Shown: positions 1-64,000 of the stretch, piece after piece
Numbering within the stretch: position 1 is the stretch's first letter
Layout of the letters: each line of letters opens with the position of its first letter
From: an uncultured Holophaga sp.
GTDB lineage: Bacteria > Acidobacteriota > Holophagae > Holophagales > Holophagaceae
DNA: 64,000 nucleotides
Direction of reading: 5' to 3'
Assembly (NCBI GenBank): GCA_963664825.1
Contig: OY761614.1
Location: forward strand, 1,664,001 to 1,728,000
The notes under the pieces: generated by a model
Databases searched by the model: none
What the model was told of the DNA's origin: nothing
The model's input: the letters and a program-made list of their open reading frames with translations, nothing else
Position numbers and translations under genes: made by a program

Positions 1-1329
1 AAGGACCTCTTGAAGGAGCGCCGCTTCGATGCGGTCGTATCGGATCTGCGCCTGAAGGATGGCAGTGGCATCGAGCTCCTCCTCTGGATGAAGGAACAGG
101 CCATCGAGACGCCCGTGGTGATCATGACCGCCTTCGCCACCACGGAGACCACGGTGCAGGCCCTGAACCTGGGGGCCGTGGATTTCTTGACCAAGGCCAA
201 GAACGATCTCCAGGAACTCACGAAGGTCCTCAAGGGGCTCTTCGCCGTCCAAGCCTTTCCCGCGAACTCGGAGGTCCATGAATTGGGGGACCTCGTGGGC
301 GTGGGCGACACCATGCGGAAGGTCCAGGCCTTTGTGGGCAAGGTGGCCCTGGCCGATATCACCGTGCTCATCACCGGCGAGAGCGGCACGGGCAAGGAGA
401 TCGTGGCTCGGCTCATCCACCGCTATTCAGAGCGGGCGCGGGGGCCCTTCGTCCCCGTGAACGTCGGAGCTCTCCCGGAAAGCCTGCTGGAATCCGAACT
501 CTTCGGCTATGAGAAGGGGGCCTTCACCGGCGCCAATTCCACCAAGCGCGGCCTCTTCGAGGAGGCCCAAGGGGGAGTGATCTTCCTGGATGAGATCGGG
601 GAGATGCCCCTGCAGCTCCAGGTGAAGCTGCTGCGGGTGCTCCAGGAACGCCGCATCCGGCGCCTGGGCGCCAACGAGGAACGGGCCGTGGATGTGCGCG
701 TGATATGCGCCACCAACCAGAATCTCCGTCAGCGGGCCGAGCAGAACGAGTTTCGGCAGGATCTCTACTATCGCCTCAACATCCTGCATATCGAACTGCC
801 TCCCCTTCGGGAACGCCCGGAGGATCTGCCGGTGCTGGTGGAGCACTTCCTCTCCCGCTCCTGCCACAAGCTGGGCAAGCCGCCCATGACGCTCTCGGTC
901 GAGGCCTTCGAGGTGCTGGGCAAGTACGGCTTCCGCGGCAATGTGCGGGAATTGGAAAATCTCATGGAGCGCTGCGTGGCCCTGAACGCCGGAGGGCCCA
1001 TCGGCATCGATCTCTTTCCCGAGAACATCCTGGCTGAAGCCGAGGGCCGGGGCGATCGGAACTCCTTCGCGCCCCTGTGCCTGGAGATTCCTGCGGAGGG
1101 CTTCGATCTGGAGGCCTACCTGGGCAGTCTCAAGAGTCATCTCATGTTCAAGGCCCTGGAGCGCTGCGAGGGCAACCGCACCCGGGCTGCTCGTCTCCTG
1201 GGCATGAGCTTCCGGGCCTTCCGCTACTGGGTCCAGGAACTGGGAGGCACAGAGGCGCTCGCCACGGCCTTCCCGTGCCCCGAGAACCATCCCGCCAAGG
1301 CGCCTCCCGAACTCGACGCAGAGGGATGA
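1..1329 (+). CDS. Sigma54-dependent response regulator (NtrC/PilR-like), 5' end outside window
   Basis: Receiver remnant (VVSDLRLKDG), Walker A GESGTGKE, GAFTGA loop, FLDEIG, C-terminal Fis HTH (GNRTRAARLLG). Frame is open from base 1. Confidence 0.92.
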   Translation, partial: KDLLKERRFDAVVSDLRLKDGSGIELLLWMKEQAIETPVVIMTAFATTETTVQALNLGAVDFLTKAKNDLQELTKVLKGLFAVQAFPANSEVHELGDLVGVGDTMRKVQAFVGKVALADITVLITGESGTGKEIVARLIHRYSERARGPFVPVNVGALPESLLESELFGYEKGAFTGANSTKRGLFEEAQGGVIFLDEIGEMPLQLQVKLLRVLQERRIRRLGANEERAVDVRVICATNQNLRQRAEQNEFRQDLYYRLNILHIELPPLRERPEDLPVLVEHFLSRSCHKLGKPPMTLSVEAFEVLGKYGFRGNVRELENLMERCVALNAGGPIGIDLFPENILAEAEGRGDRNSFAPLCLEIPAEGFDLEAYLGSLKSHLMFKALERCEGNRTRAARLLGMSFRAFRYWVQELGGTEALATAFPCPENHPAKAPPELDAEG

Positions 1330-1426
1330 TCCCTTGTAAATTCCGTCATCAATGGCATACTGAAATGCTCGGGTAGATGCGTACCCTGCCTGATCTTTTT
1401 TTACCTATCTCCCTCCTGGGGCTCCC

Positions 1427-1888
1427 ATGCGCCAATTTCGACAGAAAGGCTTCTCGCTGCTCGAACTGCTCGTCGCCATGACGATTTTGGCGGTGATCGG
1501 GACCATTGGCTTCGTCCAGTTCAAGAAGAACACTGCCCAGGCCAGGCACATCAAGGCTCAGAGCTACATTGATGTCGTGGGTGGAGGCCTGGATAACTAC
1601 TACCTGAAGCACGGTGTTTTTCCGGATTTGGGCAGTTTCGAGGCCATGGTTGAAGCCAATTCCCCGCTGGTTAAGCAAGACTTGATTCCTCCGAACACAC
1701 CCTCCAAGGATCCCTGGGGCCAGCCCTTCGAGGGGGTCTCGGCAAAGGGCAATTACACGCTGAAATGCCTTGGTGACCCCACCCATCAGGAGGAATACGG
1801 GCCAATAACGAGGACGCCGGGTGCGTACTCTGGTTCGACTTCGCCCGAAGCCCCCGCCCCAGCCCCTGGTGGAGAGGCACCTAAATGA
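1427..1888 (+). CDS. Type IV prepilin-like / GspG-like pseudopilin
   Basis: Class III signal KG|FSLLELLVAM followed by a hydrophobic helix; GspG-type KDPWGQPF motif. Confidence 0.85.
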   Translation: MRQFRQKGFSLLELLVAMTILAVIGTIGFVQFKKNTAQARHIKAQSYIDVVGGGLDNYYLKHGVFPDLGSFEAMVEANSPLVKQDLIPPNTPSKDPWGQPFEGVSAKGNYTLKCLGDPTHQEEYGPITRTPGAYSGSTSPEAPAPAPGGEAPK

Positions 1889-2442
1889 TCGAGCTGGCTA
1901 AGCTCGGCGCCGAAGGCGTCCGCCTGGAGGGAGTCGAAGCCCTGTTGCCCCTGGAGGGCAAGGAGGGTCTTCGTGATCTCCATTGGAGCCTCTTCGCGCT
2001 GCCCTCGGGCGAGGATGTGTTCCTGGAAATCCGCGGGAAGGCGATCTGGGATTGCACCTGTTCCCGCTGCCTGGAACCCTTCGATCAGCCCCTTGAATTC
2101 ACGAGCCAGTTCCTGGGGAGCAAGGATCCCGATCTAGTGGCCCGGGGCTCCCATGCCCTCGGCACTCAGGATCTGGATGTGGTCTTCCTGCCCGAGACCG
2201 AACTCGACGAACTCTCCCTGGTGCGCGAACAGTCCCTGCTTCAACTGCCCATGCACCCCCTCTGCAAAGAGGAATGTCAGGGACTCTGTCCCAGATGTGG
2301 TAAAAATTGGAACAAGGGGCGCTGCAATTGCCCCCCTGAGGCGCCGAAAGAACCCAGCGCACTCGCCAAGGCTCTCTCCGGGTTGAATCTGGTTTTTGAC
2401 AACCCTTCCCCAGATGCCGAGAAACTCGACCTGGAATCCTGA
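1885..2442 (+). CDS. yceD: YceD/DUF177 family protein
   Basis: CSRCL and LCKEECQGLCPRCG motifs; canonical position upstream of rpmF. Confidence 0.9.
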   Translation: MIELAKLGAEGVRLEGVEALLPLEGKEGLRDLHWSLFALPSGEDVFLEIRGKAIWDCTCSRCLEPFDQPLEFTSQFLGSKDPDLVARGSHALGTQDLDVVFLPETELDELSLVREQSLLQLPMHPLCKEECQGLCPRCGKNWNKGRCNCPPEAPKEPSALAKALSGLNLVFDNPSPDAEKLDLES

Positions 2443-2466
2443 AAACCGACACCATACGAGGTCCCC

Positions 2467-2652
2467 ATGCCGAATCCTAAGCGCCGCCACTCCCGCGCCC
2501 GTCGTGACCGTCGGCGCACCCACGACTCCCTGGACACCATGAGCTCCAGCACCTGCCCGAACTGCGGCGTAGCCAAGCTGCCCCATCGCGTGTGCCCCTC
2601 TTGCGGGTTCTACCGCGGCAAGCAGGCGGTCCGGACTCAGCAGACGGTCTGA
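2467..2652 (+). CDS. rpmF: 50S ribosomal protein L32 (Zn-ribbon form)
   Basis: MPNPKRRHSRARRDRRR...CPNCG...PHRVCPSCGFY. Confidence 0.97.
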   Translation: MPNPKRRHSRARRDRRRTHDSLDTMSSSTCPNCGVAKLPHRVCPSCGFYRGKQAVRTQQTV

Positions 2653-2660
2653 GCAGCCGG

Positions 2661-3713
2661 GTGGACACTCCCTCGGTCTATCGAATTGCACTGGACGCGA
2701 TGGGGGGCGATCATGCCCCTCGCGCCACGCTGGACGGGGCTAAGCTCGCCCTGACGCAGCACGAGGATCTCTTCCTCCTGCTCGTCGGCGACGAGGGGAA
2801 GCTGCGCCCGCTCCTCAAGCACCATGGAATCATCGGTGAACTGGCCGAGCGCGTGGAGATCGTCCATGCGGATTCCGTGGTCACCATGGAAGACAAGCCG
2901 ACTTCCGTCCTCAAGGACAAGAAGGATAGTTCCATCCGCGTCGCCACTCAGCTTGTGCGCGAGGGCAGGGCCGATGGCGTGGTGAGCATGGGGAATACCG
3001 GGGCCGCCATGGTGGCCTCCGTCATGGTCATCGGCACCCTGGATGGCGTGGACCGGCCCTGTCTGGCCAATGCCATGCCCAACATGAAGGGGCGCCCCAC
3101 GGTGCTCCTGGATGTGGGCGCCAATGTGGACAGCAAGCCCGAGCACGTGGCCCAGTTCGCCCTCATGGGCGCCGTCTATGCCGAGGAAGTGCTCGGCGTG
3201 AAGCACCCGCGCATCGGCCTGCTCAGCGTCGGCGAAGAGGACACCAAGGGCAACGAGACCACCCGTGCCGCCGCTCAGATCCTCAGGGGGATCGATATCA
3301 ATTTCGTGGGCAACGCCGAAGGCCGGGATATCTGGAACGGCACCTTCGATGTGGTGGCCTGCGATGGTTTCGTGGGGAACGTGGTGCTCAAGTCCTCCGA
3401 GTCCTTGGCCGAGGGCATCATGCGGGGGCTCAAGGAGAGCCTCAACCAGAGCTTCCGGGCCAAGGTGGGAGGCCTCCTCGCCAAGAACGCCATGAAGAGC
3501 TTCATCAAGAGGCTCGACTACGCGGAATACGGCGGCGCTCCCCTCCTGGGCGTGAAGGGCGTCTCCATCATCGGTCATGGCCGCAGCGATGGTCGGGCCG
3601 TGGCCAGCGCCATCCGCGCCGCGCTTCGTGCCTGTGAACACCGGGTGAATGAGAACATCCAGACTTCCCTCCGCCGAATGCTGCCCACGGTCCCCAGCGG
3701 CGAAGGGCGCTGA
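2661..3713 (+). CDS. plsX: Phosphate acyltransferase PlsX
   Basis: IALDAMGGDHAP, VSMGNTGA, LLDVGAN, YGGAPLLG. Start moved to the in-frame GTG at 2661 after the rpmF stop. Confidence 0.95.
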   Translation: MDTPSVYRIALDAMGGDHAPRATLDGAKLALTQHEDLFLLLVGDEGKLRPLLKHHGIIGELAERVEIVHADSVVTMEDKPTSVLKDKKDSSIRVATQLVREGRADGVVSMGNTGAAMVASVMVIGTLDGVDRPCLANAMPNMKGRPTVLLDVGANVDSKPEHVAQFALMGAVYAEEVLGVKHPRIGLLSVGEEDTKGNETTRAAAQILRGIDINFVGNAEGRDIWNGTFDVVACDGFVGNVVLKSSESLAEGIMRGLKESLNQSFRAKVGGLLAKNAMKSFIKRLDYAEYGGAPLLGVKGVSIIGHGRSDGRAVASAIRAALRACEHRVNENIQTSLRRMLPTVPSGEGR

Positions 3714-3733
3714 ATTTGCTTTAGTCATGTGTG

Positions 3734-3763
3734 AAACCCCGGTCCCCGTGCCGGGGTTTTTTT
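3734..3763 (+). terminator. Intrinsic terminator after plsX
   Basis: AAACCCCGG-loop-CCGGGGTTT followed by a T run. Confidence 0.75.
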
Positions 3764-3791
3764 GAAACAATCGCTACAATCCGGAGTCTCC

Positions 3792-4496
3792 ATGAAGTTC
3801 AAGCGCATCCTCCTGAAGCTATCCGGCGAGGCCCTCATGGGCGCACAGGCAGGCGGCATCGATCCCGCGGTGGTCACGATGGTCGCCAACCAGGTGAAGG
3901 CCATCCAGGAGTTGGGCGTTGAAATCGGTCTGGTGATCGGCGGGGGCAATATCTTCCGCGGCGTGGCCGGGGCCACCAAGGGCATGGACCGGGTCACGGG
4001 GGACCACATGGGCATGCTGGCCACCATGATCAACGCCCTGGCCCTCCAGGACTCCCTGGAACAGAAGGGTGTCCAGACCCGGGTCATGAGCGGCATCGAG
4101 ATGCCCAAGATCTCCGAAAGCTACATCCGGCGCCGGGCCGTCCGCCATCTGGAAAAGGGCCGCGTCGTCATCTTCGGCGCGGGTACGGGCAATCCATACT
4201 TCTCCACCGACACAGCCGCCGCTCTGCGGGCCAACGAGATCGCGGCCCAGGTGGTGATGAAGGCCACCAACGTCGATGGCGTCTACAGTGCCGACCCCAA
4301 GAAGGACCCCACGGCCACCAAGTACGACCGGGTGGGCTACCAGGAGGTTCTGGAGAGGGGCCTGAAGGTCATGGATGCCGCGGCCATCGCCCTCTGCATG
4401 GAAAACAAGCTGCCCATCCTGGTCTTCAGCATGGCGGAGCCGGGTAACCTGCTGGCCGCCGTGGAGGGCAAGGTCATCGGGACGCTCGTGGGCTGA
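3792..4496 (+). CDS. pyrH: UMP kinase
   Basis: [39 protein letters not shown] at 3792 has a GGAG RBS. Confidence 0.97.
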
Positions 4497-4700
4497 GCCC
4501 TTCCGCCCCCAGTGCACGTCCACGGTCTTCACGCCGTGCGTCTCGCAGCGGCAGCGAGGCACCTGGGCCGTGAGATAGGCCGCGTGCTGAAAGAAGTCAG
4601 GGTGCCGCCAGGTCTTCTCCTCTATGTCGTGGGCCTTGCTCGGCTCCCCGCACTCGGGACACGGGAAGGAAGCCCCCTGTTGGAAGTCCAGCCGCGTGGA
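4495..4700 (-). pseudogene. ISL3-family transposase N-terminal (zinc-ribbon) remnant
   Basis: Minus frame RLDFQQGASFPCPECG...HDIEEKTWRHPDFFQHAAYLTAQVPRCRCETHGVKTVDVHW matches the ISL3 zinc-finger region. It is truncated at the pyrH stop. Ends are approximate. Confidence 0.8.
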
Positions 4701-4923
4701 TGCACTGGAGCTATCCGGCCCCGGTGACGCCGGTTGGCAGACCCACACCCGAAATTGGGCGCTTTGGCTTGAGCCGCATGGTACTCACGTGCGCCCAAAT
4801 TCGGATTTCAGTGTACGACGCTCTGATTGCGCTCTGCTGTCGGAATGACATGCTCGGGGTGTTTATGGGGTTGACCAACAAAGGAGGCATAACCTAAAAT
4901 TAATCCCCAACCAAGGAGGCCTC

Positions 4924-5103
4924 ATGGCCAAGCTTATTCTCAATCACAACTTCAAGCGTGTTGACCCCACGACGCTTAATAAAATGGTCACTGGTGGTAG
5001 CTTTTGCGATGTCCTGGCGGAGTCGCGGATGACTGCTGCAAGACAAGGTGACAACGTGCGCCATACTTTTTTGTGTCACATGTATGTCACTCTCTGCCAA
5101 TAA
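4924..5103 (+). CDS. Putative double-glycine-leader peptide precursor (bacteriocin/RiPP), 59 aa
   Basis: Hand translation: MAKLILNHNFKRVDPTTLNKMVTGG|SFCDVLAESRMTAARQGDNVRHTFLCHMYVTLCQ. AAGGAGG RBS at 4913-4919, tandem TAATAG stop, downstream terminator, and a C39 transporter in the same island. Confidence 0.8.
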   Translation: MAKLILNHNFKRVDPTTLNKMVTGGSFCDVLAESRMTAARQGDNVRHTFLCHMYVTLCQ

Positions 5104-5130
5104 TAGGTAAATATTGATTGTGTTTTGTGT

Positions 5131-5163
5131 GCCGCCTGAGATATTCTCGGGCGGTTTGTTTGT
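5131..5163 (+). terminator. Intrinsic terminator after the precursor gene
   Basis: GCCGCCTGAGA-TAT-TCTCGGGCGGT hairpin (with G-U pairs) followed by TTGTTTGT. Confidence 0.65.
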
Positions 5164-5169
5164 GTCCGG

Positions 5170-5365
5170 TGTCGACAAATGGTGCCTATCTTTTTGCACA
5201 ATATCACCATGTGCAAGAGGACCTTCGAAGAGATGGTCGAATCCGGGAGGCGAGCCTTGAGGTCTGGATCACTCGTGTTCCGCGGCTCGGGCACTTACTG
5301 CCCCTGAGGTGGCGATTCTGAAATTCTGGCACCGAACAGGCCCATGCGGTTCGACCTCGGCACGG
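5170..5365 (+). pseudogene. Degenerate IS1595-like transposase 5' remnant
   Basis: 5209-5253 matches the reverse complement of 8094-8138 at 33/45 nt by hand (MCKRTFEEMVESGR vs MRKEAFEGMLESVG). Ends are uncertain. Confidence 0.5.
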
Positions 5366-5707
5366 AATATTACAGAAATTTTCAAAATTAATAACTCAAA
5401 AAAACATGTATCTCGAGCTTTAGGCGTAGAGCTAATTGGGTCGATTTAAATTAATTGATCCGGTGGCTATGGAAATATGACTATTCCCATGTCAGTCTTG
5501 GGTTCTTTGATTGTCAACTTTCCGCCAAATTAATTGATTTCCTTGCTGCTGGTTGGTATATTACTGTTTATTGCTACCCAATAGGATGATTCGTTAGTGA
5601 TTATCGTTGATGTTACCAATGACAAGGTTTTATCTGTAATAAGTATAGATTTGGATAAGGTTGAATTCTCGAATTGACGAAAGGTATTTTCTCGGGGTAA
5701 ATAGATA

Positions 5708-7336
5708 ATGAACAAATATGATGTCCAGATTGTTGATGTGGTTGATCACCTCTTAGGGCATCTTGGACTATACAAGAAAAAAAAAGATGTGTTTTACGAT
5801 TTAATGTGTCATCCTCGATTCCCTTCGATTTTATCCATTGTGGATACCTTGAAATTATGGGGCATTTCAAGTGACGCCTACTATTTTCAGGTCGATAAAG
5901 ATCTTGATGGAGAATTACCAGGGATTGCGAGATTGAAAACCGATGATTTTGTAGCAATTCACAGCATAAAAAATAATTGTGTAACTTACTGGCACCCGAA
6001 GCATGGGACATGCATACATGGAGCTGACAAGTTTGAATTTCTCAGAGAAGTAATATTGGTTGACAAGTGTGATGTGAGTAGGATAAAACCAATTGGTTCA
6101 CTCGGTAATGTTTTAGATTACAAGTTTATTAGCGTTTATGCTGTATTAGCGCTGTTGGCTCCTTTTGTATTGGTGTCGGGATATTTTACAAAATACTGGC
6201 TTGCATTTTTATTAGTCTTATTGACTGAGATCGTGTTAAGTCTGATTTTGTATCTTTCACAATTTTCAGATAGAGGTTCGCCAGGATATTTGTGCCCAAC
6301 TAATCGGTTCTTTGATTGTTCCTCGGTTATAAATTCTCCAGCAGGGGAACTATTTGGTAAGCCCATGAGCGAGTGGGGAATCATAATATTTGGTGGTTGT
6401 CTTTTGACGGTATTTATAGCATCTATACTTAAGGTTCTGCCAGATATAATCCCTTGGCTAATGTTGGAGCACCTTCTGATATTGTTATATTGTATGTATT
6501 TAATTTTGTACCAAAGCGTAGTTATTAAGAAGTGGTGTATTTTGTGTTGTATTGTGCATGGGCTAATTGCATCGAATTTATTCCTATTGGTAAGTATTTT
6601 ACAACATCAGCAACGATCTGATCGTTTTTTTATTGCAAAAGTATCAATAAGCATGGTTGCGGGAGTGTGCTATTCGTTTATCGTCTGGTCGATGTATAAA
6701 AAAATTATCAACATGTTGCATGACAATAGGCAAAATAAAATTGAACTATTGCGAGTCAGGCGCGATCCGACATATATCGAAAGTTTGATTTCCAGCGAGG
6801 TACCTCTCCGGATCGATCGATTTCATCGAGAATTGATCTGGGGTGATCCAATAGCACCGAGGACAATTACAATTGTAATAGGTCTTGGGTGCCGCTACTG
6901 CAGGAACTTAGTAGAAGCTCTGGATAAACTTGTTATGTCTGAATTTAAAAATTACAAAATTTTCGTAAGATTCATAGGACAAGAGGATGGTTCGCGTATT
7001 ACTTTGAACGATTCTGTGGTATTGCGTTTAATAGAAATATCTATGCATAACGGCGGGGCTCAGGCAATGCAGGCGCTGATGGATTATTATTCAATGCAAA
7101 CAAATGTTAAAAATAAATATTTATATACGTGGTTGGAAAAGTATAACCTAAATTATGCTGATATCTCTAGAGAGGCGCATGCGTTGTATAAGCAACACAA
7201 TAAATGGCGCAATGATATGGGAATAGTTGAAGTGCCTACGGTATTGATTGATGGGGTAGCTTTGCCTAAAAATATTCCACAAATAGATGCAATATATTAT
7301 ATTCTAAAAAAAGATAGAGAAATTATCGGGGGTTAA
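5708..7336 (+). CDS. Fusion of C39-like domain, VKOR membrane domain and DsbA/thioredoxin-like domain
   Basis: N-terminal HPRFPSILSIVDTL...LPGIARL resembles a degenerate C39 fold. VKOR loop LCPTNRFFDCSSVINS and WCILC. Thioredoxin-like WGDPIAP...GCRYC...VPTVLIDG. Strongly AT-rich compared with the flanks. Confidence 0.8.
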   Translation: MNKYDVQIVDVVDHLLGHLGLYKKKKDVFYDLMCHPRFPSILSIVDTLKLWGISSDAYYFQVDKDLDGELPGIARLKTDDFVAIHSIKNNCVTYWHPKHGTCIHGADKFEFLREVILVDKCDVSRIKPIGSLGNVLDYKFISVYAVLALLAPFVLVSGYFTKYWLAFLLVLLTEIVLSLILYLSQFSDRGSPGYLCPTNRFFDCSSVINSPAGELFGKPMSEWGIIIFGGCLLTVFIASILKVLPDIIPWLMLEHLLILLYCMYLILYQSVVIKKWCILCCIVHGLIASNLFLLVSILQHQQRSDRFFIAKVSISMVAGVCYSFIVWSMYKKIINMLHDNRQNKIELLRVRRDPTYIESLISSEVPLRIDRFHRELIWGDPIAPRTITIVIGLGCRYCRNLVEALDKLVMSEFKNYKIFVRFIGQEDGSRITLNDSVVLRLIEISMHNGGAQAMQALMDYYSMQTNVKNKYLYTWLEKYNLNYADISREAHALYKQHNKWRNDMGIVEVPTVLIDGVALPKNIPQIDAIYYILKKDREIIGG

Positions 7337-7716
7337 TCTATATTACTGTCGAATTGCATATGGTCGAATCAAGATTTAGTCCATTATGAAATAACGGAGA
7401 AATTCAATATCTGCGCGATTATTGGTTTTTGAATTGTGGTATAATGATAAATGTATAGGTCAAAATGGATGTTGGCGAGGAGCTAAGTCTCAGACACTGC
7501 TTGACGCCGATCGAGCGTGAAAGCAGCTGGTTTGCATCGGACAGTACCTTCGCGAGCCTGAGTGGTCGGCACTGTATAATCCAACAAACGCAATCCTGAT
7601 ACGTTTTTATGGGGATCTATCGCATTTAAGAAAGATTAGGGTGAGCTGGGTGGTGAATACGATGGGATAATCTCTAGGTCAAGGCATACGGGTCACTAGT
7701 GTCCCACGATTGCATT

Positions 7717-8208
7717 GGCTATGTTCGCGTTGTTCGTTGGTAGTGATCTGCCCCGAGTGAAACCCGGATGAGTTTGCTTGGCGTGAGGGTTTCGGAGTGG
7801 CCATCCAGGAGGCGGTGCCAGCCGAGGTAGTTGGGGAGATAGTAGGTGCCGACGCCATGGAACCGGGCGATCCAGGCCTTGAGGCGGCTGTAGTAGGCGT
7901 TGACGTTCTGGACGTGGAAGGCCTGGCGAATGCGTATGTGGGCACTCAGGTTCACAGATTCGTGCACGATGGCCATGGATTTGGCGAACGCTTCGTAAAC
8001 CGGGCACCCTACGGAACCGGCCTCGCCGGAACTCTTACACCACGAGATGGGACGCGGGCTCTCCACCAGCGCGTTTCGTTGCCCCGGCGTCAATCGCCCT
8101 ACGGATTCCAGCATCCCCTCGAAGGCTTCCTTGCGCATGGCAACCTCCCGCACAAGTCCAGTTCACTTATCGACTTGGGAAATACCCATGATTAGCGCAG
8201 ACATAGCC
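7717..8208 (-). mobile_element. Internally deleted IS1595-family element (492 bp, non-autonomous)
   Basis: Imperfect terminal IRs GGCTATGTTCGCG / GGCTATGTCTGCG. Perfect 8-bp direct repeat ATTGCATT at 7709-7716 and 8209-8216. Residual ORF joins the transposase N-terminus to the C-terminal HVQNVNAYYSRLK..RFHGV..YL..YLGW. Confidence 0.88.
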
Positions 8209-8275
8209 ATTGCATTTGTATCTATTTTATGTGTACCTGTTATCTGCGAAGGTCCTCTGTCCATCTGGAGCTCCA

Positions 8276-9496
8276 TTGGAATGCGATTCTCAGCCTCGAT
8301 CATCCCTCTTCCGTCAGGAGGCCCTGGAACATCTATTTAAAAATCATGATATCCGTGAACCCTTGTGGGTCTCGCCTCCCTGGACCTGGTTGCTCTTCTT
8401 CGCCCTCGGAAGCGTCTTGCTGGTGGCCCTTCTGGCGGCAATCGTCGGCAAGGTAGAAGTTCAGGACACGGGCAAGGGGATTCTGCACCCTGTGGCGGGT
8501 GTGCGCCTGATCCAGGCTCAGGTTGGGGGAGTGCTGGCCGAGACCTATGCTCACAGTGGCGATACCTTGAGAGAAGGCCAGCCCATCGCCCGCATTGATT
8601 CGGCCCAGGTGCAGGGCGCCATCCTGGAAACGGATCGTCAGTTGCAGCTCCTTCGCTCCCAGGGGCAAACCTTCACCGAGCGAGAAGACAAGTTGCTCCA
8701 GGAACAACTTCGCGCCGTCCAGACGAAGCTTGTCCATCAGAACACGCAAGTGAAAAGCTTTGAGAGTTCCGTGAAAATCCAGGAAAAGAGAGTGGAAGCT
8801 ACGCGCAGACTGCTTGTGGAAAAATTGGTGGCACCCATCAATCTAGACGAGGCTCAAGATCAACTCAATGCGGCCCTACGCACACTCGATAGCGCGAAGC
8901 AGCAAATGGTGCAGCTTCGCCAGGAGTTTTCGACTCTTGAGAGCCAGCGGCAACGCAACCAGTGGCAACGGCTCCAGGACCTGAATGGCTCCCAGTCCAA
9001 GCGGGATGCCCTGGATTCGTCCTTGCGTCAGACCAATGTCGTAGCGCCGGTGGCGGGTTTTCTGGAAGCCCTGGTGGCGCGTCCAGGGGATCTTCTTCAG
9101 CCGGGGCAGACCATCGCCAAGATTATCTCCGAGGATTCACCGCTGCAGGTGGTGGCCTTCCTGCCCGAAAAGGACCGGGCCTTCGTCAAGTCGGGCGATC
9201 AGGTATTGCTGGAAATGGAGGCCTATCTTTTCACGGAGTTTGGCACATTGAAAGGCCGCGTCACGCGCATTGGGTCTGATCTGGCCTCTCAGTATGAAAT
9301 CCAGGAAGCCCGTGGGGAAACGGGCAAGCTGGATACGCCAGCCTATCGCGTGGAGATCGAACTGCGGCCCGAGCGCTCCAAGCGTTTCTCGGGCGTGAAG
9401 ATCCGCCCCGGTATGCTGCTTTCGGCTCGCTTTACCCTGCGGCGGCAGCGCCTCATCACCATCGTGCTGGATCCCCTGCGACGCTGGCTGGAGTAG
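8276..9496 (+). CDS. HlyD-family membrane fusion protein of a peptide export system
   Basis: LFRQEAL N-terminal motif, a single TM, lipoyl halves flanking a long coiled coil, IRPGM near the C-terminus. Likely start is TTG 8276 with GGAG (ORF track starts at 8210). Confidence 0.9.
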   Translation: MECDSQPRSSLFRQEALEHLFKNHDIREPLWVSPPWTWLLFFALGSVLLVALLAAIVGKVEVQDTGKGILHPVAGVRLIQAQVGGVLAETYAHSGDTLREGQPIARIDSAQVQGAILETDRQLQLLRSQGQTFTEREDKLLQEQLRAVQTKLVHQNTQVKSFESSVKIQEKRVEATRRLLVEKLVAPINLDEAQDQLNAALRTLDSAKQQMVQLRQEFSTLESQRQRNQWQRLQDLNGSQSKRDALDSSLRQTNVVAPVAGFLEALVARPGDLLQPGQTIAKIISEDSPLQVVAFLPEKDRAFVKSGDQVLLEMEAYLFTEFGTLKGRVTRIGSDLASQYEIQEARGETGKLDTPAYRVEIELRPERSKRFSGVKIRPGMLLSARFTLRRQRLITIVLDPLRRWLE

Positions 9497-9499
9497 CCC

Positions 9500-10329
9500 G
9501 TGATGCACCGCGTTCCTTACGTCCCCCAGATGGAAATGGTGGAGTGCGGCGCCGCCGCGCTGGCTATGGTGATGGGCTATTGGGGCCATCATGCGCCCCT
9601 TCCAGAGGTGCGCGAGGCCTGCAAGGTCTCTCGGGATGGCGCCAACGCCGCCAATATCCTTCAAGCTGGGCGGAGTTTTGGCCTGGAGGCCGAGGCCGTG
9701 AAGGTGGAGGTGCAGCACATTCGGGATCTTCCTCTTCCCGCAATTCTCCACTGGGAGTTCAAGCATTTCGTGGTGTTGGAGCGCATCACCTCCAGGGGTG
9801 TCCATATCGTGGATCCTGGGATGGGCAGGCGCTTCGTCACTTGGGCGGAATTTCGAACATCATTTACGGGAGTGGCGCTGGTATTCGCTCCCGATGACGA
9901 CTTTGTCGAACGTAAGCGGCGCTTCCCAAGCTTGGGCCGCTACCTGGAAATCCTGCGGAGCGTTCGGCCCAGTCTCGTGCAGCTTCTGGGGGCTTCCCTC
10001 ATGCTCCAGGCTGTGGGTCTGATATTTCCCGTGGCCAGTCAGGTCCTGGTGGACCGGGTGCTTTTGCCCCACTACCAGCCTTGGTTATGGGGACTTGCAG
10101 TGGGTCTCGCGTCTGCCGTGATCGGATACCTGGCCAACGCCAGCTCGTGGCTATCACAGCGGTCCTGGCCTCAGACAAACATCTCCTGCTCCTGGACGAA
10201 GTCCTTTCCAATCTAGACTGGGTGAGCCGCCAGCGTATCCTCCAATGCCCCCGGTTCAAAGGCAGAACCATCATCTATGCAAGTCATGAGGAAGTCCTGG
10301 TGGGAAGAGAAGAGGGGAAAATGTTGTAA
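9500..10329 (+). pseudogene. Peptidase C39-containing ABC transporter with a large internal deletion and frame switch
   Basis: Frame 9500-10216 has QMEMVECG, HFVV, VDPG and two TM helices. From about 10125 a different frame reads GQRQL...LLLLDE..SNLD...IIYASH (signature remnant, Walker B, H-loop). Most of the TM domain and Walker A are missing. Confidence 0.85.
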
Positions 10330-10402
10330 TTATTTATTAATTGAATTGCATTAGGCGGTGGTTTCATGCATGGCATAGCCCCCGGCTAAACTGAGACAAT
10401 AA

Positions 10403-11740
10403 ATGCACCCCTTCCCGGAGATCCCCCAGGCCCGCATGATCCTCGACCCCGAGGGGCTGGAGGCCTACCGGCGGGACGAATCCCATCTCCAGGGGCCAAG
10501 GCCCCTGGCCGTGGTGAAGCCCCGCGGTCCCCAGGCCCTTCGGGAGCTGGTGCGCCTGGCCAAGACCGAAGGCTTCGCCTTGGTGCCCCGGGGCACGGGC
10601 ACGGGGAAGGCCGGGGGCTGCGTGCCCACGGAGCGATGCGTGGTGGTGGACTTGAGTGAATGGCCTGGGGAGATCCGCATCTCCCGCCCGGATCTCGCCC
10701 TCCAGGCTCCGGCCAGCGTGCTCCTGAGGGAGGTGAAGGCCGCTGCCTTGGCTCAGGGCCTCTTCTATGCCCCTGATCCGAATTCCTGGGATCAATGCTC
10801 CTTTGGCGGCACCCTGGCCACCAACGCGGGTGGGCCCTCCGCCGCCAAGTACGGCATGACCCGGCACTGGGTGTTGGCGGTGGAGGCCCTCATGGGCGAC
10901 GGCGAGATCCACACCTTCGGCATTCCCACCGTGAAGAACAACGCCGGGCCCGCCCTGGCCCAACTCCTGGTGGGCAGCGAGGGCATCTTCGGCATCCTGC
11001 TGGGCGCCACCGTGCGCTTGATCCCCGCGCCCCGGGAGCGGCTCACCCTGCTCTTGCCCGCCCGGGATTGGCACAGCCTCCTGGAATTGCCCTCCCTGCT
11101 GGTGGGCGCGGGACTCCTGCCCAGCGCCTTCGAGTTCTGGGACCCGGCGGTGCTGGAGCTGTTGCGCCACTTTGGCCCCGAAGAGGCCCGCCGGATGCCG
11201 GGAGAGGGTCTCGCCCTGCTGGAATTCGATGATCCGGGCTGCGGAACGGAAGCCTTCCTGGAACAACTGCTGGAGCTCCTCGGCCCGGTCTCCGAGGATC
11301 TGCAGAGCGCCACCGACGCCCGCCAGCGGGAAGCCCTCTGGGCCATCCGTCGCCAGACCAGCGTCGTGCTCAAGGATCACTTCCCCCGGAAGATGAGCGA
11401 GGATATCGTCGTGCCGAGAAGCCAGGTGCGCGCTTTCTTTGAGGGTGTAGACGCCCTCCATCTGCCCCTGGTGACCTACGGGCACCTGGGGGATGGCAAT
11501 CTGCACGTGAATTTCCTCCAGGCCGGGGAATGCGCGCCCCCGGAGATGGAGGCCCATCTGATGGCCCTATTCCGTCTATGTCTCCGGTTGGGGGGCACCC
11601 TCAGCGGCGAACATGGCATCGGCCTGGCCAAGCGGGAGGCCTTTCTGGCCCTCTCCGATCCGTACCAGATCCAGGCCCTGCGCGCCCTCAAGGGGGCCCT
11701 GGACCCCTTCGCCCTCTTTAATCCCGGAAAGGTCATTTGA
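10403..11740 (+). CDS. FAD-linked oxidase (GlcD/D-lactate dehydrogenase family)
   Basis: PRGTGTGKAGG, FYAPDPNS, TNAGG..KYG, GHLGDGNLH, SGEHGIG, NPGK. Confidence 0.9.
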   Translation: MHPFPEIPQARMILDPEGLEAYRRDESHLQGPRPLAVVKPRGPQALRELVRLAKTEGFALVPRGTGTGKAGGCVPTERCVVVDLSEWPGEIRISRPDLALQAPASVLLREVKAAALAQGLFYAPDPNSWDQCSFGGTLATNAGGPSAAKYGMTRHWVLAVEALMGDGEIHTFGIPTVKNNAGPALAQLLVGSEGIFGILLGATVRLIPAPRERLTLLLPARDWHSLLELPSLLVGAGLLPSAFEFWDPAVLELLRHFGPEEARRMPGEGLALLEFDDPGCGTEAFLEQLLELLGPVSEDLQSATDARQREALWAIRRQTSVVLKDHFPRKMSEDIVVPRSQVRAFFEGVDALHLPLVTYGHLGDGNLHVNFLQAGECAPPEMEAHLMALFRLCLRLGGTLSGEHGIGLAKREAFLALSDPYQIQALRALKGALDPFALFNPGKVI

Positions 11741-13347
11741 TGCGATCTCCCTTCGCTGCGGTGCTCATGGCGGGCATGGCTCTGGGCATTCTTCAGGGGG
11801 CCCCTCCCAAGAAGGCGGCCCCGAAGACTCAAGCCCGCAAGGCCCTGCCCGATATCCCGGCAGCCGGGGCCAGCGGCGAGCTTCTGGACCTGGAGAGCGG
11901 GCGCAGTCGGGCCCTCGGCGCCATGCTGGAGAGCCGCACGGATTTCCAGGCCACGGCCTTTCCCGAGGGCCGAGTCCTGATCACCGGCGGCAGCCTGAAG
12001 GGGGGCACGACGGAGTGGTTCGACCCTGGCACCCGGCGTTTCACGGCGGGTCCCTCCATGGCCCAGGCGCGCCAGGGCCACAGTGCGCTGCTCCTGAAGG
12101 ACGGCCGGCTGCTGGTGGCAGGGGGCACGGAGAACCCCTCGGCGGCGGAGATCCTGGATCCGGCCACCGGGAAATTCGAAGCCCTGCCCGGGGATATCCG
12201 TTTCGGCCTTTCCGCCGAGCTCCTGGAGACCGAAGGTGGGGTATTGCTGGTGGATGGACAGACGGGTGCGTGCTGGCTCTGGGGCGGACAGGCCAAGGCT
12301 CCCCGATCCACAGGCAGCCTGGGGAACCCCCGGCTTTTCTTCCGTGCCCTGCGCCTCGGGGATGGGCGCGTGCTGGTGACGGGGGGCTGGCGCCCGGAAC
12401 CTTCCAAGGCAAGGCGGCCCCTGCCATCCAAACCCGTCTCCGCCGATATTCCCGCCGAGATCTTCAATCCCCGGAAGGGCCGCTGGAGCGCCTGGAAGGC
12501 TTCCCTTAGGCCCCGGGCGCGCCACCAGGCGGCCCTGTTGCCGGATGGAAGGGTGGCCCTCTTCGGGGGCTTCGGCGCCCGGGCGGAGATCGCCGAGGAC
12601 AGCCTGGAGATCCTGGATCCCATCCATGAGAGCGTGACGGTGGCCGGGAGGCTCTCCCCCAGGGGGCTCCCTTCCCCGGGGTGGGCCTCTCTGGGAGAGG
12701 GCGGCCTCTATCTTCCCGAGGGCGCCACCTCCCCGTGGAAGATCACTGCGCCTGAGGGGTGGCTGAATCCGGGCCCCACGGCCTGGCGTCTGGGCAATGC
12801 CTATCAGGCTCCCGTCCTGGTGCCCCTCAAGGGCATGGGGCTGCTGGTGGTGGGCTCCAGCGTATGGGGCCCCGGCTTGGAGCGCTGGGATCCCCGGATT
12901 GGCCAGTGCCAGTATCTGGGGGCCCTGCGGGCGGGCACGGAAACTTTGAGTCTGGTGGGCGGCAAGGTGCTCGCCCTCGGGCCCATCGTGGACGCCGTGG
13001 ATCCCAAGACCGGTGCGCTCACGGTCCTGGGCAGGCGCGAGGAACTGACAGCCCAGCTAAAGCAGGGCCGGACCCCAGGCGCTCCGCAGCCCCTCGGCCT
13101 GCCGCCCTTCCCCCCGGGGCAGGTCCTGCGGGATTGCCTGGTCCTGCGCCTGGATGCCCAGAAGGCGCTCGTCCTGGGAGGGCGTTCGGAGGCTTTCCCC
13201 GAGGGCACGGACCAGGTCTGGGTCTGGGATCTGAAGAAGAAGACCCTCAGGCCCAGTGGCCCCATGAAGACCAAGCGGGTCTTCCCGGCCATCCCCCAGG
13301 GCCAGGGGGCGCTCAAGCTGGGGGACGGTTCTGTGCTCATCTGGTAG
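11737..13347 (+). CDS. Secreted Kelch/galactose-oxidase-like beta-propeller protein
   Basis: Signal peptide; repeated L.DGRVLV.GG...E..DP blades. Confidence 0.78.
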   Translation: MMRSPFAAVLMAGMALGILQGAPPKKAAPKTQARKALPDIPAAGASGELLDLESGRSRALGAMLESRTDFQATAFPEGRVLITGGSLKGGTTEWFDPGTRRFTAGPSMAQARQGHSALLLKDGRLLVAGGTENPSAAEILDPATGKFEALPGDIRFGLSAELLETEGGVLLVDGQTGACWLWGGQAKAPRSTGSLGNPRLFFRALRLGDGRVLVTGGWRPEPSKARRPLPSKPVSADIPAEIFNPRKGRWSAWKASLRPRARHQAALLPDGRVALFGGFGARAEIAEDSLEILDPIHESVTVAGRLSPRGLPSPGWASLGEGGLYLPEGATSPWKITAPEGWLNPGPTAWRLGNAYQAPVLVPLKGMGLLVVGSSVWGPGLERWDPRIGQCQYLGALRAGTETLSLVGGKVLALGPIVDAVDPKTGALTVLGRREELTAQLKQGRTPGAPQPLGLPPFPPGQVLRDCLVLRLDAQKALVLGGRSEAFPEGTDQVWVWDLKKKTLRPSGPMKTKRVFPAIPQGQGALKLGDGSVLIW

Positions 13348-13385
13348 AGCTGGGGAACATCATGGAATTTCCACCGGAGGCAATC

Positions 13386-14033
13386 ATGCCCTTGATCCTT
13401 GGCCACCGCGGCCTTTCCGCAAAGCATCTGGAGAATTCCGGGGAGGCCTTTCGCGCCGCCCTCCAGGCGGGCATGGACGGCTTCGAACTGGATGTCCAGC
13501 CCACCCAGGACGGCGTCTCCATGGTGCTCCACGATGATGATCTGGCCCGTACGGCGAGCGCTTCGGGCCTCCTCCGGCAGATGAGGTCCACGGAACTGCC
13601 GCGGCTCAAGAACGGCGAGGAGGTTCCCAGGCTCTCGGATGTGCTGGAACTGCCCGCCCGGCTCATCAATGTGGAGCTCAAGGGGGAACCGGGCTGGAAG
13701 CAGGCCCTGGCCGCCGTGGATGCGGCCGAGGCCCTGGACCGGGTGCTCTTCTCCAGCTTCGAGCCCAGCGAGGTGCTCCAGCTCTGGGCGGAATGCCCCG
13801 AAGCCCGGTGCGGCTTCCTGTGGGAGACCGAGGAAGCCGAGGCGCTCACCGAGGAGGAACTGGGCGGCCTCCCTCCCAAACTGATGCTCCACCTGCCTCT
13901 GGAGGCCGTGCAGGCCCGCCCGGAATTCTGGAGGCCCTACGCCGATCGGCTGGTGCTGTGGGGCATGAAGACGCCCGGAGAGGCCGCAGGGCTCGGCTTC
14001 GCACCCGCGATCCTCATCACCGACGGGCTCTGA
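13386..14033 (+). CDS. Glycerophosphodiester phosphodiesterase family
   Basis: ILGHRG..ENS..AF, ELDV..T.DG..VLHD, NVELK. ATG at 13386 has a GGAGG RBS. Confidence 0.88.
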   Translation: MPLILGHRGLSAKHLENSGEAFRAALQAGMDGFELDVQPTQDGVSMVLHDDDLARTASASGLLRQMRSTELPRLKNGEEVPRLSDVLELPARLINVELKGEPGWKQALAAVDAAEALDRVLFSSFEPSEVLQLWAECPEARCGFLWETEEAEALTEEELGGLPPKLMLHLPLEAVQARPEFWRPYADRLVLWGMKTPGEAAGLGFAPAILITDGL

Positions 14034-14037
14034 GGTC

Positions 14038-15345
14038 CTACGGACGCCGGGGGAGGCTGCGTTGCAGGCTCCCCAGCTGGAACCCCGCCCAGTACCAGAG
14101 TCCCGATAGCCCCACAGCAATAGCTGCCACGGGTACGGCCAGCCAGCCCAGGCAGGCCGGGGCCCAGGCCCCCAGGAAGTCCCCGCCCCGGTAGACGAAG
14201 GTGTCGATGAAGGGCTTGGATTTGTATTTCTCGTCGGGCCCCAGGGGGATGTAGAGGATCTCCCGGGCGGGCCGGTCCACGGCGTAGTGCAGGCCCCTTC
14301 GCAGCACCTGGAAGAGGGCGAGCACGACGAAGGTGGGCCAGATCCAGAGGGCGCCGAAGCCTGCGATGGTCATGACGGGCAGCAGGACGAGCACGGGCCT
14401 CAATCCGAAGGTGGTGATCAGCCTGCCCGTGAGGAAGAGTTGGGTCAAAAGCGTCAGGATGTTCACCCACAGATCGATGCGCGCGAAGGCTGCCGTGCGG
14501 GCCGCCGAACTGGTGAAGGCCTTGGCCACGATGCTGCCCTGGGCCATGTAGAGGAGGGTGGTCGTGAGGGTAAAGAGCAGGATGTAGGCGCAGATGAGCG
14601 CCAGGTAGCGGGACTTTCCGATGAGACGCAGCCCTTCCAGGAAGCCGGGCCCCGGCTCCCGGGGGCCCCCGGCCTTATTACCCAGTTGGTAGCGCCGGGC
14701 CAGGGCCAACACGCACTGGGTGGCCAGCTCCAGGAAGGCCGCGGCCACCAGGATGAGGGCACCGGGGCTGGCCTTCACGGGCAGGGAAAACCCGAAGGCG
14801 ATTCCGCGACTGAGGGCCTCCGTGAGGCCCGCTCCCACGATGGCGCCCAGGGTGCCCCCCATGGCGATGAAGGCGAAGAGGCGCTGGCCCTGCTCCTCCT
14901 CGAAGAGATCGGACATGAAACCCCAGAACACGCTCACCACGAAGAGGTTGTAGACGCTCAGCCAGACGTAAAAGGTATAGCCCAGGCCTGGGCCGCCGTG
15001 TCCCGGGAGCAGTTGGAAGAGCCCAAAGAAGACCAGCAGATTCAGCCCGAAGAACCGGTAGGCCATGGGGATGAAGCGCCGCCGGGGCAGGTGCGAGACG
15101 AGGGCGGCGAAGGCCGGATTGGCCAGCAGCATGGCCAACAGCGTCCCCGTCATCAGCCAGGGCAGCTTGTCGGCCCCCCGGGCGATACCCATGGCCTCCC
15201 GCAGGGGCCGAAGCAGGTAGTAGCCCAGCATGAGGCAGAAGAAGTAGGCCGATGAAAGCAGCAGCGCCCGCCCCTCGCCGGGCTTCACGCTCACCAGTCG
15301 TCCCAGGAGGCCCGGTCTTGGCGCGGTATCAGGGACTTCATGCAT
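14038..15345 (-). CDS. MFS transporter, NTP/NDP exchange (TLC-like) family
   Basis: About 12 TM helices; YYLLRPLRE, VSVFWGFMSD, KYKSKPFIDTFVYRGGD. Confidence 0.82.
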   Translation of the reverse strand: MHEVPDTAPRPGLLGRLVSVKPGEGRALLLSSAYFFCLMLGYYLLRPLREAMGIARGADKLPWLMTGTLLAMLLANPAFAALVSHLPRRRFIPMAYRFFGLNLLVFFGLFQLLPGHGGPGLGYTFYVWLSVYNLFVVSVFWGFMSDLFEEEQGQRLFAFIAMGGTLGAIVGAGLTEALSRGIAFGFSLPVKASPGALILVAAAFLELATQCVLALARRYQLGNKAGGPREPGPGFLEGLRLIGKSRYLALICAYILLFTLTTTLLYMAQGSIVAKAFTSSAARTAAFARIDLWVNILTLLTQLFLTGRLITTFGLRPVLVLLPVMTIAGFGALWIWPTFVVLALFQVLRRGLHYAVDRPAREILYIPLGPDEKYKSKPFIDTFVYRGGDFLGAWAPACLGWLAVPVAAIAVGLSGLWYWAGFQLGSLQRSLPRRP

Positions 15346-15452
15346 GGCATTCTCCAGATTCGTGGCTTGCATTGGATACTCGAGCGATTATATATGTAAG
15401 CTTACGAGGCATTGTGAATCGATTCACCTTCGGCCCATTTCCAGGAGCTCCC

Positions 15453-16571
15453 ATGGCCCTTCTTCGACGGCTCTTCCCTCCGTGGATCTTCGTTCTAGGC
15501 GCTTTCGCGTGCCTGCCCGGGAGCCTCTCCGCCGCGCCCGTGAAGCCCCTGCGCATCCTGATTCTGGGAGGCACGGGCTATCTGGGGCCCGCCACCATCG
15601 AGGCCGCCCAGGCCCGGGGCCACAGGGTGACGATGTTCAACCGCGGCAAGACCCGTCCGGATCTCTTCCCTGGCGTCGAGAGGCTCCACGGGGAGCGTGA
15701 TCCCCTGAAGGGCGAGGGTCTGAAGGCCTTGGAAAAGGGCGAATGGGACGTGGTCATCGATAACAGCGCCTACTACCCGCGCCTGGTGAAGGTCTCGGCG
15801 GAACTGCTGGCCAAGCGTTGCAGGCAGTACATCCTCATCAGCTCCATCTCCGCCTACAAGGAACCCAATCCCGTCCGCGGCGATGAGGCCGCGCCCCTGG
15901 CCACCATGCCCGATCCGGCCCTGGAAAATATGGGCAAGAATTCCGAATACTACGGCGCCCTGAAGGCCCTCTGTGAGCAGGCCGCAGAAAAGGCCATGCC
16001 CGGCCGGGTGACGGTGGTGCGCCCAGGCTACATCGTGGGCCCCGATGACCCCACCGGGCGCTTCACCTATTGGCCCGCCCGCTTCCAGCGGGGCGGCGAG
16101 ATCGCCGTGCCGGGCCGGGCTTCCGATCCCATCCAGATCATCGATGTGCGGGATCTGGGCAAGTGGCTGGTGCGCCTGGCGGAAAATGGCACAACGGGCA
16201 CCTTCAACGCCTGCGGTCCCGAGAAGGCACTGACCTGGGGGCGTGTGATCGAGGCCTGCCAGAGGGCCACCTTCACTCAGTCCACCCTCCAATGGATACC
16301 GGCGACCTTCGTGACCCAGCAGGACGGGCTGGAATTCCCCATCTGGGCTCCCGCCGAGGGGGAGACCCGGGGCTTTCATACCTGGAACAATGCCAAGGCC
16401 ATCAAGGCCGGACTGCGGTTCCGCCCTGTGGAGGAGACCGTGAAGGACACGCTGGCTTGGTTCAAGACCCAGGAGACCCTGGAGAAGGGCCGGAACAAGC
16501 TGGCGGGCCCCAGTCTTGATGCCGAGGCCAAGCTCCTGGCCGCCTGGAAGGCCGCGGCCAAGAAAAAGTAG
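15453..16571 (+). CDS. NAD-dependent epimerase/dehydratase (atypical SDR), signal-like N-terminus
   Basis: [29 protein letters not shown]. Confidence 0.88.
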
Positions 16572-16702
16572 GTTCGGGGGGATTTTTGGAAGAGGGGTCG
16601 CCCAGGACGGGTTCCCGTGGTGAAATTATTGTTTCGCCTCGTGAAGGGTCCGCGCGTCCCCTTCCCAGGGTTTGTCCCAACGATGCCGACGGAGAATCAA
16701 CC

Positions 16703-17695
16703 ATGGCCGTCAACCTCAAGGGTCGCAGCTTCCTCACCCTCATGGACTTCACGCCTTCTGAAGTCCGCTACATGCTCGATCTCAGTCACGATCTGAAGGC
16801 CAAGAAGCGGATGGGCGTCTTCAACTACCTGCTCAAAGGCAAGAACATCGTCCTGCTCTTCGAAAAGGCCTCCACGCGCACGCGCTGCGCCTTCGAGGTG
16901 GGGGCCCTGGAAGAAGGCGCCCACGTCACCTTCCTGGATTCCAATAGCTCCCAGATGGGCAAGAAGGAGAGCCTGGAAGATACCGCCAAGGTGCTGGGCC
17001 GCTTCTTCGATGGCATCGAGTATCGCGGCTTCAAGCAGGAGGTGGTGGAACAGCTGGCCAAGCATAGCGGCGTGCCCGTCTGGAATGGCCTCACGGATTC
17101 CGATCACCCCACCCAGATCCTGGCCGATTTCCTCACCATCGAGGAGCACTGCGCCAAGCCCCTCAGCAAGGTGAAGCTGGTCTTCTGCGGCGATATCCGC
17201 AACAACATGAGCTACGCCCTGATGTATGGCGCGGCCAAGACCGGCATGCACTTCGTGGCTCTCGGCCCCGATAGCCTCAACCCCGATCCCAAGGTGCTGG
17301 CCGTCGCTCGCGAAGCCGCCAAGGAGACCGGCGCCATCATCGAGGTCTGCCACGACATGAAGACCGCCGTGAAGGACGCCGATGTGCTCTACACGGATGT
17401 CTGGGCCTCCATGGGCGAAGAGGCCCTGATCCCCGAGCGCGTCAAGCAACTCACCCCCTACAAGGTCACGATGGAAATGATCGAAGCCACCGGCAACAAG
17501 GACGTGCTCTTCCTGCACTGCCTGCCCGCCTTCCACGACTTCGAGACCAAGCTGGCCAAGGAGCAGAAGGAGAAGGGCTTCGATATCCGGGAAGTCACCG
17601 ACGAGGTCTTCCGCTCCCGCCACAGCGTCGTCTTCGACGAGGCGGAAAACCGCATGCACACGATCAAGGCCGTGATGGTCGCCACCATCGGGTAA
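16703..17695 (+). CDS. argF: Ornithine carbamoyltransferase
   Basis: [35 protein letters not shown]. Confidence 0.95.
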
Positions 17696-17709
17696 GGCGT
17701 TGCTGCGAT

Positions 17710-17748
17710 AAAAGAACGGGCCCTTTTCCGGGCCCGTTCTTTTTATTT
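17710..17748 (+). terminator. Intrinsic terminator (bidirectional type)
   Basis: AAAAGAACGGGCCC-TTTTCC-GGGCCCGTTCTTTT perfect 14-bp stem. Confidence 0.85.
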
Positions 17749-17848
17749 GAGAGGGGATTGACTCTTGGGTTTCGCAGATTACTCTGTATTGCAGAGTTCT
17801 CCTTGGCAATGGTGCCGATTGAGCTCTGAACCGACCCCGGAGGTCCCC

Positions 17849-18412
17849 ATGATCCCTTCCCGTTTTTTCCTTCCCCTCTTCTGCTGCGCGGCTCTTGCCG
17901 CTTCTGCCCCCGAATCTTCTGCCCAGCTCATGGAGAAGCCGGTGGCCTTCAGCGGGCCTTCCGCCATCCAGACCTTCGCGGAAGGCACCTTCTTCCACTT
18001 GAGCCTCAGGACCACCTATCCGGAGATCCCGGCCCGGATGATGGAACTGGTGCCCCAGCTTCAAAGGGCCCTGGCGGCCGCGGGTCTGACGAATGCGAGT
18101 CCCCTGCAGGTTGTCTATCACGGGATGAATGGGGACCCGAGCAAGGCCTTCGAAATGGAGGTGGGCGTGCGGGTGCCCAAGGGCACCCAGGCCTCCGGTG
18201 GGTGCCAGGTGCGGACCCTCCAGGCCTTCACCTGCGCCACCAAGGTTTTCACGGGTTCCTTCTCTCAAATCGGGAAGGCCTATGCGGACCTGTATTCGAC
18301 CCTGGTGGCCAGTGGCAAGCAGCCCCAGCCGGAGACCCGCCAGATGGTCCTGTTCTGGGAGGGCGAAACCTCCATCAACAACATGCTGCTGATTCAGATC
18401 GGCATCCAGTAG
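17849..18412 (+). CDS. Exported GyrI-like small-molecule-binding protein
   Basis: Signal peptide; EMEVGVRVP, FTGSFSQIGKAYADL and terminal IQIGI pattern. Confidence 0.7.
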   Translation: MIPSRFFLPLFCCAALAASAPESSAQLMEKPVAFSGPSAIQTFAEGTFFHLSLRTTYPEIPARMMELVPQLQRALAAAGLTNASPLQVVYHGMNGDPSKAFEMEVGVRVPKGTQASGGCQVRTLQAFTCATKVFTGSFSQIGKAYADLYSTLVASGKQPQPETRQMVLFWEGETSINNMLLIQIGIQ

Positions 18413-18462
18413 CCTGAACCCGCCACGCAGGTCATCTACACTTGAATCCGATTGGAGCGAAT

Positions 18463-19047
18463 ATGCCCACCATCACCCAGGAGGAAGCCCGGGATGCCCT
18501 GGCCGATATCGACCAGGTGGCCCGCCAGACCCGTCGCGCCGTGGCTGGAAGTGAGCTGGGCACCAATCTACTCCTCTGGGGGGCCGTCTGGATCCTAGGG
18601 TTTACCCTAAGCTACCTTTCTCCTCGGAACAGTGGCCGGATCTGGATGGTGCTTTCGGCCTTGGGCATCGTGGGCACGGTGGGGGCGGGAATTCGCCATC
18701 ACCGGAAGGGGATGGTGCAGAGCGAACAGGCCCGGAAACTGCTGGGGCAGATCGCCCTCTTCTGGCTGGCCGTGATCACGTACGCCATGGTGCTGGGGTT
18801 GCTGATCCCCAGGAAGAATGGCGTGGACGAGCTGACCCTGATCATCAGCGTCATGATGCTGGCCTATGTGCTGATGGGCATCTGGCTCCGAAGCCCCATC
18901 CTCAGCGCCATCGGGATCCTGGTCACGATCGCCACATTGGTGGGCCGCGCATGGTTGCCGCCCCGGTACTTCATGCTCTGGATGGCGGTCTTCGGCGGGG
19001 GCGGACTCTTCGTGCCGGGCCTCTACGTCAAGCTGCGCTGGAAGTGA
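18463..19047 (+). CDS. Hypothetical multi-pass membrane protein
   Basis: About 6 hydrophobic helices, GGAG RBS, tightly coupled to the next gene. Confidence 0.75.
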   Translation: MPTITQEEARDALADIDQVARQTRRAVAGSELGTNLLLWGAVWILGFTLSYLSPRNSGRIWMVLSALGIVGTVGAGIRHHRKGMVQSEQARKLLGQIALFWLAVITYAMVLGLLIPRKNGVDELTLIISVMMLAYVLMGIWLRSPILSAIGILVTIATLVGRAWLPPRYFMLWMAVFGGGGLFVPGLYVKLRWK

Positions 19048-19049
19048 TC

Positions 19050-19343
19050 ATGGCCGAACTCAATGAGGTCATCCACCAGCCCGTTCGTCTGAGGATCGTC
19101 GCCGCCCTGGCGGCCCTCGACGCGGATGCCCGGGTGGATTTCACCTACGTGAAAAATCTCCTGAAGCTCTCCGATGGCAATCTGGGCGCCCATCTCCTGA
19201 GGCTGGAAGAGGCGGGCTACCTCGTCCAGGACAAGACCTTCGTGGACCGCAAGCCCCGCACCTACCTGCATCTGACCCCGGAGGGCCGGGCCGCCTTCCA
19301 ACAGCACGTGAAGGCCCTGAGGGAGATCCTGGGGCAGGGGTGA
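19050..19343 (+). CDS. Winged-helix transcriptional regulator (ArsR/HTH_34-like)
   Basis: IHQPVRLRI, LSDGNLGAHL..LEEAGY, KPRT..LT.EGR.AF. Confidence 0.88.
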   Translation: MAELNEVIHQPVRLRIVAALAALDADARVDFTYVKNLLKLSDGNLGAHLLRLEEAGYLVQDKTFVDRKPRTYLHLTPEGRAAFQQHVKALREILGQG

Positions 19344-19454
19344 TGTCCTGTAATACATTAAATAACTCAGAATGTTTTATAGGGGCTAAACTCAGAGGAA
19401 TTCCAACAAAGGTCTACCCCGCTCCGGGTGGGCTAACTCCCAAAGGATTCCTCC

Positions 19455-19604
19455 ATGGACCTTTGTGCTCTCACCGAGTCCGACATATGGAATCAGTTCA
19501 TCACCCCTGCCCTTCAGGCGGCCGGGTGGGACCTGGAAATCCAGAATCGCCGCAAGGTCATATACACGGCTGATCGGATCAGGGTTCGCGGTCGAATGAG
19601 GTAG
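19455..19604 (+). pseudogene. Type I restriction subunit HsdR (EcoAI-like) N-terminal stub, 49 aa
   Basis: Hand translation MDLCALTESDIWNQFITPALQAAGWDLEIQNRRKVIYTADRIRVRGRMR resembles the E.D....ITPAL..AGW...T.GRI.VRG start of this family. Confidence 0.7.
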
Positions 19605-19665
19605 ACCTCATTACTGAAACTGCCGGAAAAACCATCAAGAGACTCCAGGTTCCAAAGGACCACCC

Positions 19666-22248
19666 ATGCAACCTGACAAATCCTCGATCGTCCAGCTCTT
19701 CGATAACCGTGAGCAGTATCTGATCCCGCTCTTCCAGCGAGGTTATGTTTGGACCCTCACGGAAGAGGTTCTGCCGCTATGGGATGACATCACGGACCGG
19801 GTAGAAGGCCTGAGGGAACGGTATTCCGTCCTAGAGGCGGGAGCCAAGGAAAGCCAGCTCAAGCCCATCCGGAAACATTTCCTCGGCACGCTGGTGCTGG
19901 GCGCCCCTTCGGACAATGGCGGCGATCGTATCAACACCCGGGAGGTCATTGATGGCCAGCAGCGCATCACCACCTTCCAACTGATGTTCCTGGCCTTCCG
20001 GGATCTTGTGAAGGTCACGGGGGACGAAGGCCTGATGGATGACCTGAGGCAACTCACTCGGAACAAGGGCGACTACAAGGACAAGACCGATCACCACAAG
20101 GTCCGCCCGACCAATGTGGGGCGGGATATCCTTCAAGGGTTGGTGGAGCAAGGGGGGCTTGAGCCCGTATGCAAGCGCTACCCCGTGAAGGTGAACGGCA
20201 AGCGCACGGAACGTCCGCCCCTCGTCCAGACCTACCTTTTCTTCTATGGCCTGCTGTCCCTGTTCCTGCGAGGGAAGGCCCATGACGAGCGGATTCCTAT
20301 CGAGCGGGACCCGGAAGGGCAAACCTTGGCCCACGCCCTGATCCATTCCATCGGTCGGGATTCCTATCTCCAGATCCCCTACGGACATCTCCCCATGGAG
20401 TTGGCCAACGCACGGTTGCTGATGAAGGCGCTCCACCATTGCTTCCAGGTAATGGTGCTGAAGCTAGATGATCGCGAGGATGACCCTCAGATCATTTTCG
20501 AGACCCTGAATGCCCGGGGTGTGCCCTTACAGCCCAGTGATCTGGTGCGGAACTACCTCTTCCTGCAGTTCTCCCGGAATGGCGAGGATGTGGACGCCCT
20601 CTACGACCAGTTTTGGAAGCCCTTTGACGAAAAGCCGGACAACGAGGCTGGCGCCAAAGGCACCAAGTTCTGGAAAGTGGAAGAAACCCAGGGGCGCCTC
20701 AAGAACTCCCGCCTGGACCTGCTGCTCTATCACTACCTGGGGCTGCGCCGCCAGGAAGACCTCAAGGTTTCCTCTGTTTTCGAAGGCTTTCGGGAGTGGT
20801 GGGGTGCCAAGGAACGCAATACCGAACAGGAACTTGAGCAACTTCACAACATCGCAGGCTATTTTTCGACCTTCCTGGCACCAACGCAAGGAACCCGGCT
20901 TGGGTCCTTCTGCCGCCGGATGAAGTTGCTGGATACCGCCACCCTGACGCCGTTGGTGCTGTATTTCCTGGAACAGCACGGGGAGGAAGCGGAGGCTGTT
21001 ACGGCCGTACTGGACGATCTGGAATCCTACGTGGTGCGCCGCTTCGTCTGTGGTTTCACTCCCAAGGGTTACAACCGCATCTTCCTGAACCGCCTCCTGG
21101 GTGAGATGGTTCGCGATGGATCCTCGGATCCGGGCCTGCTAAGAAAGAAGCTGCACGACCTGGATGGCGAGAGCCAGCGCTGGCCAGCCGACCCCGAGTT
21201 CCGCCAGGCATGGTGCCATCGCGCGTTGTACACGAACCGGGCGAGCAAGGTCCGGGGCCTGCTGGAAGCCCTGGAACTGTCGCTGCGTTCCGACAAGCAG
21301 GAATGGCAGAACCTGCCGACGGCCCTGACCGTGGAACACGTTCTTCCGCAAAAGTGGGCTCCGGACCATTGGCCGATCGAAACCATGACGGATGAATCCA
21401 TCGCTACCCGGACGAGGCTCCTGCACAGCATCGGGAACCTCACCCTGGTCACCCCCCAATTCAATTCGTCCCTAAGCAACGCTCCCTTCAAGGCAAAGCG
21501 GAAGGAGATCGTCAGCACCAGCCTCCTGATGCTGAACACCTACTTCCAGAAGTTCACGGACGACCAGGCTTGGGACGAAATCCGCATCAAAGCCCGAAGC
21601 GAGGAACTCTTTGAACTGGCCACGAAGATCTGGCCCCACCCTGGACCAAGGGCCGGTGCGACCCAGGTAGCCATTCAGACAATTGATGGGACCGCAGATG
21701 ACACCCCGGCCTCCGAAATTTGGCAGCCGCTCAAGAAAGCCAGGAAACCTACTGTTGGGGAGCAAGGGCCGTGGAATGGCGAATACTACGCCGCCTTTGG
21801 CGACGAGGAATCCCGGAACTGGTTCGAGGCGATCAAATATGGCTTCATCTCTGCTGGGGGTGGCCCTTGGTACAGCAAGACCCTCGCCCTACTGAAACCC
21901 GGCGGCCGCGTCTGGGTGTTCATTCCTGGCCGGGGCTATGTCGGCGTCGGGATCATCGAAGAGCCCGTCGTCAAGGTGGATGCCTTCCAGGTGACGCTTG
22001 AGGATGGCCGGCGAGTCCCCATCCACCATCCCGATGCCCGGATCCAAGCTCCGCAGATGTTCACGCACATGGCCGACCCAGAAAAGGCCGAATATGTGGT
22101 GCGGGTGAAGTGGATTCAAACTCATTCCCCATCCGAGGCCGTCTGGGAACCAGACCTTTTCGCGATCCAGCATTCGGCCTGTCGGCCCAGGTCCTTGGCA
22201 TGGTCGCGGACAGTGGGGCGGCTGAAGGAAATCTGGGGGGTGCAGTGA
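19666..22248 (+). CDS. GmrSD-like (DUF262 + DUF1524/HNH) modification-dependent nuclease with extra C-terminal domain
   Basis: IPLFQRGYVW, IDGQQR, IFETLNARG, TVEHVLPQ, SIGNLTL...N. An additional domain starts at about 21770. Confidence 0.88.
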   Translation: MQPDKSSIVQLFDNREQYLIPLFQRGYVWTLTEEVLPLWDDITDRVEGLRERYSVLEAGAKESQLKPIRKHFLGTLVLGAPSDNGGDRINTREVIDGQQRITTFQLMFLAFRDLVKVTGDEGLMDDLRQLTRNKGDYKDKTDHHKVRPTNVGRDILQGLVEQGGLEPVCKRYPVKVNGKRTERPPLVQTYLFFYGLLSLFLRGKAHDERIPIERDPEGQTLAHALIHSIGRDSYLQIPYGHLPMELANARLLMKALHHCFQVMVLKLDDREDDPQIIFETLNARGVPLQPSDLVRNYLFLQFSRNGEDVDALYDQFWKPFDEKPDNEAGAKGTKFWKVEETQGRLKNSRLDLLLYHYLGLRRQEDLKVSSVFEGFREWWGAKERNTEQELEQLHNIAGYFSTFLAPTQGTRLGSFCRRMKLLDTATLTPLVLYFLEQHGEEAEAVTAVLDDLESYVVRRFVCGFTPKGYNRIFLNRLLGEMVRDGSSDPGLLRKKLHDLDGESQRWPADPEFRQAWCHRALYTNRASKVRGLLEALELSLRSDKQEWQNLPTALTVEHVLPQKWAPDHWPIETMTDESIATRTRLLHSIGNLTLVTPQFNSSLSNAPFKAKRKEIVSTSLLMLNTYFQKFTDDQAWDEIRIKARSEELFELATKIWPHPGPRAGATQVAIQTIDGTADDTPASEIWQPLKKARKPTVGEQGPWNGEYYAAFGDEESRNWFEAIKYGFISAGGGPWYSKTLALLKPGGRVWVFIPGRGYVGVGIIEEPVVKVDAFQVTLEDGRRVPIHHPDARIQAPQMFTHMADPEKAEYVVRVKWIQTHSPSEAVWEPDLFAIQHSACRPRSLAWSRTVGRLKEIWGVQ

Positions 22249-22295
22249 GGGAAAGCTCTTCGCTGGCTTTGGGCAATCATTCCCGGGGATATCCC

Positions 22296-23276
22296 ATGCG
22301 CCCTATCCCCTTCATCCTGGTCTTCTCCCTGCTGCCCCTTTCCGCTCAGTCGCCGGATGAAGAGATGGCCCGCCTTCGGGACGCCGATCAGGCCGTCCGC
22401 CAAGGGCCCATGCCCACGGAGAAGGAGCGGATCCTGGAACTCCAGGCTCAGGAACTCCAACGCCGGGATCGGGCGCGGGCCCTGCTGCGGGAAGACCGGC
22501 TGAAGGACGCACATAGCTACGGCGCTGCGGCCCTCATCTTCCAGCACGGGGACAGCCTAGACGATTTCCTGGTGGCCCGGGAACTAGCCCTCCTGGCCTG
22601 TTTCAGGAAGGCCACGTATGGCAACATGCCCTTCCTGGCCGAGGACCGCTTCCTCACTAGGCTAGGCCGCCCCCAGCGCTTTGGGTCCCAGTATCTGAAT
22701 CAGCACACCCGGGACCAGGAACCCATCGAGGAGAAGGGCGCCAACGTGGTTACGGACGCCCTGCGCCTGGATGCCTTCCTGCCGCCCCTGCGCGTGAGTC
22801 GTGCTGGCACTCCGGAGCAAGCCAACGCGGAAGCCTCCTCCGCGATCATGGCCCGCATCAGGGGCCGCATGAAGGCGGACGCCAAGGGGCCGGAATGGAT
22901 CACGGACCCCGCGCGCAGTCCCGCGGCACCTGTCCTGGCCAGCCTGGATGCGAAGGGGGATCCGGCGAGTCTCCGGGCGAGGCTGTTCGATCTCTACCGC
23001 AGGGACCAGTTTTTCATCCCCGGGGACTACCACCGGGCCGCCGAGCTGCTCCTAGCCGTGGCCCAGGGTTCGTCGGATCTGCTCCTGGCCAACGAATGGG
23101 CCGCCCTGGCCGTGATGCGCCTGTATGGTCCAGCCTGGCGCACCTTCGCGCATTCCTGGGACCGCTACGCCCAATCCATCGGACAGCCCTCCCGTTACGG
23201 GACCCTGCCTGGCAGCGCTCAGGTCCCCTCCATCCCGCCCGCCGTGGTCAGGGCGATGCGGGCCGAGGGCCTCTGA
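22296..23276 (+). CDS. Exported hypothetical helical protein with internal duplication
   Basis: Signal peptide; two copies of Y..AA.....D.L.A.E.A.LA...DR....G.P.R[FY]G. Confidence 0.7.
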   Translation: MRPIPFILVFSLLPLSAQSPDEEMARLRDADQAVRQGPMPTEKERILELQAQELQRRDRARALLREDRLKDAHSYGAAALIFQHGDSLDDFLVARELALLACFRKATYGNMPFLAEDRFLTRLGRPQRFGSQYLNQHTRDQEPIEEKGANVVTDALRLDAFLPPLRVSRAGTPEQANAEASSAIMARIRGRMKADAKGPEWITDPARSPAAPVLASLDAKGDPASLRARLFDLYRRDQFFIPGDYHRAAELLLAVAQGSSDLLLANEWAALAVMRLYGPAWRTFAHSWDRYAQSIGQPSRYGTLPGSAQVPSIPPAVVRAMRAEGL

Positions 23277-23321
23277 TCGACCCCTGGGGCCTCTTTCCGG
23301 GATACTGGGAGCGGAGGTCCT

Positions 23322-24935
23322 GTGCGCGCCCTTACTCTCCCCCTCATAACCCTGATCTCGGCCCTGCCCGTCCTTTCCGCTCCGCGGCCCAGCCTCGTGG
23401 TGGTCATCTCCGTGGATCAGTTCTCGGAAGATCTCATGGCGCGCTGGGGCAAGGATCTGCCCGGGGGCCTCGGCCGCCTGGCAGGTGAGGGCACGTGGTT
23501 CCGGGGGGCCTACCATGACCATGGCTACACGGAGACCGGACCGGGGCATTCGGTGATCCTGAGCGGCCGCCATCCGGCCCACACCGGCATCACGGAGAAT
23601 CGATGGCTGGATCGAGCCACGGGCAAGTGGGCGTACTGCGTGGAGGATCCTGCATCCCCAGTGCTGGGGGCCGGGAGGCGCGGGGCCAGCGCCCTGAACT
23701 TTCGCGGCACGACCCTGGGCCAGTGGGTGCGGAATCAGATTCCCGGGGGGCGGAGCTTTGCCATGACCGGCAAGGATCGTTCGGCGATCCTCATGGCCGG
23801 GGCCCAGGGGGACGGGGTCTACTGGTTCGAGCCGGGGGTGGGCTTCACCACTTCCACCGCCTACGCCAAGGAACTCCCCCCATGGCTCCAGGCCCACAAC
23901 CGCCAACTGCTCCAGGGGATCCAGAGCGGCAGCTTCTTCTGGGAGGCCTCCGCAGGCCAGCCGGAGCCGGGGGGGACCTACCTCATCCGGGGGAAATCCA
24001 TCTCCTTTGGACTGCCCCGGCTGGTCCAGGGCGTGGGCATGCCCTTGGACGGCGCCTTCTGGAACCGCTTCAAGGCTTCGCCCTTCTTCGATCAGTCCAT
24101 CCTGGACGCCGCGGAAGCCCTCATGGAACACGAGCATCTGGGGCTGGGCAAGGGCACCGATCTGCTGGCCCTGGGCCTTTCGGCCACGGACTATGTGGGC
24201 CATGAATTCGGCAACCAGGGCCCGGAGATGCGGGATCAGATCCGCCGATTGGACCACGCTCTGGGGGAATTCCTGGCGCGCCTTCAAAAGAGGAACCCCG
24301 GAGCCTGGGTCGTCCTGACGGCGGATCACGGGGCGGGCGATTTTCCCGAGCGCCTCCTGGCCCAGGGCATCACCTCCCAGCGCCTGGATATCATCGCCTG
24401 GGGTCGCGCCCTGGACCGCGCAGTGGGCCAGCATCTGGGCGTAGAGCGCCCCCTCTTCCGCACGCCGGATTCCGCGCAGCTCTATCTGGATGAAGGGGCC
24501 CTCCGCGCCACCGGGAAGCGCCGCAGCGAGGTCCTCCGCCTGGCCGCGGAAATCGCGAAGAAGGATCCCGATATCCTCGAGGCCTGCACGGCAGAAGAAC
24601 TGGAAGCCATGGACCCGGCAGGGAATCCCAATCCCGAGGGGCGTCCCTATGGGGAGCGCCTGCGCCTGAGCTATGTGCCGGGGCGCTCCGGGGATCTCCT
24701 GCTGGCCTTCCGCCCCTCGGTGATGATCGATGATCCAGCCCATGTGGCCAACCATGGCCATCCGTGCGACACGGACCGCCGGGTGCCCCTGATCTTCTGG
24801 GGCCCCTGGGAGGCAGCAACACGCTTCGAACCGGTGCGCATCGTGGATTTGGCCCCGACCCTGGCCCGGGAACTCCAAATCCGCCCCGGGGAAGGTGTGG
24901 ATGGCAAGCCCCTGGAACTGGGCCGCAGGCCCTGA
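23322..24935 (+). CDS. Alkaline phosphatase superfamily (PafA/NPP-like), exported
   Basis: VVISVDQ, TETGPGH, KDRSA, TDYVGH, LTADHG, HGHP. Confidence 0.9.
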   Translation: MRALTLPLITLISALPVLSAPRPSLVVVISVDQFSEDLMARWGKDLPGGLGRLAGEGTWFRGAYHDHGYTETGPGHSVILSGRHPAHTGITENRWLDRATGKWAYCVEDPASPVLGAGRRGASALNFRGTTLGQWVRNQIPGGRSFAMTGKDRSAILMAGAQGDGVYWFEPGVGFTTSTAYAKELPPWLQAHNRQLLQGIQSGSFFWEASAGQPEPGGTYLIRGKSISFGLPRLVQGVGMPLDGAFWNRFKASPFFDQSILDAAEALMEHEHLGLGKGTDLLALGLSATDYVGHEFGNQGPEMRDQIRRLDHALGEFLARLQKRNPGAWVVLTADHGAGDFPERLLAQGITSQRLDIIAWGRALDRAVGQHLGVERPLFRTPDSAQLYLDEGALRATGKRRSEVLRLAAEIAKKDPDILEACTAEELEAMDPAGNPNPEGRPYGERLRLSYVPGRSGDLLLAFRPSVMIDDPAHVANHGHPCDTDRRVPLIFWGPWEAATRFEPVRIVDLAPTLARELQIRPGEGVDGKPLELGRRP

Positions 24936-24942
24936 TGCTTTC

Positions 24943-26784
24943 CTAGGGAATGATCGGTCCCTCCGCCTTGGCAGAGGGCTTCCTGCTGGCGGCGATTGCT
25001 CTTATCCATCGGGGCGTGGCGTCCACGAGGATGAGCAAGAGGCAGAGGAGGATCACGCCCGTGAGTGCGAAGTTGATGGCGCCGCTGACGCGGGTGGAAG
25101 CCACCGTCATCTGGGGCCAATAGAGGTTCTTCATGTTCAGGAGGCTGGCTGTGACGGTGACGACGCCCACGAAGACCATGGGCACCAGCGTCACCCAGGC
25201 GTACCGGGCCTTGCCCCGGTTGAGGAGGAAGCTGGTCCCCACCGCCAGGGCGATGACGGCCAGGAGCTGGTTGGCCGTGCCCAGGAGGGGCCAGAGGGTC
25301 ATGATGTTGCCGGTGTAGATGAAGTAGCCCCAGCTCACGACGATGAGCGTGCTGGAAATGAGCGTCCCGGGCAGCCAATTGGGCCTTCCGAAGGGTTTCC
25401 ACAGCTTGCCCCCGGCCTCCTGGAGCACGAAGCGGGCGATGCGCGTGCCCGCGTCGATGACCGTGAGGATGAAGAGGGCCTCGAACATGATGGCGAAGTG
25501 GTACCAGTAGGACATGAGGGACTTGAGGCCTGGGATGGCGCTGAAGATCTGAGCCATGCCCACCGCCAGGGAGACGGCGCCTCCCGTGCGGCCCGCCACG
25601 TGCTCACCTACCTGGCGAGAGAGTTCGGGCAGATTGCTCTGGGTGAAGCCCATGGCATGGAGCTGGTTGGCGATGGCGGCGAACTTGTCGGCCGGCACGT
25701 TGATCTGGAAGTAGTCCAGGGGGAATAGGGAGCAGGCCGCCACCAGCGCCAGCACGCTCACCACGGTTTCCGTGAGCATGGCGCCGAAGCCGATGATGCG
25801 GGCGTCTCGCTCCCGGGTGATCATCTTGGGCGTGGTCCCGGAACTCACCAGGCTATGGAAGCCGCTGATGGCGCCGCAGGCGATGGTGATGAAGAGGTAC
25901 GGGAAGAGGGTCCCGGGCACCACGGGCCCGTGCCCATGGATGAAGGTCGTCACGGCGGGCATGCGCATGTGCGGCCCCACGAAGATGACCCCCAGGGCCA
26001 GGGCGCCGATGACCGTCACCTTCATGATGGAGCTGAGGTAGTCCCGGGGGGAGAGCAGCAGCCACACGGGCAGGACGGAGGCCGTGAAGCCGTAGGCGCA
26101 GAGCAGGAGGGTCAGGGTGTGGTGGCTGAAGGTGAAGTAGGGAGCCAGACTTGAGCCCGGGATGAAGCGACCGAAGATCACCGCCAGGCTCATGAGGATC
26201 ACCCCCGCGATGGTGGCTTCCACGATCTTGCCGGGGCGCAGCTTGTACATCCAGAGGCCCATGGCGATGGCGATGGGGATGGTGGCCGCGATGGTGAAGG
26301 TGCCCCAGGAACTCTCCGCCAGGGAGTTCACCACCACCAGCCCCAGGGAGGCCATGGAGATGAGGATCACGAACAGGATGGCGATGGAGGCCAGGATGCC
26401 GCTGGGGCGGCTGATCTCGGCGCTCACGATCTCCGCCAGGGACTTGCCGTCGTGGCGCAGGCTGGCCACCAGGATCACGTAGTCGTGGACGGCGCCGGCG
26501 AGCACGGATCCAAGCAGCATCCACAGGAGCCCGGGCATGTAGCCGAACTGCGCGGCGAGGACGGGCCCCACCAGCGGGCCGGCGCCGGCGATGGCGGCGA
26601 AGTGGTGGCCGAAGAGCACCCAACGGCTGGTGGGATAGAAGTTGTGGCCATCGTAGAAACGGTGGGCGGGGGTGACGAGGGCGTCGTCGAGAGTGGCCAC
26701 CTTGGCGGCGATCCAGCAATGGTAGAAGCGATAGGAGAGAGCCAGGAAGGCTAAGGAGAGCAAGACCAGAGGCATCGCGTTCAT
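24943..26784 (-). CDS. cstA: Carbon starvation protein A family transporter
   Basis: FGHHFAAIAGAGPLVGP, IACGAISGFH, SSGTTPK, FILTVIDAGTR. Confidence 0.95.
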   Translation of the reverse strand: MNAMPLVLLSLAFLALSYRFYHCWIAAKVATLDDALVTPAHRFYDGHNFYPTSRWVLFGHHFAAIAGAGPLVGPVLAAQFGYMPGLLWMLLGSVLAGAVHDYVILVASLRHDGKSLAEIVSAEISRPSGILASIAILFVILISMASLGLVVVNSLAESSWGTFTIAATIPIAIAMGLWMYKLRPGKIVEATIAGVILMSLAVIFGRFIPGSSLAPYFTFSHHTLTLLLCAYGFTASVLPVWLLLSPRDYLSSIMKVTVIGALALGVIFVGPHMRMPAVTTFIHGHGPVVPGTLFPYLFITIACGAISGFHSLVSSGTTPKMITRERDARIIGFGAMLTETVVSVLALVAACSLFPLDYFQINVPADKFAAIANQLHAMGFTQSNLPELSRQVGEHVAGRTGGAVSLAVGMAQIFSAIPGLKSLMSYWYHFAIMFEALFILTVIDAGTRIARFVLQEAGGKLWKPFGRPNWLPGTLISSTLIVVSWGYFIYTGNIMTLWPLLGTANQLLAVIALAVGTSFLLNRGKARYAWVTLVPMVFVGVVTVTASLLNMKNLYWPQMTVASTRVSGAINFALTGVILLCLLLILVDATPRWIRAIAASRKPSAKAEGPIIP

Positions 26785-26904
26785 GGGACCCTTCGCTAAA
26801 AGGCGTTGGACAACTTATGTCTTCATTCTATAGAGGAACCCCGGGACCTGTGCCGAGGGGCACAAACTCTGAGAGGAGGGCCCGGGGCAGTCCAGGGACT
26901 GGTT

Positions 26905-26920
26905 TGGCACGGCCCTAGCT
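26905..26920 (+). promoter_or_regulatory. Putative sigma54 -24/-12 promoter
   Basis: TGGCACGGCCCTAGCT has exact GG-N10-GC spacing and lies about 80 bp upstream of ATG 26998. Confidence 0.55.
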
Positions 26921-26997
26921 TCATCCCATCAGGGAAATCATCCTTAACCAGGGTCCTGTGGGATCCCGTGGGTCACAATGAATATTGGAGGGATGTC

Positions 26998-28908
26998 ATG
27001 CAATGCGCCCCATTCGATCGAAGCAAGCTGACGCTGGCCCTGCTCATGGCCCCCGTCGCCATTGTCTCCCCCGCGCTGCGCGCGCAAGCGCCGGACGAGG
27101 ATTCCTATCTGGGAGAAAGCCCCGAGCGCTACGCCCAGGTGAAGGTGCTAGAGGGTGATGTGCGCATTCACAAGGGCGAGGGAGAAGAGGCTCTCAGCCG
27201 GGGGATCCCTGTGGCTGAGGGGGATGTGGTGGAAAGCCGCGGACGTGGTGTCCTGCAACTGGGCGACGGGAGCCGCATCGCCTTTGGGAGTTCGACCCGC
27301 TTCCAGGTCGCCGCGCTCTTCACCGATCAGAAGGGAGCGCGCCAGGTGCTCCTGCGCCTGGACTACGGACGCCTGCGCGTCATGGTGGGTTCCCAGAGCG
27401 AAGCCCGCATCCGCATCGACACGCCCTCCGGCACGGCCACCCTGGCCGACAAGTCCAGCGCCAGCTGTGAGGTCGAACAGGATCGCACCGTGCGCGTGCG
27501 GGTCCATAGCGGCAGGGCCACCTTCGCCAACGATGCCGATCACAGCACCCTTTCCGCAGGGGAGCGGCTCACGGTCTACAGCAGGCAGGACCGCCTGGAC
27601 CGGGTGCGCAGCTTCAACACCTACGACGCCGATGCCTTCGACGGGTGGTGCGACGACCATCTGGCCATCCGCCGCGGGGCCAGTTGGGACAAGGTGCCCC
27701 AAGAGATCCGCTACTACGCCGATGACCTGGATAAAAACGGGGAATGGATCTACGTGGACGAAACCAGCAGTTGGTGCTGGCGGCCCACGGGGGTGAGCGT
27801 GGAATGGCGCCCTTACTGGAACGGCCACTGGGGCGCCTATGCCGGGGGCATGACCTGGGTCAGCGACGATCCCTGGGGCTATGTCACCCACCACCATGGC
27901 CGCTGGGGTTGGGGCGCGAGCTTCGGGTGGTACTGGGTGCCCGGCGTCTACTACAGCCCGGCCTGGGTGGCCTGGAATTCGAGTGATAGCTACTTCGGTT
28001 GGGCCCCCTTGGGCTACTGGAACGCTCCCTGTCACTGGGGCTATGGCGCCTGGGGCGGCGGATATTGCTGGAATGTCGTGGATGTGGGCTACATCGGGCG
28101 TCGCGACCTTCACTACCGCATCCACTCCGATGTGAACATCCTCCGCAATTTCAACCGTGTCCCGGGCGGGCGCTCCCTCACGCCTCCCTGGCAGCGGGGT
28201 CCCCTCATGGTCACCCGCAATGAATTCGCCAACCCCGGGCAGTTCCAGCACGCGGTGACCCAGCGTCCCCTGCTCCGGGAGCGGATGCAGACCTATGATC
28301 GCCAGGCCCAGGCTGCCACGGGCCGCACCATCCTGCGTCGGGATCCCGGGACCCCTGGGCCCGCCAATCGTGGGGTTCAAAACCCTGGTAGCCGCGATCT
28401 CCGCCCAACGCCCTTCGAGGACCGCACCCGCCCTGTTCCCGGGCGCCCCGTCATCCGGGACAATCGCCCCGGTCCGTCTGCGCCCCGTCAATCCCAGCCC
28501 GATCCGCGGCCCGCGGCCCCGGGACGCGTCACCTCCCCGGGTCGGCCCACCACCCCTCGGGACGTGCCCGTCCGGGGTCAGGAAGACCGGGGGCGCGTCC
28601 CAGAGCGCCCGACGGTCCGGGACACTCCCCGGGAGCGAATGGAACCCTCTCGCCAGGAAACGCCTCGGGAACGAACGGCCCCCGCGTCTCGAGAGGTGCC
28701 TCGAGAGCGGATGCAGGAACAGCGCTTTCGCGAGGTGGAGCGCCCCACGGTCCGGGAGACTCCTCGGGAGCGCACCGAGCCCTCCCGACAGGAGGGTCCC
28801 CGGGAAACGCCTCGCTCCGAACCCTCCCGGCAGGAGCGTCCCTCCAGTCCCAGCGCCTCCCAGTCGGCCCCGGAACGCCCCTCCGCCGATCGCTCCAGGT
28901 CGCGCTAA
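26998..28908 (+). CDS. Exported FecR-like + DUF6600-like (Trp/Tyr/Gly-rich) protein with Pro/Arg low-complexity tail
   Basis: Signal peptide, FecR-like beta region, DLDKNGEW..WRPY..GHW..PWG...HHGRW..WVP...SPAWV. Confidence 0.8.
   Translation: MQCAPFDRSKLTLALLMAPVAIVSPALRAQAPDEDSYLGESPERYAQVKVLEGDVRIHKGEGEEALSRGIPVAEGDVVESRGRGVLQLGDGSRIAFGSSTRFQVAALFTDQKGARQVLLRLDYGRLRVMVGSQSEARIRIDTPSGTATLADKSSASCEVEQDRTVRVRVHSGRATFANDADHSTLSAGERLTVYSRQDRLDRVRSFNTYDADAFDGWCDDHLAIRRGASWDKVPQEIRYYADDLDKNGEWIYVDETSSWCWRPTGVSVEWRPYWNGHWGAYAGGMTWVSDDPWGYVTHHHGRWGWGASFGWYWVPGVYYSPAWVAWNSSDSYFGWAPLGYWNAPCHWGYGAWGGGYCWNVVDVGYIGRRDLHYRIHSDVNILRNFNRVPGGRSLTPPWQRGPLMVTRNEFANPGQFQHAVTQRPLLRERMQTYDRQAQAATGRTILRRDPGTPGPANRGVQNPGSRDLRPTPFEDRTRPVPGRPVIRDNRPGPSAPRQSQPDPRPAAPGRVTSPGRPTTPRDVPVRGQEDRGRVPERPTVRDTPRERMEPSRQETPRERTAPASREVPRERMQEQRFREVERPTVRETPRERTEPSRQEGPRETPRSEPSRQERPSSPSASQSAPERPSADRSRSR
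28603..28840 (+). repeat. Degenerate coding repeats (ERPTVR.TPRER.EPSRQE)
   Basis: Near-copies start at 28603 and 28738, with partial units around them. Confidence 0.7.
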
Positions 28909-28925
28909 GCCTCGAAATCCTAAAT

Positions 28926-28955
28926 GAAGAAGGGCCCCAACTGGGGCCCTTCTTC
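28926..28955. terminator. Hairpin terminator between convergent genes
   Basis: GAAGAAGGGCCCCA-AC-TGGGGCCCTTCTTC perfect inverted repeat. Confidence 0.8.
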
Positions 28956-28972
28956 TGTTTCGGAACTTCTCT

Positions 28973-30727
28973 TCAGAAATGTTCGATGGGGTAGGCACCC
29001 TTCTCGATGAGCTGGGCCGCCACGCGATCCCGTCGCTTGGCGCCAGCCACGGGCACGAAGCTATCGAAGGCGCGCAGATCGGCCAGGGCTTTGTCCAGGG
29101 CCTCGCCTTCCAGCACTTCGGCCACCAGCAGTCGGGCGTGGTTCATGACCTTGCCGAAGCTCTCGTTCACATGGATCTCGGCGCAATCCCTGGCCAGTTC
29201 GGCCCAGCGATGCCCGGCCGTCGTCATCTTGGCGGCGCGCACCACGGCTGATTCCATGGTGTAGACCTCGCTGACCATATCGGCCACCCGGGCGGCGGCC
29301 TCCTGGTTTTCGATGAGCTTCTGGCCCGTGATCTCCAGACAGGCCGCCGTGGCGTAATGAGCCTGGCGCTTGGCCAATTCCACGGCTCGCTCGGCCTGGG
29401 CCAGGGGCCCCGTCCCCAGCTGGGGCAGATCGGCCGTGTCCTTGCGCAGGGGGAGGATGCCGTTGCTGGATTTCTTGAAGACCTGGCCCGCGATGATCAT
29501 GCGGTTGATCTCGTTGGTACCTTCGAAGAGGCGGTTGATGCGGTTATCGCGGTAGATCTTCTCGGGCGGGTATTCCGCGGAGAAACCGTAGCCGCCGAAG
29601 CACTGGACGGCATCGTCGGCGATGAGGCCCAGGGCTTCCGAATCCCAGACCTTCATGATGGAGGCTTCCATCTGGAACTCGTCCATGATCTCCATCTTCC
29701 GCTTGGCGGCATCCGGCAGATCCCAGCTGGCGGCATGCATGCCCTCGTTGATGTAGCCGATGGTGCGGAAGTTCATGCTTTCGGCCACGAAGATGCGGGT
29801 GGCCATATCGGCCAAGTATCTGCGGATGAGGCCGAAATTGTTGATGGTCTTATTGAACTGCATCCGCTCGCCGGTGTATTTCAGAGTGTACTTGAGCACC
29901 TCCTTGGCGATCCCGTTGCAGCCCGCTCCCAGCTTGAAGCGCCCGATGGCGAGAATGCCGAAGGCGATGCGATGGCCCTTGCCGATCTCGCCCAGCAGGC
30001 GGTCCTTGGGGATGCGGCAGTTGTCGAAGCTGAGGGCGCGGGTGGAGGAACCCTTGATGCCCAGCTTGTGTTCCTCGGCGGCGATATGGAAACCGGGGTC
30101 CGTCTTTTCCACGATGAAGGCGCTGAACCTGCGGCCATCCACCTTGGCGAATACCACGAAGACATCGGCGAAACCCGCGTTGGTGATCCACATCTTCGAA
30201 CCGTTGAGGACCCACTGATCTCCATCCAGCGTGGCCACGGTCTTGGAGTTCATGGCATCAGAACCCGCGCCGGGCTCCGTGAGGGCGTAAGCCGCCGCCC
30301 ACTCGCCGCTGCCGAGCTTGGGGAGATACTTAGCCTTCTGCTGCTCGTTTCCGAAGTAGACGATGGGCAGCGTGCCGATGCCCGTGTGGGCGCCATAGGT
30401 GACCGAGAAGCTGGCCTGACGGCCCAGTTCCTCGAGCACCATCAGGCCGGAGATCTTATCGACATCCATGCCATCGTAGGCCTCGGGGATCTCCAGGCTC
30501 AGGAGGCCCAGTTCCCCAGCCTTGCATAGCAGTTCCCTGGTGAGGTCCAGGTCCAGCTTGTCGATCTCGGCGTCCCGCGGAATGATCTCCCCTTCCACGA
30601 ACTCCCGGGCGGCCTGGCCAATGGCCCGGGCGTCCTCGCTGAGTTCTTCGGGCGTAAACTGGAACTGGCTACCGATGGGAGTCAGCAGAAAGCTGCCCCC
30701 AAAGATCGTCTCGTGCGTTGTTTCCAT
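28973..30727 (-). CDS. Acyl-CoA dehydrogenase (FadE-like)
   Basis: YALTEPGAGSDA, GSKMWITN, KLGIKGSST, GGYGF..EYP.E..YRD.RINR. ATG at 30727 has GGAGG. Confidence 0.94.
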   Translation of the reverse strand: METTHETIFGGSFLLTPIGSQFQFTPEELSEDARAIGQAAREFVEGEIIPRDAEIDKLDLDLTRELLCKAGELGLLSLEIPEAYDGMDVDKISGLMVLEELGRQASFSVTYGAHTGIGTLPIVYFGNEQQKAKYLPKLGSGEWAAAYALTEPGAGSDAMNSKTVATLDGDQWVLNGSKMWITNAGFADVFVVFAKVDGRRFSAFIVEKTDPGFHIAAEEHKLGIKGSSTRALSFDNCRIPKDRLLGEIGKGHRIAFGILAIGRFKLGAGCNGIAKEVLKYTLKYTGERMQFNKTINNFGLIRRYLADMATRIFVAESMNFRTIGYINEGMHAASWDLPDAAKRKMEIMDEFQMEASIMKVWDSEALGLIADDAVQCFGGYGFSAEYPPEKIYRDNRINRLFEGTNEINRMIIAGQVFKKSSNGILPLRKDTADLPQLGTGPLAQAERAVELAKRQAHYATAACLEITGQKLIENQEAAARVADMVSEVYTMESAVVRAAKMTTAGHRWAELARDCAEIHVNESFGKVMNHARLLVAEVLEGEALDKALADLRAFDSFVPVAGAKRRDRVAAQLIEKGAYPIEHF

Positions 30728-30842
30728 GGAACCTCCAACAGGGTACAGATTCGCGCCAAAGGATCCATTGTACCTGAGGCCCATGGCATCTTCGCACGGC
30801 GGTTTTTCCCCATGTCGAAGAACATGCATCAACGAGGTCGCG

Positions 30843-31541
30843 ATGCCCGAAGGAACCAAGGTCCAGTCGATGTTCAGCGCCATCGCGCCCCGCTACGATC
30901 TGCTCAACCACCTATTGAGTCTGGGACTGGATTCCTACTGGTGGCGGCGCATGGCGAAGGTCTCCGGCGCGGCGCCCGGGATGCGCATGCTGGATGTCGC
31001 GGCGGGTACAGGGGATTCCAGCCTGGCCCTGGCACGGCGCGGTGCCGAGGTCCTCAGCACGGATTTCACCCAGGGCATGCTGGCCCTGGGACCCGCCAAG
31101 TTTCAGCGCCAGGGCATGGACCTCCTCGTCTGGGCGAGCGTGGTGGCGGATGCTCAACGCCTGCCCTTTGCCAGCGAATGCTTCGATGGCCTCACGATCT
31201 GCTACGGCATCCGCAATGTGGAGCACCGCCCCTTGGCCTTCGCGGAGTTCCTGCGCGTCCTAAAACCCGGCGGCCGGCTCACGATCCTGGAGTTCAGCCG
31301 TCCCCGCTGGGCCTGGCTGAGGGCCCTCTACGATCTTTACAGCCTGAAGGCCCTGCCGAGGATCGGAGGTTGGATCAGCGGAGACGCGAGGGCCTATCGC
31401 TACCTGCCCGAGAGCATCCGCGCCTTTCCCGACCAGGAGTCCCTGGCGATGGAACTGAAAAGTGCCGGCTTTTCCAAGGTCCTGTGGAGGGATCTCACGG
31501 GGGGCATCGTGGCACTGCACGTGGGGGAAAAGGGCGCTTGA
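30843..31541 (+). CDS. ubiE: Demethylmenaquinone/ubiquinone C-methyltransferase (UbiE/MenG)
   Basis: MFSAIAPRYDLLNHLLSLG, LDVAAGTGD, YGIRNV, AYRYLPESI. Confidence 0.92.
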   Translation: MPEGTKVQSMFSAIAPRYDLLNHLLSLGLDSYWWRRMAKVSGAAPGMRMLDVAAGTGDSSLALARRGAEVLSTDFTQGMLALGPAKFQRQGMDLLVWASVVADAQRLPFASECFDGLTICYGIRNVEHRPLAFAEFLRVLKPGGRLTILEFSRPRWAWLRALYDLYSLKALPRIGGWISGDARAYRYLPESIRAFPDQESLAMELKSAGFSKVLWRDLTGGIVALHVGEKGA

Positions 31542-31628
31542 AGAGGCCGAATCCCCCGGATGGTCTACAATGAAGGATATTCACTCAGGCGTTCGTCTGC
31601 TCGCCTCTGCGCATCTTGAGGTGCCGCT

Positions 31629-31835
31629 ATGTCTAAGCCCGATCCCTCCATCACCGCCAACCTCCTGGGCAGCCTCACGGGCAAACCGGGGTCGGAAGGC
31701 CTGGGGGGCAATGCCCAGCCCGGCCTGCCCGGCCACGCCGAGCGCCATCCCGCTCCCTCTGCCCACAAGACCACCCGGCCCGCCCCTTCCAAACAGGCGA
31801 TGGGCCGTACGCGCACCAGCAATAGGGGCAAATAG
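31629..31835 (+). CDS. Small basic hypothetical protein (68 aa)
   Basis: GAGGT RBS, host-like codon usage, fills the intergenic gap. No recognisable motif. Confidence 0.5.
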   Translation: MSKPDPSITANLLGSLTGKPGSEGLGGNAQPGLPGHAERHPAPSAHKTTRPAPSKQAMGRTRTSNRGK

Positions 31836-31952
31836 GCCTTCCGCTCGCACGGTGGGGTCGAAGGGAATTGACAGACTGTAGGCTGTGACATTCTCCTGAT
31901 GGCGACTTGCCTACCATGGACTCTGGCGGCGGTGGCGGCCTGGGAGTGATCC

Positions 31953-32597
31953 ATGCTTGGTTTTTTCAGCACCATGATGTTCGCCTTCCTGGCGCTCTTC
32001 CCCATCCTCAATCCGCCGGCCATGGCGCCTGTCTTCCTGCAGCTCACGGCGGGCGTGAAGGAATCCCAGCGCAATCACTTGGCGGCGCTGATCGGCTTCT
32101 ATACCTTCGTCTTCCTCACCTCCCTCTTGCTGGTGGGGGGCTGGCTGCTCAAGCTCCTGGGCATCTCCATCCCCGTCATCGCCATCGCGGGCGGGCTGCT
32201 GCTCTTCCACAGCGCCTGGCACATGCTCAACAAGGATCCGAAGATGAGCGAGTCGGAGAAGGCGGAGCTGCAGACCTACATGCTCGACAAGGCCTTCTTT
32301 CCCCTCACCCTGCCGGTGACGGCCGGTCCAGGCGCCATGGCCGTCACGCTGAGTCTCGTGCCCAGCGGCCGTGTCTTCGACCCTCACACGCTTGTCCACT
32401 TCCTGGCCATCACCTGCGGCATCGCCATGGCCGCCACCACGGTCTTCATCTTCTACCGCTACTCCGCCAAGGTGCTCCGCCGCCTTGGGAACACAGGCGC
32501 CGCCACCATCAGCCAGGTATCAGCCTTCATCCTGCTGGCCATCGGCGTGCAGATCGTGTGGGGAGGACTACGGGAACTGATCCTCACCCTGAAGTAG
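31953..32597 (+). CDS. MarC family membrane protein
   Basis: LFPILNP, IAGGLLL, FPLTLP..AGPG, ILLAIGVQ. Confidence 0.92.
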   Translation: MLGFFSTMMFAFLALFPILNPPAMAPVFLQLTAGVKESQRNHLAALIGFYTFVFLTSLLLVGGWLLKLLGISIPVIAIAGGLLLFHSAWHMLNKDPKMSESEKAELQTYMLDKAFFPLTLPVTAGPGAMAVTLSLVPSGRVFDPHTLVHFLAITCGIAMAATTVFIFYRYSAKVLRRLGNTGAATISQVSAFILLAIGVQIVWGGLRELILTLK

Positions 32598-32708
32598 ACC
32601 GGGGAACTCAGCTCCAGAGCCTGGCAGCGGTACTTAAATTCACCCTGCGCCCTGTTGGGGATGATAATCGTCCCACCAGGGCTCCCGGGCCTTGGAGGGA
32701 GGGGTCAC

Positions 32709-34310
32709 ATGCGCGTCAACCAACCCGTCACAAAAGTGGAGAAACAGGTCCAGGAGGGCGCCTTCCTGGTCTCCATGACGGATCCCCGGGGCATCATCAC
32801 CTACGCCAACGACGAGTTCGTGCGCCTCAGCGGTTTCACCCGGGATGAGCTGATCGGCCAGCCCCACAATATCGTGCGGCACCCGGACATGCCTCCGGCC
32901 GCCTTCGCCGATCTCTGGGCTACGGTCAAGAGCGGCAAACCCTGGCACGGCTACGTGAAGAACCGCAGCAAGGATGGCGCCTTCTATTGGGTGGATGCCA
33001 ATGTGACCCCGGTGGTGGAACAGGGCCAGACCACGGCCTTCGTTTCCATCCGCAGCAAGCCCAGCCGAACCCAGATTCGGGAGGCCGAAAGGGTCTATGC
33101 CCTGATGAATCAGGGCAAGAGTTTTGCGGAGACCCAGCGGAAGACCTGGATTCCCTTTCCGCACATGACCTTTGCGAATCGCCTCCGCCTGGCTTTCGGT
33201 CTCGTCATCGGGATTTTCATCGCAGTGCTTGGGCTCGAGGCCCTGTCTCTGGGATCCCTGCAGAACCTTTCGGGTCGGGGCCTCTGGGTTCCGATGTTGG
33301 GCGGAGGGGGCGGAATCGCCGCGGCCGTCGTCGTCTCCATGTTCATGGTGCGCGTGGTTCAGGCCCAGATCGGAGGCGATCCCGAGTACGCCATTCGCGT
33401 CACCCGGGCCATTTCAGAGGGAGACCTGCGGGTGGAGATCGACACCCAGCCCGGTGATTCCACGAGTCTCCTGGCCACCCTGCGAGGCATGCAATCCCGG
33501 TTGAAGGGCATGATCAACCGCATTCGCTTCGATTCCATGCGCGTCACGGAGAATGCCACGACCTTCGCGTCCGCCAACCACGAGATCTCCTCCACCAGCC
33601 AGGAATTGGCCCGAAATGCCGAGGAACAGCGCGGCTCCGTGGAGCGGATGGCCTCGGCCATGACTGAATTGACCGCCTCCATCGAGGAGGTCTCCAACAA
33701 TGTGAAGGCCAGTCAGCGGCAGGCCGAATCCGCCGTGGAAGCCACCCAGGTGGGCGATCGCTCCGGGGAGGCCGCCATCCTGGCCATGGCCCAAGTGGAG
33801 CAGTCCACCGCCAAGGTCGTCCAGGCTGTGCGGGTGATCCAGGACATCGCCCGACAGACCAATCTGCTCTCCCTCAATGCCGCCATCGAGGCCGCCAAGG
33901 CAGGCGCCATGGGCAAGGGTTTCGCCGTGGTGGCCGAGGAAGTGCGGAAGCTCGCCGAGCGCAGCGCCCAGTCCGCCCGGGAGATCGCCACCCTCATCGA
34001 GGGCAGCAACGAGGCCGTGGCCCTGGGCAAATCCACGGTCCAGGATGCCGTTCAGGCCCTGGCCGAAATTCGTGAGCACATTGGTCAGGTGACTTCCATG
34101 GCGTTGGAAATCAGTTCTTCCACGGAGGAACAGGCCCACGCCAGCGCCGAAGTGACCCAGCAGGTGGAGCTGAGCGCCCAGAAGGCCATCGAGAACGCCA
34201 GCGCCAGCGTGCAGCTCTCCACCACCGTGGAGAGCAACGCCAACACCTCCGATCAGCTCGCTCGGACGGCCGATGGCCTGGCTGCCCTGGTGGCCCGCTT
34301 CAGGACCTAG
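32709..34310 (+). CDS. Aer-like PAS-domain chemoreceptor
   Basis: N-terminal PAS ([22 protein letters not shown]), TM region, [14 protein letters not shown] signalling hairpin. Confidence 0.92.
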
Positions 34311-34514
34311 TGCACCCCGCCTGAATTACAGGTACAAGTTTTGTTGACGGCGGGGCGCACTTCCATGGGGGCAAGGCCCCCTCTGGCGCCCGCAAACGCA
34401 GTGCGTCTGCGGGCTGTCACCCCTCTGGGGGCACTGCCATGCCCCCAGACCCCTGCCACGTGGTGCCCAGGGTACGCTTTGTCTGTCTCATGTATTTCGG
34501 ACGGGCACCACTAG
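34307..34514. mobile_element. Putative MITE/REP-like structured element, 208 bp, CTAG-bounded
   Basis: Imperfect 24-bp terminal IRs (18/24 by hand), both starting CTAGTG, plus four internal hairpins. Confidence 0.62.
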
Positions 34515-36064
34515 TAGGCCGCTTCGCTCTTCCCGCTGAGCTTTAGCAGGCTCTGGCCCTCCACCTCCGCGGGTTGGGGGAGGCCCATCAGTTCCAGCAG
34601 CGTGGGCGCCACGTCGCAGAGGGCTCCCCCGGCGCGGAGCTGGCGGCCCTCGAAACCCTCCGCCACGATCACGGCGGGCACGGGGTTGGTGGTGTGGGCC
34701 GTGTGGGGGTTGCCCGCTTCATCCCGCATGCAGTCCGCGTTGCCGTGATCGGCGGTGACGAAGAGCGCGCCCTTGGCCGCCAGCACCGCATCTGCCACCT
34801 GGCGCACAGCGTCATCGACGATGCCGCAGGCCATCACAGCCGCGCTCAGGTCACCCGTGTGGCCCACCATGTCGCCATTGGCCAGGTTGCACACGATGAA
34901 GCGGTGCTCCCCGGCGCGAATGGCCTCCACCAGGCCCCGGGTCACTTCGTGGCAGCTCATCTCCGGCATCAGATCGTAGGTGGCGACCCTGGGGGAGGGC
35001 ACCATCAGGCGCTCCTCGCCCTCGAAAGGCTCCTCTCGTCCCCCGTTGAAGAAGAAGGTGACATGGGCGTACTTCTCGGTCTCCGCCGTGCGGAGTTGCT
35101 TCCAGCCCTGGCGCGCCACCAGTTCCCCCAGGATGTTCTCCAGGTTCTGGGGCGCGTAGGCCACGCTGACGAGGGAGTCCAGCTCCGTGTCGTACTGGGT
35201 GAAGGTGACGAGCTTCACCTGGGGGCGCTTGGCACGGGGGAAGCCGTCGAAGGAGGGGTCCACCAGGGCATGGCTGAATTCCCGGGCGCGATCGGCTCGG
35301 AAATTGAAAAAGATGATGCCATCCCCGTCCTGCATGGGCTGGAAATCCGCCGTGGCGGTGGGGCTCACGAATTCATCCGTCTCGCCCCTCGCATAGGCAG
35401 CCTGGATGCCCGCCCTGGCGTCCACCGCCTGGAATTCGGGCACGCCATCCACCAAGAGCTTCCAGGCGCGCACCACCCGCTCCCAGCGCTTATCGCGATC
35501 CATGACCACGTAGCGGCCGCAGAGGGAGCCGATCTTCACCAGGGGGCAGGGCTGGAGGTCTTCCGTGAGCTGTGCCAGGAAACCATCGGCGCTCTTCTGG
35601 GCCGTATCGCGACCATCGAGGAAGGCGTGGATCACCGTGGGAACGCCTTCGGCCTGGGCCCACTGGGCCAGGGCCACGAGATGGTTCTGGTGGCTGTGGA
35701 CGCCGCCTGGGCTCACGAGGCCCATGAGGTGAAGCCGCTTGCCCGAGGCCTTGAGTTCGGACATCAGCTGTCCCATGGCCGGATTCTGGCGGAAGGTGCC
35801 CTTCTTGATGGCCGCATCGATGCGGGTGAGCTCCTGCCATACCACCCGCCCCGCGCCCAGGTTCATGTGGCCCACTTCCGAATTGCCGAACTGCCCCTCC
35901 GGCAGCCCCACGAATTCGCCACCGGATTGCAGTTGCGTTGCCGCATAGCGGGCGCGCAGGCGGTTCAGGTGCAGCATGCCCGCTTGGAAGGGGGCATCGA
36001 AGGCATTGCGGGCGCCATCGGCCACGCCATCGAGAATGAGGAGCACCACTGGGCCTGGAATCAT
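34511..36064 (-). CDS. gpmI: 2,3-bisphosphoglycerate-independent phosphoglycerate mutase
   Basis: LILDG, GNSEVGH, GGVHSH, NFRADRA, ETEKYAHVTFF, DMVGHTG, TADHGN. Confidence 0.96.
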   Translation of the reverse strand: MIPGPVVLLILDGVADGARNAFDAPFQAGMLHLNRLRARYAATQLQSGGEFVGLPEGQFGNSEVGHMNLGAGRVVWQELTRIDAAIKKGTFRQNPAMGQLMSELKASGKRLHLMGLVSPGGVHSHQNHLVALAQWAQAEGVPTVIHAFLDGRDTAQKSADGFLAQLTEDLQPCPLVKIGSLCGRYVVMDRDKRWERVVRAWKLLVDGVPEFQAVDARAGIQAAYARGETDEFVSPTATADFQPMQDGDGIIFFNFRADRAREFSHALVDPSFDGFPRAKRPQVKLVTFTQYDTELDSLVSVAYAPQNLENILGELVARQGWKQLRTAETEKYAHVTFFFNGGREEPFEGEERLMVPSPRVATYDLMPEMSCHEVTRGLVEAIRAGEHRFIVCNLANGDMVGHTGDLSAAVMACGIVDDAVRQVADAVLAAKGALFVTADHGNADCMRDEAGNPHTAHTTNPVPAVIVAEGFEGRQLRAGGALCDVAPTLLELMGLPQPAEVEGQSLLKLSGKSEAAY

Positions 36065-36117
36065 GAACACACCTTTTAAGAACCGCAAGGGACGCGCCCT
36101 TGGAGCCTCCAAGAATA

Positions 36118-36660
36118 CTATCGAAGGCCAGGGGCCGGAGATTCCCCGTCCAATGCCACGGCGACGCCATGGACGGTGGCCGCGATACGGATGGCGTCAT
36201 GGATCTGGGCCTCCGTGAGGCCGCCTTGGATCAGGGCGCTCTCATGGGCGCGAACGCAGGTTTCGCAGGCGTTGACGGCGCTCACTGCCAGGCAGAAGAG
36301 CTCGAAGTCGAGCTTGGGGCCTTCGGGCTTGGCCACGCGGTTCATGCGGAGGCGCGGAGGAAGCTGGCCGTAGCCCTCCTTGCCGACGAGGTGCCGGAAG
36401 CGGTAGAAGATGTTGGTCATCCCCATGAGGGCGGCGGCCGCCAGGGCATCCTCGACCGTGGCCTGGCCGCATCGCGCCAATGCCTCGGCCTCGAGGGCTG
36501 CCCGGAGGGGGGCATTGCGGAAAGCGGCCGCCACAGCCAGGGCTGTGCCGTACTGCTGGGCGGGGTTCAGGGTGGATTCGCCGAGCACGGCCTGGAGATT
36601 GAGTTTGAGATCCTTCGCGTACGGGGGAAGGGACTCCCGCAGGGATTCCAATGTGTTCAT
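36118..36660 (-). CDS. ahpD: Alkylhydroperoxidase AhpD
   Basis: LP.YAKDLKLNL, AVSAVNACETCVRAH; directly downstream of ahpC. Confidence 0.93.
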   Translation of the reverse strand: MNTLESLRESLPPYAKDLKLNLQAVLGESTLNPAQQYGTALAVAAAFRNAPLRAALEAEALARCGQATVEDALAAAALMGMTNIFYRFRHLVGKEGYGQLPPRLRMNRVAKPEGPKLDFELFCLAVSAVNACETCVRAHESALIQGGLTEAQIHDAIRIAATVHGVAVALDGESPAPGLR

Positions 36661-36731
36661 GGGGGCTCCGTGATGATTGATGCCAAGGGCGGGAAGCAAC
36701 CCCAGGTCCTGGGGTTGCTTCCCGGGTGGGC

Positions 36732-37268
36732 TCAGACCTGCAAGGTGGCATCGCCCTTCTGCCAATTGCAGGGGCAGAGCTCATCGGTCTGGAGGGCGTC
36801 CAACACCCGCAGCACCTCGTCCACGCTGCGCCCCACGCTCAGATCGTTGACGCTGACATGGCGGATGATCCCTTCGGGATCCACGATGAAGGTGGCCCGC
36901 AGGGCCACGCCCTCGGTCTTGTGCAGCACGCCCAGGGCCTCGCTCAGCTCCCGCTTGTGATCGGCCAGCATGGGGAAGGGCAGCGCCTTGAGGTCCCCAT
37001 GGTTGTTTCGCCAGGCCAGGTGAACGAAATGGCTATCGGTGCTGGCACCCAATACTTGGGCATCCCGGTCCAGGAAATCGGCGTTGCGCTTGCCGAAGGC
37101 GGCGATCTCCGTGGGGCAGACGAAGGTGAAGTCCATGGGCCAGAGGAAGAGCACTTTCCACTTCCCGGCATAACTATCCTGGTTGATCACCTGGAATTCC
37201 TTGCCCTTCTCGAGGCTGGTCACGGCTTGAAGCTCAAAGGAGGGGAGGCGGTCTCCGACTGTCAGCAT
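36732..37268 (-). CDS. ahpC: Peroxiredoxin AhpC
   Basis: DFTFVCPTEI, DELCPCNW. Confidence 0.95.
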   Translation of the reverse strand: MLTVGDRLPSFELQAVTSLEKGKEFQVINQDSYAGKWKVLFLWPMDFTFVCPTEIAAFGKRNADFLDRDAQVLGASTDSHFVHLAWRNNHGDLKALPFPMLADHKRELSEALGVLHKTEGVALRATFIVDPEGIIRHVSVNDLSVGRSVDEVLRVLDALQTDELCPCNWQKGDATLQV

Positions 37269-37340
37269 GTCTACTCCTGTTTGTGGGGGCGCGTTCCTGC
37301 GCCGCTCCATCAGCATCGGTCCCAGGGGAATTCGAGTCTA

Positions 37341-37377
37341 AGATATCATTTCTATGATATTGATAGTTTGGTACGAT
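37341..37377. promoter_or_regulatory. OxyR operator
   Basis: AGAT-N7-CTAT-N7-ATAG-N7-CGAT matches the phasing of the ATAG-N7-CTAT-N7-ATAG-N7-CTAT consensus, between divergent ahpC and oxyR. Confidence 0.75.
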
Positions 37378-37378
37378 C

Positions 37379-38302
37379 ATGATGCCTACGCCCCTCCCCT
37401 TCACGCTCCGACAGATGCAGTACGCCCTGGCGGTTCTCGAGACCCGCAACTTCCGGCGGGCCGCGGAGCTCTGCGCAGTGGCCCAGCCCTCTCTGAGCTC
37501 CCAGCTGGCGGCCCTGGAGGCCTCCTTGGGGGTGGTCCTCTTCGAACGGGGCGGGGGCGGCGTGCGGGTGACGCCCCCGGGGGAGATCCTCCTGGCCCGC
37601 ATGGCCCGCCTCCTGGCCGAGAGCCAGGAACTGGTTCGGGAAGCCGGGGCTTGCCAGGACCCCCTCGCCGGGCCCCTGCGCCTGGGGGTGATCCCTACAC
37701 TCGCGCCCTACACGCTGCCCTTCCTGGTCCCCGCCCTCCGGGAGGCCTTCCCCCGTCTCCTCCCGCTCTGGACCGAAGCCCGCACCGATGTGCTGGTGGC
37801 CGCCCTCCAGAAGGGAGAATTGGAGGGCGCCATCCTGGCCCTGGAGGCCAATCTGGGGGATCTGGATCACCAAGTGCTGGGGGAGGACCCCTTCCGGGTC
37901 TGTCTCCCGGCTGGGCATTCCTTGGCCCGAAGCCACCGGGCGTTGCGGGTGGAGGAGCTGGAGGGAGAACACCTACTCCTCCTGGAGGATGGCCACTGCC
38001 TGAGGGACCAGGCCCTGGCGGCCTGCGGCCGGGCCCGGATCGAGGAATTGGGATACCGGGCCACCAGCCTGCCCACGCTGGTCCAGATGGTCGCCAGCGG
38101 TGTGGGCGTCACCCTGCTGCCCCGGCTGGCCGTGGCCACGGAAGCTGCCCGGGCTTCCGTGGTGCTGAGGCCCCTGGTCAAGCCTGCCCCTTTTCGCACC
38201 TTAGCCCTCGTCTGGCGCCGGGGCAGCTTTGCCGATGGGTCTATGCGGCGCCTGGGAACGGTGGCGGCCCAGGCCTTCCGGAAGCATCCGGACGGGATGT
38301 GA
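37379..38302 (+). CDS. oxyR: H2O2-sensing LysR regulator OxyR
   Basis: LysR HTH; LLEDGHCLRDQALAAC Cys pair; ATSLPTLVQMV. Confidence 0.93.
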   Translation: MMPTPLPFTLRQMQYALAVLETRNFRRAAELCAVAQPSLSSQLAALEASLGVVLFERGGGGVRVTPPGEILLARMARLLAESQELVREAGACQDPLAGPLRLGVIPTLAPYTLPFLVPALREAFPRLLPLWTEARTDVLVAALQKGELEGAILALEANLGDLDHQVLGEDPFRVCLPAGHSLARSHRALRVEELEGEHLLLLEDGHCLRDQALAACGRARIEELGYRATSLPTLVQMVASGVGVTLLPRLAVATEAARASVVLRPLVKPAPFRTLALVWRRGSFADGSMRRLGTVAAQAFRKHPDGM

Positions 38303-38359
38303 TTGAATCCACCGACTCCCCCGGCTAATCTCGAACGGTCCTTTGTCTGGAGGTTTACC

Positions 38360-38530
38360 ATGGCCCACAAGATCACCGATCCCTGCGTCGCCTGCGGCGC
38401 CTGCCTGCCTGAATGCCCTGTCGAGGCCATCAAGGAAGGCGACCCCATCTACGTCATCGATGCCGATACCTGCATCGATTGCGGCGCCTGCGCCGACACC
38501 TGCCCCTCCGGCGCCATCATCGCCGGTTGA
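38360..38530 (+). CDS. 2x[4Fe-4S] ferredoxin
   Basis: CVACGAC..ECP and CIDCGACADTCP; GGAGG RBS. Confidence 0.95.
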   Translation: MAHKITDPCVACGACLPECPVEAIKEGDPIYVIDADTCIDCGACADTCPSGAIIAG

Positions 38531-38547
38531 AACGCTTCACGTTTCAA

Positions 38548-38578
38548 GAGAAAAGGCCCGCAACGCGGGCCTTTTCTC
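38548..38578. terminator. Bidirectional terminator
   Basis: GAGAAAAGGCCCGC-AAC-GCGGGCCTTTTCTC between the convergent ferredoxin and pyrB genes. Confidence 0.85.
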
Positions 38579-38600
38579 ACATACGCCGCGGAGCGGCGTA

Positions 38601-39560
38601 TCAGGGCACCTGCTCTCCGTGGGGATTGGATAGCAGGTAGAGTACGGCCATGCGCACGGGCACGCCGTTGGTCACCTGGCTGAGGATCACGCTATTGGGG
38701 CCATCGGCCACTTCGGAGGTGATCTCGAAACCGCGATTCATGGGGCCTGGATGCAGGAGGACCACATCCTTCCGGGCCCGTTTCATGCGGGCAGCGTTGA
38801 TCTGGTAGTAGCGGATGTATTCGCCCTGGCCGGGGATGAACTGGCCCGTGCCCCGCTCGAACTGGGCCCGCAGCATCATGATGGCGTCCATCTCGGGGAT
38901 GACCGAATCCAGGTCGTAGCTGAATTCCATCATGGGCCAGGTGTCCTTCAGCTCCGTGGGCAGCAGGGTGGGCGGCCCCACCAGCGTGACCTTGGCGCCC
39001 ATCTTGGTGAGCAGCCAGAGATTGGAGCGCACCACGCGGCTGTGGCGGATATCGCCCACGATGGCGACCTTGAGCCCCTCGAAGGTGCCGAACCGCTCGC
39101 GCAGTGTGTAGGCGTCCAGCAGGGCCTGGGTGGGATGCTCATGGGCGCCGTCACCGGCATTGACGATGCTCGCCTTCATGTGGCGGGCCAGCAGCGCGTG
39201 GGCTCCGGGGGCGCTATGGCGCATGACGATGAGATCCGGGTGCATGGCCTCCAGGTTCATGGCCGTATCCACGAGGGTCTCGCCCTTGCTGAGAGAGCTG
39301 GTGTCGGCGTCGAAGTTGATGATTTCGGCGGAGAGTCGTTTTTCCGCGATTTCAAAACTATTTCGGGTGCGTGTGGAGTTCTCGAAGAAGAGATTTACCA
39401 CCAGCCGCTTGCGCAGGGCCGGCACGATCTTGATATCGGGCCGCTCACAGACCTCTTCGAAGGCCTTGGCCTGATCGAGAATGGTGGTGATGTCCTGGGG
39501 GCTGAGGGGCTCGATGCCCAGCAGATGTTTGTGGGGAAAGCTATAGCGCGGTGTAGTCAT
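38601..39560 (-). CDS. pyrB: Aspartate carbamoyltransferase catalytic subunit
   Basis: [35 protein letters not shown]. Confidence 0.96.
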
Positions 39561-39561
39561 C

Positions 39562-40107
39562 TCAGATGCGTCCTTCCAGGAAGACTCCGTCCACCTTGTC
39601 GATCTCCACGACCCGCACGGAGACCCGCTGGTTGAGGGGAACCTCCAGCTTCAGGCCCACGAAATCGGCCTGGATGGGCAGCTCGCGGCCCCCGCGGTCC
39701 ACTAGCACCGCCAACCAGACCCGCTTGGGCCGCCCCAGATCCTGGAGGGCGTCCAGGGCGGCGCGGATGGTGCGCCCCGTGAAGAGCACGTCGTCCACCA
39801 GGACCACCGTCTTGCCCTTGAGCCGGAAGGGAATCTCCGTGGGACGCACGATGGGGCTGCCGGCCAGTTCCGTCAGATCGTCCCGGTAGAGCGTGATATC
39901 CAGGATCCCGATGGGCACGTCGCGCCCCAGGAGGGTCTCGAGTTTCGTTCCCAGGCGTTCGGCCAGGGGCAGGCCCCGGCTGCGGATGCCGATCAGGACC
40001 AGGTTCTCGTCATGGCCGAAGGCCGCTGCGATCTCCCGGGCCACCCTCAGCAGGTAGGCATCCATCTGTTGGGGATCGAGCAGGCAGGGTGCTGGGGATT
40101 CGTTCAT
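39562..40107 (-). CDS. pyrR: PyrR (attenuation protein / uracil phosphoribosyltransferase)
   Basis: [36 protein letters not shown]. Confidence 0.95.
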
Positions 40108-40200
40108 GGAGGCTCCAGTGCGGGCACTCTCTCAGTTTAGTGCACCCGGTGCTCAATTACCCCGGGATCTAGTCCAGGAAGTCTGGAAGGGCGTCTGGGT

Positions 40201-41778
40201 CTAGCGTTTCCGCGTCCCCTTGGACCAACGGACTTTTAAGGCTTCGGCCTCCGGGTTGCCCGGTGCCAGGCGCAACACCTCCGCCAGATCTGCCAGGGCC
40301 TCCGGCCGCCGATTCATTCTTTCCCTCAACAGGGCCCGCCTCAGGAAGCCCCAGGTATTGGCCGGTTCCAGGGCGATGATCTCGTCGTATTCGGCTTCGG
40401 CTTCCAGGAAGTGGCTCCTTTCCTCCGCGGCCTCGCCGCAGAGCAGGTTCGTCACCGCACAAAACCCCAACCACTTCTTCTGCTCGGCGAATTCCGCGCT
40501 CGTATAGACCGAGCGAGCTTGCTCCTGGGTGGCCACGGCCTCCAGGTGGCGCAGGGCCCGCTCGGTGTGGCCATCCACCCGGGCGAAGACCTCCGCATCC
40601 CCGGTGGCCCGAAAGAAGTCCTTCCCCACGCGGCCCTCGGCCCGGTAGCGCTCGAAGAGCCGGGTGCCGGGATAGATGGCCAGGGGGGATATCTGCACAT
40701 CGTGGGGTCGGGTCTCCCGGATGAAGGCGGCGCTGGCTTCCACGTCCTCCCAGGTTTCGCCGGGAATGCCTGTGATGAGGTACATGCCCAGGTTCAGGCC
40801 CACCTTGCGCACCAGGGAGAGGGCCTGGCGGGCCTGGCGCATGTTCGTGCCCTTGTCCAGCAGCGCCAGCACCCGCTCGCTGGCATGCTCCACCCCGAAC
40901 TGCATGAACTCGCAGCCCGCGCGCTTCATGGCCACCAGGCGCTCCTCATCGACTAGGTTCACGCGGCTCTGGCAGTTCCAGAGGGGGTGCAAGCCCGAGG
41001 CCTGGATCTGCGCCATGAGTTCCAGGGTGCGGCTCTTCTTGGCCGTGAAGGTGTCGTCCCGGAAGCTGATGTAGGTGAGGCCGTGCTTTTCCCGCAGGAA
41101 GCGAATCTCCTGCAAGACGGAAGCCGCGCTGCGGAAACGGATGGAGGAACCCCAGAATGCCGGCGTGTTGCAGAAAGTGCAGGTGGCTGGGCAGCCACGG
41201 CTGGTGCTGATGTAGGCGAGCTGGCCCGGATCATCCAGGAAGTCGGCCTCGAAGTGCAGGGCGGGAAAGGGAATGGAATCCAGGTCCTCCAGGGGGGGCT
41301 GGGGCAGGGTTTCTCCCTGGCGCAGGATGAGGCCCGGCGAGCGCTTCCAGTGGTCCTCGCCTGGTGCCAGGGCCAGGGCCTCCATTACGCCCAGGAGGGG
41401 CAGCTCTCCCTCCCCCTTCACGATGGCATCCAGGGCCGGGCATTCCTGGAAGACATCGGCCGCCAGATGCGTGGGATGGGGCCCCCCCGCCAGCAGCGCG
41501 GCCTTCGGACGAGCCTCCCGGGCCCAGGACAAGAGCTCGAAGCAGCGCTTGCGATTGAAGGTGAACATGGAGACGCCGATGAGCTCGGCCTCCTGGGAGC
41601 GGAAGTAGGCCAGCACCTCCTTGCGGGATAGGCCCGAGAGGTTCGCCAGGCGGCAGGGATAGCCCTTCTGTTTCAGGGCGGCCTGCAAGTAGCCCAGCCC
41701 GATGGGGAGAAAGCGCATCCATTCGTCGCCAGAGCCGCTGCGGGGGGCGCTGTAGACCAGCAGGGCCCGCGGCTTCAC
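40201..41778 (-). CDS. B12-binding radical SAM protein with C-terminal TPR
   Basis: PIGLGYL..GGPHPT..KGEGE B12 domain; SRGCPATCTFC; C-terminal TPR-like helices. Confidence 0.9.
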   Translation of the reverse strand: MKPRALLVYSAPRSGSGDEWMRFLPIGLGYLQAALKQKGYPCRLANLSGLSRKEVLAYFRSQEAELIGVSMFTFNRKRCFELLSWAREARPKAALLAGGPHPTHLAADVFQECPALDAIVKGEGELPLLGVMEALALAPGEDHWKRSPGLILRQGETLPQPPLEDLDSIPFPALHFEADFLDDPGQLAYISTSRGCPATCTFCNTPAFWGSSIRFRSAASVLQEIRFLREKHGLTYISFRDDTFTAKKSRTLELMAQIQASGLHPLWNCQSRVNLVDEERLVAMKRAGCEFMQFGVEHASERVLALLDKGTNMRQARQALSLVRKVGLNLGMYLITGIPGETWEDVEASAAFIRETRPHDVQISPLAIYPGTRLFERYRAEGRVGKDFFRATGDAEVFARVDGHTERALRHLEAVATQEQARSVYTSAEFAEQKKWLGFCAVTNLLCGEAAEERSHFLEAEAEYDEIIALEPANTWGFLRRALLRERMNRRPEALADLAEVLRLAPGNPEAEALKVRWSKGTRKR

Positions 41779-42887
41779 GCGGGCTCCCGGGGCGCCAGGA
41801 TGCCTTCGAAGCCCTCGTCCTGGCGACGCAGGATGCCCTGCAGAAGGCGCTGGAAGAAGGGACTGGGCTTGGGCCCGAGGACATAGGCCGCGGCGGCCTT
41901 CAGCTCCGTGCCCAGCCCCATGAGGGCCGAGGCCTCCAGATCGGAACCCAGCAGGAGGAAGGGCATCCGCGCCGGCAGTACCTCCACCAGGGCCCGCAGG
42001 CGCTTGCGGTCGTCCAGGCTGAGGCTGGCCAGGTGGAAGAGCACTAGAGCCGGGTGGCCCATGGCCGCTTCCTTCACCGTCGCCAGCGTCGGGGGTATCC
42101 GGCGCAGGCTTGGGAGGCCCACCAAATAATCCCGCAGAGCCTGCTCCAATTCTGGGGAACTCGAGACCAGCACCAGTCCACCCCCTTCGGTAGGGGGCAG
42201 AGGGCTCAAGGGGGTCAGCCCCTTCACCCGGTCCTTATCCTCCTCCCGCCTTTGGAAAATCCAGCGGGAAAGGGGCGTCAGCATGGCCTCCGGCAGGATG
42301 GGCAGGAATTCCAATCCCAGGCTGCGTCCCTGGGCCCACCTCACCAGGGCCGGACTATTGATCTTGAGCTCCGGCTCGAGGGGAATGGTGACCGTCATGA
42401 GGTCGCCGGTCTGGAAGAGGCTCTCCAGGTGATCCTGGGAGGCGTGGATCTGGGCGCCCGTGGTGCTCAGGTTGGTGAGAGCGCCGGAGCGGAGTTGGAA
42501 GTGAGGCGTGCTGAAGGTGACCTCCACCCGGCCCACCCGCTCGACCCGGTAGGCGCCCCGCAGATCGTCATCCTGGAGGAGCTTGGGAATTTCGAGTTTG
42601 AGGCTGCGTCGACCCTCCACCTGGCCGAGGCCGAGCAGGCGGGTCTTGCCCTCGAGAAAGCGGGTGGAAAAGGGAAAGCGGAATCGGAGATCGGCGCTGC
42701 GCAATCCGTACATGGCGTCTTCGGCGCTCATGGTGATCCGCACATGGAGGGCATCCCCTTCGATCTGGAGAAAATTCGATTCGAAGCGGAGGTAGGGCGT
42801 GACCAGGATCAGCAGCTCCCGATGGGCACAGGCGAGCTCCAGGATGTCCTGGACCTCTTTAGGGGTGCTCGCGACAAACTGGCCCAT
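41775..42887 (-). CDS. PilZ-domain protein with receiver-like C-terminus (paralog 1)
   Basis: RGAYR (RxxxR) and NLSTTG ([DN]xSxxG); clear similarity to the two following genes. Confidence 0.8.
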   Translation of the reverse strand: MGQFVASTPKEVQDILELACAHRELLILVTPYLRFESNFLQIEGDALHVRITMSAEDAMYGLRSADLRFRFPFSTRFLEGKTRLLGLGQVEGRRSLKLEIPKLLQDDDLRGAYRVERVGRVEVTFSTPHFQLRSGALTNLSTTGAQIHASQDHLESLFQTGDLMTVTIPLEPELKINSPALVRWAQGRSLGLEFLPILPEAMLTPLSRWIFQRREEDKDRVKGLTPLSPLPPTEGGGLVLVSSSPELEQALRDYLVGLPSLRRIPPTLATVKEAAMGHPALVLFHLASLSLDDRKRLRALVEVLPARMPFLLLGSDLEASALMGLGTELKAAAAYVLGPKPSPFFQRLLQGILRRQDEGFEGILAPREPA

Positions 42888-42990
42888 CCCCTCCCCGGAT
42901 CGCCTAGTGCAGGCTCGTGTAACAATAGAATGGCGTACTTCCTAAACTGTATCCCCTTCCCGGCACGATAAGAGGAGATCGGAGGCTTCG

Positions 42991-44115
42991 GTGGGCAACA
43001 TTCTCAAGGGGCAGGAGGAGATCCGGGGCGTGCTGGCCTTGGCCTGTTCCCGGAGAGAACTGCTGGTCTTGGTCACGCCCTACCTCCGCTTCGAATCCAG
43101 TTTCGTGGCCCTGGAAGGCGATGAACTGCATGTGCTGGCTACCATGAGCCGGGACGACGCGATCTTCGGACTCAAGACCGGCGAGCTCAAGCTGCGCTTT
43201 CCCCAGGGCATGGGTTTCTTCGAAGCCTCCGTCCAGATGCTGGGCCTGGGCCTTCACGAGGGTCGTCGCACCCTGCGGCTCTCCCTTCCCAAGGTCATCC
43301 AGGAAAATGACCAGCGCGTGGCCTATCGCGTCGAGCGGGTGGGCCGGGTGGAGGTCACCTTCAGCACCCCGAAGGCCGATATCTTTACAGCCACCCTGCT
43401 GGATGTGAGCACCAGCGGCGCGCGGATCCATGTCCACCAGGATCTGCCGGAAGGCTCCCTGCATTCCGGGGACCGGATCCTGGTCTCCATTCCCCTCAAT
43501 GAGGAAATCCGCATCCAGGCAGGCGCCCTGGTCTGCCATCTGAGGGGGCGCAGCCTGGGCCTGCACTACCACCTCGAACCCGGGGCCGAGGTCCTGGGCC
43601 CCCTTTCCCGTTGGGTCTTTCTCCGCCGTGAGGAGGAGCGGGAACGTCTCACCCAGCGCATGGAGCTGACGGCGAGGGCCGAGACCCGGAGCAGCATCCC
43701 GGAACTGGGCATCCTGCTGATCAGTGCCGATCCCGAGCTGGAGAACGAACTGAGGGCCAGCCTGGAGGAGATCCGCACCCTGACGCGGCTGGCGCCCGGT
43801 GCCCAGGCCCTGAAGGAAGCCCTGCTGGTCAATCCCTCCCTGGCGATCTTCCATGTGGGCGGGGCCGGGCTCGACGAACGTCGGCGTCTCAAGACCCTCC
43901 TGGAGATCGCTCAACGCAAGGTCCCCACGCTGCTCTTGGGCACCGAGTTGGATGGGGCCACCCTCTTCGAATTGGCCGGTGAATGGAAGGCATCGAGCGC
44001 CATGAACTGGCATGCCGGTCGCGGCGCCTTCCTCCAGCGCCTCGTGCGGGGCATGATCCGACGCCACATGGATGTGGGCGAAGGGCCCCTGGCCCCCCGG
44101 GAGACGGGGTCCTGA
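42991..44115 (+). CDS. PilZ-domain protein with receiver-like C-terminus (paralog 2)
   Basis: RVAYR and DVSTSG; shares LVTPYLRFES and YRVERVGRVEVTFSTP with paralog 1. Confidence 0.8.
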   Translation: MGNILKGQEEIRGVLALACSRRELLVLVTPYLRFESSFVALEGDELHVLATMSRDDAIFGLKTGELKLRFPQGMGFFEASVQMLGLGLHEGRRTLRLSLPKVIQENDQRVAYRVERVGRVEVTFSTPKADIFTATLLDVSTSGARIHVHQDLPEGSLHSGDRILVSIPLNEEIRIQAGALVCHLRGRSLGLHYHLEPGAEVLGPLSRWVFLRREEERERLTQRMELTARAETRSSIPELGILLISADPELENELRASLEEIRTLTRLAPGAQALKEALLVNPSLAIFHVGGAGLDERRRLKTLLEIAQRKVPTLLLGTELDGATLFELAGEWKASSAMNWHAGRGAFLQRLVRGMIRRHMDVGEGPLAPRETGS

Positions 44116-44737
44116 GCCCCGGGAGCGCAAGGTGAAGCTGCCCTTTCGGGAATTCCCCAGGGTATCGGGAGCCCTCGCAGGTCCCTTCCGGGACGAAGTC
44201 CTGGCCGAGCTCTGCGCACGGCGCCAGGCTTGCCTCCTGGCCACCCCCTACCTCAGCTTCGAATCCCGGGTGATGGAAATCGTGGGGGGGGAACTCCGAG
44301 TGCGGGCCACCATGAGCCGGGAAGCGGTCAAGCATGCCCTGGGCCAGGAACCGCTGAAATTGCGCTTCCCCTGGGGCCTGGCCTTCTATGGCGGCTTCAC
44401 CCGGGTGCTGGGCTATGAGCAGGGTGAGCAGCGCCGCACCCTGCGCCTGGCCATTCCTGCGAGCCTGGAGCCCGATGAACAGCGCGGGGCCTATCGGCTG
44501 GAACGGGTGGGCCGCAGTCAGGGCGCCTTGGGCAGTGCTGCCGGGAGTCTGCTTCGGATCTCCCTGGAGAATATTTCCCTGCTGGGGGCCGGTGTCTTCT
44601 GCATGGAGCCCATCCCTGTGGAGGGATTCCAGACGGGACGCCTGTTGGCCTTGGCCCTGAGTCTCGAGCAAGGTCCCAGTCTCCGTCTGGAGGCTCGGGT
44701 CTGCCACGGCCAGGGCCAATATCTTGGCCTAAAATTT

Positions 44738-46067
44738 GGTTCTTCGCGGATTTGCGTGAAGTAGGTCGGCAGTGGCGGATTTCAGGCATCTTGGGTTTGT
44801 CGAGAACTCGAGATGAAGGAGGCCGCCACTGCCTACCAAAGAGCTTATGTCCCGCTTGGGCGGGTGGAAAGGGCAACGCGTCGGAATCGTGGAGCGCTTC
44901 GAAGCCGGGGTGAAGGGGCCGCGGGCCGAGGTGTGGATCGAGTTGCTTGGGTTCGGCGATCATCCCCGGAAGTGCAGCGGTTGTGGGCATTTCGTGCGGA
45001 GCGTCCACGACTGGTCAGAGCGGGAGATCCGCGACCTTCCGCTGTTCGACGCCGACACAGTCCTAGTGGTGTGGCGGGCTCGAGTAGCCTGCCCCCGGTG
45101 CGGCCCGAAGCTGGAAGCCCTGGACTGGTTGGAGCCCCATGCCCGGATCACGAACCGGCTTGCCGCGAGCGTGGCGCGGCTTTGCAAGGTCATGCCCATC
45201 AAACAGGTCGCGGAGCACTATGACCTGCACTGGGGCACGGTGAAGGCGATCGACAAGGCTTACCTGGACCGAGAACTTGGGCCCGTGAAGCTGAGCAAGG
45301 CGAGGCTTCTTCTGATGGACGAATTCGCCATCCACAAGGGACAGAGCTATGCCACGGTCATCACGGATGCGGAAACGCGTCGCGTGCTCTGGGTCGGGAA
45401 AGGGCGTGGCCGCGAGGACATCCGCCCGTTCTTCGATCTGATCGGGAAGAAGGGCTGCAAACGGATCCAGGCCGTGGGCATAGACATGTCGGCGGCCTTC
45501 GAAGGCGAAGTCCGGGCGCGCTGTCCCAACGCCGAGATCGTCTACGACCAGTTTCATGTCGTGGCAAAGTACGGCCATGACGTCATCGACCGGATCCGGG
45601 TGGATGAGGCCAATCGATACCGGCACGACAAGGCCTCGCGGGAGCTCGTCAAGGGCGCGAAGTGGCTCCTGCTGGGCAATTGGGAGAACCTGCCGAATCG
45701 GGATGCCAAAGTCCGCCTCAACGAGTTATTGGACGCGAACCAGCCTCTGATGACCGCCTACGTGCTGAAAGACGCCCTGAAGGCACTGTGGCGCTACACG
45801 CGGGAGGGCTGGGCTCTGAAGGCCTGGGAGAACTGGATGGAACTCGCCACCTCAAGTGGACTCCAGCCCCTCGTGAAGTTCGCCAAGAATCTCGCCCAGC
45901 GGATCGACGGAATCCTCTCCCATTGCCGCTGGCCGCTCAATACCAGCGTCCAGGAAGGGATCAACAACAAGATCAAAGTCCTCAAGCGCATCGCCTACGG
46001 CTACCGGGATGAGGGCTACTTCTTCCTTAAGATCCGTGCGGCCTTCCCCGGAAAAACGTGAAGAACC
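44738..46067 (+). mobile_element. Complete ISL3-family insertion sequence (1330 bp)
   Basis: IRs GGTTCTTCGCG... / GGTTCTTCACG... (reverse complement); 8-bp target duplication TAAAATTT at 44730-44737 and 46068-46075. Confidence 0.95.
44847..46061 (+). CDS. ISL3 transposase
   Basis: CSGC..CPRC zinc ribbon, LMDE, IDMS, YDQFHV, EGINNKIK...AYGYR. Confidence 0.95.
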   Translation: MSRLGGWKGQRVGIVERFEAGVKGPRAEVWIELLGFGDHPRKCSGCGHFVRSVHDWSEREIRDLPLFDADTVLVVWRARVACPRCGPKLEALDWLEPHARITNRLAASVARLCKVMPIKQVAEHYDLHWGTVKAIDKAYLDRELGPVKLSKARLLLMDEFAIHKGQSYATVITDAETRRVLWVGKGRGREDIRPFFDLIGKKGCKRIQAVGIDMSAAFEGEVRARCPNAEIVYDQFHVVAKYGHDVIDRIRVDEANRYRHDKASRELVKGAKWLLLGNWENLPNRDAKVRLNELLDANQPLMTAYVLKDALKALWRYTREGWALKAWENWMELATSSGLQPLVKFAKNLAQRIDGILSHCRWPLNTSVQEGINNKIKVLKRIAYGYRDEGYFFLKIRAAFPGKT

Positions 46068-46670
46068 TAAAATTTGATCCCCCTCCTTCCCCGGAAATCG
46101 CCGCCCAGCTTCAGGATTGGATGGCCCCTCGCGTAGAGGAGGCCCGCCGCCATTGGGAGGATCGGGCCGAACTCCGGGCTCGGGCCGAGGAGGCGGCCAA
46201 GCCCAAACAGCCCCCCGAGGGTGTCCTGCTGGTCTCACGGGATGGGGAGCTCGTCCTTGAAGTGGCTAGCGCCCTGGAGGGTCTCCACACATTGAGGGCC
46301 ACCCCGCCTGTCATGGGCCCCTTCAAGGAGGCTCTCGAGCCCCCACCCCTGCTCCTGCTGGTGGATACCGTGGGCATCGATGGGGAGGAGCGCCATCGCC
46401 TGCGGGGACTCTTGGAGGCTCAACCACCGGGCTGCCCCATCCTGGTGCTGGGGCGGGGAGGGGATCCCGAGGCCTGGCGCCCCCTCGTCACGGAGCTGAA
46501 GGCCCATCTCTACATCACCTGGAACCTCGCACAGGTGAGCTTTTTCCGCCGACTGGTACAGGGCCTCATCCTCCGTCATGGGAGAAGGCAGGCCGCCGCC
46601 CTCTGAACCGAGATCACAGGCCGCCGATCGTTGGCCAGGCGACTGGTAGAATCATGCTCCTGGAGAGCCC

Positions 46671-48932
46671 ATGGATCCCGTCGTGAATGAAACCCTTGGT
46701 CAGAAACTGGGTCTTTCGGCGGAGGAGTGGCAGACCATGCTGCGCCTGGTGGGTGGTCGCACGCCCACCTACCCGGAATTGGGCATCTTCAGCGCCATGT
46801 GGAGCGAGCACTGCTCGTACAAATCCAGCCGCCTCCATCTCGCCAATCTCCCCACAAAGGGCCCCCGTGTGCTTCAGGGCCCCGGTGAGAACGCCGGCGT
46901 GGTCGATATCGGCGATGGATGGGCGGTCTGCTTCAAGATGGAGAGCCACAACCACCCCAGCTATATCGAGCCCTACCAGGGCGCGGCGACCGGCGTGGGC
47001 GGCATCCTGCGGGATGTCTTCACCATGGGCGCCCGACCCCTGGCCAACATGAACAGCCTGCGCTTCGGAGAACTGGACGCTCCCCGCATGAAGGGCCTCG
47101 TGAAGGGCGTGGCCGGGGGCATCAGTGGTTACGGCAACTGCATGGGCATCCCCATGCTGGGGGGCGACGTGGCCTTCGACGCCTGCTACAACGGCAATAT
47201 CCTGGTGAACGCCTTCACCCTTGGGGTCATGCAGGGCGACAAGATTTTCCGGGGCTTCGCCTCCGGCGTGGGCAACAAGGTGATGTACATCGGCTCCAAG
47301 ACGGGTCGGGACGGCATCCATGGCGCCAGCATGGCTTCGGCCGAATTCGGCGAAGGCAGTGAAGAGAAGCGCCCCACAGTGCAGGTGGGGGATCCCTTCA
47401 CGGAGAAGCTCCTGTTGGAGGCCTGCCTGGAACTTTTCGAGACCGACTGGATCATCGGCATCCAGGACATGGGTGCCGCGGGACTGACTTCTTCCAGCTT
47501 CGAGATGGCCAGTCGCGCTGGTACCGGGCTGGAACTGCGCCTGGACCGGATCCCCATGCGCGAAGAGGGCATGACCCCCTTCGAGTTGATGCTCTCGGAA
47601 TCCCAGGAGCGCATGCTGCTGGTGGCCAAGCCTGGTTGCGAGCCCCAGATCGAGGGCGTCCTCCACAAGTGGGGCCTGGACGCCTGTGTGGTGGGCGAGG
47701 TGACCGATTCGGGCCGCTTCATCGGCCTCTGGCACGGCTCAAGGGTCATCGACTTGCCCATCCAGCCCCTGGCCGATGCGGCTCCCAAGTACGATAGGCC
47801 CCAGGTGCGGCCCGCCTACCTCGATTCCATCGCCTTGGAACCCCTGCCTGCGGATCTGGAACCCGATGAGGTGGAACCCGCCCTGCGCCAGCTGCTGTCC
47901 AGCCCCACTATTGCCAGCAAACGCTGGATCTTCGAGCAGTACGACGGCACCGTGCGCAGCAACACGCTCATCCAGCAGGGAGCTGCCGATGCGGGCCTCA
48001 TCCGGGTGAAGGGCACCCAAAAGGCCGTGGCCATGAAGAGCGACTGCAATGGCCGCTACGCCTATCTGGATCCCTTCTGGGGCGCGGCCCACGCCGTGGC
48101 GGAAGCCTGCCGCAATCTGGCCTGCGTGGGCGCCGAACCCATCGGCCTCACGGATTGCCTCAATTACGGCAACCCCGAGAAGCCCGAGAACATGTGGGCC
48201 TTCGCTCAAGGGATCCTGGGCCTGCGCCAGGCCTGCCTGGCTTTCGATGTGCCTATCGTGAGCGGCAATGTGAGTCTCTACAACGACACCGAAGGGGTGG
48301 GCATCTTCCCCACCCCCATGATCGGCGCCGTGGGCCTCATCGACGACTACGCCATGCCCGTGGATGTGGAGGCCCAGGGCGCCGGCACAGGCAACCACTT
48401 CTGCGGTTCCAGCTTCAGGGCCCCCCACGACGCCATCTTCCTCCTGGGGGAAACCCGGGAGGAACTGGGGGGCAGCGAATACCTGAAACTGCGCACGGGG
48501 CGAGTCTTCGGCGCCTGCCCCGAGCTGCGCCTGGACGAGGAACTGCGTCTTCAGGCCTGCGTGCGGGAAGGCATCCGCATGGGCCTCATCCGCAGTGCCC
48601 ACGACACCAGCGAAGGCGGCCTGCTCATCACGGCTCTCGAAAGTGCCTTCAGCGGTGAGATGGGTTGCCAGCTCATGCTCTCCAGGCAGGGCCTACGCTT
48701 CGATAGCCTCCTCTTCGGCGAGAGCGCCGGACGCATTGTGGTGAGCCTGAACCCCGAGGGCGAATCCAGCTTGGCCAAGCTCGCTTGCACCCACCGGGTG
48801 CCCCTCGCCAAGATCGGCACCACCGGTGGCAGCCGCATCACGGTGGCCGTGGACGGGAAACCCCTGCTGGATGCCGAAGCCGTCGAACTGAAGGGGATTT
48901 ACGCGGACGCGCTGGAGACGGCGCTGGACTAA
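46671..48932 (+). CDS. purL: Phosphoribosylformylglycinamidine synthase subunit PurL
   Basis: [41 protein letters not shown]. Confidence 0.97.
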
Positions 48933-48968
48933 CGGGAATTGCACTTCACCCAACCCAAAGGACCGTCC

Positions 48969-49778
48969 ATGCGCTTCGCCCTTGCGATCCCCACCCTGCT
49001 GCTTTGCTCCACACTCGGTTTCTCTCAAACCGCGGTTCCACCCAATCCCCCCCCAGCTCCCGATCTCACGGCTCCCTTGGATGCGGTGAAGACGCTTTCC
49101 GGCCTCGCGACGAAGCTCCTGAAGGCCGGGATGGGTGAGAAGTCCGCAGGCCCAGGGGATTACGTGACGCTCCACTACACGGGCTGGACCCGGGACGGGA
49201 AGGTATTCGATAGCACGCTGGCCCGCGCCGAGCCGCTGATCGTGCCCCTGGAGCGCCTGATGAAGGGTCTGGGGGAGGGGGTGCGGCTGATGATGGCGGG
49301 GGAAACCCGGCGGATGTGGATTCCCGAGGCTTTGGCCTTCGCGGGGGCCAAGGGGAAGCCTGCGGGCGATCTGGTGCTGGAGGTGCAGCTGCTTTCCGTG
49401 GACCCCCCCCCCACCCAGGCTCCCCTCGACGTGGCCCAACCTCCTGCGGATGCCCGCCTGGCGCCTTCGGGCCTCGTGTTCCATACGTTGCGCGCGGGCA
49501 TGGGGACCAAGCACCCTGGCAAACGCAGCCATGTCAATGTCCACTACACGGGATGGACCACGGACGGGAAACTGTTCGATAGTTCGCTGCTGCGGCGTAC
49601 AAGTGCGGAATTCCGCCTCGACGAGGTCATCAAGGGCTGGACCGAAGGCATTCAACTCATGGTGCCGGGGGAGAAGACCCGCTTCTGGATCCCCGAGAAA
49701 CTCGCCTACCGGGGCGAACGGGGAAAGCCTGCGGGGAAGCTGGTCTTCGATGTGGAGCTGCTGAGCTTTTGGGACTGA
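48969..49778 (+). CDS. Exported tandem-domain FKBP peptidyl-prolyl isomerase
   Basis: Signal peptide; two HYTGW..DG..FDS domains; VIKGWTEG. Confidence 0.92.
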   Translation: MRFALAIPTLLLCSTLGFSQTAVPPNPPPAPDLTAPLDAVKTLSGLATKLLKAGMGEKSAGPGDYVTLHYTGWTRDGKVFDSTLARAEPLIVPLERLMKGLGEGVRLMMAGETRRMWIPEALAFAGAKGKPAGDLVLEVQLLSVDPPPTQAPLDVAQPPADARLAPSGLVFHTLRAGMGTKHPGKRSHVNVHYTGWTTDGKLFDSSLLRRTSAEFRLDEVIKGWTEGIQLMVPGEKTRFWIPEKLAYRGERGKPAGKLVFDVELLSFWD

Positions 49779-49801
49779 GCTTCAGGCTGTGCGCACTGTC
49801 T

Positions 49802-50293
49802 TCATACGTGGGTGGGCGATGAGGCCAGTCTTCCCGCCAGGACAACGCCTGTTCTCGTGTTGAAGAGGATCTTCATGCCCCGGAGGCCGCCCATATCCTG
49901 GGCGACGATGGGAATCCGGTGGGTGGCCAGGATCTCTTGGGCCAGCGAGATATTGCGTTCGCCGATCAGCATGCGGCCGGACGTGTCTCCGAGCACATTG
50001 GCCCCTCCGAAACATTTCGCCACGAGCTGCTCCTTCCGGCATCCGAACTCGAGCATTTTCCCGATGAGCTTCTCGATGGCGACGTTCCCGTATTTCGGCG
50101 TGGGGAGTCCATCGCCATTCCAGAGGGGCAGCATGTAGTGGTTCATGCCTCCGAAGGCCAGGCGCGAATCCCAGAGGCACACCGAAACGCAGGATCCTAG
50201 TAAGGTCATCACCTCCAGCTCGTCTCGGCTGGCGATGAGCATGCATGGGTTCAGGTTGTGGCGTGCCACAGCCGGGAAGGAAGGCAGGGCCAT
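49802..50293 (-). CDS. cheD: Chemoreceptor glutamine deamidase CheD
   Basis: TLLGSCVSVCLWD, GGMNHYMLP, AKCFGG, IGERN. Confidence 0.92.
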   Translation of the reverse strand: MALPSFPAVARHNLNPCMLIASRDELEVMTLLGSCVSVCLWDSRLAFGGMNHYMLPLWNGDGLPTPKYGNVAIEKLIGKMLEFGCRKEQLVAKCFGGANVLGDTSGRMLIGERNISLAQEILATHRIPIVAQDMGGLRGMKILFNTRTGVVLAGRLASSPTHV

Positions 50294-50295
50294 GT

Positions 50296-51534
50296 TCAGA
50301 GCTCGTGGGGTTCGTCGAAGATGAAGAGGTTTCCGTCGAAGGAGGACGTGTCCGTGTCCTCGGCCGGGGAACCCGCAGGCAGGCGGCAGATGAATTTTGA
50401 GCCGTGACCTGGTTGGCTCTCCACGAGGATCTGACCGTTCAGCAGGTCCGTCAGAGCCTTGACCACGGCGAGGCCCAGCCCCTGTCCTTTATGGGCCCGC
50501 ACGGAGCCCGCCTCCAGTTGTTTGAAGCGTTCGAAGATCAGGGCCTGGTCCGCTTCGCTGAGGCCTGGCCCCTGGTCCTCGACCTCGATGACCAGCACAC
50601 CGGGCGACTGAAGGGCCCGCAGTTCGATCCGTCCTCCCCTGGGCGAGAATTCAATGGCGTTGGCCAGCAGATTGGCCAGGATGATGCTCAATTTCCCCGC
50701 GTCCGTGGGGAAGGGCTCGCAGCCCTCGGGGGCCTTCACGACTAGGGTCTGGGCCTTCGCAGTCGCTCCGCCGGCGAAGCCCTCCGCCGCATCCCGCAGC
50801 ACGGAACCCACGTCCACCCTCGTGATGGATGGAGAAGCCTCGCCCGCTTCCAGTTCTCCGGCACAGAAGATGTTCCGGAGCTCGAATTCGAGATGGGAGG
50901 CCTCTGCCTTGATCAGGGCGGCCAGGGTTCGGCTCACCTCCGCCGGGAGGGCCGGGTCGCAGATCTCCGTAGCCAGCCCCAGGATGGCGCCGAGGGGGTC
51001 ATTGATCTCGCTTCGCATATTGGCGATGAAATGGCCCTTGAGCTCCTCGGACTCGCGGAGCCGTTCGTTGACTTCGATCAACCGCCGGTTCAGCTGGTGA
51101 GCTTCCGAGAAGGCATCCTGGAGATGCTGATGGCTCTCTTCCAATTGCCGCCGTTGTCGCCGGAGCTCCAGGTGGGTGCGGACCCGAGCCTCCACTTCCT
51201 CGAAATGGAAGGGCTTGCTCACGTAGTCCACCCCGCCCGAGGCGAAGGCCTCCAGCTTATCCCGGGTCTCCATGAGGCCGCTGAGGAAGATGACCGGCGT
51301 CTCCCGCAGCTCCGGCATGGCCTTGAGGCTCCGACAGACATCGAAGCCGCTCTTGCCGGGCATGCTGATATCCAGCAGGAGCAGATCGGGATGGTCCCGG
51401 AGGCAGACCTCCAGGGCCGCGTCGCCTTGGCAGGCCTCGAGCACCTCGAAGCCGATATCCTCCAGGAAGGCCCGGAGATTCTGCCGTAGCAGGGGTTCGT
51501 CATCGACCACCAGGATCTTTTCCAACGGGTTCAT
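50296..51534 (-). CDS. Receiver + histidine-kinase-like hybrid lacking the H-box His
   Basis: Receiver (VVDD, LLDISMP, SKPF); H-box reads FIANMRSEINDPL; N, G1 and G2 boxes present. Confidence 0.88.
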   Translation of the reverse strand: MNPLEKILVVDDEPLLRQNLRAFLEDIGFEVLEACQGDAALEVCLRDHPDLLLLDISMPGKSGFDVCRSLKAMPELRETPVIFLSGLMETRDKLEAFASGGVDYVSKPFHFEEVEARVRTHLELRRQRRQLEESHQHLQDAFSEAHQLNRRLIEVNERLRESEELKGHFIANMRSEINDPLGAILGLATEICDPALPAEVSRTLAALIKAEASHLEFELRNIFCAGELEAGEASPSITRVDVGSVLRDAAEGFAGGATAKAQTLVVKAPEGCEPFPTDAGKLSIILANLLANAIEFSPRGGRIELRALQSPGVLVIEVEDQGPGLSEADQALIFERFKQLEAGSVRAHKGQGLGLAVVKALTDLLNGQILVESQPGHGSKFICRLPAGSPAEDTDTSSFDGNLFIFDEPHEL

Positions 51535-51538
51535 GGCG

Positions 51539-51931
51539 TCATCTCCCGGAATCAGAGGGCTCAGGATGATCGAGGATCGCTTGGATGGCCGTCACCAGCA
51601 TGCCCAGATCATTCAATGGCTTGAAGAGACAATCCCTGGCGCCCAGGCGGAGGGCCTCGGTGGAGGCCTGGGCATCACCCGTGCCCGTGAGGACGATGAC
51701 CGGTGTGCCCAGGTGCTGGGCCCGCAGGAGGCCGAGCAGGCTGAAACCATCGATCTCGGGCATCCGCAGATCGGTCACCAGGATATCCGGGGATTCCCGC
51801 ACCAGGATTTCCAGGCCTTCCCTGCCGTTGGCGGCCTCCAGGCAGCGGAATCCGCTATCTTCCAGATAGGCGGCTATGGAGAGGCGAATCGCTGATTCGT
51901 CGTCGATGATCAGCACGGTGCGGCTAGGCAT
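51539..51931 (-). CDS. Single-domain response regulator
   Basis: IIDDE, TDLRMP, LTG, FKP. Confidence 0.9.
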   Translation of the reverse strand: MPSRTVLIIDDESAIRLSIAAYLEDSGFRCLEAANGREGLEILVRESPDILVTDLRMPEIDGFSLLGLLRAQHLGTPVIVLTGTGDAQASTEALRLGARDCLFKPLNDLGMLVTAIQAILDHPEPSDSGR

Positions 51932-54900
51932 CCTCCCGCTCCCTCATCACCGGTAGGCGCAGTGTGAAGCAGGTCCCTACACCAGGGGTCGAAGCGACCT
52001 CCAGTAGCCCCTTGTGGTTCTGAGTGATGATCGTGTACGAGACTGAGAGACCGAGCCCCGTCCCTACGCCAGGATCCTTGGTGGTGAAGAAGGGTTCGAA
52101 GACGCGCCTGCGGATGGTCTCGTCCATTCCCGGCCCGTTGTCCTCGATCTCCAATACGACGTGTTTGGCTTCCCGGCGGGCCCTCAGGATCAGGCAGGGG
52201 TGCTTCGAAGGAGGGTTCCCGGCCATGGCCTGGGCCGCGTTCTTGAGGAGGTTGAGGAACACTTGCTCGATCTCGATGGCCACCACCGGCACGAGGGGCA
52301 GTTCCTGTTCGAATTCCCGCTGGATCTCGATGCTGCGGAAATCGTATTTTTTCTTCAGGTCGTAGTCATTGGCGGCCAGCTCGAGAGCCTGTTCCAGGAT
52401 CGCGGGCAGCGAGACCGCATGCCTAGCGGAATCGGCCTGGCGGCTGAACTGCAGCATGTTGCCGACGATCTTGGTCGCCCGGCCGACGGCCTCTCGGATG
52501 CCGCCCATGAACTGGGTGATCTGCCGCTTCTCGAAATAGGCCTGGAGGAGCCCCATATCCAGGCCTATTTCCTCGGCCACGACGCGGTTGGCGGGCAATT
52601 CCGTGGAGAGCCGGCGTTCGATATTTTGGGTCGCTTGGCTGATGATCCCCAGAGGGTTATTGATCTCGTGGGCCATGCCTGCGGCCAGGCCGCCCACGGA
52701 CATCATCTTCTCGGTCTGGATCATCAGTTCCTGGATGCGGACCCGCTCCGTGATGTCCTGGATGCGCACAACGGCTCCCTCCATTCCGTCGGTCACCAGG
52801 GGATACATCATCAACTCGAAGAAGTGCCGCTCACCCTCGCGTTCCAAGAGCAGCTTCTCCATGGAGGCCGGACGATGTTCCCGCTGGATTTCCTGGCAGA
52901 GGACCGATATCCAGGGTGCGAAGTCCGGGGCCAGATCCTCGATGGGCCGCCCCAGCGCTTCTGCCTCGGGGATTCCCAGGAGGGTCTCCGCGGCGCGGTT
53001 CCACTGGGTGACGCGCTTCTGACAATTCAGGCCCACCAGGGCGGAGGGCATGGAATCGATGACATTGGACAGGTAGTTCTTGAGGTGGAGGATTTCCTGC
53101 TCCACCTTCTTCCGTTCGGTGATGTCGTGGAAAGTCCAAATCCTCCCATAGAGTTCCCCATTCTCCCCCAGGACTGGTGCGGAGTACCTCTCCAGGACCG
53201 TGCCGTTTCTGAACTCGATCTCGTCGCGGCTGGTCTCCGTGGGATGGGCGTAGAGGTAGATGACCTTTTCTAAAAATGCCTTGGGGTTCCGAGTGAGGCC
53301 GACGACCTGTTCCAGGAACATCGTGTCATCCTCGTTCTCCATGACTTCGCGAGGGACCTTGAACATATCCAGGAGGGCTCTATTGCTGAGGATGCGCTTC
53401 TGCTGCATGGAGACCACCAGGATTCCATCCAGGGTTGCATTGGCTTGAGCCGAGAGTAGCGCGGTCTTGGCTTTCAGGGAGTCCTCGGCCTTCTTCCGTT
53501 CGCTGATGTCCTGGACGAAGCCGAAGAGGAGAGGCTGCTCCGTCTCCGGATCCGGATGCAGGCTGATGGACATGATGCCGTCCATGAAGGTGCCGTCCTT
53601 CCGCCGGAAGTGGACCTCCTCCACGAACCAGGTTCCAACGTTGTCCTGGAGTCGCCGCACCAGATCGAGGCGCTGGTCCGGGGACTCGTAGAGCCCCTGG
53701 CCGATCCCCTGGGCGTTCACCTGCTGGACCGTGGAGAGCGGATCCTCATAGCGGAACATCGCCGCCAGGGCGGGATTCACTTGCAGGAAACGCCCTTCCG
53801 GGGTCGAGCGGAAGATTCCGATGGGGGAACCCTCGAAGAGAGTGCTCAGGCGGCGCTCGCTCTCTTGGATGATCTGTTCGGATCGCTTCCACTCCGTGAT
53901 ATCCATGGCCATGAAGAGCAGGAGGGGTCTGCTCTCCACGGGCACCCTGCGGATGGTGGCCAGGACGTCCCGCTCACCCTTGCCGGGGATATGGATCTTG
54001 ATGTCCATGGCGCTGACCGATCCGCCCCCATCCAGGATCTGCATCGCTCTCTGCAGACCGCTCTCCTCGAGGACGAGGCCGAGCTGCTCGGGCGTCTTAC
54101 CGAGGATCTCCTCCTTGGGACGATCCAGCACCTCGCAGAAGCGTGGATTCACGTCCACATAGACGCCCGTCTCGGGATCGGCCAGGGTGATCGACATGGG
54201 ATTGGCATCGAAGATGGCCCGGAACCGCTGCTGGTTCTGATGGGTCTCCGCTTCGGCCTTCTTCTGCTCGGTCATGTCCAGGCCCACGCCGACGATGTAG
54301 GGCTTCCCGCCGATATCCACACTCACGGCCGTGAAGTAATAGGGGATGCGTCGCCCATCCTTCATTCGGAGGTGGGCTTCGGCCTCGGTCTGGCCTTCCC
54401 GACGGGCCCGTTGGAAAGCCTCGAGAATCCGCTGGGTCTCCTCTGAATCCCCCTTGAACCAGTCGAGGATGGGGAAGCCCTTCAGCTCCTGGGTCGAATA
54501 ACCCGTCAGTTCCTCGTTGCGCTTATTCCAGCGCACCATCCGCCCATCCAGATCATAGACATAGAGGATCCCCGGGATGCTGTCCATCACGGCATCGGTG
54601 AAGAGACGGCTCTGGGCCAGATCATCCTCCACCCGCTTGCGATCGGTGATGTCCTCGAAGACGCCCAGGCTGCCGATCACCTTCCCCTGGTGGTCCTCCA
54701 GGGGGACCTTGGTGGTGTCCAACCAAAATTCTCGCTCTTTCGCATCCCGGAGAGACTCGATGATATGGCGCTTGGGTTGCCTTGATTCCATGACCACTCG
54801 GTCGTCGGCCAGGTAGGTCTCGGCATGTTCCGAACCCCAGGGCATATCGAAATCGGTCCTCCCGATGATCTCTGCGGAATCCTCGCGTCCCGCGAAGTGG

Positions 54901-56102
54901 GCGAAAGCCTCGTTGCAGCCCAGGTAGGTTCCGGCGCAATCCTTCCAGAAAACGGCCTGGGGGATGGTGTTCAGCACCAGCTTGAGCATGGCCTCGCTGG
55001 CGTGCAGGGCCGCCTGGGCTTCCTTCTGCTGGGTTATGTCCAGCGTGATGGTGACGTATTCGCTCTCAGCCCCCTCGAGTTCCAGGGGGGCTAGGCGCAC
55101 CACCAGAGGCACCATGCTGCCATCAGCCCGTTGGCCCTGGGTCTCCTGGGCAGTGATTCCGTGGGGCAAACCATAGAGGAGCCCTGCGGCTTCGGAATCC
55201 TCCTCTCGGGCGTAGGTCATGCGGATGCTCTGGCCGGGGAACTCGGCCCGATCTCGCTGGAAGATCCGGGCGAAGGTCTCATTGACCTCAATGAAGCGGC
55301 GGTCCTTCATGGAGGCAATGCCGATGGGTGCGGAATCAAATACGGCCTTCAGTGTGGATTCACTCCTGCGGAGGGCCACCTCCGCATGGAGGCGTTCCCG
55401 GATTTCCCGAGCCAATTTGAGGTTCTGGGCCCGGAGCGAACCCATGGCCAGCACGATGGGCGCTAGGAAGAGGAGAAGCAGGGTCAGAAAGATGAAGAAG
55501 CCCGAGCGCAGGACGGCCAGCAGCGCCCGGCTCTCCTCGTTCAGATAGGCGCCGGTCCCGATCATCACGTCCAGTTCCGGCACCAGCTGGAAATAGGAGA
55601 GTTTATCCTCCACGTGTCGCATCTTGGGGCTCGGGAAAGGATAGGCGTAGAAGATCCCCTCCGGATGGACCCGGAGCCCGGGGATCACCTCTTTGAGGAG
55701 ACCGCCCCCCGGAATATTGGCATCCATAGCGCCCTCGTCTTGGGTCCGGAAGGGCCTCAGGATCACCCGGCCATCCATGCCGGTTATGAAAATGTAGTTG
55801 GGACCGGATTCATCCTCGAAGCAAAGGGTTCGCAATCGCTCGCGGGCTGCTTCGATGGCCGCTGCTTGGGAAATTTTTCCCGCCCGGAGCTCCGCCAGGA
55901 TGGGTTCCAGGGCATGGCGAGCCATGCTGACCTTTTCCGTGAGCTCGGCCCGCCGCTGCTGTTCCTCGTAGGCGCGGAAGCGATTCTTGCCATAGCTGAA
56001 TAGCGCGAAGGCCAGCATTACCATCAGGCCGACCAGGAGGGCGATCCAGGCGTCCCGGAAGAACATCGGCGGCCTGCCTTCGGGCCGGGAAGGGGGCTTC
56101 AT
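51924..56102 (-). CDS. Membrane sensor histidine kinase with Cache-like domain and about 7 PAS domains
   Basis: Two TMs around a Cache-like region, serial PAS/PAC ending DITE/DISE, AHEINNPL, FTTK..GTGLGL. Start at 56102 overlaps the upstream stop. Confidence 0.92.
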   Translation of the reverse strand: MKPPSRPEGRPPMFFRDAWIALLVGLMVMLAFALFSYGKNRFRAYEEQQRRAELTEKVSMARHALEPILAELRAGKISQAAAIEAARERLRTLCFEDESGPNYIFITGMDGRVILRPFRTQDEGAMDANIPGGGLLKEVIPGLRVHPEGIFYAYPFPSPKMRHVEDKLSYFQLVPELDVMIGTGAYLNEESRALLAVLRSGFFIFLTLLLLFLAPIVLAMGSLRAQNLKLAREIRERLHAEVALRRSESTLKAVFDSAPIGIASMKDRRFIEVNETFARIFQRDRAEFPGQSIRMTYAREEDSEAAGLLYGLPHGITAQETQGQRADGSMVPLVVRLAPLELEGAESEYVTITLDITQQKEAQAALHASEAMLKLVLNTIPQAVFWKDCAGTYLGCNEAFAHFAGREDSAEIIGRTDFDMPWGSEHAETYLADDRVVMESRQPKRHIIESLRDAKEREFWLDTTKVPLEDHQGKVIGSLGVFEDITDRKRVEDDLAQSRLFTDAVMDSIPGILYVYDLDGRMVRWNKRNEELTGYSTQELKGFPILDWFKGDSEETQRILEAFQRARREGQTEAEAHLRMKDGRRIPYYFTAVSVDIGGKPYIVGVGLDMTEQKKAEAETHQNQQRFRAIFDANPMSITLADPETGVYVDVNPRFCEVLDRPKEEILGKTPEQLGLVLEESGLQRAMQILDGGGSVSAMDIKIHIPGKGERDVLATIRRVPVESRPLLLFMAMDITEWKRSEQIIQESERRLSTLFEGSPIGIFRSTPEGRFLQVNPALAAMFRYEDPLSTVQQVNAQGIGQGLYESPDQRLDLVRRLQDNVGTWFVEEVHFRRKDGTFMDGIMSISLHPDPETEQPLLFGFVQDISERKKAEDSLKAKTALLSAQANATLDGILVVSMQQKRILSNRALLDMFKVPREVMENEDDTMFLEQVVGLTRNPKAFLEKVIYLYAHPTETSRDEIEFRNGTVLERYSAPVLGENGELYGRIWTFHDITERKKVEQEILHLKNYLSNVIDSMPSALVGLNCQKRVTQWNRAAETLLGIPEAEALGRPIEDLAPDFAPWISVLCQEIQREHRPASMEKLLLEREGERHFFELMMYPLVTDGMEGAVVRIQDITERVRIQELMIQTEKMMSVGGLAAGMAHEINNPLGIISQATQNIERRLSTELPANRVVAEEIGLDMGLLQAYFEKRQITQFMGGIREAVGRATKIVGNMLQFSRQADSARHAVSLPAILEQALELAANDYDLKKKYDFRSIEIQREFEQELPLVPVVAIEIEQVFLNLLKNAAQAMAGNPPSKHPCLILRARREAKHVVLEIEDNGPGMDETIRRRVFEPFFTTKDPGVGTGLGLSVSYTIITQNHKGLLEVASTPGVGTCFTLRLPVMREREDA

Positions 56103-57370
56103 TCTGGTCCTGATCCACGGAGATGGGACCGGTCTTGCTGGGCCCACTCGGGCACCTGTTCCCCAGGCATCGGACGGGCCAGGAAATACCCCTGGCCCAC
56201 ATCGCAGCCCAGGCCCCGGAGGGCTCGCCAGATCTCCAGCGTCTCGATGCCTTCGGCGACGACGTTGAGCTTGAGGTCCTGGGCCATCTGGATCATCCGA
56301 AGGGCCATGAGCATCTGGCGCTGGGCGGGGAGCACCCGGGTGATGGATTGGTCGATTTTCAGTTCCGTGAAAGGGATCCGTTCGAGCTGTTCGAAGGTCG
56401 CGAAGCCGGTTCCGAAGTCATCGATGCTCAGCCGGAAGCCCCTCATCCTCAGCCGGGCTAAATTGGACAGACTGTGTCCCAGATGGGAGACAGAGGCGGA
56501 TTCCGTCACCTCGTAGACCACGGATTTGGGTGGCAATTCGAGGCGCTGAGTGGTTTCCATCAGTTGATCGGCGAACCCGGAAACCCCCAGGGAACGGGTG
56601 GATAGGTTCACGGAAACATCCAGACGGAGACCATGGCGGTTCCAGGCATGCCAATGTTCGGCCACGCGCTCCAGGACGCACATGGTCAGATCCGTGATCA
56701 GTTCCTCTTCCGCCTCGGCCTGGGGCAGGAAGGCCGCCGGGCCCAACAGGCCGAATTCCGGATGACGCCACCGCACGAGGGCTTCCACGCCCTGGAGGAG
56801 GGCGCCCTGCAGGGTGACCTGGGGCTGAAAGAAACAGAGAAACTCGCCATCCGTGATGCCCCGGCGGATCTCCCGGTGGTCGAGCCCATTCAGGAAGGGC
56901 CCATCCGCAGGTTTCATGTCCACGGAGGAAAGTGCGGGGGCCTCCCCGAGGACCCGCATGAGAGCGTCCCGGTTCAAGGGTTTGGGGATCACACCGGGAA
57001 CGCTTAGTCCATAGGTCTCCGCCATCAGGCGCACGGCGCGGAGCACTTCGGATTCCAGGGAACTGACGATGATCACCCGGGGTTTGAACCCGCGGGCGGC
57101 CAGTTCGCCGATGAAGGCCACGCCATCCATGCGAGGCATCTCCAGGTCCGAGAGGATGACATCGATTCGGGTCTCCTGGGCTAGGGTGGCCAGCCCCTCG
57201 ACGCCGTCCCCGGCCTCCAGGATTTGGGTGGCCCCCAGTTCCTTCACCAGGGAGACCGCGTGGGCCCTCTGGACGGCGCTGTCCTCCACCACCAGCACCC
57301 GGAGACCGGCCATCGGGGGCTCCGTGTTTTTGTCGAGCGGGGATATTTCACGATCTTGGGGAAACTTCAT
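56099..57370 (-). CDS. REC-EAL c-di-GMP phosphodiesterase
   Basis: Receiver, then FQP, EALVRW, SVNLS, EVTES, DDFGTG, KID, EGIE, QGY all intact. Start overlaps the cheB stop (alternative start at 57313). Confidence 0.92.
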
Positions 57371-58434
57371 CGAGAGATCAGCTCCGGAATCTGCCTTAGG
57401 GGCACCACGCGATCGGCGGCCCCCAGTTTGATGGCCTCCTTGGGCATGCCGAAGACCACGCAGGAATCCTCGTCCTGGGCCATGGTGCGGGCGCCTGCCT
57501 GCTTCATCTCCAGCAGACCCCGAGCGCCATCGTCGCCCATGCCGGTCATGATCACGCCTGTAGCGTTCTTCCCGGCGTATTTTGCCACCGAGCGGAAGAG
57601 CACATCCACCGAGGGGCAATGGCGGTTTACGGGGGGTGCGCTGATCACTTCCGCCAGGTATTGGGCGCCGCTGCGCCTGACCACCAGATGCTTACCTCCG
57701 GGGGCGATGAGGGCTCGCCCTGCCAGCACCCGGTCCCCGGTGCGGGCTTCCCGCACTTCGATTTCGCAGATGGAGTCCAGGCGCTCGGCGAAGGCGGCCG
57801 TGAATCGCTCGGGCATGTGTTGGACCACGACGATGCCGGGGCAGGTCCGGGGCAGGGCGGAGAGCACGAATTCCAGGGCCTGGGTGCCTCCGGTGGACGT
57901 ACCGATGGCGGTGAATATTTCTGTGGTGACGGCCATGGCTTCGATTCCAGGTGCCAATACGGCGTCCGCAGTGAGTTTGGGGGGTGTGGTCAAGGTTGGG
58001 TGGAGCTGTGGCAGGCGCGACATGCGGGCTCCGGCGGCTGCTCGCACAGCAGCAACGAGATCCTGGGAAGCGTCCTCCAGGTAATTCTTCACGCCGATCA
58101 TGGGCTTGGTGAAGATCGTGAAGGCCCCGGCCGACAGCGCCTGCATCGTGGTCTCCGCACCCTTGGCGGTGAGAGAGGAACAGATGATCACCGGGGTGGG
58201 TCGTTCGGCCATGATCTTTCGCAGGAAGGTGATGCCGTCCATGCGCGGCATTTCCACATCCAGCAGGATTACATCGGGCCATTCCTTGGCCATTTTTTCC
58301 ATGGCGAAGATGGGATCCATGGCGTGGCCGATGACCTTGATGCCGCGGTCCTTTTCGAGGATGGCGACGAACGCTTGGCGCACTACTGCGGAATCATCCA
58401 CGATGAGCACCTTGATGGGGTTCGCGAGCGTCAC
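57367..58434 (-). CDS. cheB: Chemotaxis methylesterase CheB
   Basis: Receiver plus [27 protein letters not shown]. Confidence 0.96.
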
Positions 58435-58485
58435 GAGGCTTTCTCCTTCCAGTCCTGCGCATCGATCATAGTCGTGGATGCCATC

Positions 58486-59346
58486 TCAGGGGATACGGTA
58501 TACCGTGGGGCGCAACGGGATGAGGCCATCGCAGATGCCCGTGAGGCTCTCGGAATGGCCTACGATGAGCAACCCCCCGGGCTTCACCTGGGCCATGACG
58601 GCCTCCACCACCCGGCGCTTCTGGGGGACATCGAAATAGATCAGGACGTTCCGGAGGAAGGCCACATCGAAGGGACCCAGCTTCGGCAGGGGTTGGCAGA
58701 GATTGGCCTGGGTGAAGGAAACCCGTTCCCGAAGTTGGCGGCTGATCATGAAGAGGCCCTCGTGCTTGTCTTGCCCCCGGAGGCAGAAACGCTGAAGGAA
58801 ATCCTTCGGGATCGTCGCGGCCCTTTCCATGGGGTAGAGGGCCTTCCTCGCTCTCTCCAGCACCCGTGTGCTGATATCTGTACCCAGGATCTGCCACTCC
58901 GCGCTGCCCAGAAGATCGGATAACACCATGGCGAGGGTATAGGCTTCCTCACCCGACGAGCTGGCTGCGCTCCAGACCCTGAAGGGAAAGGGCACGGGGC
59001 GCAGGCCCTGAATATGCTCCCGAAGGGATTTGAAATGATCGGCCTCACGGAAGAAGGAAGTCTCATTGGTGGTGATCAGGTCGATGGCTGCCTGGAGTTC
59101 GTCCCCTTCCCCTGGATCCTGGAGAATCTTGTAGTAGGCGGAAAAGCTTTCGGCCTTCCGATGCCGCAGGCGCGAGCCGAGACGGCCCACCACCAGGGCC
59201 CGTTTCTGGTCCGAAAGGCTGATGCCCGTGACTCGCAGGACCAACTGCTGAAAATGAGCGAACTCGGTATCGGTAATGGGTGCGAAGCCCCCGGAGGTGG
59301 GAAGGGACGCGTTATTAGTTGGTTTTGCGGGAGGATTCGGAGTCAC
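58486..59346 (-). CDS. cheR: Chemotaxis methyltransferase CheR
   Basis: TTNETSFFRE, WSAASSSGEE, RNVLIYFD, GHSE. Confidence 0.96.
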   Translation of the reverse strand: MTPNPPAKPTNNASLPTSGGFAPITDTEFAHFQQLVLRVTGISLSDQKRALVVGRLGSRLRHRKAESFSAYYKILQDPGEGDELQAAIDLITTNETSFFREADHFKSLREHIQGLRPVPFPFRVWSAASSSGEEAYTLAMVLSDLLGSAEWQILGTDISTRVLERARKALYPMERAATIPKDFLQRFCLRGQDKHEGLFMISRQLRERVSFTQANLCQPLPKLGPFDVAFLRNVLIYFDVPQKRRVVEAVMAQVKPGGLLIVGHSESLTGICDGLIPLRPTVYRIP

Positions 59347-59882
59347 TGGGTGGGTTCCATCACAGCCTTGTCGCCTGAGAGGGCCGAGAGCTCATCGGTG
59401 GAGAGTACGTGGTTCACGTCCAGGAGGATGACGAAGCGGGTGCCGATCTTGCCAACGCCACTCAGGAACTCCCTGCGGATATCCCCCCCGAAGGAAGGCG
59501 CTGGCTCGATCTCGGAAGCGGCCAGCTCCAGCACTTCGCTCACGTTCTCTACGATGACACCCACAACCACGGGACCCTCTGGCCGGGGCACCTCCAGGAT
59601 GACCACACAACTCCGACGGGCCACCTCTGTGAGAGGGCGCCCGAAGCGCACGGAGAGATCGATCACCGGCACCATGGCGCCCCGAAGATTGATGACGCCC
59701 CGGATGAAGGGGGGCATCAGGGGCACTTCGGTGAGTTCCCCGTACTGGATGACCTCCTTCACATAGCCAATCTCCATGGCGAAAGCTTCTCCACCCAGTC
59801 CAAAGGCGAGGTACTGCTTCTTCCGCTCCGCCGGGGGAGCGTTCTTGATTTTCCGGGCGCCGGGTCTGTTGGGTTCCGCCAT
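59343..59882 (-). CDS. cheW: CheW coupling protein
   Basis: VP..P.FIRGVINLRG..VPVIDL. Confidence 0.95.
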   Translation of the reverse strand: MAEPNRPGARKIKNAPPAERKKQYLAFGLGGEAFAMEIGYVKEVIQYGELTEVPLMPPFIRGVINLRGAMVPVIDLSVRFGRPLTEVARRSCVVILEVPRPEGPVVVGVIVENVSEVLELAASEIEPAPSFGGDIRREFLSGVGKIGTRFVILLDVNHVLSTDELSALSGDKAVMEPTQ

Positions 59883-59908
59883 GACAGGCTCCTCCTTGTG
59901 ATGCGGGT

Positions 59909-61552
59909 TCAGAAGCGGGTGAATTGTTGGCTATCTGCATCATCGGACGGGTTGGCCCGCTGGATGGGAACCTTGGGTGTCTTTTTGGGAGCCGTGTTTC
60001 GCGCCCTTTGAGATGATGGCTTGGTCCTTCCCCCCGCGAGCGTGAAGAATTCCATGGTGTTCTGGAGCTCCTGGGCCTGGGCGTTCACTTCTTCCGAGGT
60101 GGAGGCCAGTTCTTCGGAAGCGGCGGCATTCTGCTGCACGGCCTGGGTGATCTGGGTGAGGGCCCCATTGATCTGGCCCACGCCGGAATTCTGTTCGGCG
60201 GAAGCCGCCGCGATTTCCTGTACGAGATCGGCGGTCTTCTGGATGGAGGGAACAATCGTTTCCAGCAGTCCGCCCGCTTTTTCGGCTAGGCCTACGCTGC
60301 CCGAGGCCAGCTGACTGATCTCTTCGGCGGCCACCTGGCTGCGTTCGGCCAGCTTGCGCACTTCGGCTGCCACCACGGCGAAGCCCTTGCCATGCTCGCC
60401 CGCGCGGCCAGCCTCGATGGCGGCGTTCAGCGCCAGCAGGTTGGTCTGGTAGGCGATGTCATCGATGATGGCGATCTTCTGGGCGATCTGCTTCATGGCC
60501 GCCACGGTCTCCCGCACAGACTGGCCGCCCTCCACGGCTTCTCGGGCGCTGCGAGTGGCGATATCGCCTGTGACCTTGGAGTTCTCGTTATTCTGCGCAA
60601 TGGAGGCGCTCATCTCCTCCATGCTGGCCGAGGTCTCTTCCACGCTGGCCGCCTGCTCCGAGGCTCCCTGACTCAGGGATTGAGCCGTGGAACTGAGCTG
60701 GTCGGAAGCGCCCACGAGCGTTTCCGCGTTCTCCCGCACCCGTCCGATGATCTCATTGAGTTTGGCCACCATACCCTGGATGGCCGCCATCATGCTGCGG
60801 GTGTCCCCGGGCGCCGTATGCACTTCCACGGAAAGATCCCCGCCTGCCACCTGCTGGGCGATCTCGGCGGCCTCCCGGGGTTCTCCTCCCACCTGTTTCT
60901 TGATGGCCCGGGTGACCGTCAGCCCCAGGCCGATGGCCAATAGGATTCCAAGCCCCACGGCCACTTCCATCTGAGTGCTGGCCGAGGAGGCCTGCTTGGC
61001 GTTATCCGTGGCGATCTTTTGAGCGGCATCCACGTTTTCATTGATCATTTTGTTGAGGAGGTCATTGAGCTCATTGGTGATCTTGCCGACGCTCGGGCTG
61101 TAGGACACGGCAACGGCCTCGGCGATCTTGCCCTCCAGCCTGGCATTGATGATGGGCTGGGAGACTTCCTTGTCGTACAGGGCCACCAGTTCCTTGAGTC
61201 TGGCTAGGTCGGCCTTCTCGGCAGGGGTCGTCACCTGCAGGGTGTAGGCCGCCAGGGCGTCCTCCAGGAGCTTCCAGTTCTTCTCCCTGGCCCTCAGGAC
61301 CGCATCAAGGCGCTCCTTGTCCGGAGCGGAGGGCGACTTGCTCAAGGAGTTCCTTACCAGCTGGAAATTGCCGTTGAAGGCATCCAGGTTCTTCATCGGC
61401 GCTGTCGCATGCTCATACATGTACCGATCGCTAGTGGCCAGCACACCCACATTGACGATCCCGATGACTCCTATGATCCCGGCGATCACCGCCACGAACA
61501 CGAAGGCAAGAAGGAGCTGGGTGGCCAAACGGAGGTTCGAAAGCGCATTCAA
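59909..61552 (-). CDS. Methyl-accepting chemotaxis protein (periplasmic helical sensor) with C-terminal QFTRF pentapeptide
   Basis: Two TMs; [26 protein letters not shown] start. Confidence 0.93.
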
Positions 61553-61615
61553 TTTCGACTCCTTAGGGTGGGTTGAGGGATTCGATTACTTTCACAGAGC
61601 GGATGCCTTGGGGAT

Positions 61616-64000
61616 TTAGAAGCGCGTGAATTGCCGTTCGTCGGCATCATTGGACATGCCGCTCCGCTTGGTGGACGCCTTGGGCGGCGTCTTCCGCGGG
61701 GTCCGAGTCTCCGCACGGGGCTCCGTGAGCGTGAAGAACTCCATGGTGTTCTGGAGCTCCTGGGCTTGGGTGTTCACCTCATCGGAGGTCGAGGCAAGCT
61801 CTTCCGAGGCCGCCGCGTTCTGCTGTACGGCTTGCGTGATCTGGGTCAGGGCTCCATTGATCTGGCCCACGCCGGAGTTCTGTTCGGCGGAAGCTGCTGC
61901 GATCTCCTGCACGAGGTCGGCGGTCTTCTGGATGGAGGGCACGATGGTCTCCAGCAGGGTGCCGGCCTTTTCGGCTAGGCCTACGCTGCCTGAGGCCAGC
62001 TGGCTGATCTCTTCGGCGGCCACCTGGCTGCGCTCGGCCAGCTTGCGCACCTCGGCTGCCACCACCGCGAAGCCCTTGCCGTGTTCCCCGGCCCGGCCCG
62101 CTTCGATGGCTGCGTTCAGCGCCAGCAGGTTCGTCTGATAGGCGATGTCATCAATGATGGCAATCTTGTGGGCGATTTGCTTCATGGCCGCCACGGTTTC
62201 CCGCACGGCTTGGCCTCCGTCCACGGCCTCCTTGGCGCTGCGGGAGGCGATATCTCCGGTCACCTTGGAATTTTCGTTATTCTGGGCGATTGACGCACTC
62301 ATCTCCTCCATGGAGGCGCTGGTCTCCTCCACGCTCGCCGCCTGTTCGCTGGCCCCTTGGCTCAGGGTCTGGGCCGTGGTGCTCAGCTGATCGGACGCGT
62401 TGACAAGGGATTCCGCGGCTCCCCGCACATCCGCGATGGTCGAGGCCAGTTTGGCGATCGTGTTGTTGATGGCGGACTTGAGCTCCTTGAATTCGCCCTG
62501 GTAATCCTTCTCGATGTTCTGGGTCAGGTCCCCGGATGCAAGGGAGCCCATCACTCGCTTGACTTCGTTGATCGGCTCGACGATCGCCTCGATCAGTTCG
62601 TTGAGGCTCTGGACGACCTCCTTGAATTGGCCGCGATGGAGCGAGACATCGCTGCGTTCTCCAAGCTTTCCCGCGATGCCTGAGGCCGCAAGGCGCTGAA
62701 CATCGTTGATCAAGAGATTCAAGGGTGTGATGACGGCATCAAGGGTCGCATTGACGCCTTCGATCACATGCCTATACTCGCCCTGGTGCTTGCTTGCGTC
62801 GGCTCGCACATCGAATTTCAGCGCCACAGCCGCATTGGACAACATGGTGGCATCGCTGACCAGCGCGTTGAGAGACGCGCCCACCTGCTTGAAGCTGTCG
62901 TTGATCTTGCCGAACTGGGACTGCACCTCCTTGGTGTACTGATCCGAGGCAGGAAGCGTGAGATCGAGATCCAGATCTCCGCCACTCAGGCGTTCGAGGT
63001 TCAGGGCCACGCGCCGGACTTCCTGCTCGGTGTAGTTCTTCACCCGCAAGGTGGACGTGAGATCGGTCACGGTCTCCACGTAGCCCACGGTCTCGCCTTT
63101 GGCGTTGAGCACTGGGGCCGTGTCCTGCTTGCAGTTAAGGCCGCACCAGTCGAAGAAGCTCTCCTTCACGCCGCTCCGTAGCTGGACAATGCCGCACTTG
63201 TTCGTGTTGCAGATGTTCGCGTTGGCCGTCGAACATGGACGGTGGATTGCATCCTGGCGGTCCCGGATGTTGCCCTGATCGACCATCAACTTCTCGAAAG
63301 CCTTATTGAGGAACGTCCACTTCATGTCCATATCCGTGACATGGATCGGGAAGGGGACGGCATCGATGATCGACCGGTACCATTCCAGCTTGTCCACCAC
63401 AACATCCAGCGTCTCGTTGACGCCCTCGATGACCTTCCGGTACTCACCTGCATGCGCCATGGCATCGGCACGGCTGGAGAACTGACCCTGGATGGCGTCG
63501 ATGGACATCTTGTTGACGTCGGTTACCAGAGCCTTCAGCGAAGTGCTCACCATCTTGAAGCTGTTGTTTATCTTGCTGAATTGCGCATGCACATCCTTGG
63601 TGTAGTTGTCTGTTTCGGGCAGGGAGAGATCGAGATTGAGATCACCATTGCCCATGCGTTCGAGGTTCAAGGCCACCCGCTGGACTTCCACCTCGGTGAA
63701 ACTCTTGATCCGCAGGGTGGACGTGAGATCGGTCACGGTCTCTACGTAGCCCACGGTCTCGCCCTTGGCGTTGAGCACGGGGGCCGTGTCCTGTTTGCAG
63801 TTCAGGCCACACCAGTCGAAGAAGCTCTCCTTCACGCCGCTCCGCAACTGGACGATGCCGCACTTGTTCGTGTTGCAGATGTTCGCATTGGCCGTTGAAC
63901 ACGGACGGTGGATGGCCTCCTGGCGGTTCCGGATGTTGCCCTGATCCACCATCAACTTCTCGAAGGCCTTGTTGAGGAAGGTCCACTTCATGTCCATGTC
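61616..64000 (-). CDS. Chemoreceptor with tandem Cys-rich PAS/HAMP units, 5' end outside window
   Basis: Two near-identical PAS-like units, HAMP-like linkers, signalling domain, QFTRF tail. Confidence 0.92.
62900..64000 (-). repeat. Intragenic tandem repeat, period 666 bp (222 aa)
   Basis: The MDMKWTF codons begin at 63997 and 63331. The PAS portions are near-identical at DNA level; the left boundary is approximate. Confidence 0.9.

Follow-up and report, generated by a model that had tools for sequence, protein, structure and literature searches.

Export through a peptidase ABC transporter (PCAT), an HlyD adaptor and TolC skips the periplasm, the usual Gram-negative site of disulfide formation. 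In the portion of the literature available for microcin PDI, the producer can reportedly do without its Dsb system, and the proposal is that the peptide is oxidized in the target cell (PMC5311971); for the bacteroidetocins the accessible text reports that deletion of the locus-encoded oxidoreductase attenuated toxin activity (PMC6671954). Fusion of a VKOR to a thioredoxin-fold domain is known from Synechococcus (PDB 4NV2, 4NV5, 4NV6), and we found an inward VKOR orientation reported only for a few archaea. One of these, Aeropyrum pernix ApVKORi, has cytoplasmic catalytic cysteines and supported cytoplasmic disulfide formation with a signal-less DsbA in E. coli; the same source, as far as its available text goes, reports mammalian and viral VKORs that break the positive-inside rule (PMC13486548). 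A literature search, with subscription papers and supplements outside its scope, returned no paper describing the fusion family considered below.

Within a 64,000-nucleotide stretch of an uncultured Holophaga sp. genome (hereafter the window), the initial annotation had proposed an AT-rich island encoding a disulfide-maturing peptide system. The layout that it described holds, with four plus-strand ORFs between pyrH on one side and an FAD oxidase gene on the other (Table 1), and its IS scars are confirmed by an ISL3 remnant, 86-88% identical over 4495-4690 to ISL3 copies of the genomes G007 and G006, and an IS1595 remnant. The compositional claim is correct for about 5400-7500, where the fusion gene has the lowest GC content among 4342 genome windows (36.8%), and fails for the HlyD and transporter genes, which at 58-59% lie much nearer the genome value of 63.7%; three compositions share 5.9 kb. 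The insertion site is empty in three of eight congeners (G004, G007 and G008) and holds other, 2.7-kb inserts in G002 and G003. As first noted, the island has no LanB, LanM, YcaO or SPASM gene, and the window no TolC-family match; neither the ORF list nor Pfam revealed an immunity-like ORF in the island. Sequencing run X2 matches 4200-8421 and 10078-10700 without differences, although it may be the source sample rather than an independent one, and it showed no fusion linked to an undeleted exporter.

Table 1. Features of the island, in window coordinates.
Feature	Position	Strand	Basis and remarks
ISL3 transposase, 5' remnant	4495..4748	-	Pfam Zn_ribbon_ISL3, NCBIfam transpos_ISL3; left edge of island
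Sigma-70-like promoter candidate upstream of peptide gene	4871..4900	+	Best plus-strand score in region (10/12); weak, with 8 sites in the region against 8.1 expected by chance
Precursor-like peptide, 59 aa (25-aa leader, 34-aa core)	4924..5103	+	ORF, AAGGAGG ribosome site, double stop
Terminator-like hairpin, 11 pairs, directly 3' of peptide gene	5131..5155	+	Longest of 6 stems in region, a count at chance level
Fusion, 542 aa: C39-like (~1-125), six membrane helices with VKOR core, DsbA-like	5708..7336	+	Pfam, alignments, PDB matches, model
IS1595 transposase remnant between fusion and HlyD	7719..8153	-	NCBIfam transpos_IS1595, E 5.7e-16, partial, below cut-off
HlyD-family adaptor, intact, 406 aa from TTG	8276..9496	+	Pfam HlyD_3
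Peptidase ABC transporter, truncated; retains an intact C39 domain and the first part of the membrane domain	9500..10216	+	Peptidase_C39, E 5e-37
Scraps of a second ABC gene: 27 nt from the middle and an out-of-frame 3' end	10106..10329	+	

Profile searches recovered two of the three domains originally assigned to the fusion, with VKOR (PF07884, 56.4 bits, cut-off 27.5, E 4.6e-15) and Thioredoxin_4 (PF13462, 23.4 bits, cut-off 23.2) above their cut-offs; Pfam Peptidase_C39 (PF03412) gave no match here, although it recognizes homologues of the fusion. The C39 fold of the N-domain emerges from profile matches to the PCAT1, LahT and ComA domains and from a Foldseek match to 6MPZ (E 7e-4), and the fusion profile aligns with PCAT1 residues 17-183, a stretch that spans the cytoplasmic peptidase domain and reaches into membrane helix 1. 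The Q-x-CG motif was found in none of 254 family members and the catalytic His column holds Asp here; the N-domain is a protease-dead C39-like domain. All six redox cysteines are retained: the VKOR residues C196, C204, C277 and C280, invariant in 31 aligned rows, and C395 and C398 of the DsbA-like domain, which has a cis-Pro at 510 and a fold matching BdbD, ScsC and DsbA. Across the family the six are present in 253 of 254 aligned proteins. This copy is otherwise among the most degenerate, keeping 40 of 64 conserved columns; only 4 of 254 members are this low.

The family is large, with 2483 clusters at E 0.001 and 1319 at 1e-10, not all of them full length. When homologous loci were collected, the postulated association with double-Gly Cys-rich peptides, peptidase ABC transporters and HlyD proved strong: among the 57 loci flanked on each side by 5 kb or more of sequence, 45 encode a peptidase ABC transporter, 39 an HlyD and 41 a double-Gly peptide. 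Of 78 cores, 65 contain an even number of cysteines; for Gly, Ser, Thr, Asp and Ala the number is even in 30-39 of 74-79. This parity bias fits disulfide formation; cysteine counts are even in 62 of 69 cores whose loci lack a radical SAM or Lan enzyme and in 3 of 9 with one. The vitamin K carboxylase that partners VKOR in animals is absent among the 25 annotated neighbour families. The bulk of the loci do come from Bacteroidota, as first stated, but the nearest relatives of this copy are tentatively non-Bacteroidota in a FastTree phylogeny built without a clade test. None of 132 other host-family genomes has a VKOR above cut-off; a weak match in G006 fell in a lipoprotein-permease region, below cut-off, and was rejected. 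The fusion gene is foreign and intact; its product likely docks double-Gly leaders and is predicted to oxidize core cysteines on the cytoplasmic face.

The HlyD and transporter genes have a different source, being a copy of the exporter of the host's class I lanthipeptide cluster (G000:C1:2653483-2667730; also in G007 and G008). Island and host exporters are 95% identical (G000:C1:2659241-2657388, adjoining LanB). The HlyD, which most likely starts at TTG 8276 rather than at 8210, is a sister copy 95.6% identical to the cluster adaptor (G000:C1:2659250-2658015; dN/dS 0.10, dS 0.23), and the transporter is 96% identical over 211 aa to a 711-aa gene at G000:C1:2658008. The HlyD assignment stands, and of the annotated peptidase transporter only the C39-bearing start is left, two deletions having removed permease and ATPase; the copy is decayed, as suspected. 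Junction sequence places the cut at about 10105, leaving about 202 codons, followed by scraps of a second ABC gene that match the same cluster (100% to G000:C1:2654941-2654915, 80% to 2654047-2653875, 83% to G007 and G008). Since permease and ATPase are gone, any function would need the intact exporter 1 Mb away. Elsewhere the host genome encodes LanB, LanC, that intact exporter, about 10 TolC-family genes (18 OEP matches above cut-off) and menaquinone pathway genes, and lacks DsbB as well as any further VKOR or DsbA-like match. The GC difference between transporter and fusion (+0.22) is equalled in none of the 57 family loci. The four genes are real but do not constitute one native operon: HlyD and transporter did not arrive with the fusion from its donor, and the link between peptide and fusion that had been assumed is only putative. 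For this copy the initial annotation's own counter-case, independent insertions without conserved linkage, partly holds.

For the peptide, the predicted Gly-Gly is in place at residues 24-25 and the 34-aa core contains three cysteines (core positions 3, 26 and 33) and five Ser/Thr; with three cysteines, no more than one intramolecular disulfide can form, which leaves one thiol free. The leader has a hydrophobic residue at -4 and further ones at -8 and -13 rather than -7 and -12, and scores 4.0 bits on a fusion-family leader model on which the 95th percentile of shuffles is 4.4. A PSSM score of -6 was set aside as circular, the family leaders having been picked by the canonical pattern. No family match was obtained in Pfam or NCBIfam and no homologue in 90% protein clusters; 132 host-family genomes gave only 10 weak matches (E 0.03-0.49), the best of which, on inspection, was fortuitous and lay opposite a copper ATPase. 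Six-frame reading of 5104-5707 showed no second Gly-Gly precursor, and a single-sequence model gave a helix-turn-helix (pLDDT 52, only a hint). The GC excess of the peptide over the fusion, +0.12, is equalled in 2 of 64 family loci. With its odd cysteine count, atypical leader and higher GC, the peptide is only a candidate partner of the fusion.

A rival reading makes the peptide a substrate of host LanB and LanC acting in trans, perhaps with one disulfide made by a fusion that took the LanB slot of a sister cluster. The exporter does derive from a lanthipeptide cluster whose order of peptide, enzyme, HlyD and transporter the island reproduces, and the peptide's GC content (49%) falls within the range of five host-cluster peptides (42-54%). 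Five Ser/Thr and an odd cysteine count would suit such a substrate, counts being odd at 6 of 9 thioether-enzyme loci; one family locus, L112, has a 7-Cys class I precursor together with the fusion and with both LanB and LanC; and LanB occurs in 61 of 120 host-family genomes, with one in this genome (C1:2660444-2662405). LanB and LanC are absent from the island locus itself. Against this reading, on a model built from the five host leaders the peptide's leader reaches 0.5 bits (members 42-53, shuffles mean 0.0); it is pairwise no closer to host-cluster than to fusion-family leaders (p 0.44) and has no NF038153 match at E 1, a family that 4 of 5 host-cluster peptides match (1 above cut-off). There is no DNA similarity to host precursor regions, and derivation of the leader from a host LanA, plausible at first sight, was not supported by scoring. 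We consider this explanation improbable.

For the fusion family as a whole, leader-guided cytoplasmic disulfide formation is in our judgment quite likely. Fold and linkage suggest that the N-domain, devoid of catalytic Cys and His, would bind the leader without cutting it; the DsbA-like CxxC would then oxidize the core and hand electrons to the loop pair, from which they would reach menaquinone through the membrane CxxC, and PCAT with HlyD and TolC would cut the leader and export the stapled peptide in one step. Because export in one step would bypass the periplasm, the catalyst would have to face inward. A cytoplasm-facing fusion could also act as a reductase or isomerase, or in self-protection, keeping precursors export-competent until disulfides form outside. 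The commonest CxxC of the thioredoxin domain is CGPC (89 of 254), which by itself does not mean oxidase; a TlpA-like thioredoxin lipoprotein encoded in 32 of 57 loci could oxidize outside; and target-cell oxidation has been proposed for microcin PDI (available text of PMC5311971). This option nevertheless has only a slim chance of being correct, given a domain of the DsbA/BdbD/ScsC fold with its cis-Pro and the 25 of 57 loci with no TlpA-like gene. Moreover, thiols are kept reduced in the cytoplasm anyway, which makes a quinone-linked relay necessary for oxidation and not for reduction.

While the initial annotation's inference about the family is supported, it missed the most unusual point, the predicted orientation. 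Helix count and charge, on which this prediction rests, both place the catalytic cysteines on the cytoplasmic side: profile and structure model (pLDDT 84) put two membrane helices, at 139-156 and 162-183, between the C39-like domain and the VKOR cysteine loop, and K+R bias is toward the active-site side in 253 of 254 family members (mean +5.1), the reverse of ordinary VKORs from the host's phylum, which are biased away from it in 25 of 26 (mean -4.7). An ordinary periplasm-facing VKOR-DsbA pair that oxidizes the peptide in the periplasm would accord with bacterial VKORs being outward-facing throughout the literature available to us, with the VKORs known to break the positive-inside rule (PMC13486548, available text) and with the weak core bias of this copy (+1, or +11 once the soluble-domain flanks are counted). 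It would, however, require either that the helices preceding the loop be odd in number or that a folded 125-residue N-domain lacking a signal peptide cross the membrane (a signal-like N-terminus occurs in 1 of 254 family proteins), and we regard it as very improbable.

Hardly credible is the notion that an insertion hotspot gathered four unconnected gene remains, among them a peptide ORF that is no real precursor: the mixed composition, two IS remnants, the inserts of G002 and G003 and a peptide without homologue or family match speak for it, but against it stand a strong ribosome site, a hairpin terminator, a Gly-Gly at the leader-typical position, a position upstream of the fusion that the nearest relatives of the latter share (L036, L037, L038, L040 and L125), and a loose leader pattern, fitted post hoc, that in 3.47 Mb finds only this ORF and two lanthipeptide precursors.

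The island as a whole is thus probably best explained as a strain-specific mosaic around an intact foreign gene for an inward-facing disulfide fusion, with a deleted exporter. This copy is likely a patched-together relic, and its activity on this peptide is doubtful. A bolder account, in which a widespread bacterial family produces disulfide-rich peptides cytoplasmically by means of one leader-guided, quinone-driven enzyme that here replaced the thioether-forming enzyme in a lanthipeptide export chassis, giving a still-active hybrid that uses the host's intact exporter, seems to us rather unlikely. A leader-guided inward VKOR-DsbA fusion, if true, would locate disulfide formation in PCAT-exported peptides for a large family and add bacteria to the few archaea with inward-facing VKORs. 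It would also give access to a hypervariable pool of peptides with 4, 6 or 8 cysteines and provide a single gene with which disulfide-rich peptides could be produced cytoplasmically. This copy would be a poor model, yet it shows the module crossing phyla and settling beside the exporter of another peptide class.

Compared with described systems, the fusion shares with the Synechococcus VKOR-thioredoxin protein (profile E 1e-4) the VKOR core, loop Cys pair, membrane CxxC and a fused thioredoxin-fold domain; it differs in its extra N-terminal C39-like domain and membrane helix, a DsbA-like rather than plain thioredoxin domain, its predicted opposite orientation and its occurrence within peptide loci. 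The periplasm-facing catalytic cysteines of ordinary bacterial VKORs are, by prediction, not a feature of the fusion. ApVKORi matches the predicted inward placement but is an archaeal stand-alone protein (PMC13486548, available text), whereas the protein here comes from bacteria, carries its own oxidase and a leader-type domain in the same chain, and is linked to the export of peptides. The N-domain superimposes on the peptidase domains of PCAT1 and LahT (PDB 6V9Z, 7N87, 6MPZ; TM-score 0.72, rmsd 2.9 on 6MPZ), but lacks the catalytic Cys and His, and a redox module replaces the ABC transporter. The host lanthipeptide cluster, source of the island's HlyD, peptidase transporter and second ABC scraps, has LanB, LanC, NF038153-type precursors and an intact exporter, and no VKOR fusion. 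Class IIa microcins are likewise Gram-negative peptides with a double-Gly leader, PCAT-HlyD-TolC export and a mature disulfide, for which the accessible text names no dedicated oxidase and leaves the site of disulfide formation unsettled (PMC12219008, PMC5311971). Bacteroidetocin loci, compared by description only, similarly place a double-Gly disulfide peptide and a peptidase ABC transporter in one locus with a thiol oxidoreductase, but this oxidoreductase is separate and accompanied by an unknown five-helix membrane protein, and the available part of that report describes neither a three-domain fusion nor an inward orientation (PMC6671954).

A profile scan of the fusion protein, which the initial annotation had described as a C39-like/VKOR/thioredoxin protein, placed both VKOR and Thioredoxin_4 over the Pfam cut-off. 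The C39-like N-domain stood as a fold but not as a protease: homologues match PF03412 in this domain, and the fusion itself aligns by profile with PCAT1 residues 17-183 and by fold with the LahT domain of 6MPZ, but the C39 catalytic motif occurs in 0 of 254 aligned proteins, which are 480-640 aa long (the query plus search matches and locus proteins, some entered twice). All six redox cysteines are kept in 253 of the 254. The closest relatives among the top matches share 29-30% identity, and none of the 132 other genomes of the host's family gave a VKOR match over cut-off. Bacteroidota taxa are named in the record titles of 76 of 80 genome loci (the best 80 of 291). A FastTree tree tentatively groups the host's fusion, whose branch is long (2.1-2.2), with unnamed rows and with contigs whose titles give Ca. 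Aminicenantes and Ca. Deferrimicrobium, apart from the named Bacteroidota rows. Among 400 genomes of the host's phylum, only G216 and G397 gave matches spanning the N-domain, VKOR and thioredoxin parts, and G216:C277 holds an intact cassette of fusion, two 8-Cys peptides and transporter. At both loci (L256, G216:C277:1-4048; L257, G397:C322) a 641-aa open frame encodes all three domains. The two double-Gly peptides of L256, near-identical to each other, flank the fusion, and the end of an ABC transporter gene precedes.

We assessed whether homologues of the fusion co-occur with Cys-containing double-Gly peptides, HlyD and peptidase transporters, as the initial annotation had proposed, and the association held. 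With search patterns from a 12-row alignment, 79 loci were fetched from metagenomes (out of the best 80 among 238 confirmed) and 80 from genomes; merging at 70% identity left 123, of which 57 are flanked by 5 kb or more on each side. A peptidase transporter was present in 45 of these 57 loci, HlyD in 39, a TlpA-like thioredoxin in 32, and a radical SAM enzyme and LanB in 2 each. A same-strand double-Gly peptide lies within 3.5 kb in 41/57 loci (38 with four or more Cys), and these peptide counts are lower bounds because detection used a canonical leader pattern. Among distinct cores with at least one Cys, 65 of 78 contain an even number, mostly 4, 6 or 8, with control even counts of 39/79 for Gly, 35/77 for Ser, 37/77 for Thr, 37/74 for Asp and 30/74 for Ala. 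Even Cys numbers were seen in 62/69 cores without radical SAM or Lan enzymes versus 3/9 with them (Fisher p 4e-4; kin not fully independent). This bias is what a dedicated disulfide catalyst would predict.

In L112:9126-19087, a candidate hybrid thioether and disulfide pathway, one run holds the fusion, a 7-Cys class I lanthipeptide precursor, LanC, LanB and a peptidase transporter. The fusion adjoins TIGR04148-type radical SAM and TIGR04150-type pseudo-radical SAM genes in L040, L055, L057 and L124, and the peptides of L055, L057 and L062 have 5 or 7 Cys. Short double-Gly ORFs just upstream of or near the fusion in L142, L146, L181 and L184, with cores of 12-23 residues, zero or one Cys and a similar leader start in three, are possibly signalling or regulatory peptides.

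In the structure model of the fusion (pLDDT 84, pTM 0.78), helices of membrane length occupy 139-156, 162-183, 220-240, 244-273 and 278-300, and a further one starts at 309. The model puts two helices between the N-domain and the VKOR cysteine loop and two more after the membrane CxxC. This arrangement would bring the N-domain, the DsbA-like domain and both VKOR cysteine pairs to the same membrane side, and positive charge clusters on this side. Charge bias was scored by subtracting the Lys+Arg count of the three opposite loops from that of the cysteine loop and the stretch preceding the CxxC. It is positive in 253/254 family proteins (mean +5.1); of 26 ordinary VKORs taken from the host's phylum, 25 have a negative value (mean -4.7; 30 loci fetched, 4 failing the profile filter); a signal-like N-terminus occurs in 1/254 family proteins. 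According to PMC13486548 (2026), VKORs are mostly outward-facing, with a few crenarchaeal ones inward. A cytoplasm-facing active site is thus strongly predicted; it stays a prediction because the same paper reports exceptions to the positive-inside rule among mammalian and viral VKORs, and because the host copy's core bias is only +1 (+11 including the flanks of its soluble domains). Five genomes, all from a single family within the host's phylum, encode stand-alone VKOR-like proteins in open frames of 216-262 aa (L253:7240-7914, L254:6900-7559, L255:6734-7519, L258:6445-7092 and L009). These proteins are close to the fusion's VKOR part and share its inverted charge bias; in the four regions scanned, neither a C39-like nor a Trx domain turned up, nor any double-Gly peptide.

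In the likeliest mechanism, the protease-dead C39-like domain would hold the leader, the DsbA-like domain would oxidise the core within the cytoplasm, electrons would pass via the VKOR cysteines to menaquinone, and the transporter, HlyD and TolC would cut the product and export it past the periplasm. The host genome (96.6% complete) contains menaquinone pathway genes, and has no DsbB and no VKOR or DsbA-like match besides the fusion.

Features of the island and its flanks, in window positions
Feature	Position	Placement
pyrH	ends 4496	left flank of island
ISL3 remnant		between pyrH and peptide ORF
59-aa ORF (peptide)	4924-5103	
542-aa ORF (fusion)	5708-7336	
IS1595 remnant		after fusion, before HlyD
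HlyD, then C39-bearing ORF		right part of island
FAD oxidase	starts 10403	right flank of island

The ISL3 and IS1595 remnants bear out the earlier description of an IS-scarred block. Comparison across eight congeners, three without a usable site (contig ends or one flank unmatched), identifies this block as an insertion, since pyrH and the FAD oxidase gene are only 25-51 bases apart in G004, G007 and G008. Congeners G002 and G003 carry other inserts of about 2.7 kb each; in G002 (L207:2128-4782) it is another gene altogether, 885 aa long and encoded on the other strand, so the site takes inserts repeatedly. The reported AT-richness applies to about 5400-7500 only, not to HlyD and the transporter (58-59% GC). 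The window covers positions 1664001-1728000 of G000:C1, the single contig of the host genome (63.7% GC), and the fusion gene, at 36.8%, is the lowest among 4342 genome windows of equal size. The host's fusion copy is judged degenerate because it keeps 40 of 64 conserved columns against a family median of 55. The pyrH label was backed by a domain scan; the putative yceD-rpmF-plsX-pyrH run is separated from a putative sigma-54 response regulator by an ORF at 1427-1888 that presumably resembles a type II secretion pseudopilin.

By alignment, the island exporter is a damaged copy of one that the host has elsewhere: window positions 8267-10120 match G000:C1:2659241-2657388 on the host contig at 95% identity. 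That segment encodes HlyD and the peptidase transporter within a class I lanthipeptide cluster, which further contains LanC and LanB, a second ABC gene and three peptides that resemble precursors; exporter orthologues in G007 and G008 share 79-81% identity. Through two deletions, one of roughly 2.4 kb and the other of roughly 0.9 kb, the initial ~202 codons of the transporter now run into 27 nt taken from mid-way in the second ABC gene, followed by the 3' end of that gene, out of frame; the C39 domain and a short membrane tail are left, with permease and ATPase gone. HlyD is intact from TTG 8276 and has diverged from the host sister copy under purifying selection (dS 0.23, dN/dS 0.10), so at one time this cluster was functional. 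The host cluster (G000:C1:2653483-2667730; L001, L002) is broken up by IS elements; its LanB has 1084 aa and its precursor-like peptides 3, 4 and 5 Cys. LanB is present in 61 of 120 genomes of the host's family. For cutting and export the host would have to rely on its intact exporter, 1 Mb from the island, together with one of its roughly 10 TolC-family genes. TolC-family domains at G000:C1:2290506 and 1299809 lie within open frames of 1466 and 1476 aa, probably pump-channel fusions.

The peptide gene has a strong ribosome site and a terminator-like hairpin and sits upstream of the fusion, as in the fusion's nearest relatives. Its leader has hydrophobic residues one position out of register, library family models gave no match, and searches found no homologues. 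Its GC excess over the fusion lies at the tail of the family, reached by 2 of 64 loci. Readings of the leader as host-lanthipeptide-like, made by eye, and as a member of the fusion-family leaders were both unsupported when scored. A low-confidence structure model gives a helix-turn-helix with Cys 3/Cys 33 and Arg10/Cys26 symmetric about the turn. The spacing of the three core cysteines (3, 26 and 33), together with relatives such as L037 and L043, hints at a helical hairpin in which Cys 3 and Cys 33 are bonded and Cys26 faces Arg10, possibly one that lost one of four cysteines.

Collectively, the fusion family is a real enzyme family and the island copy is decayed and mosaic. At family level it probably works like the disulfide-maturing peptide system initially proposed, but the island is an incomplete member because its transporter is destroyed and the peptide-enzyme tie is no more than putative. 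The accessible parts of PMC12648112, PMC12453122 and PMC5306230 make no mention of the fusion, and searches of the open literature yielded no description of the three-domain protein. The site of microcin disulfide formation is left open in the accessible parts of PMC5311971 and PMC12219008. Among known systems, bacteroidetocin loci combine disulfide-bearing double-Gly peptides with an oxidoreductase and a transporter (PMC6671954), structures of VKOR-Trx fusions are already solved, and an inward VKOR is already known from archaea (PMC13486548).
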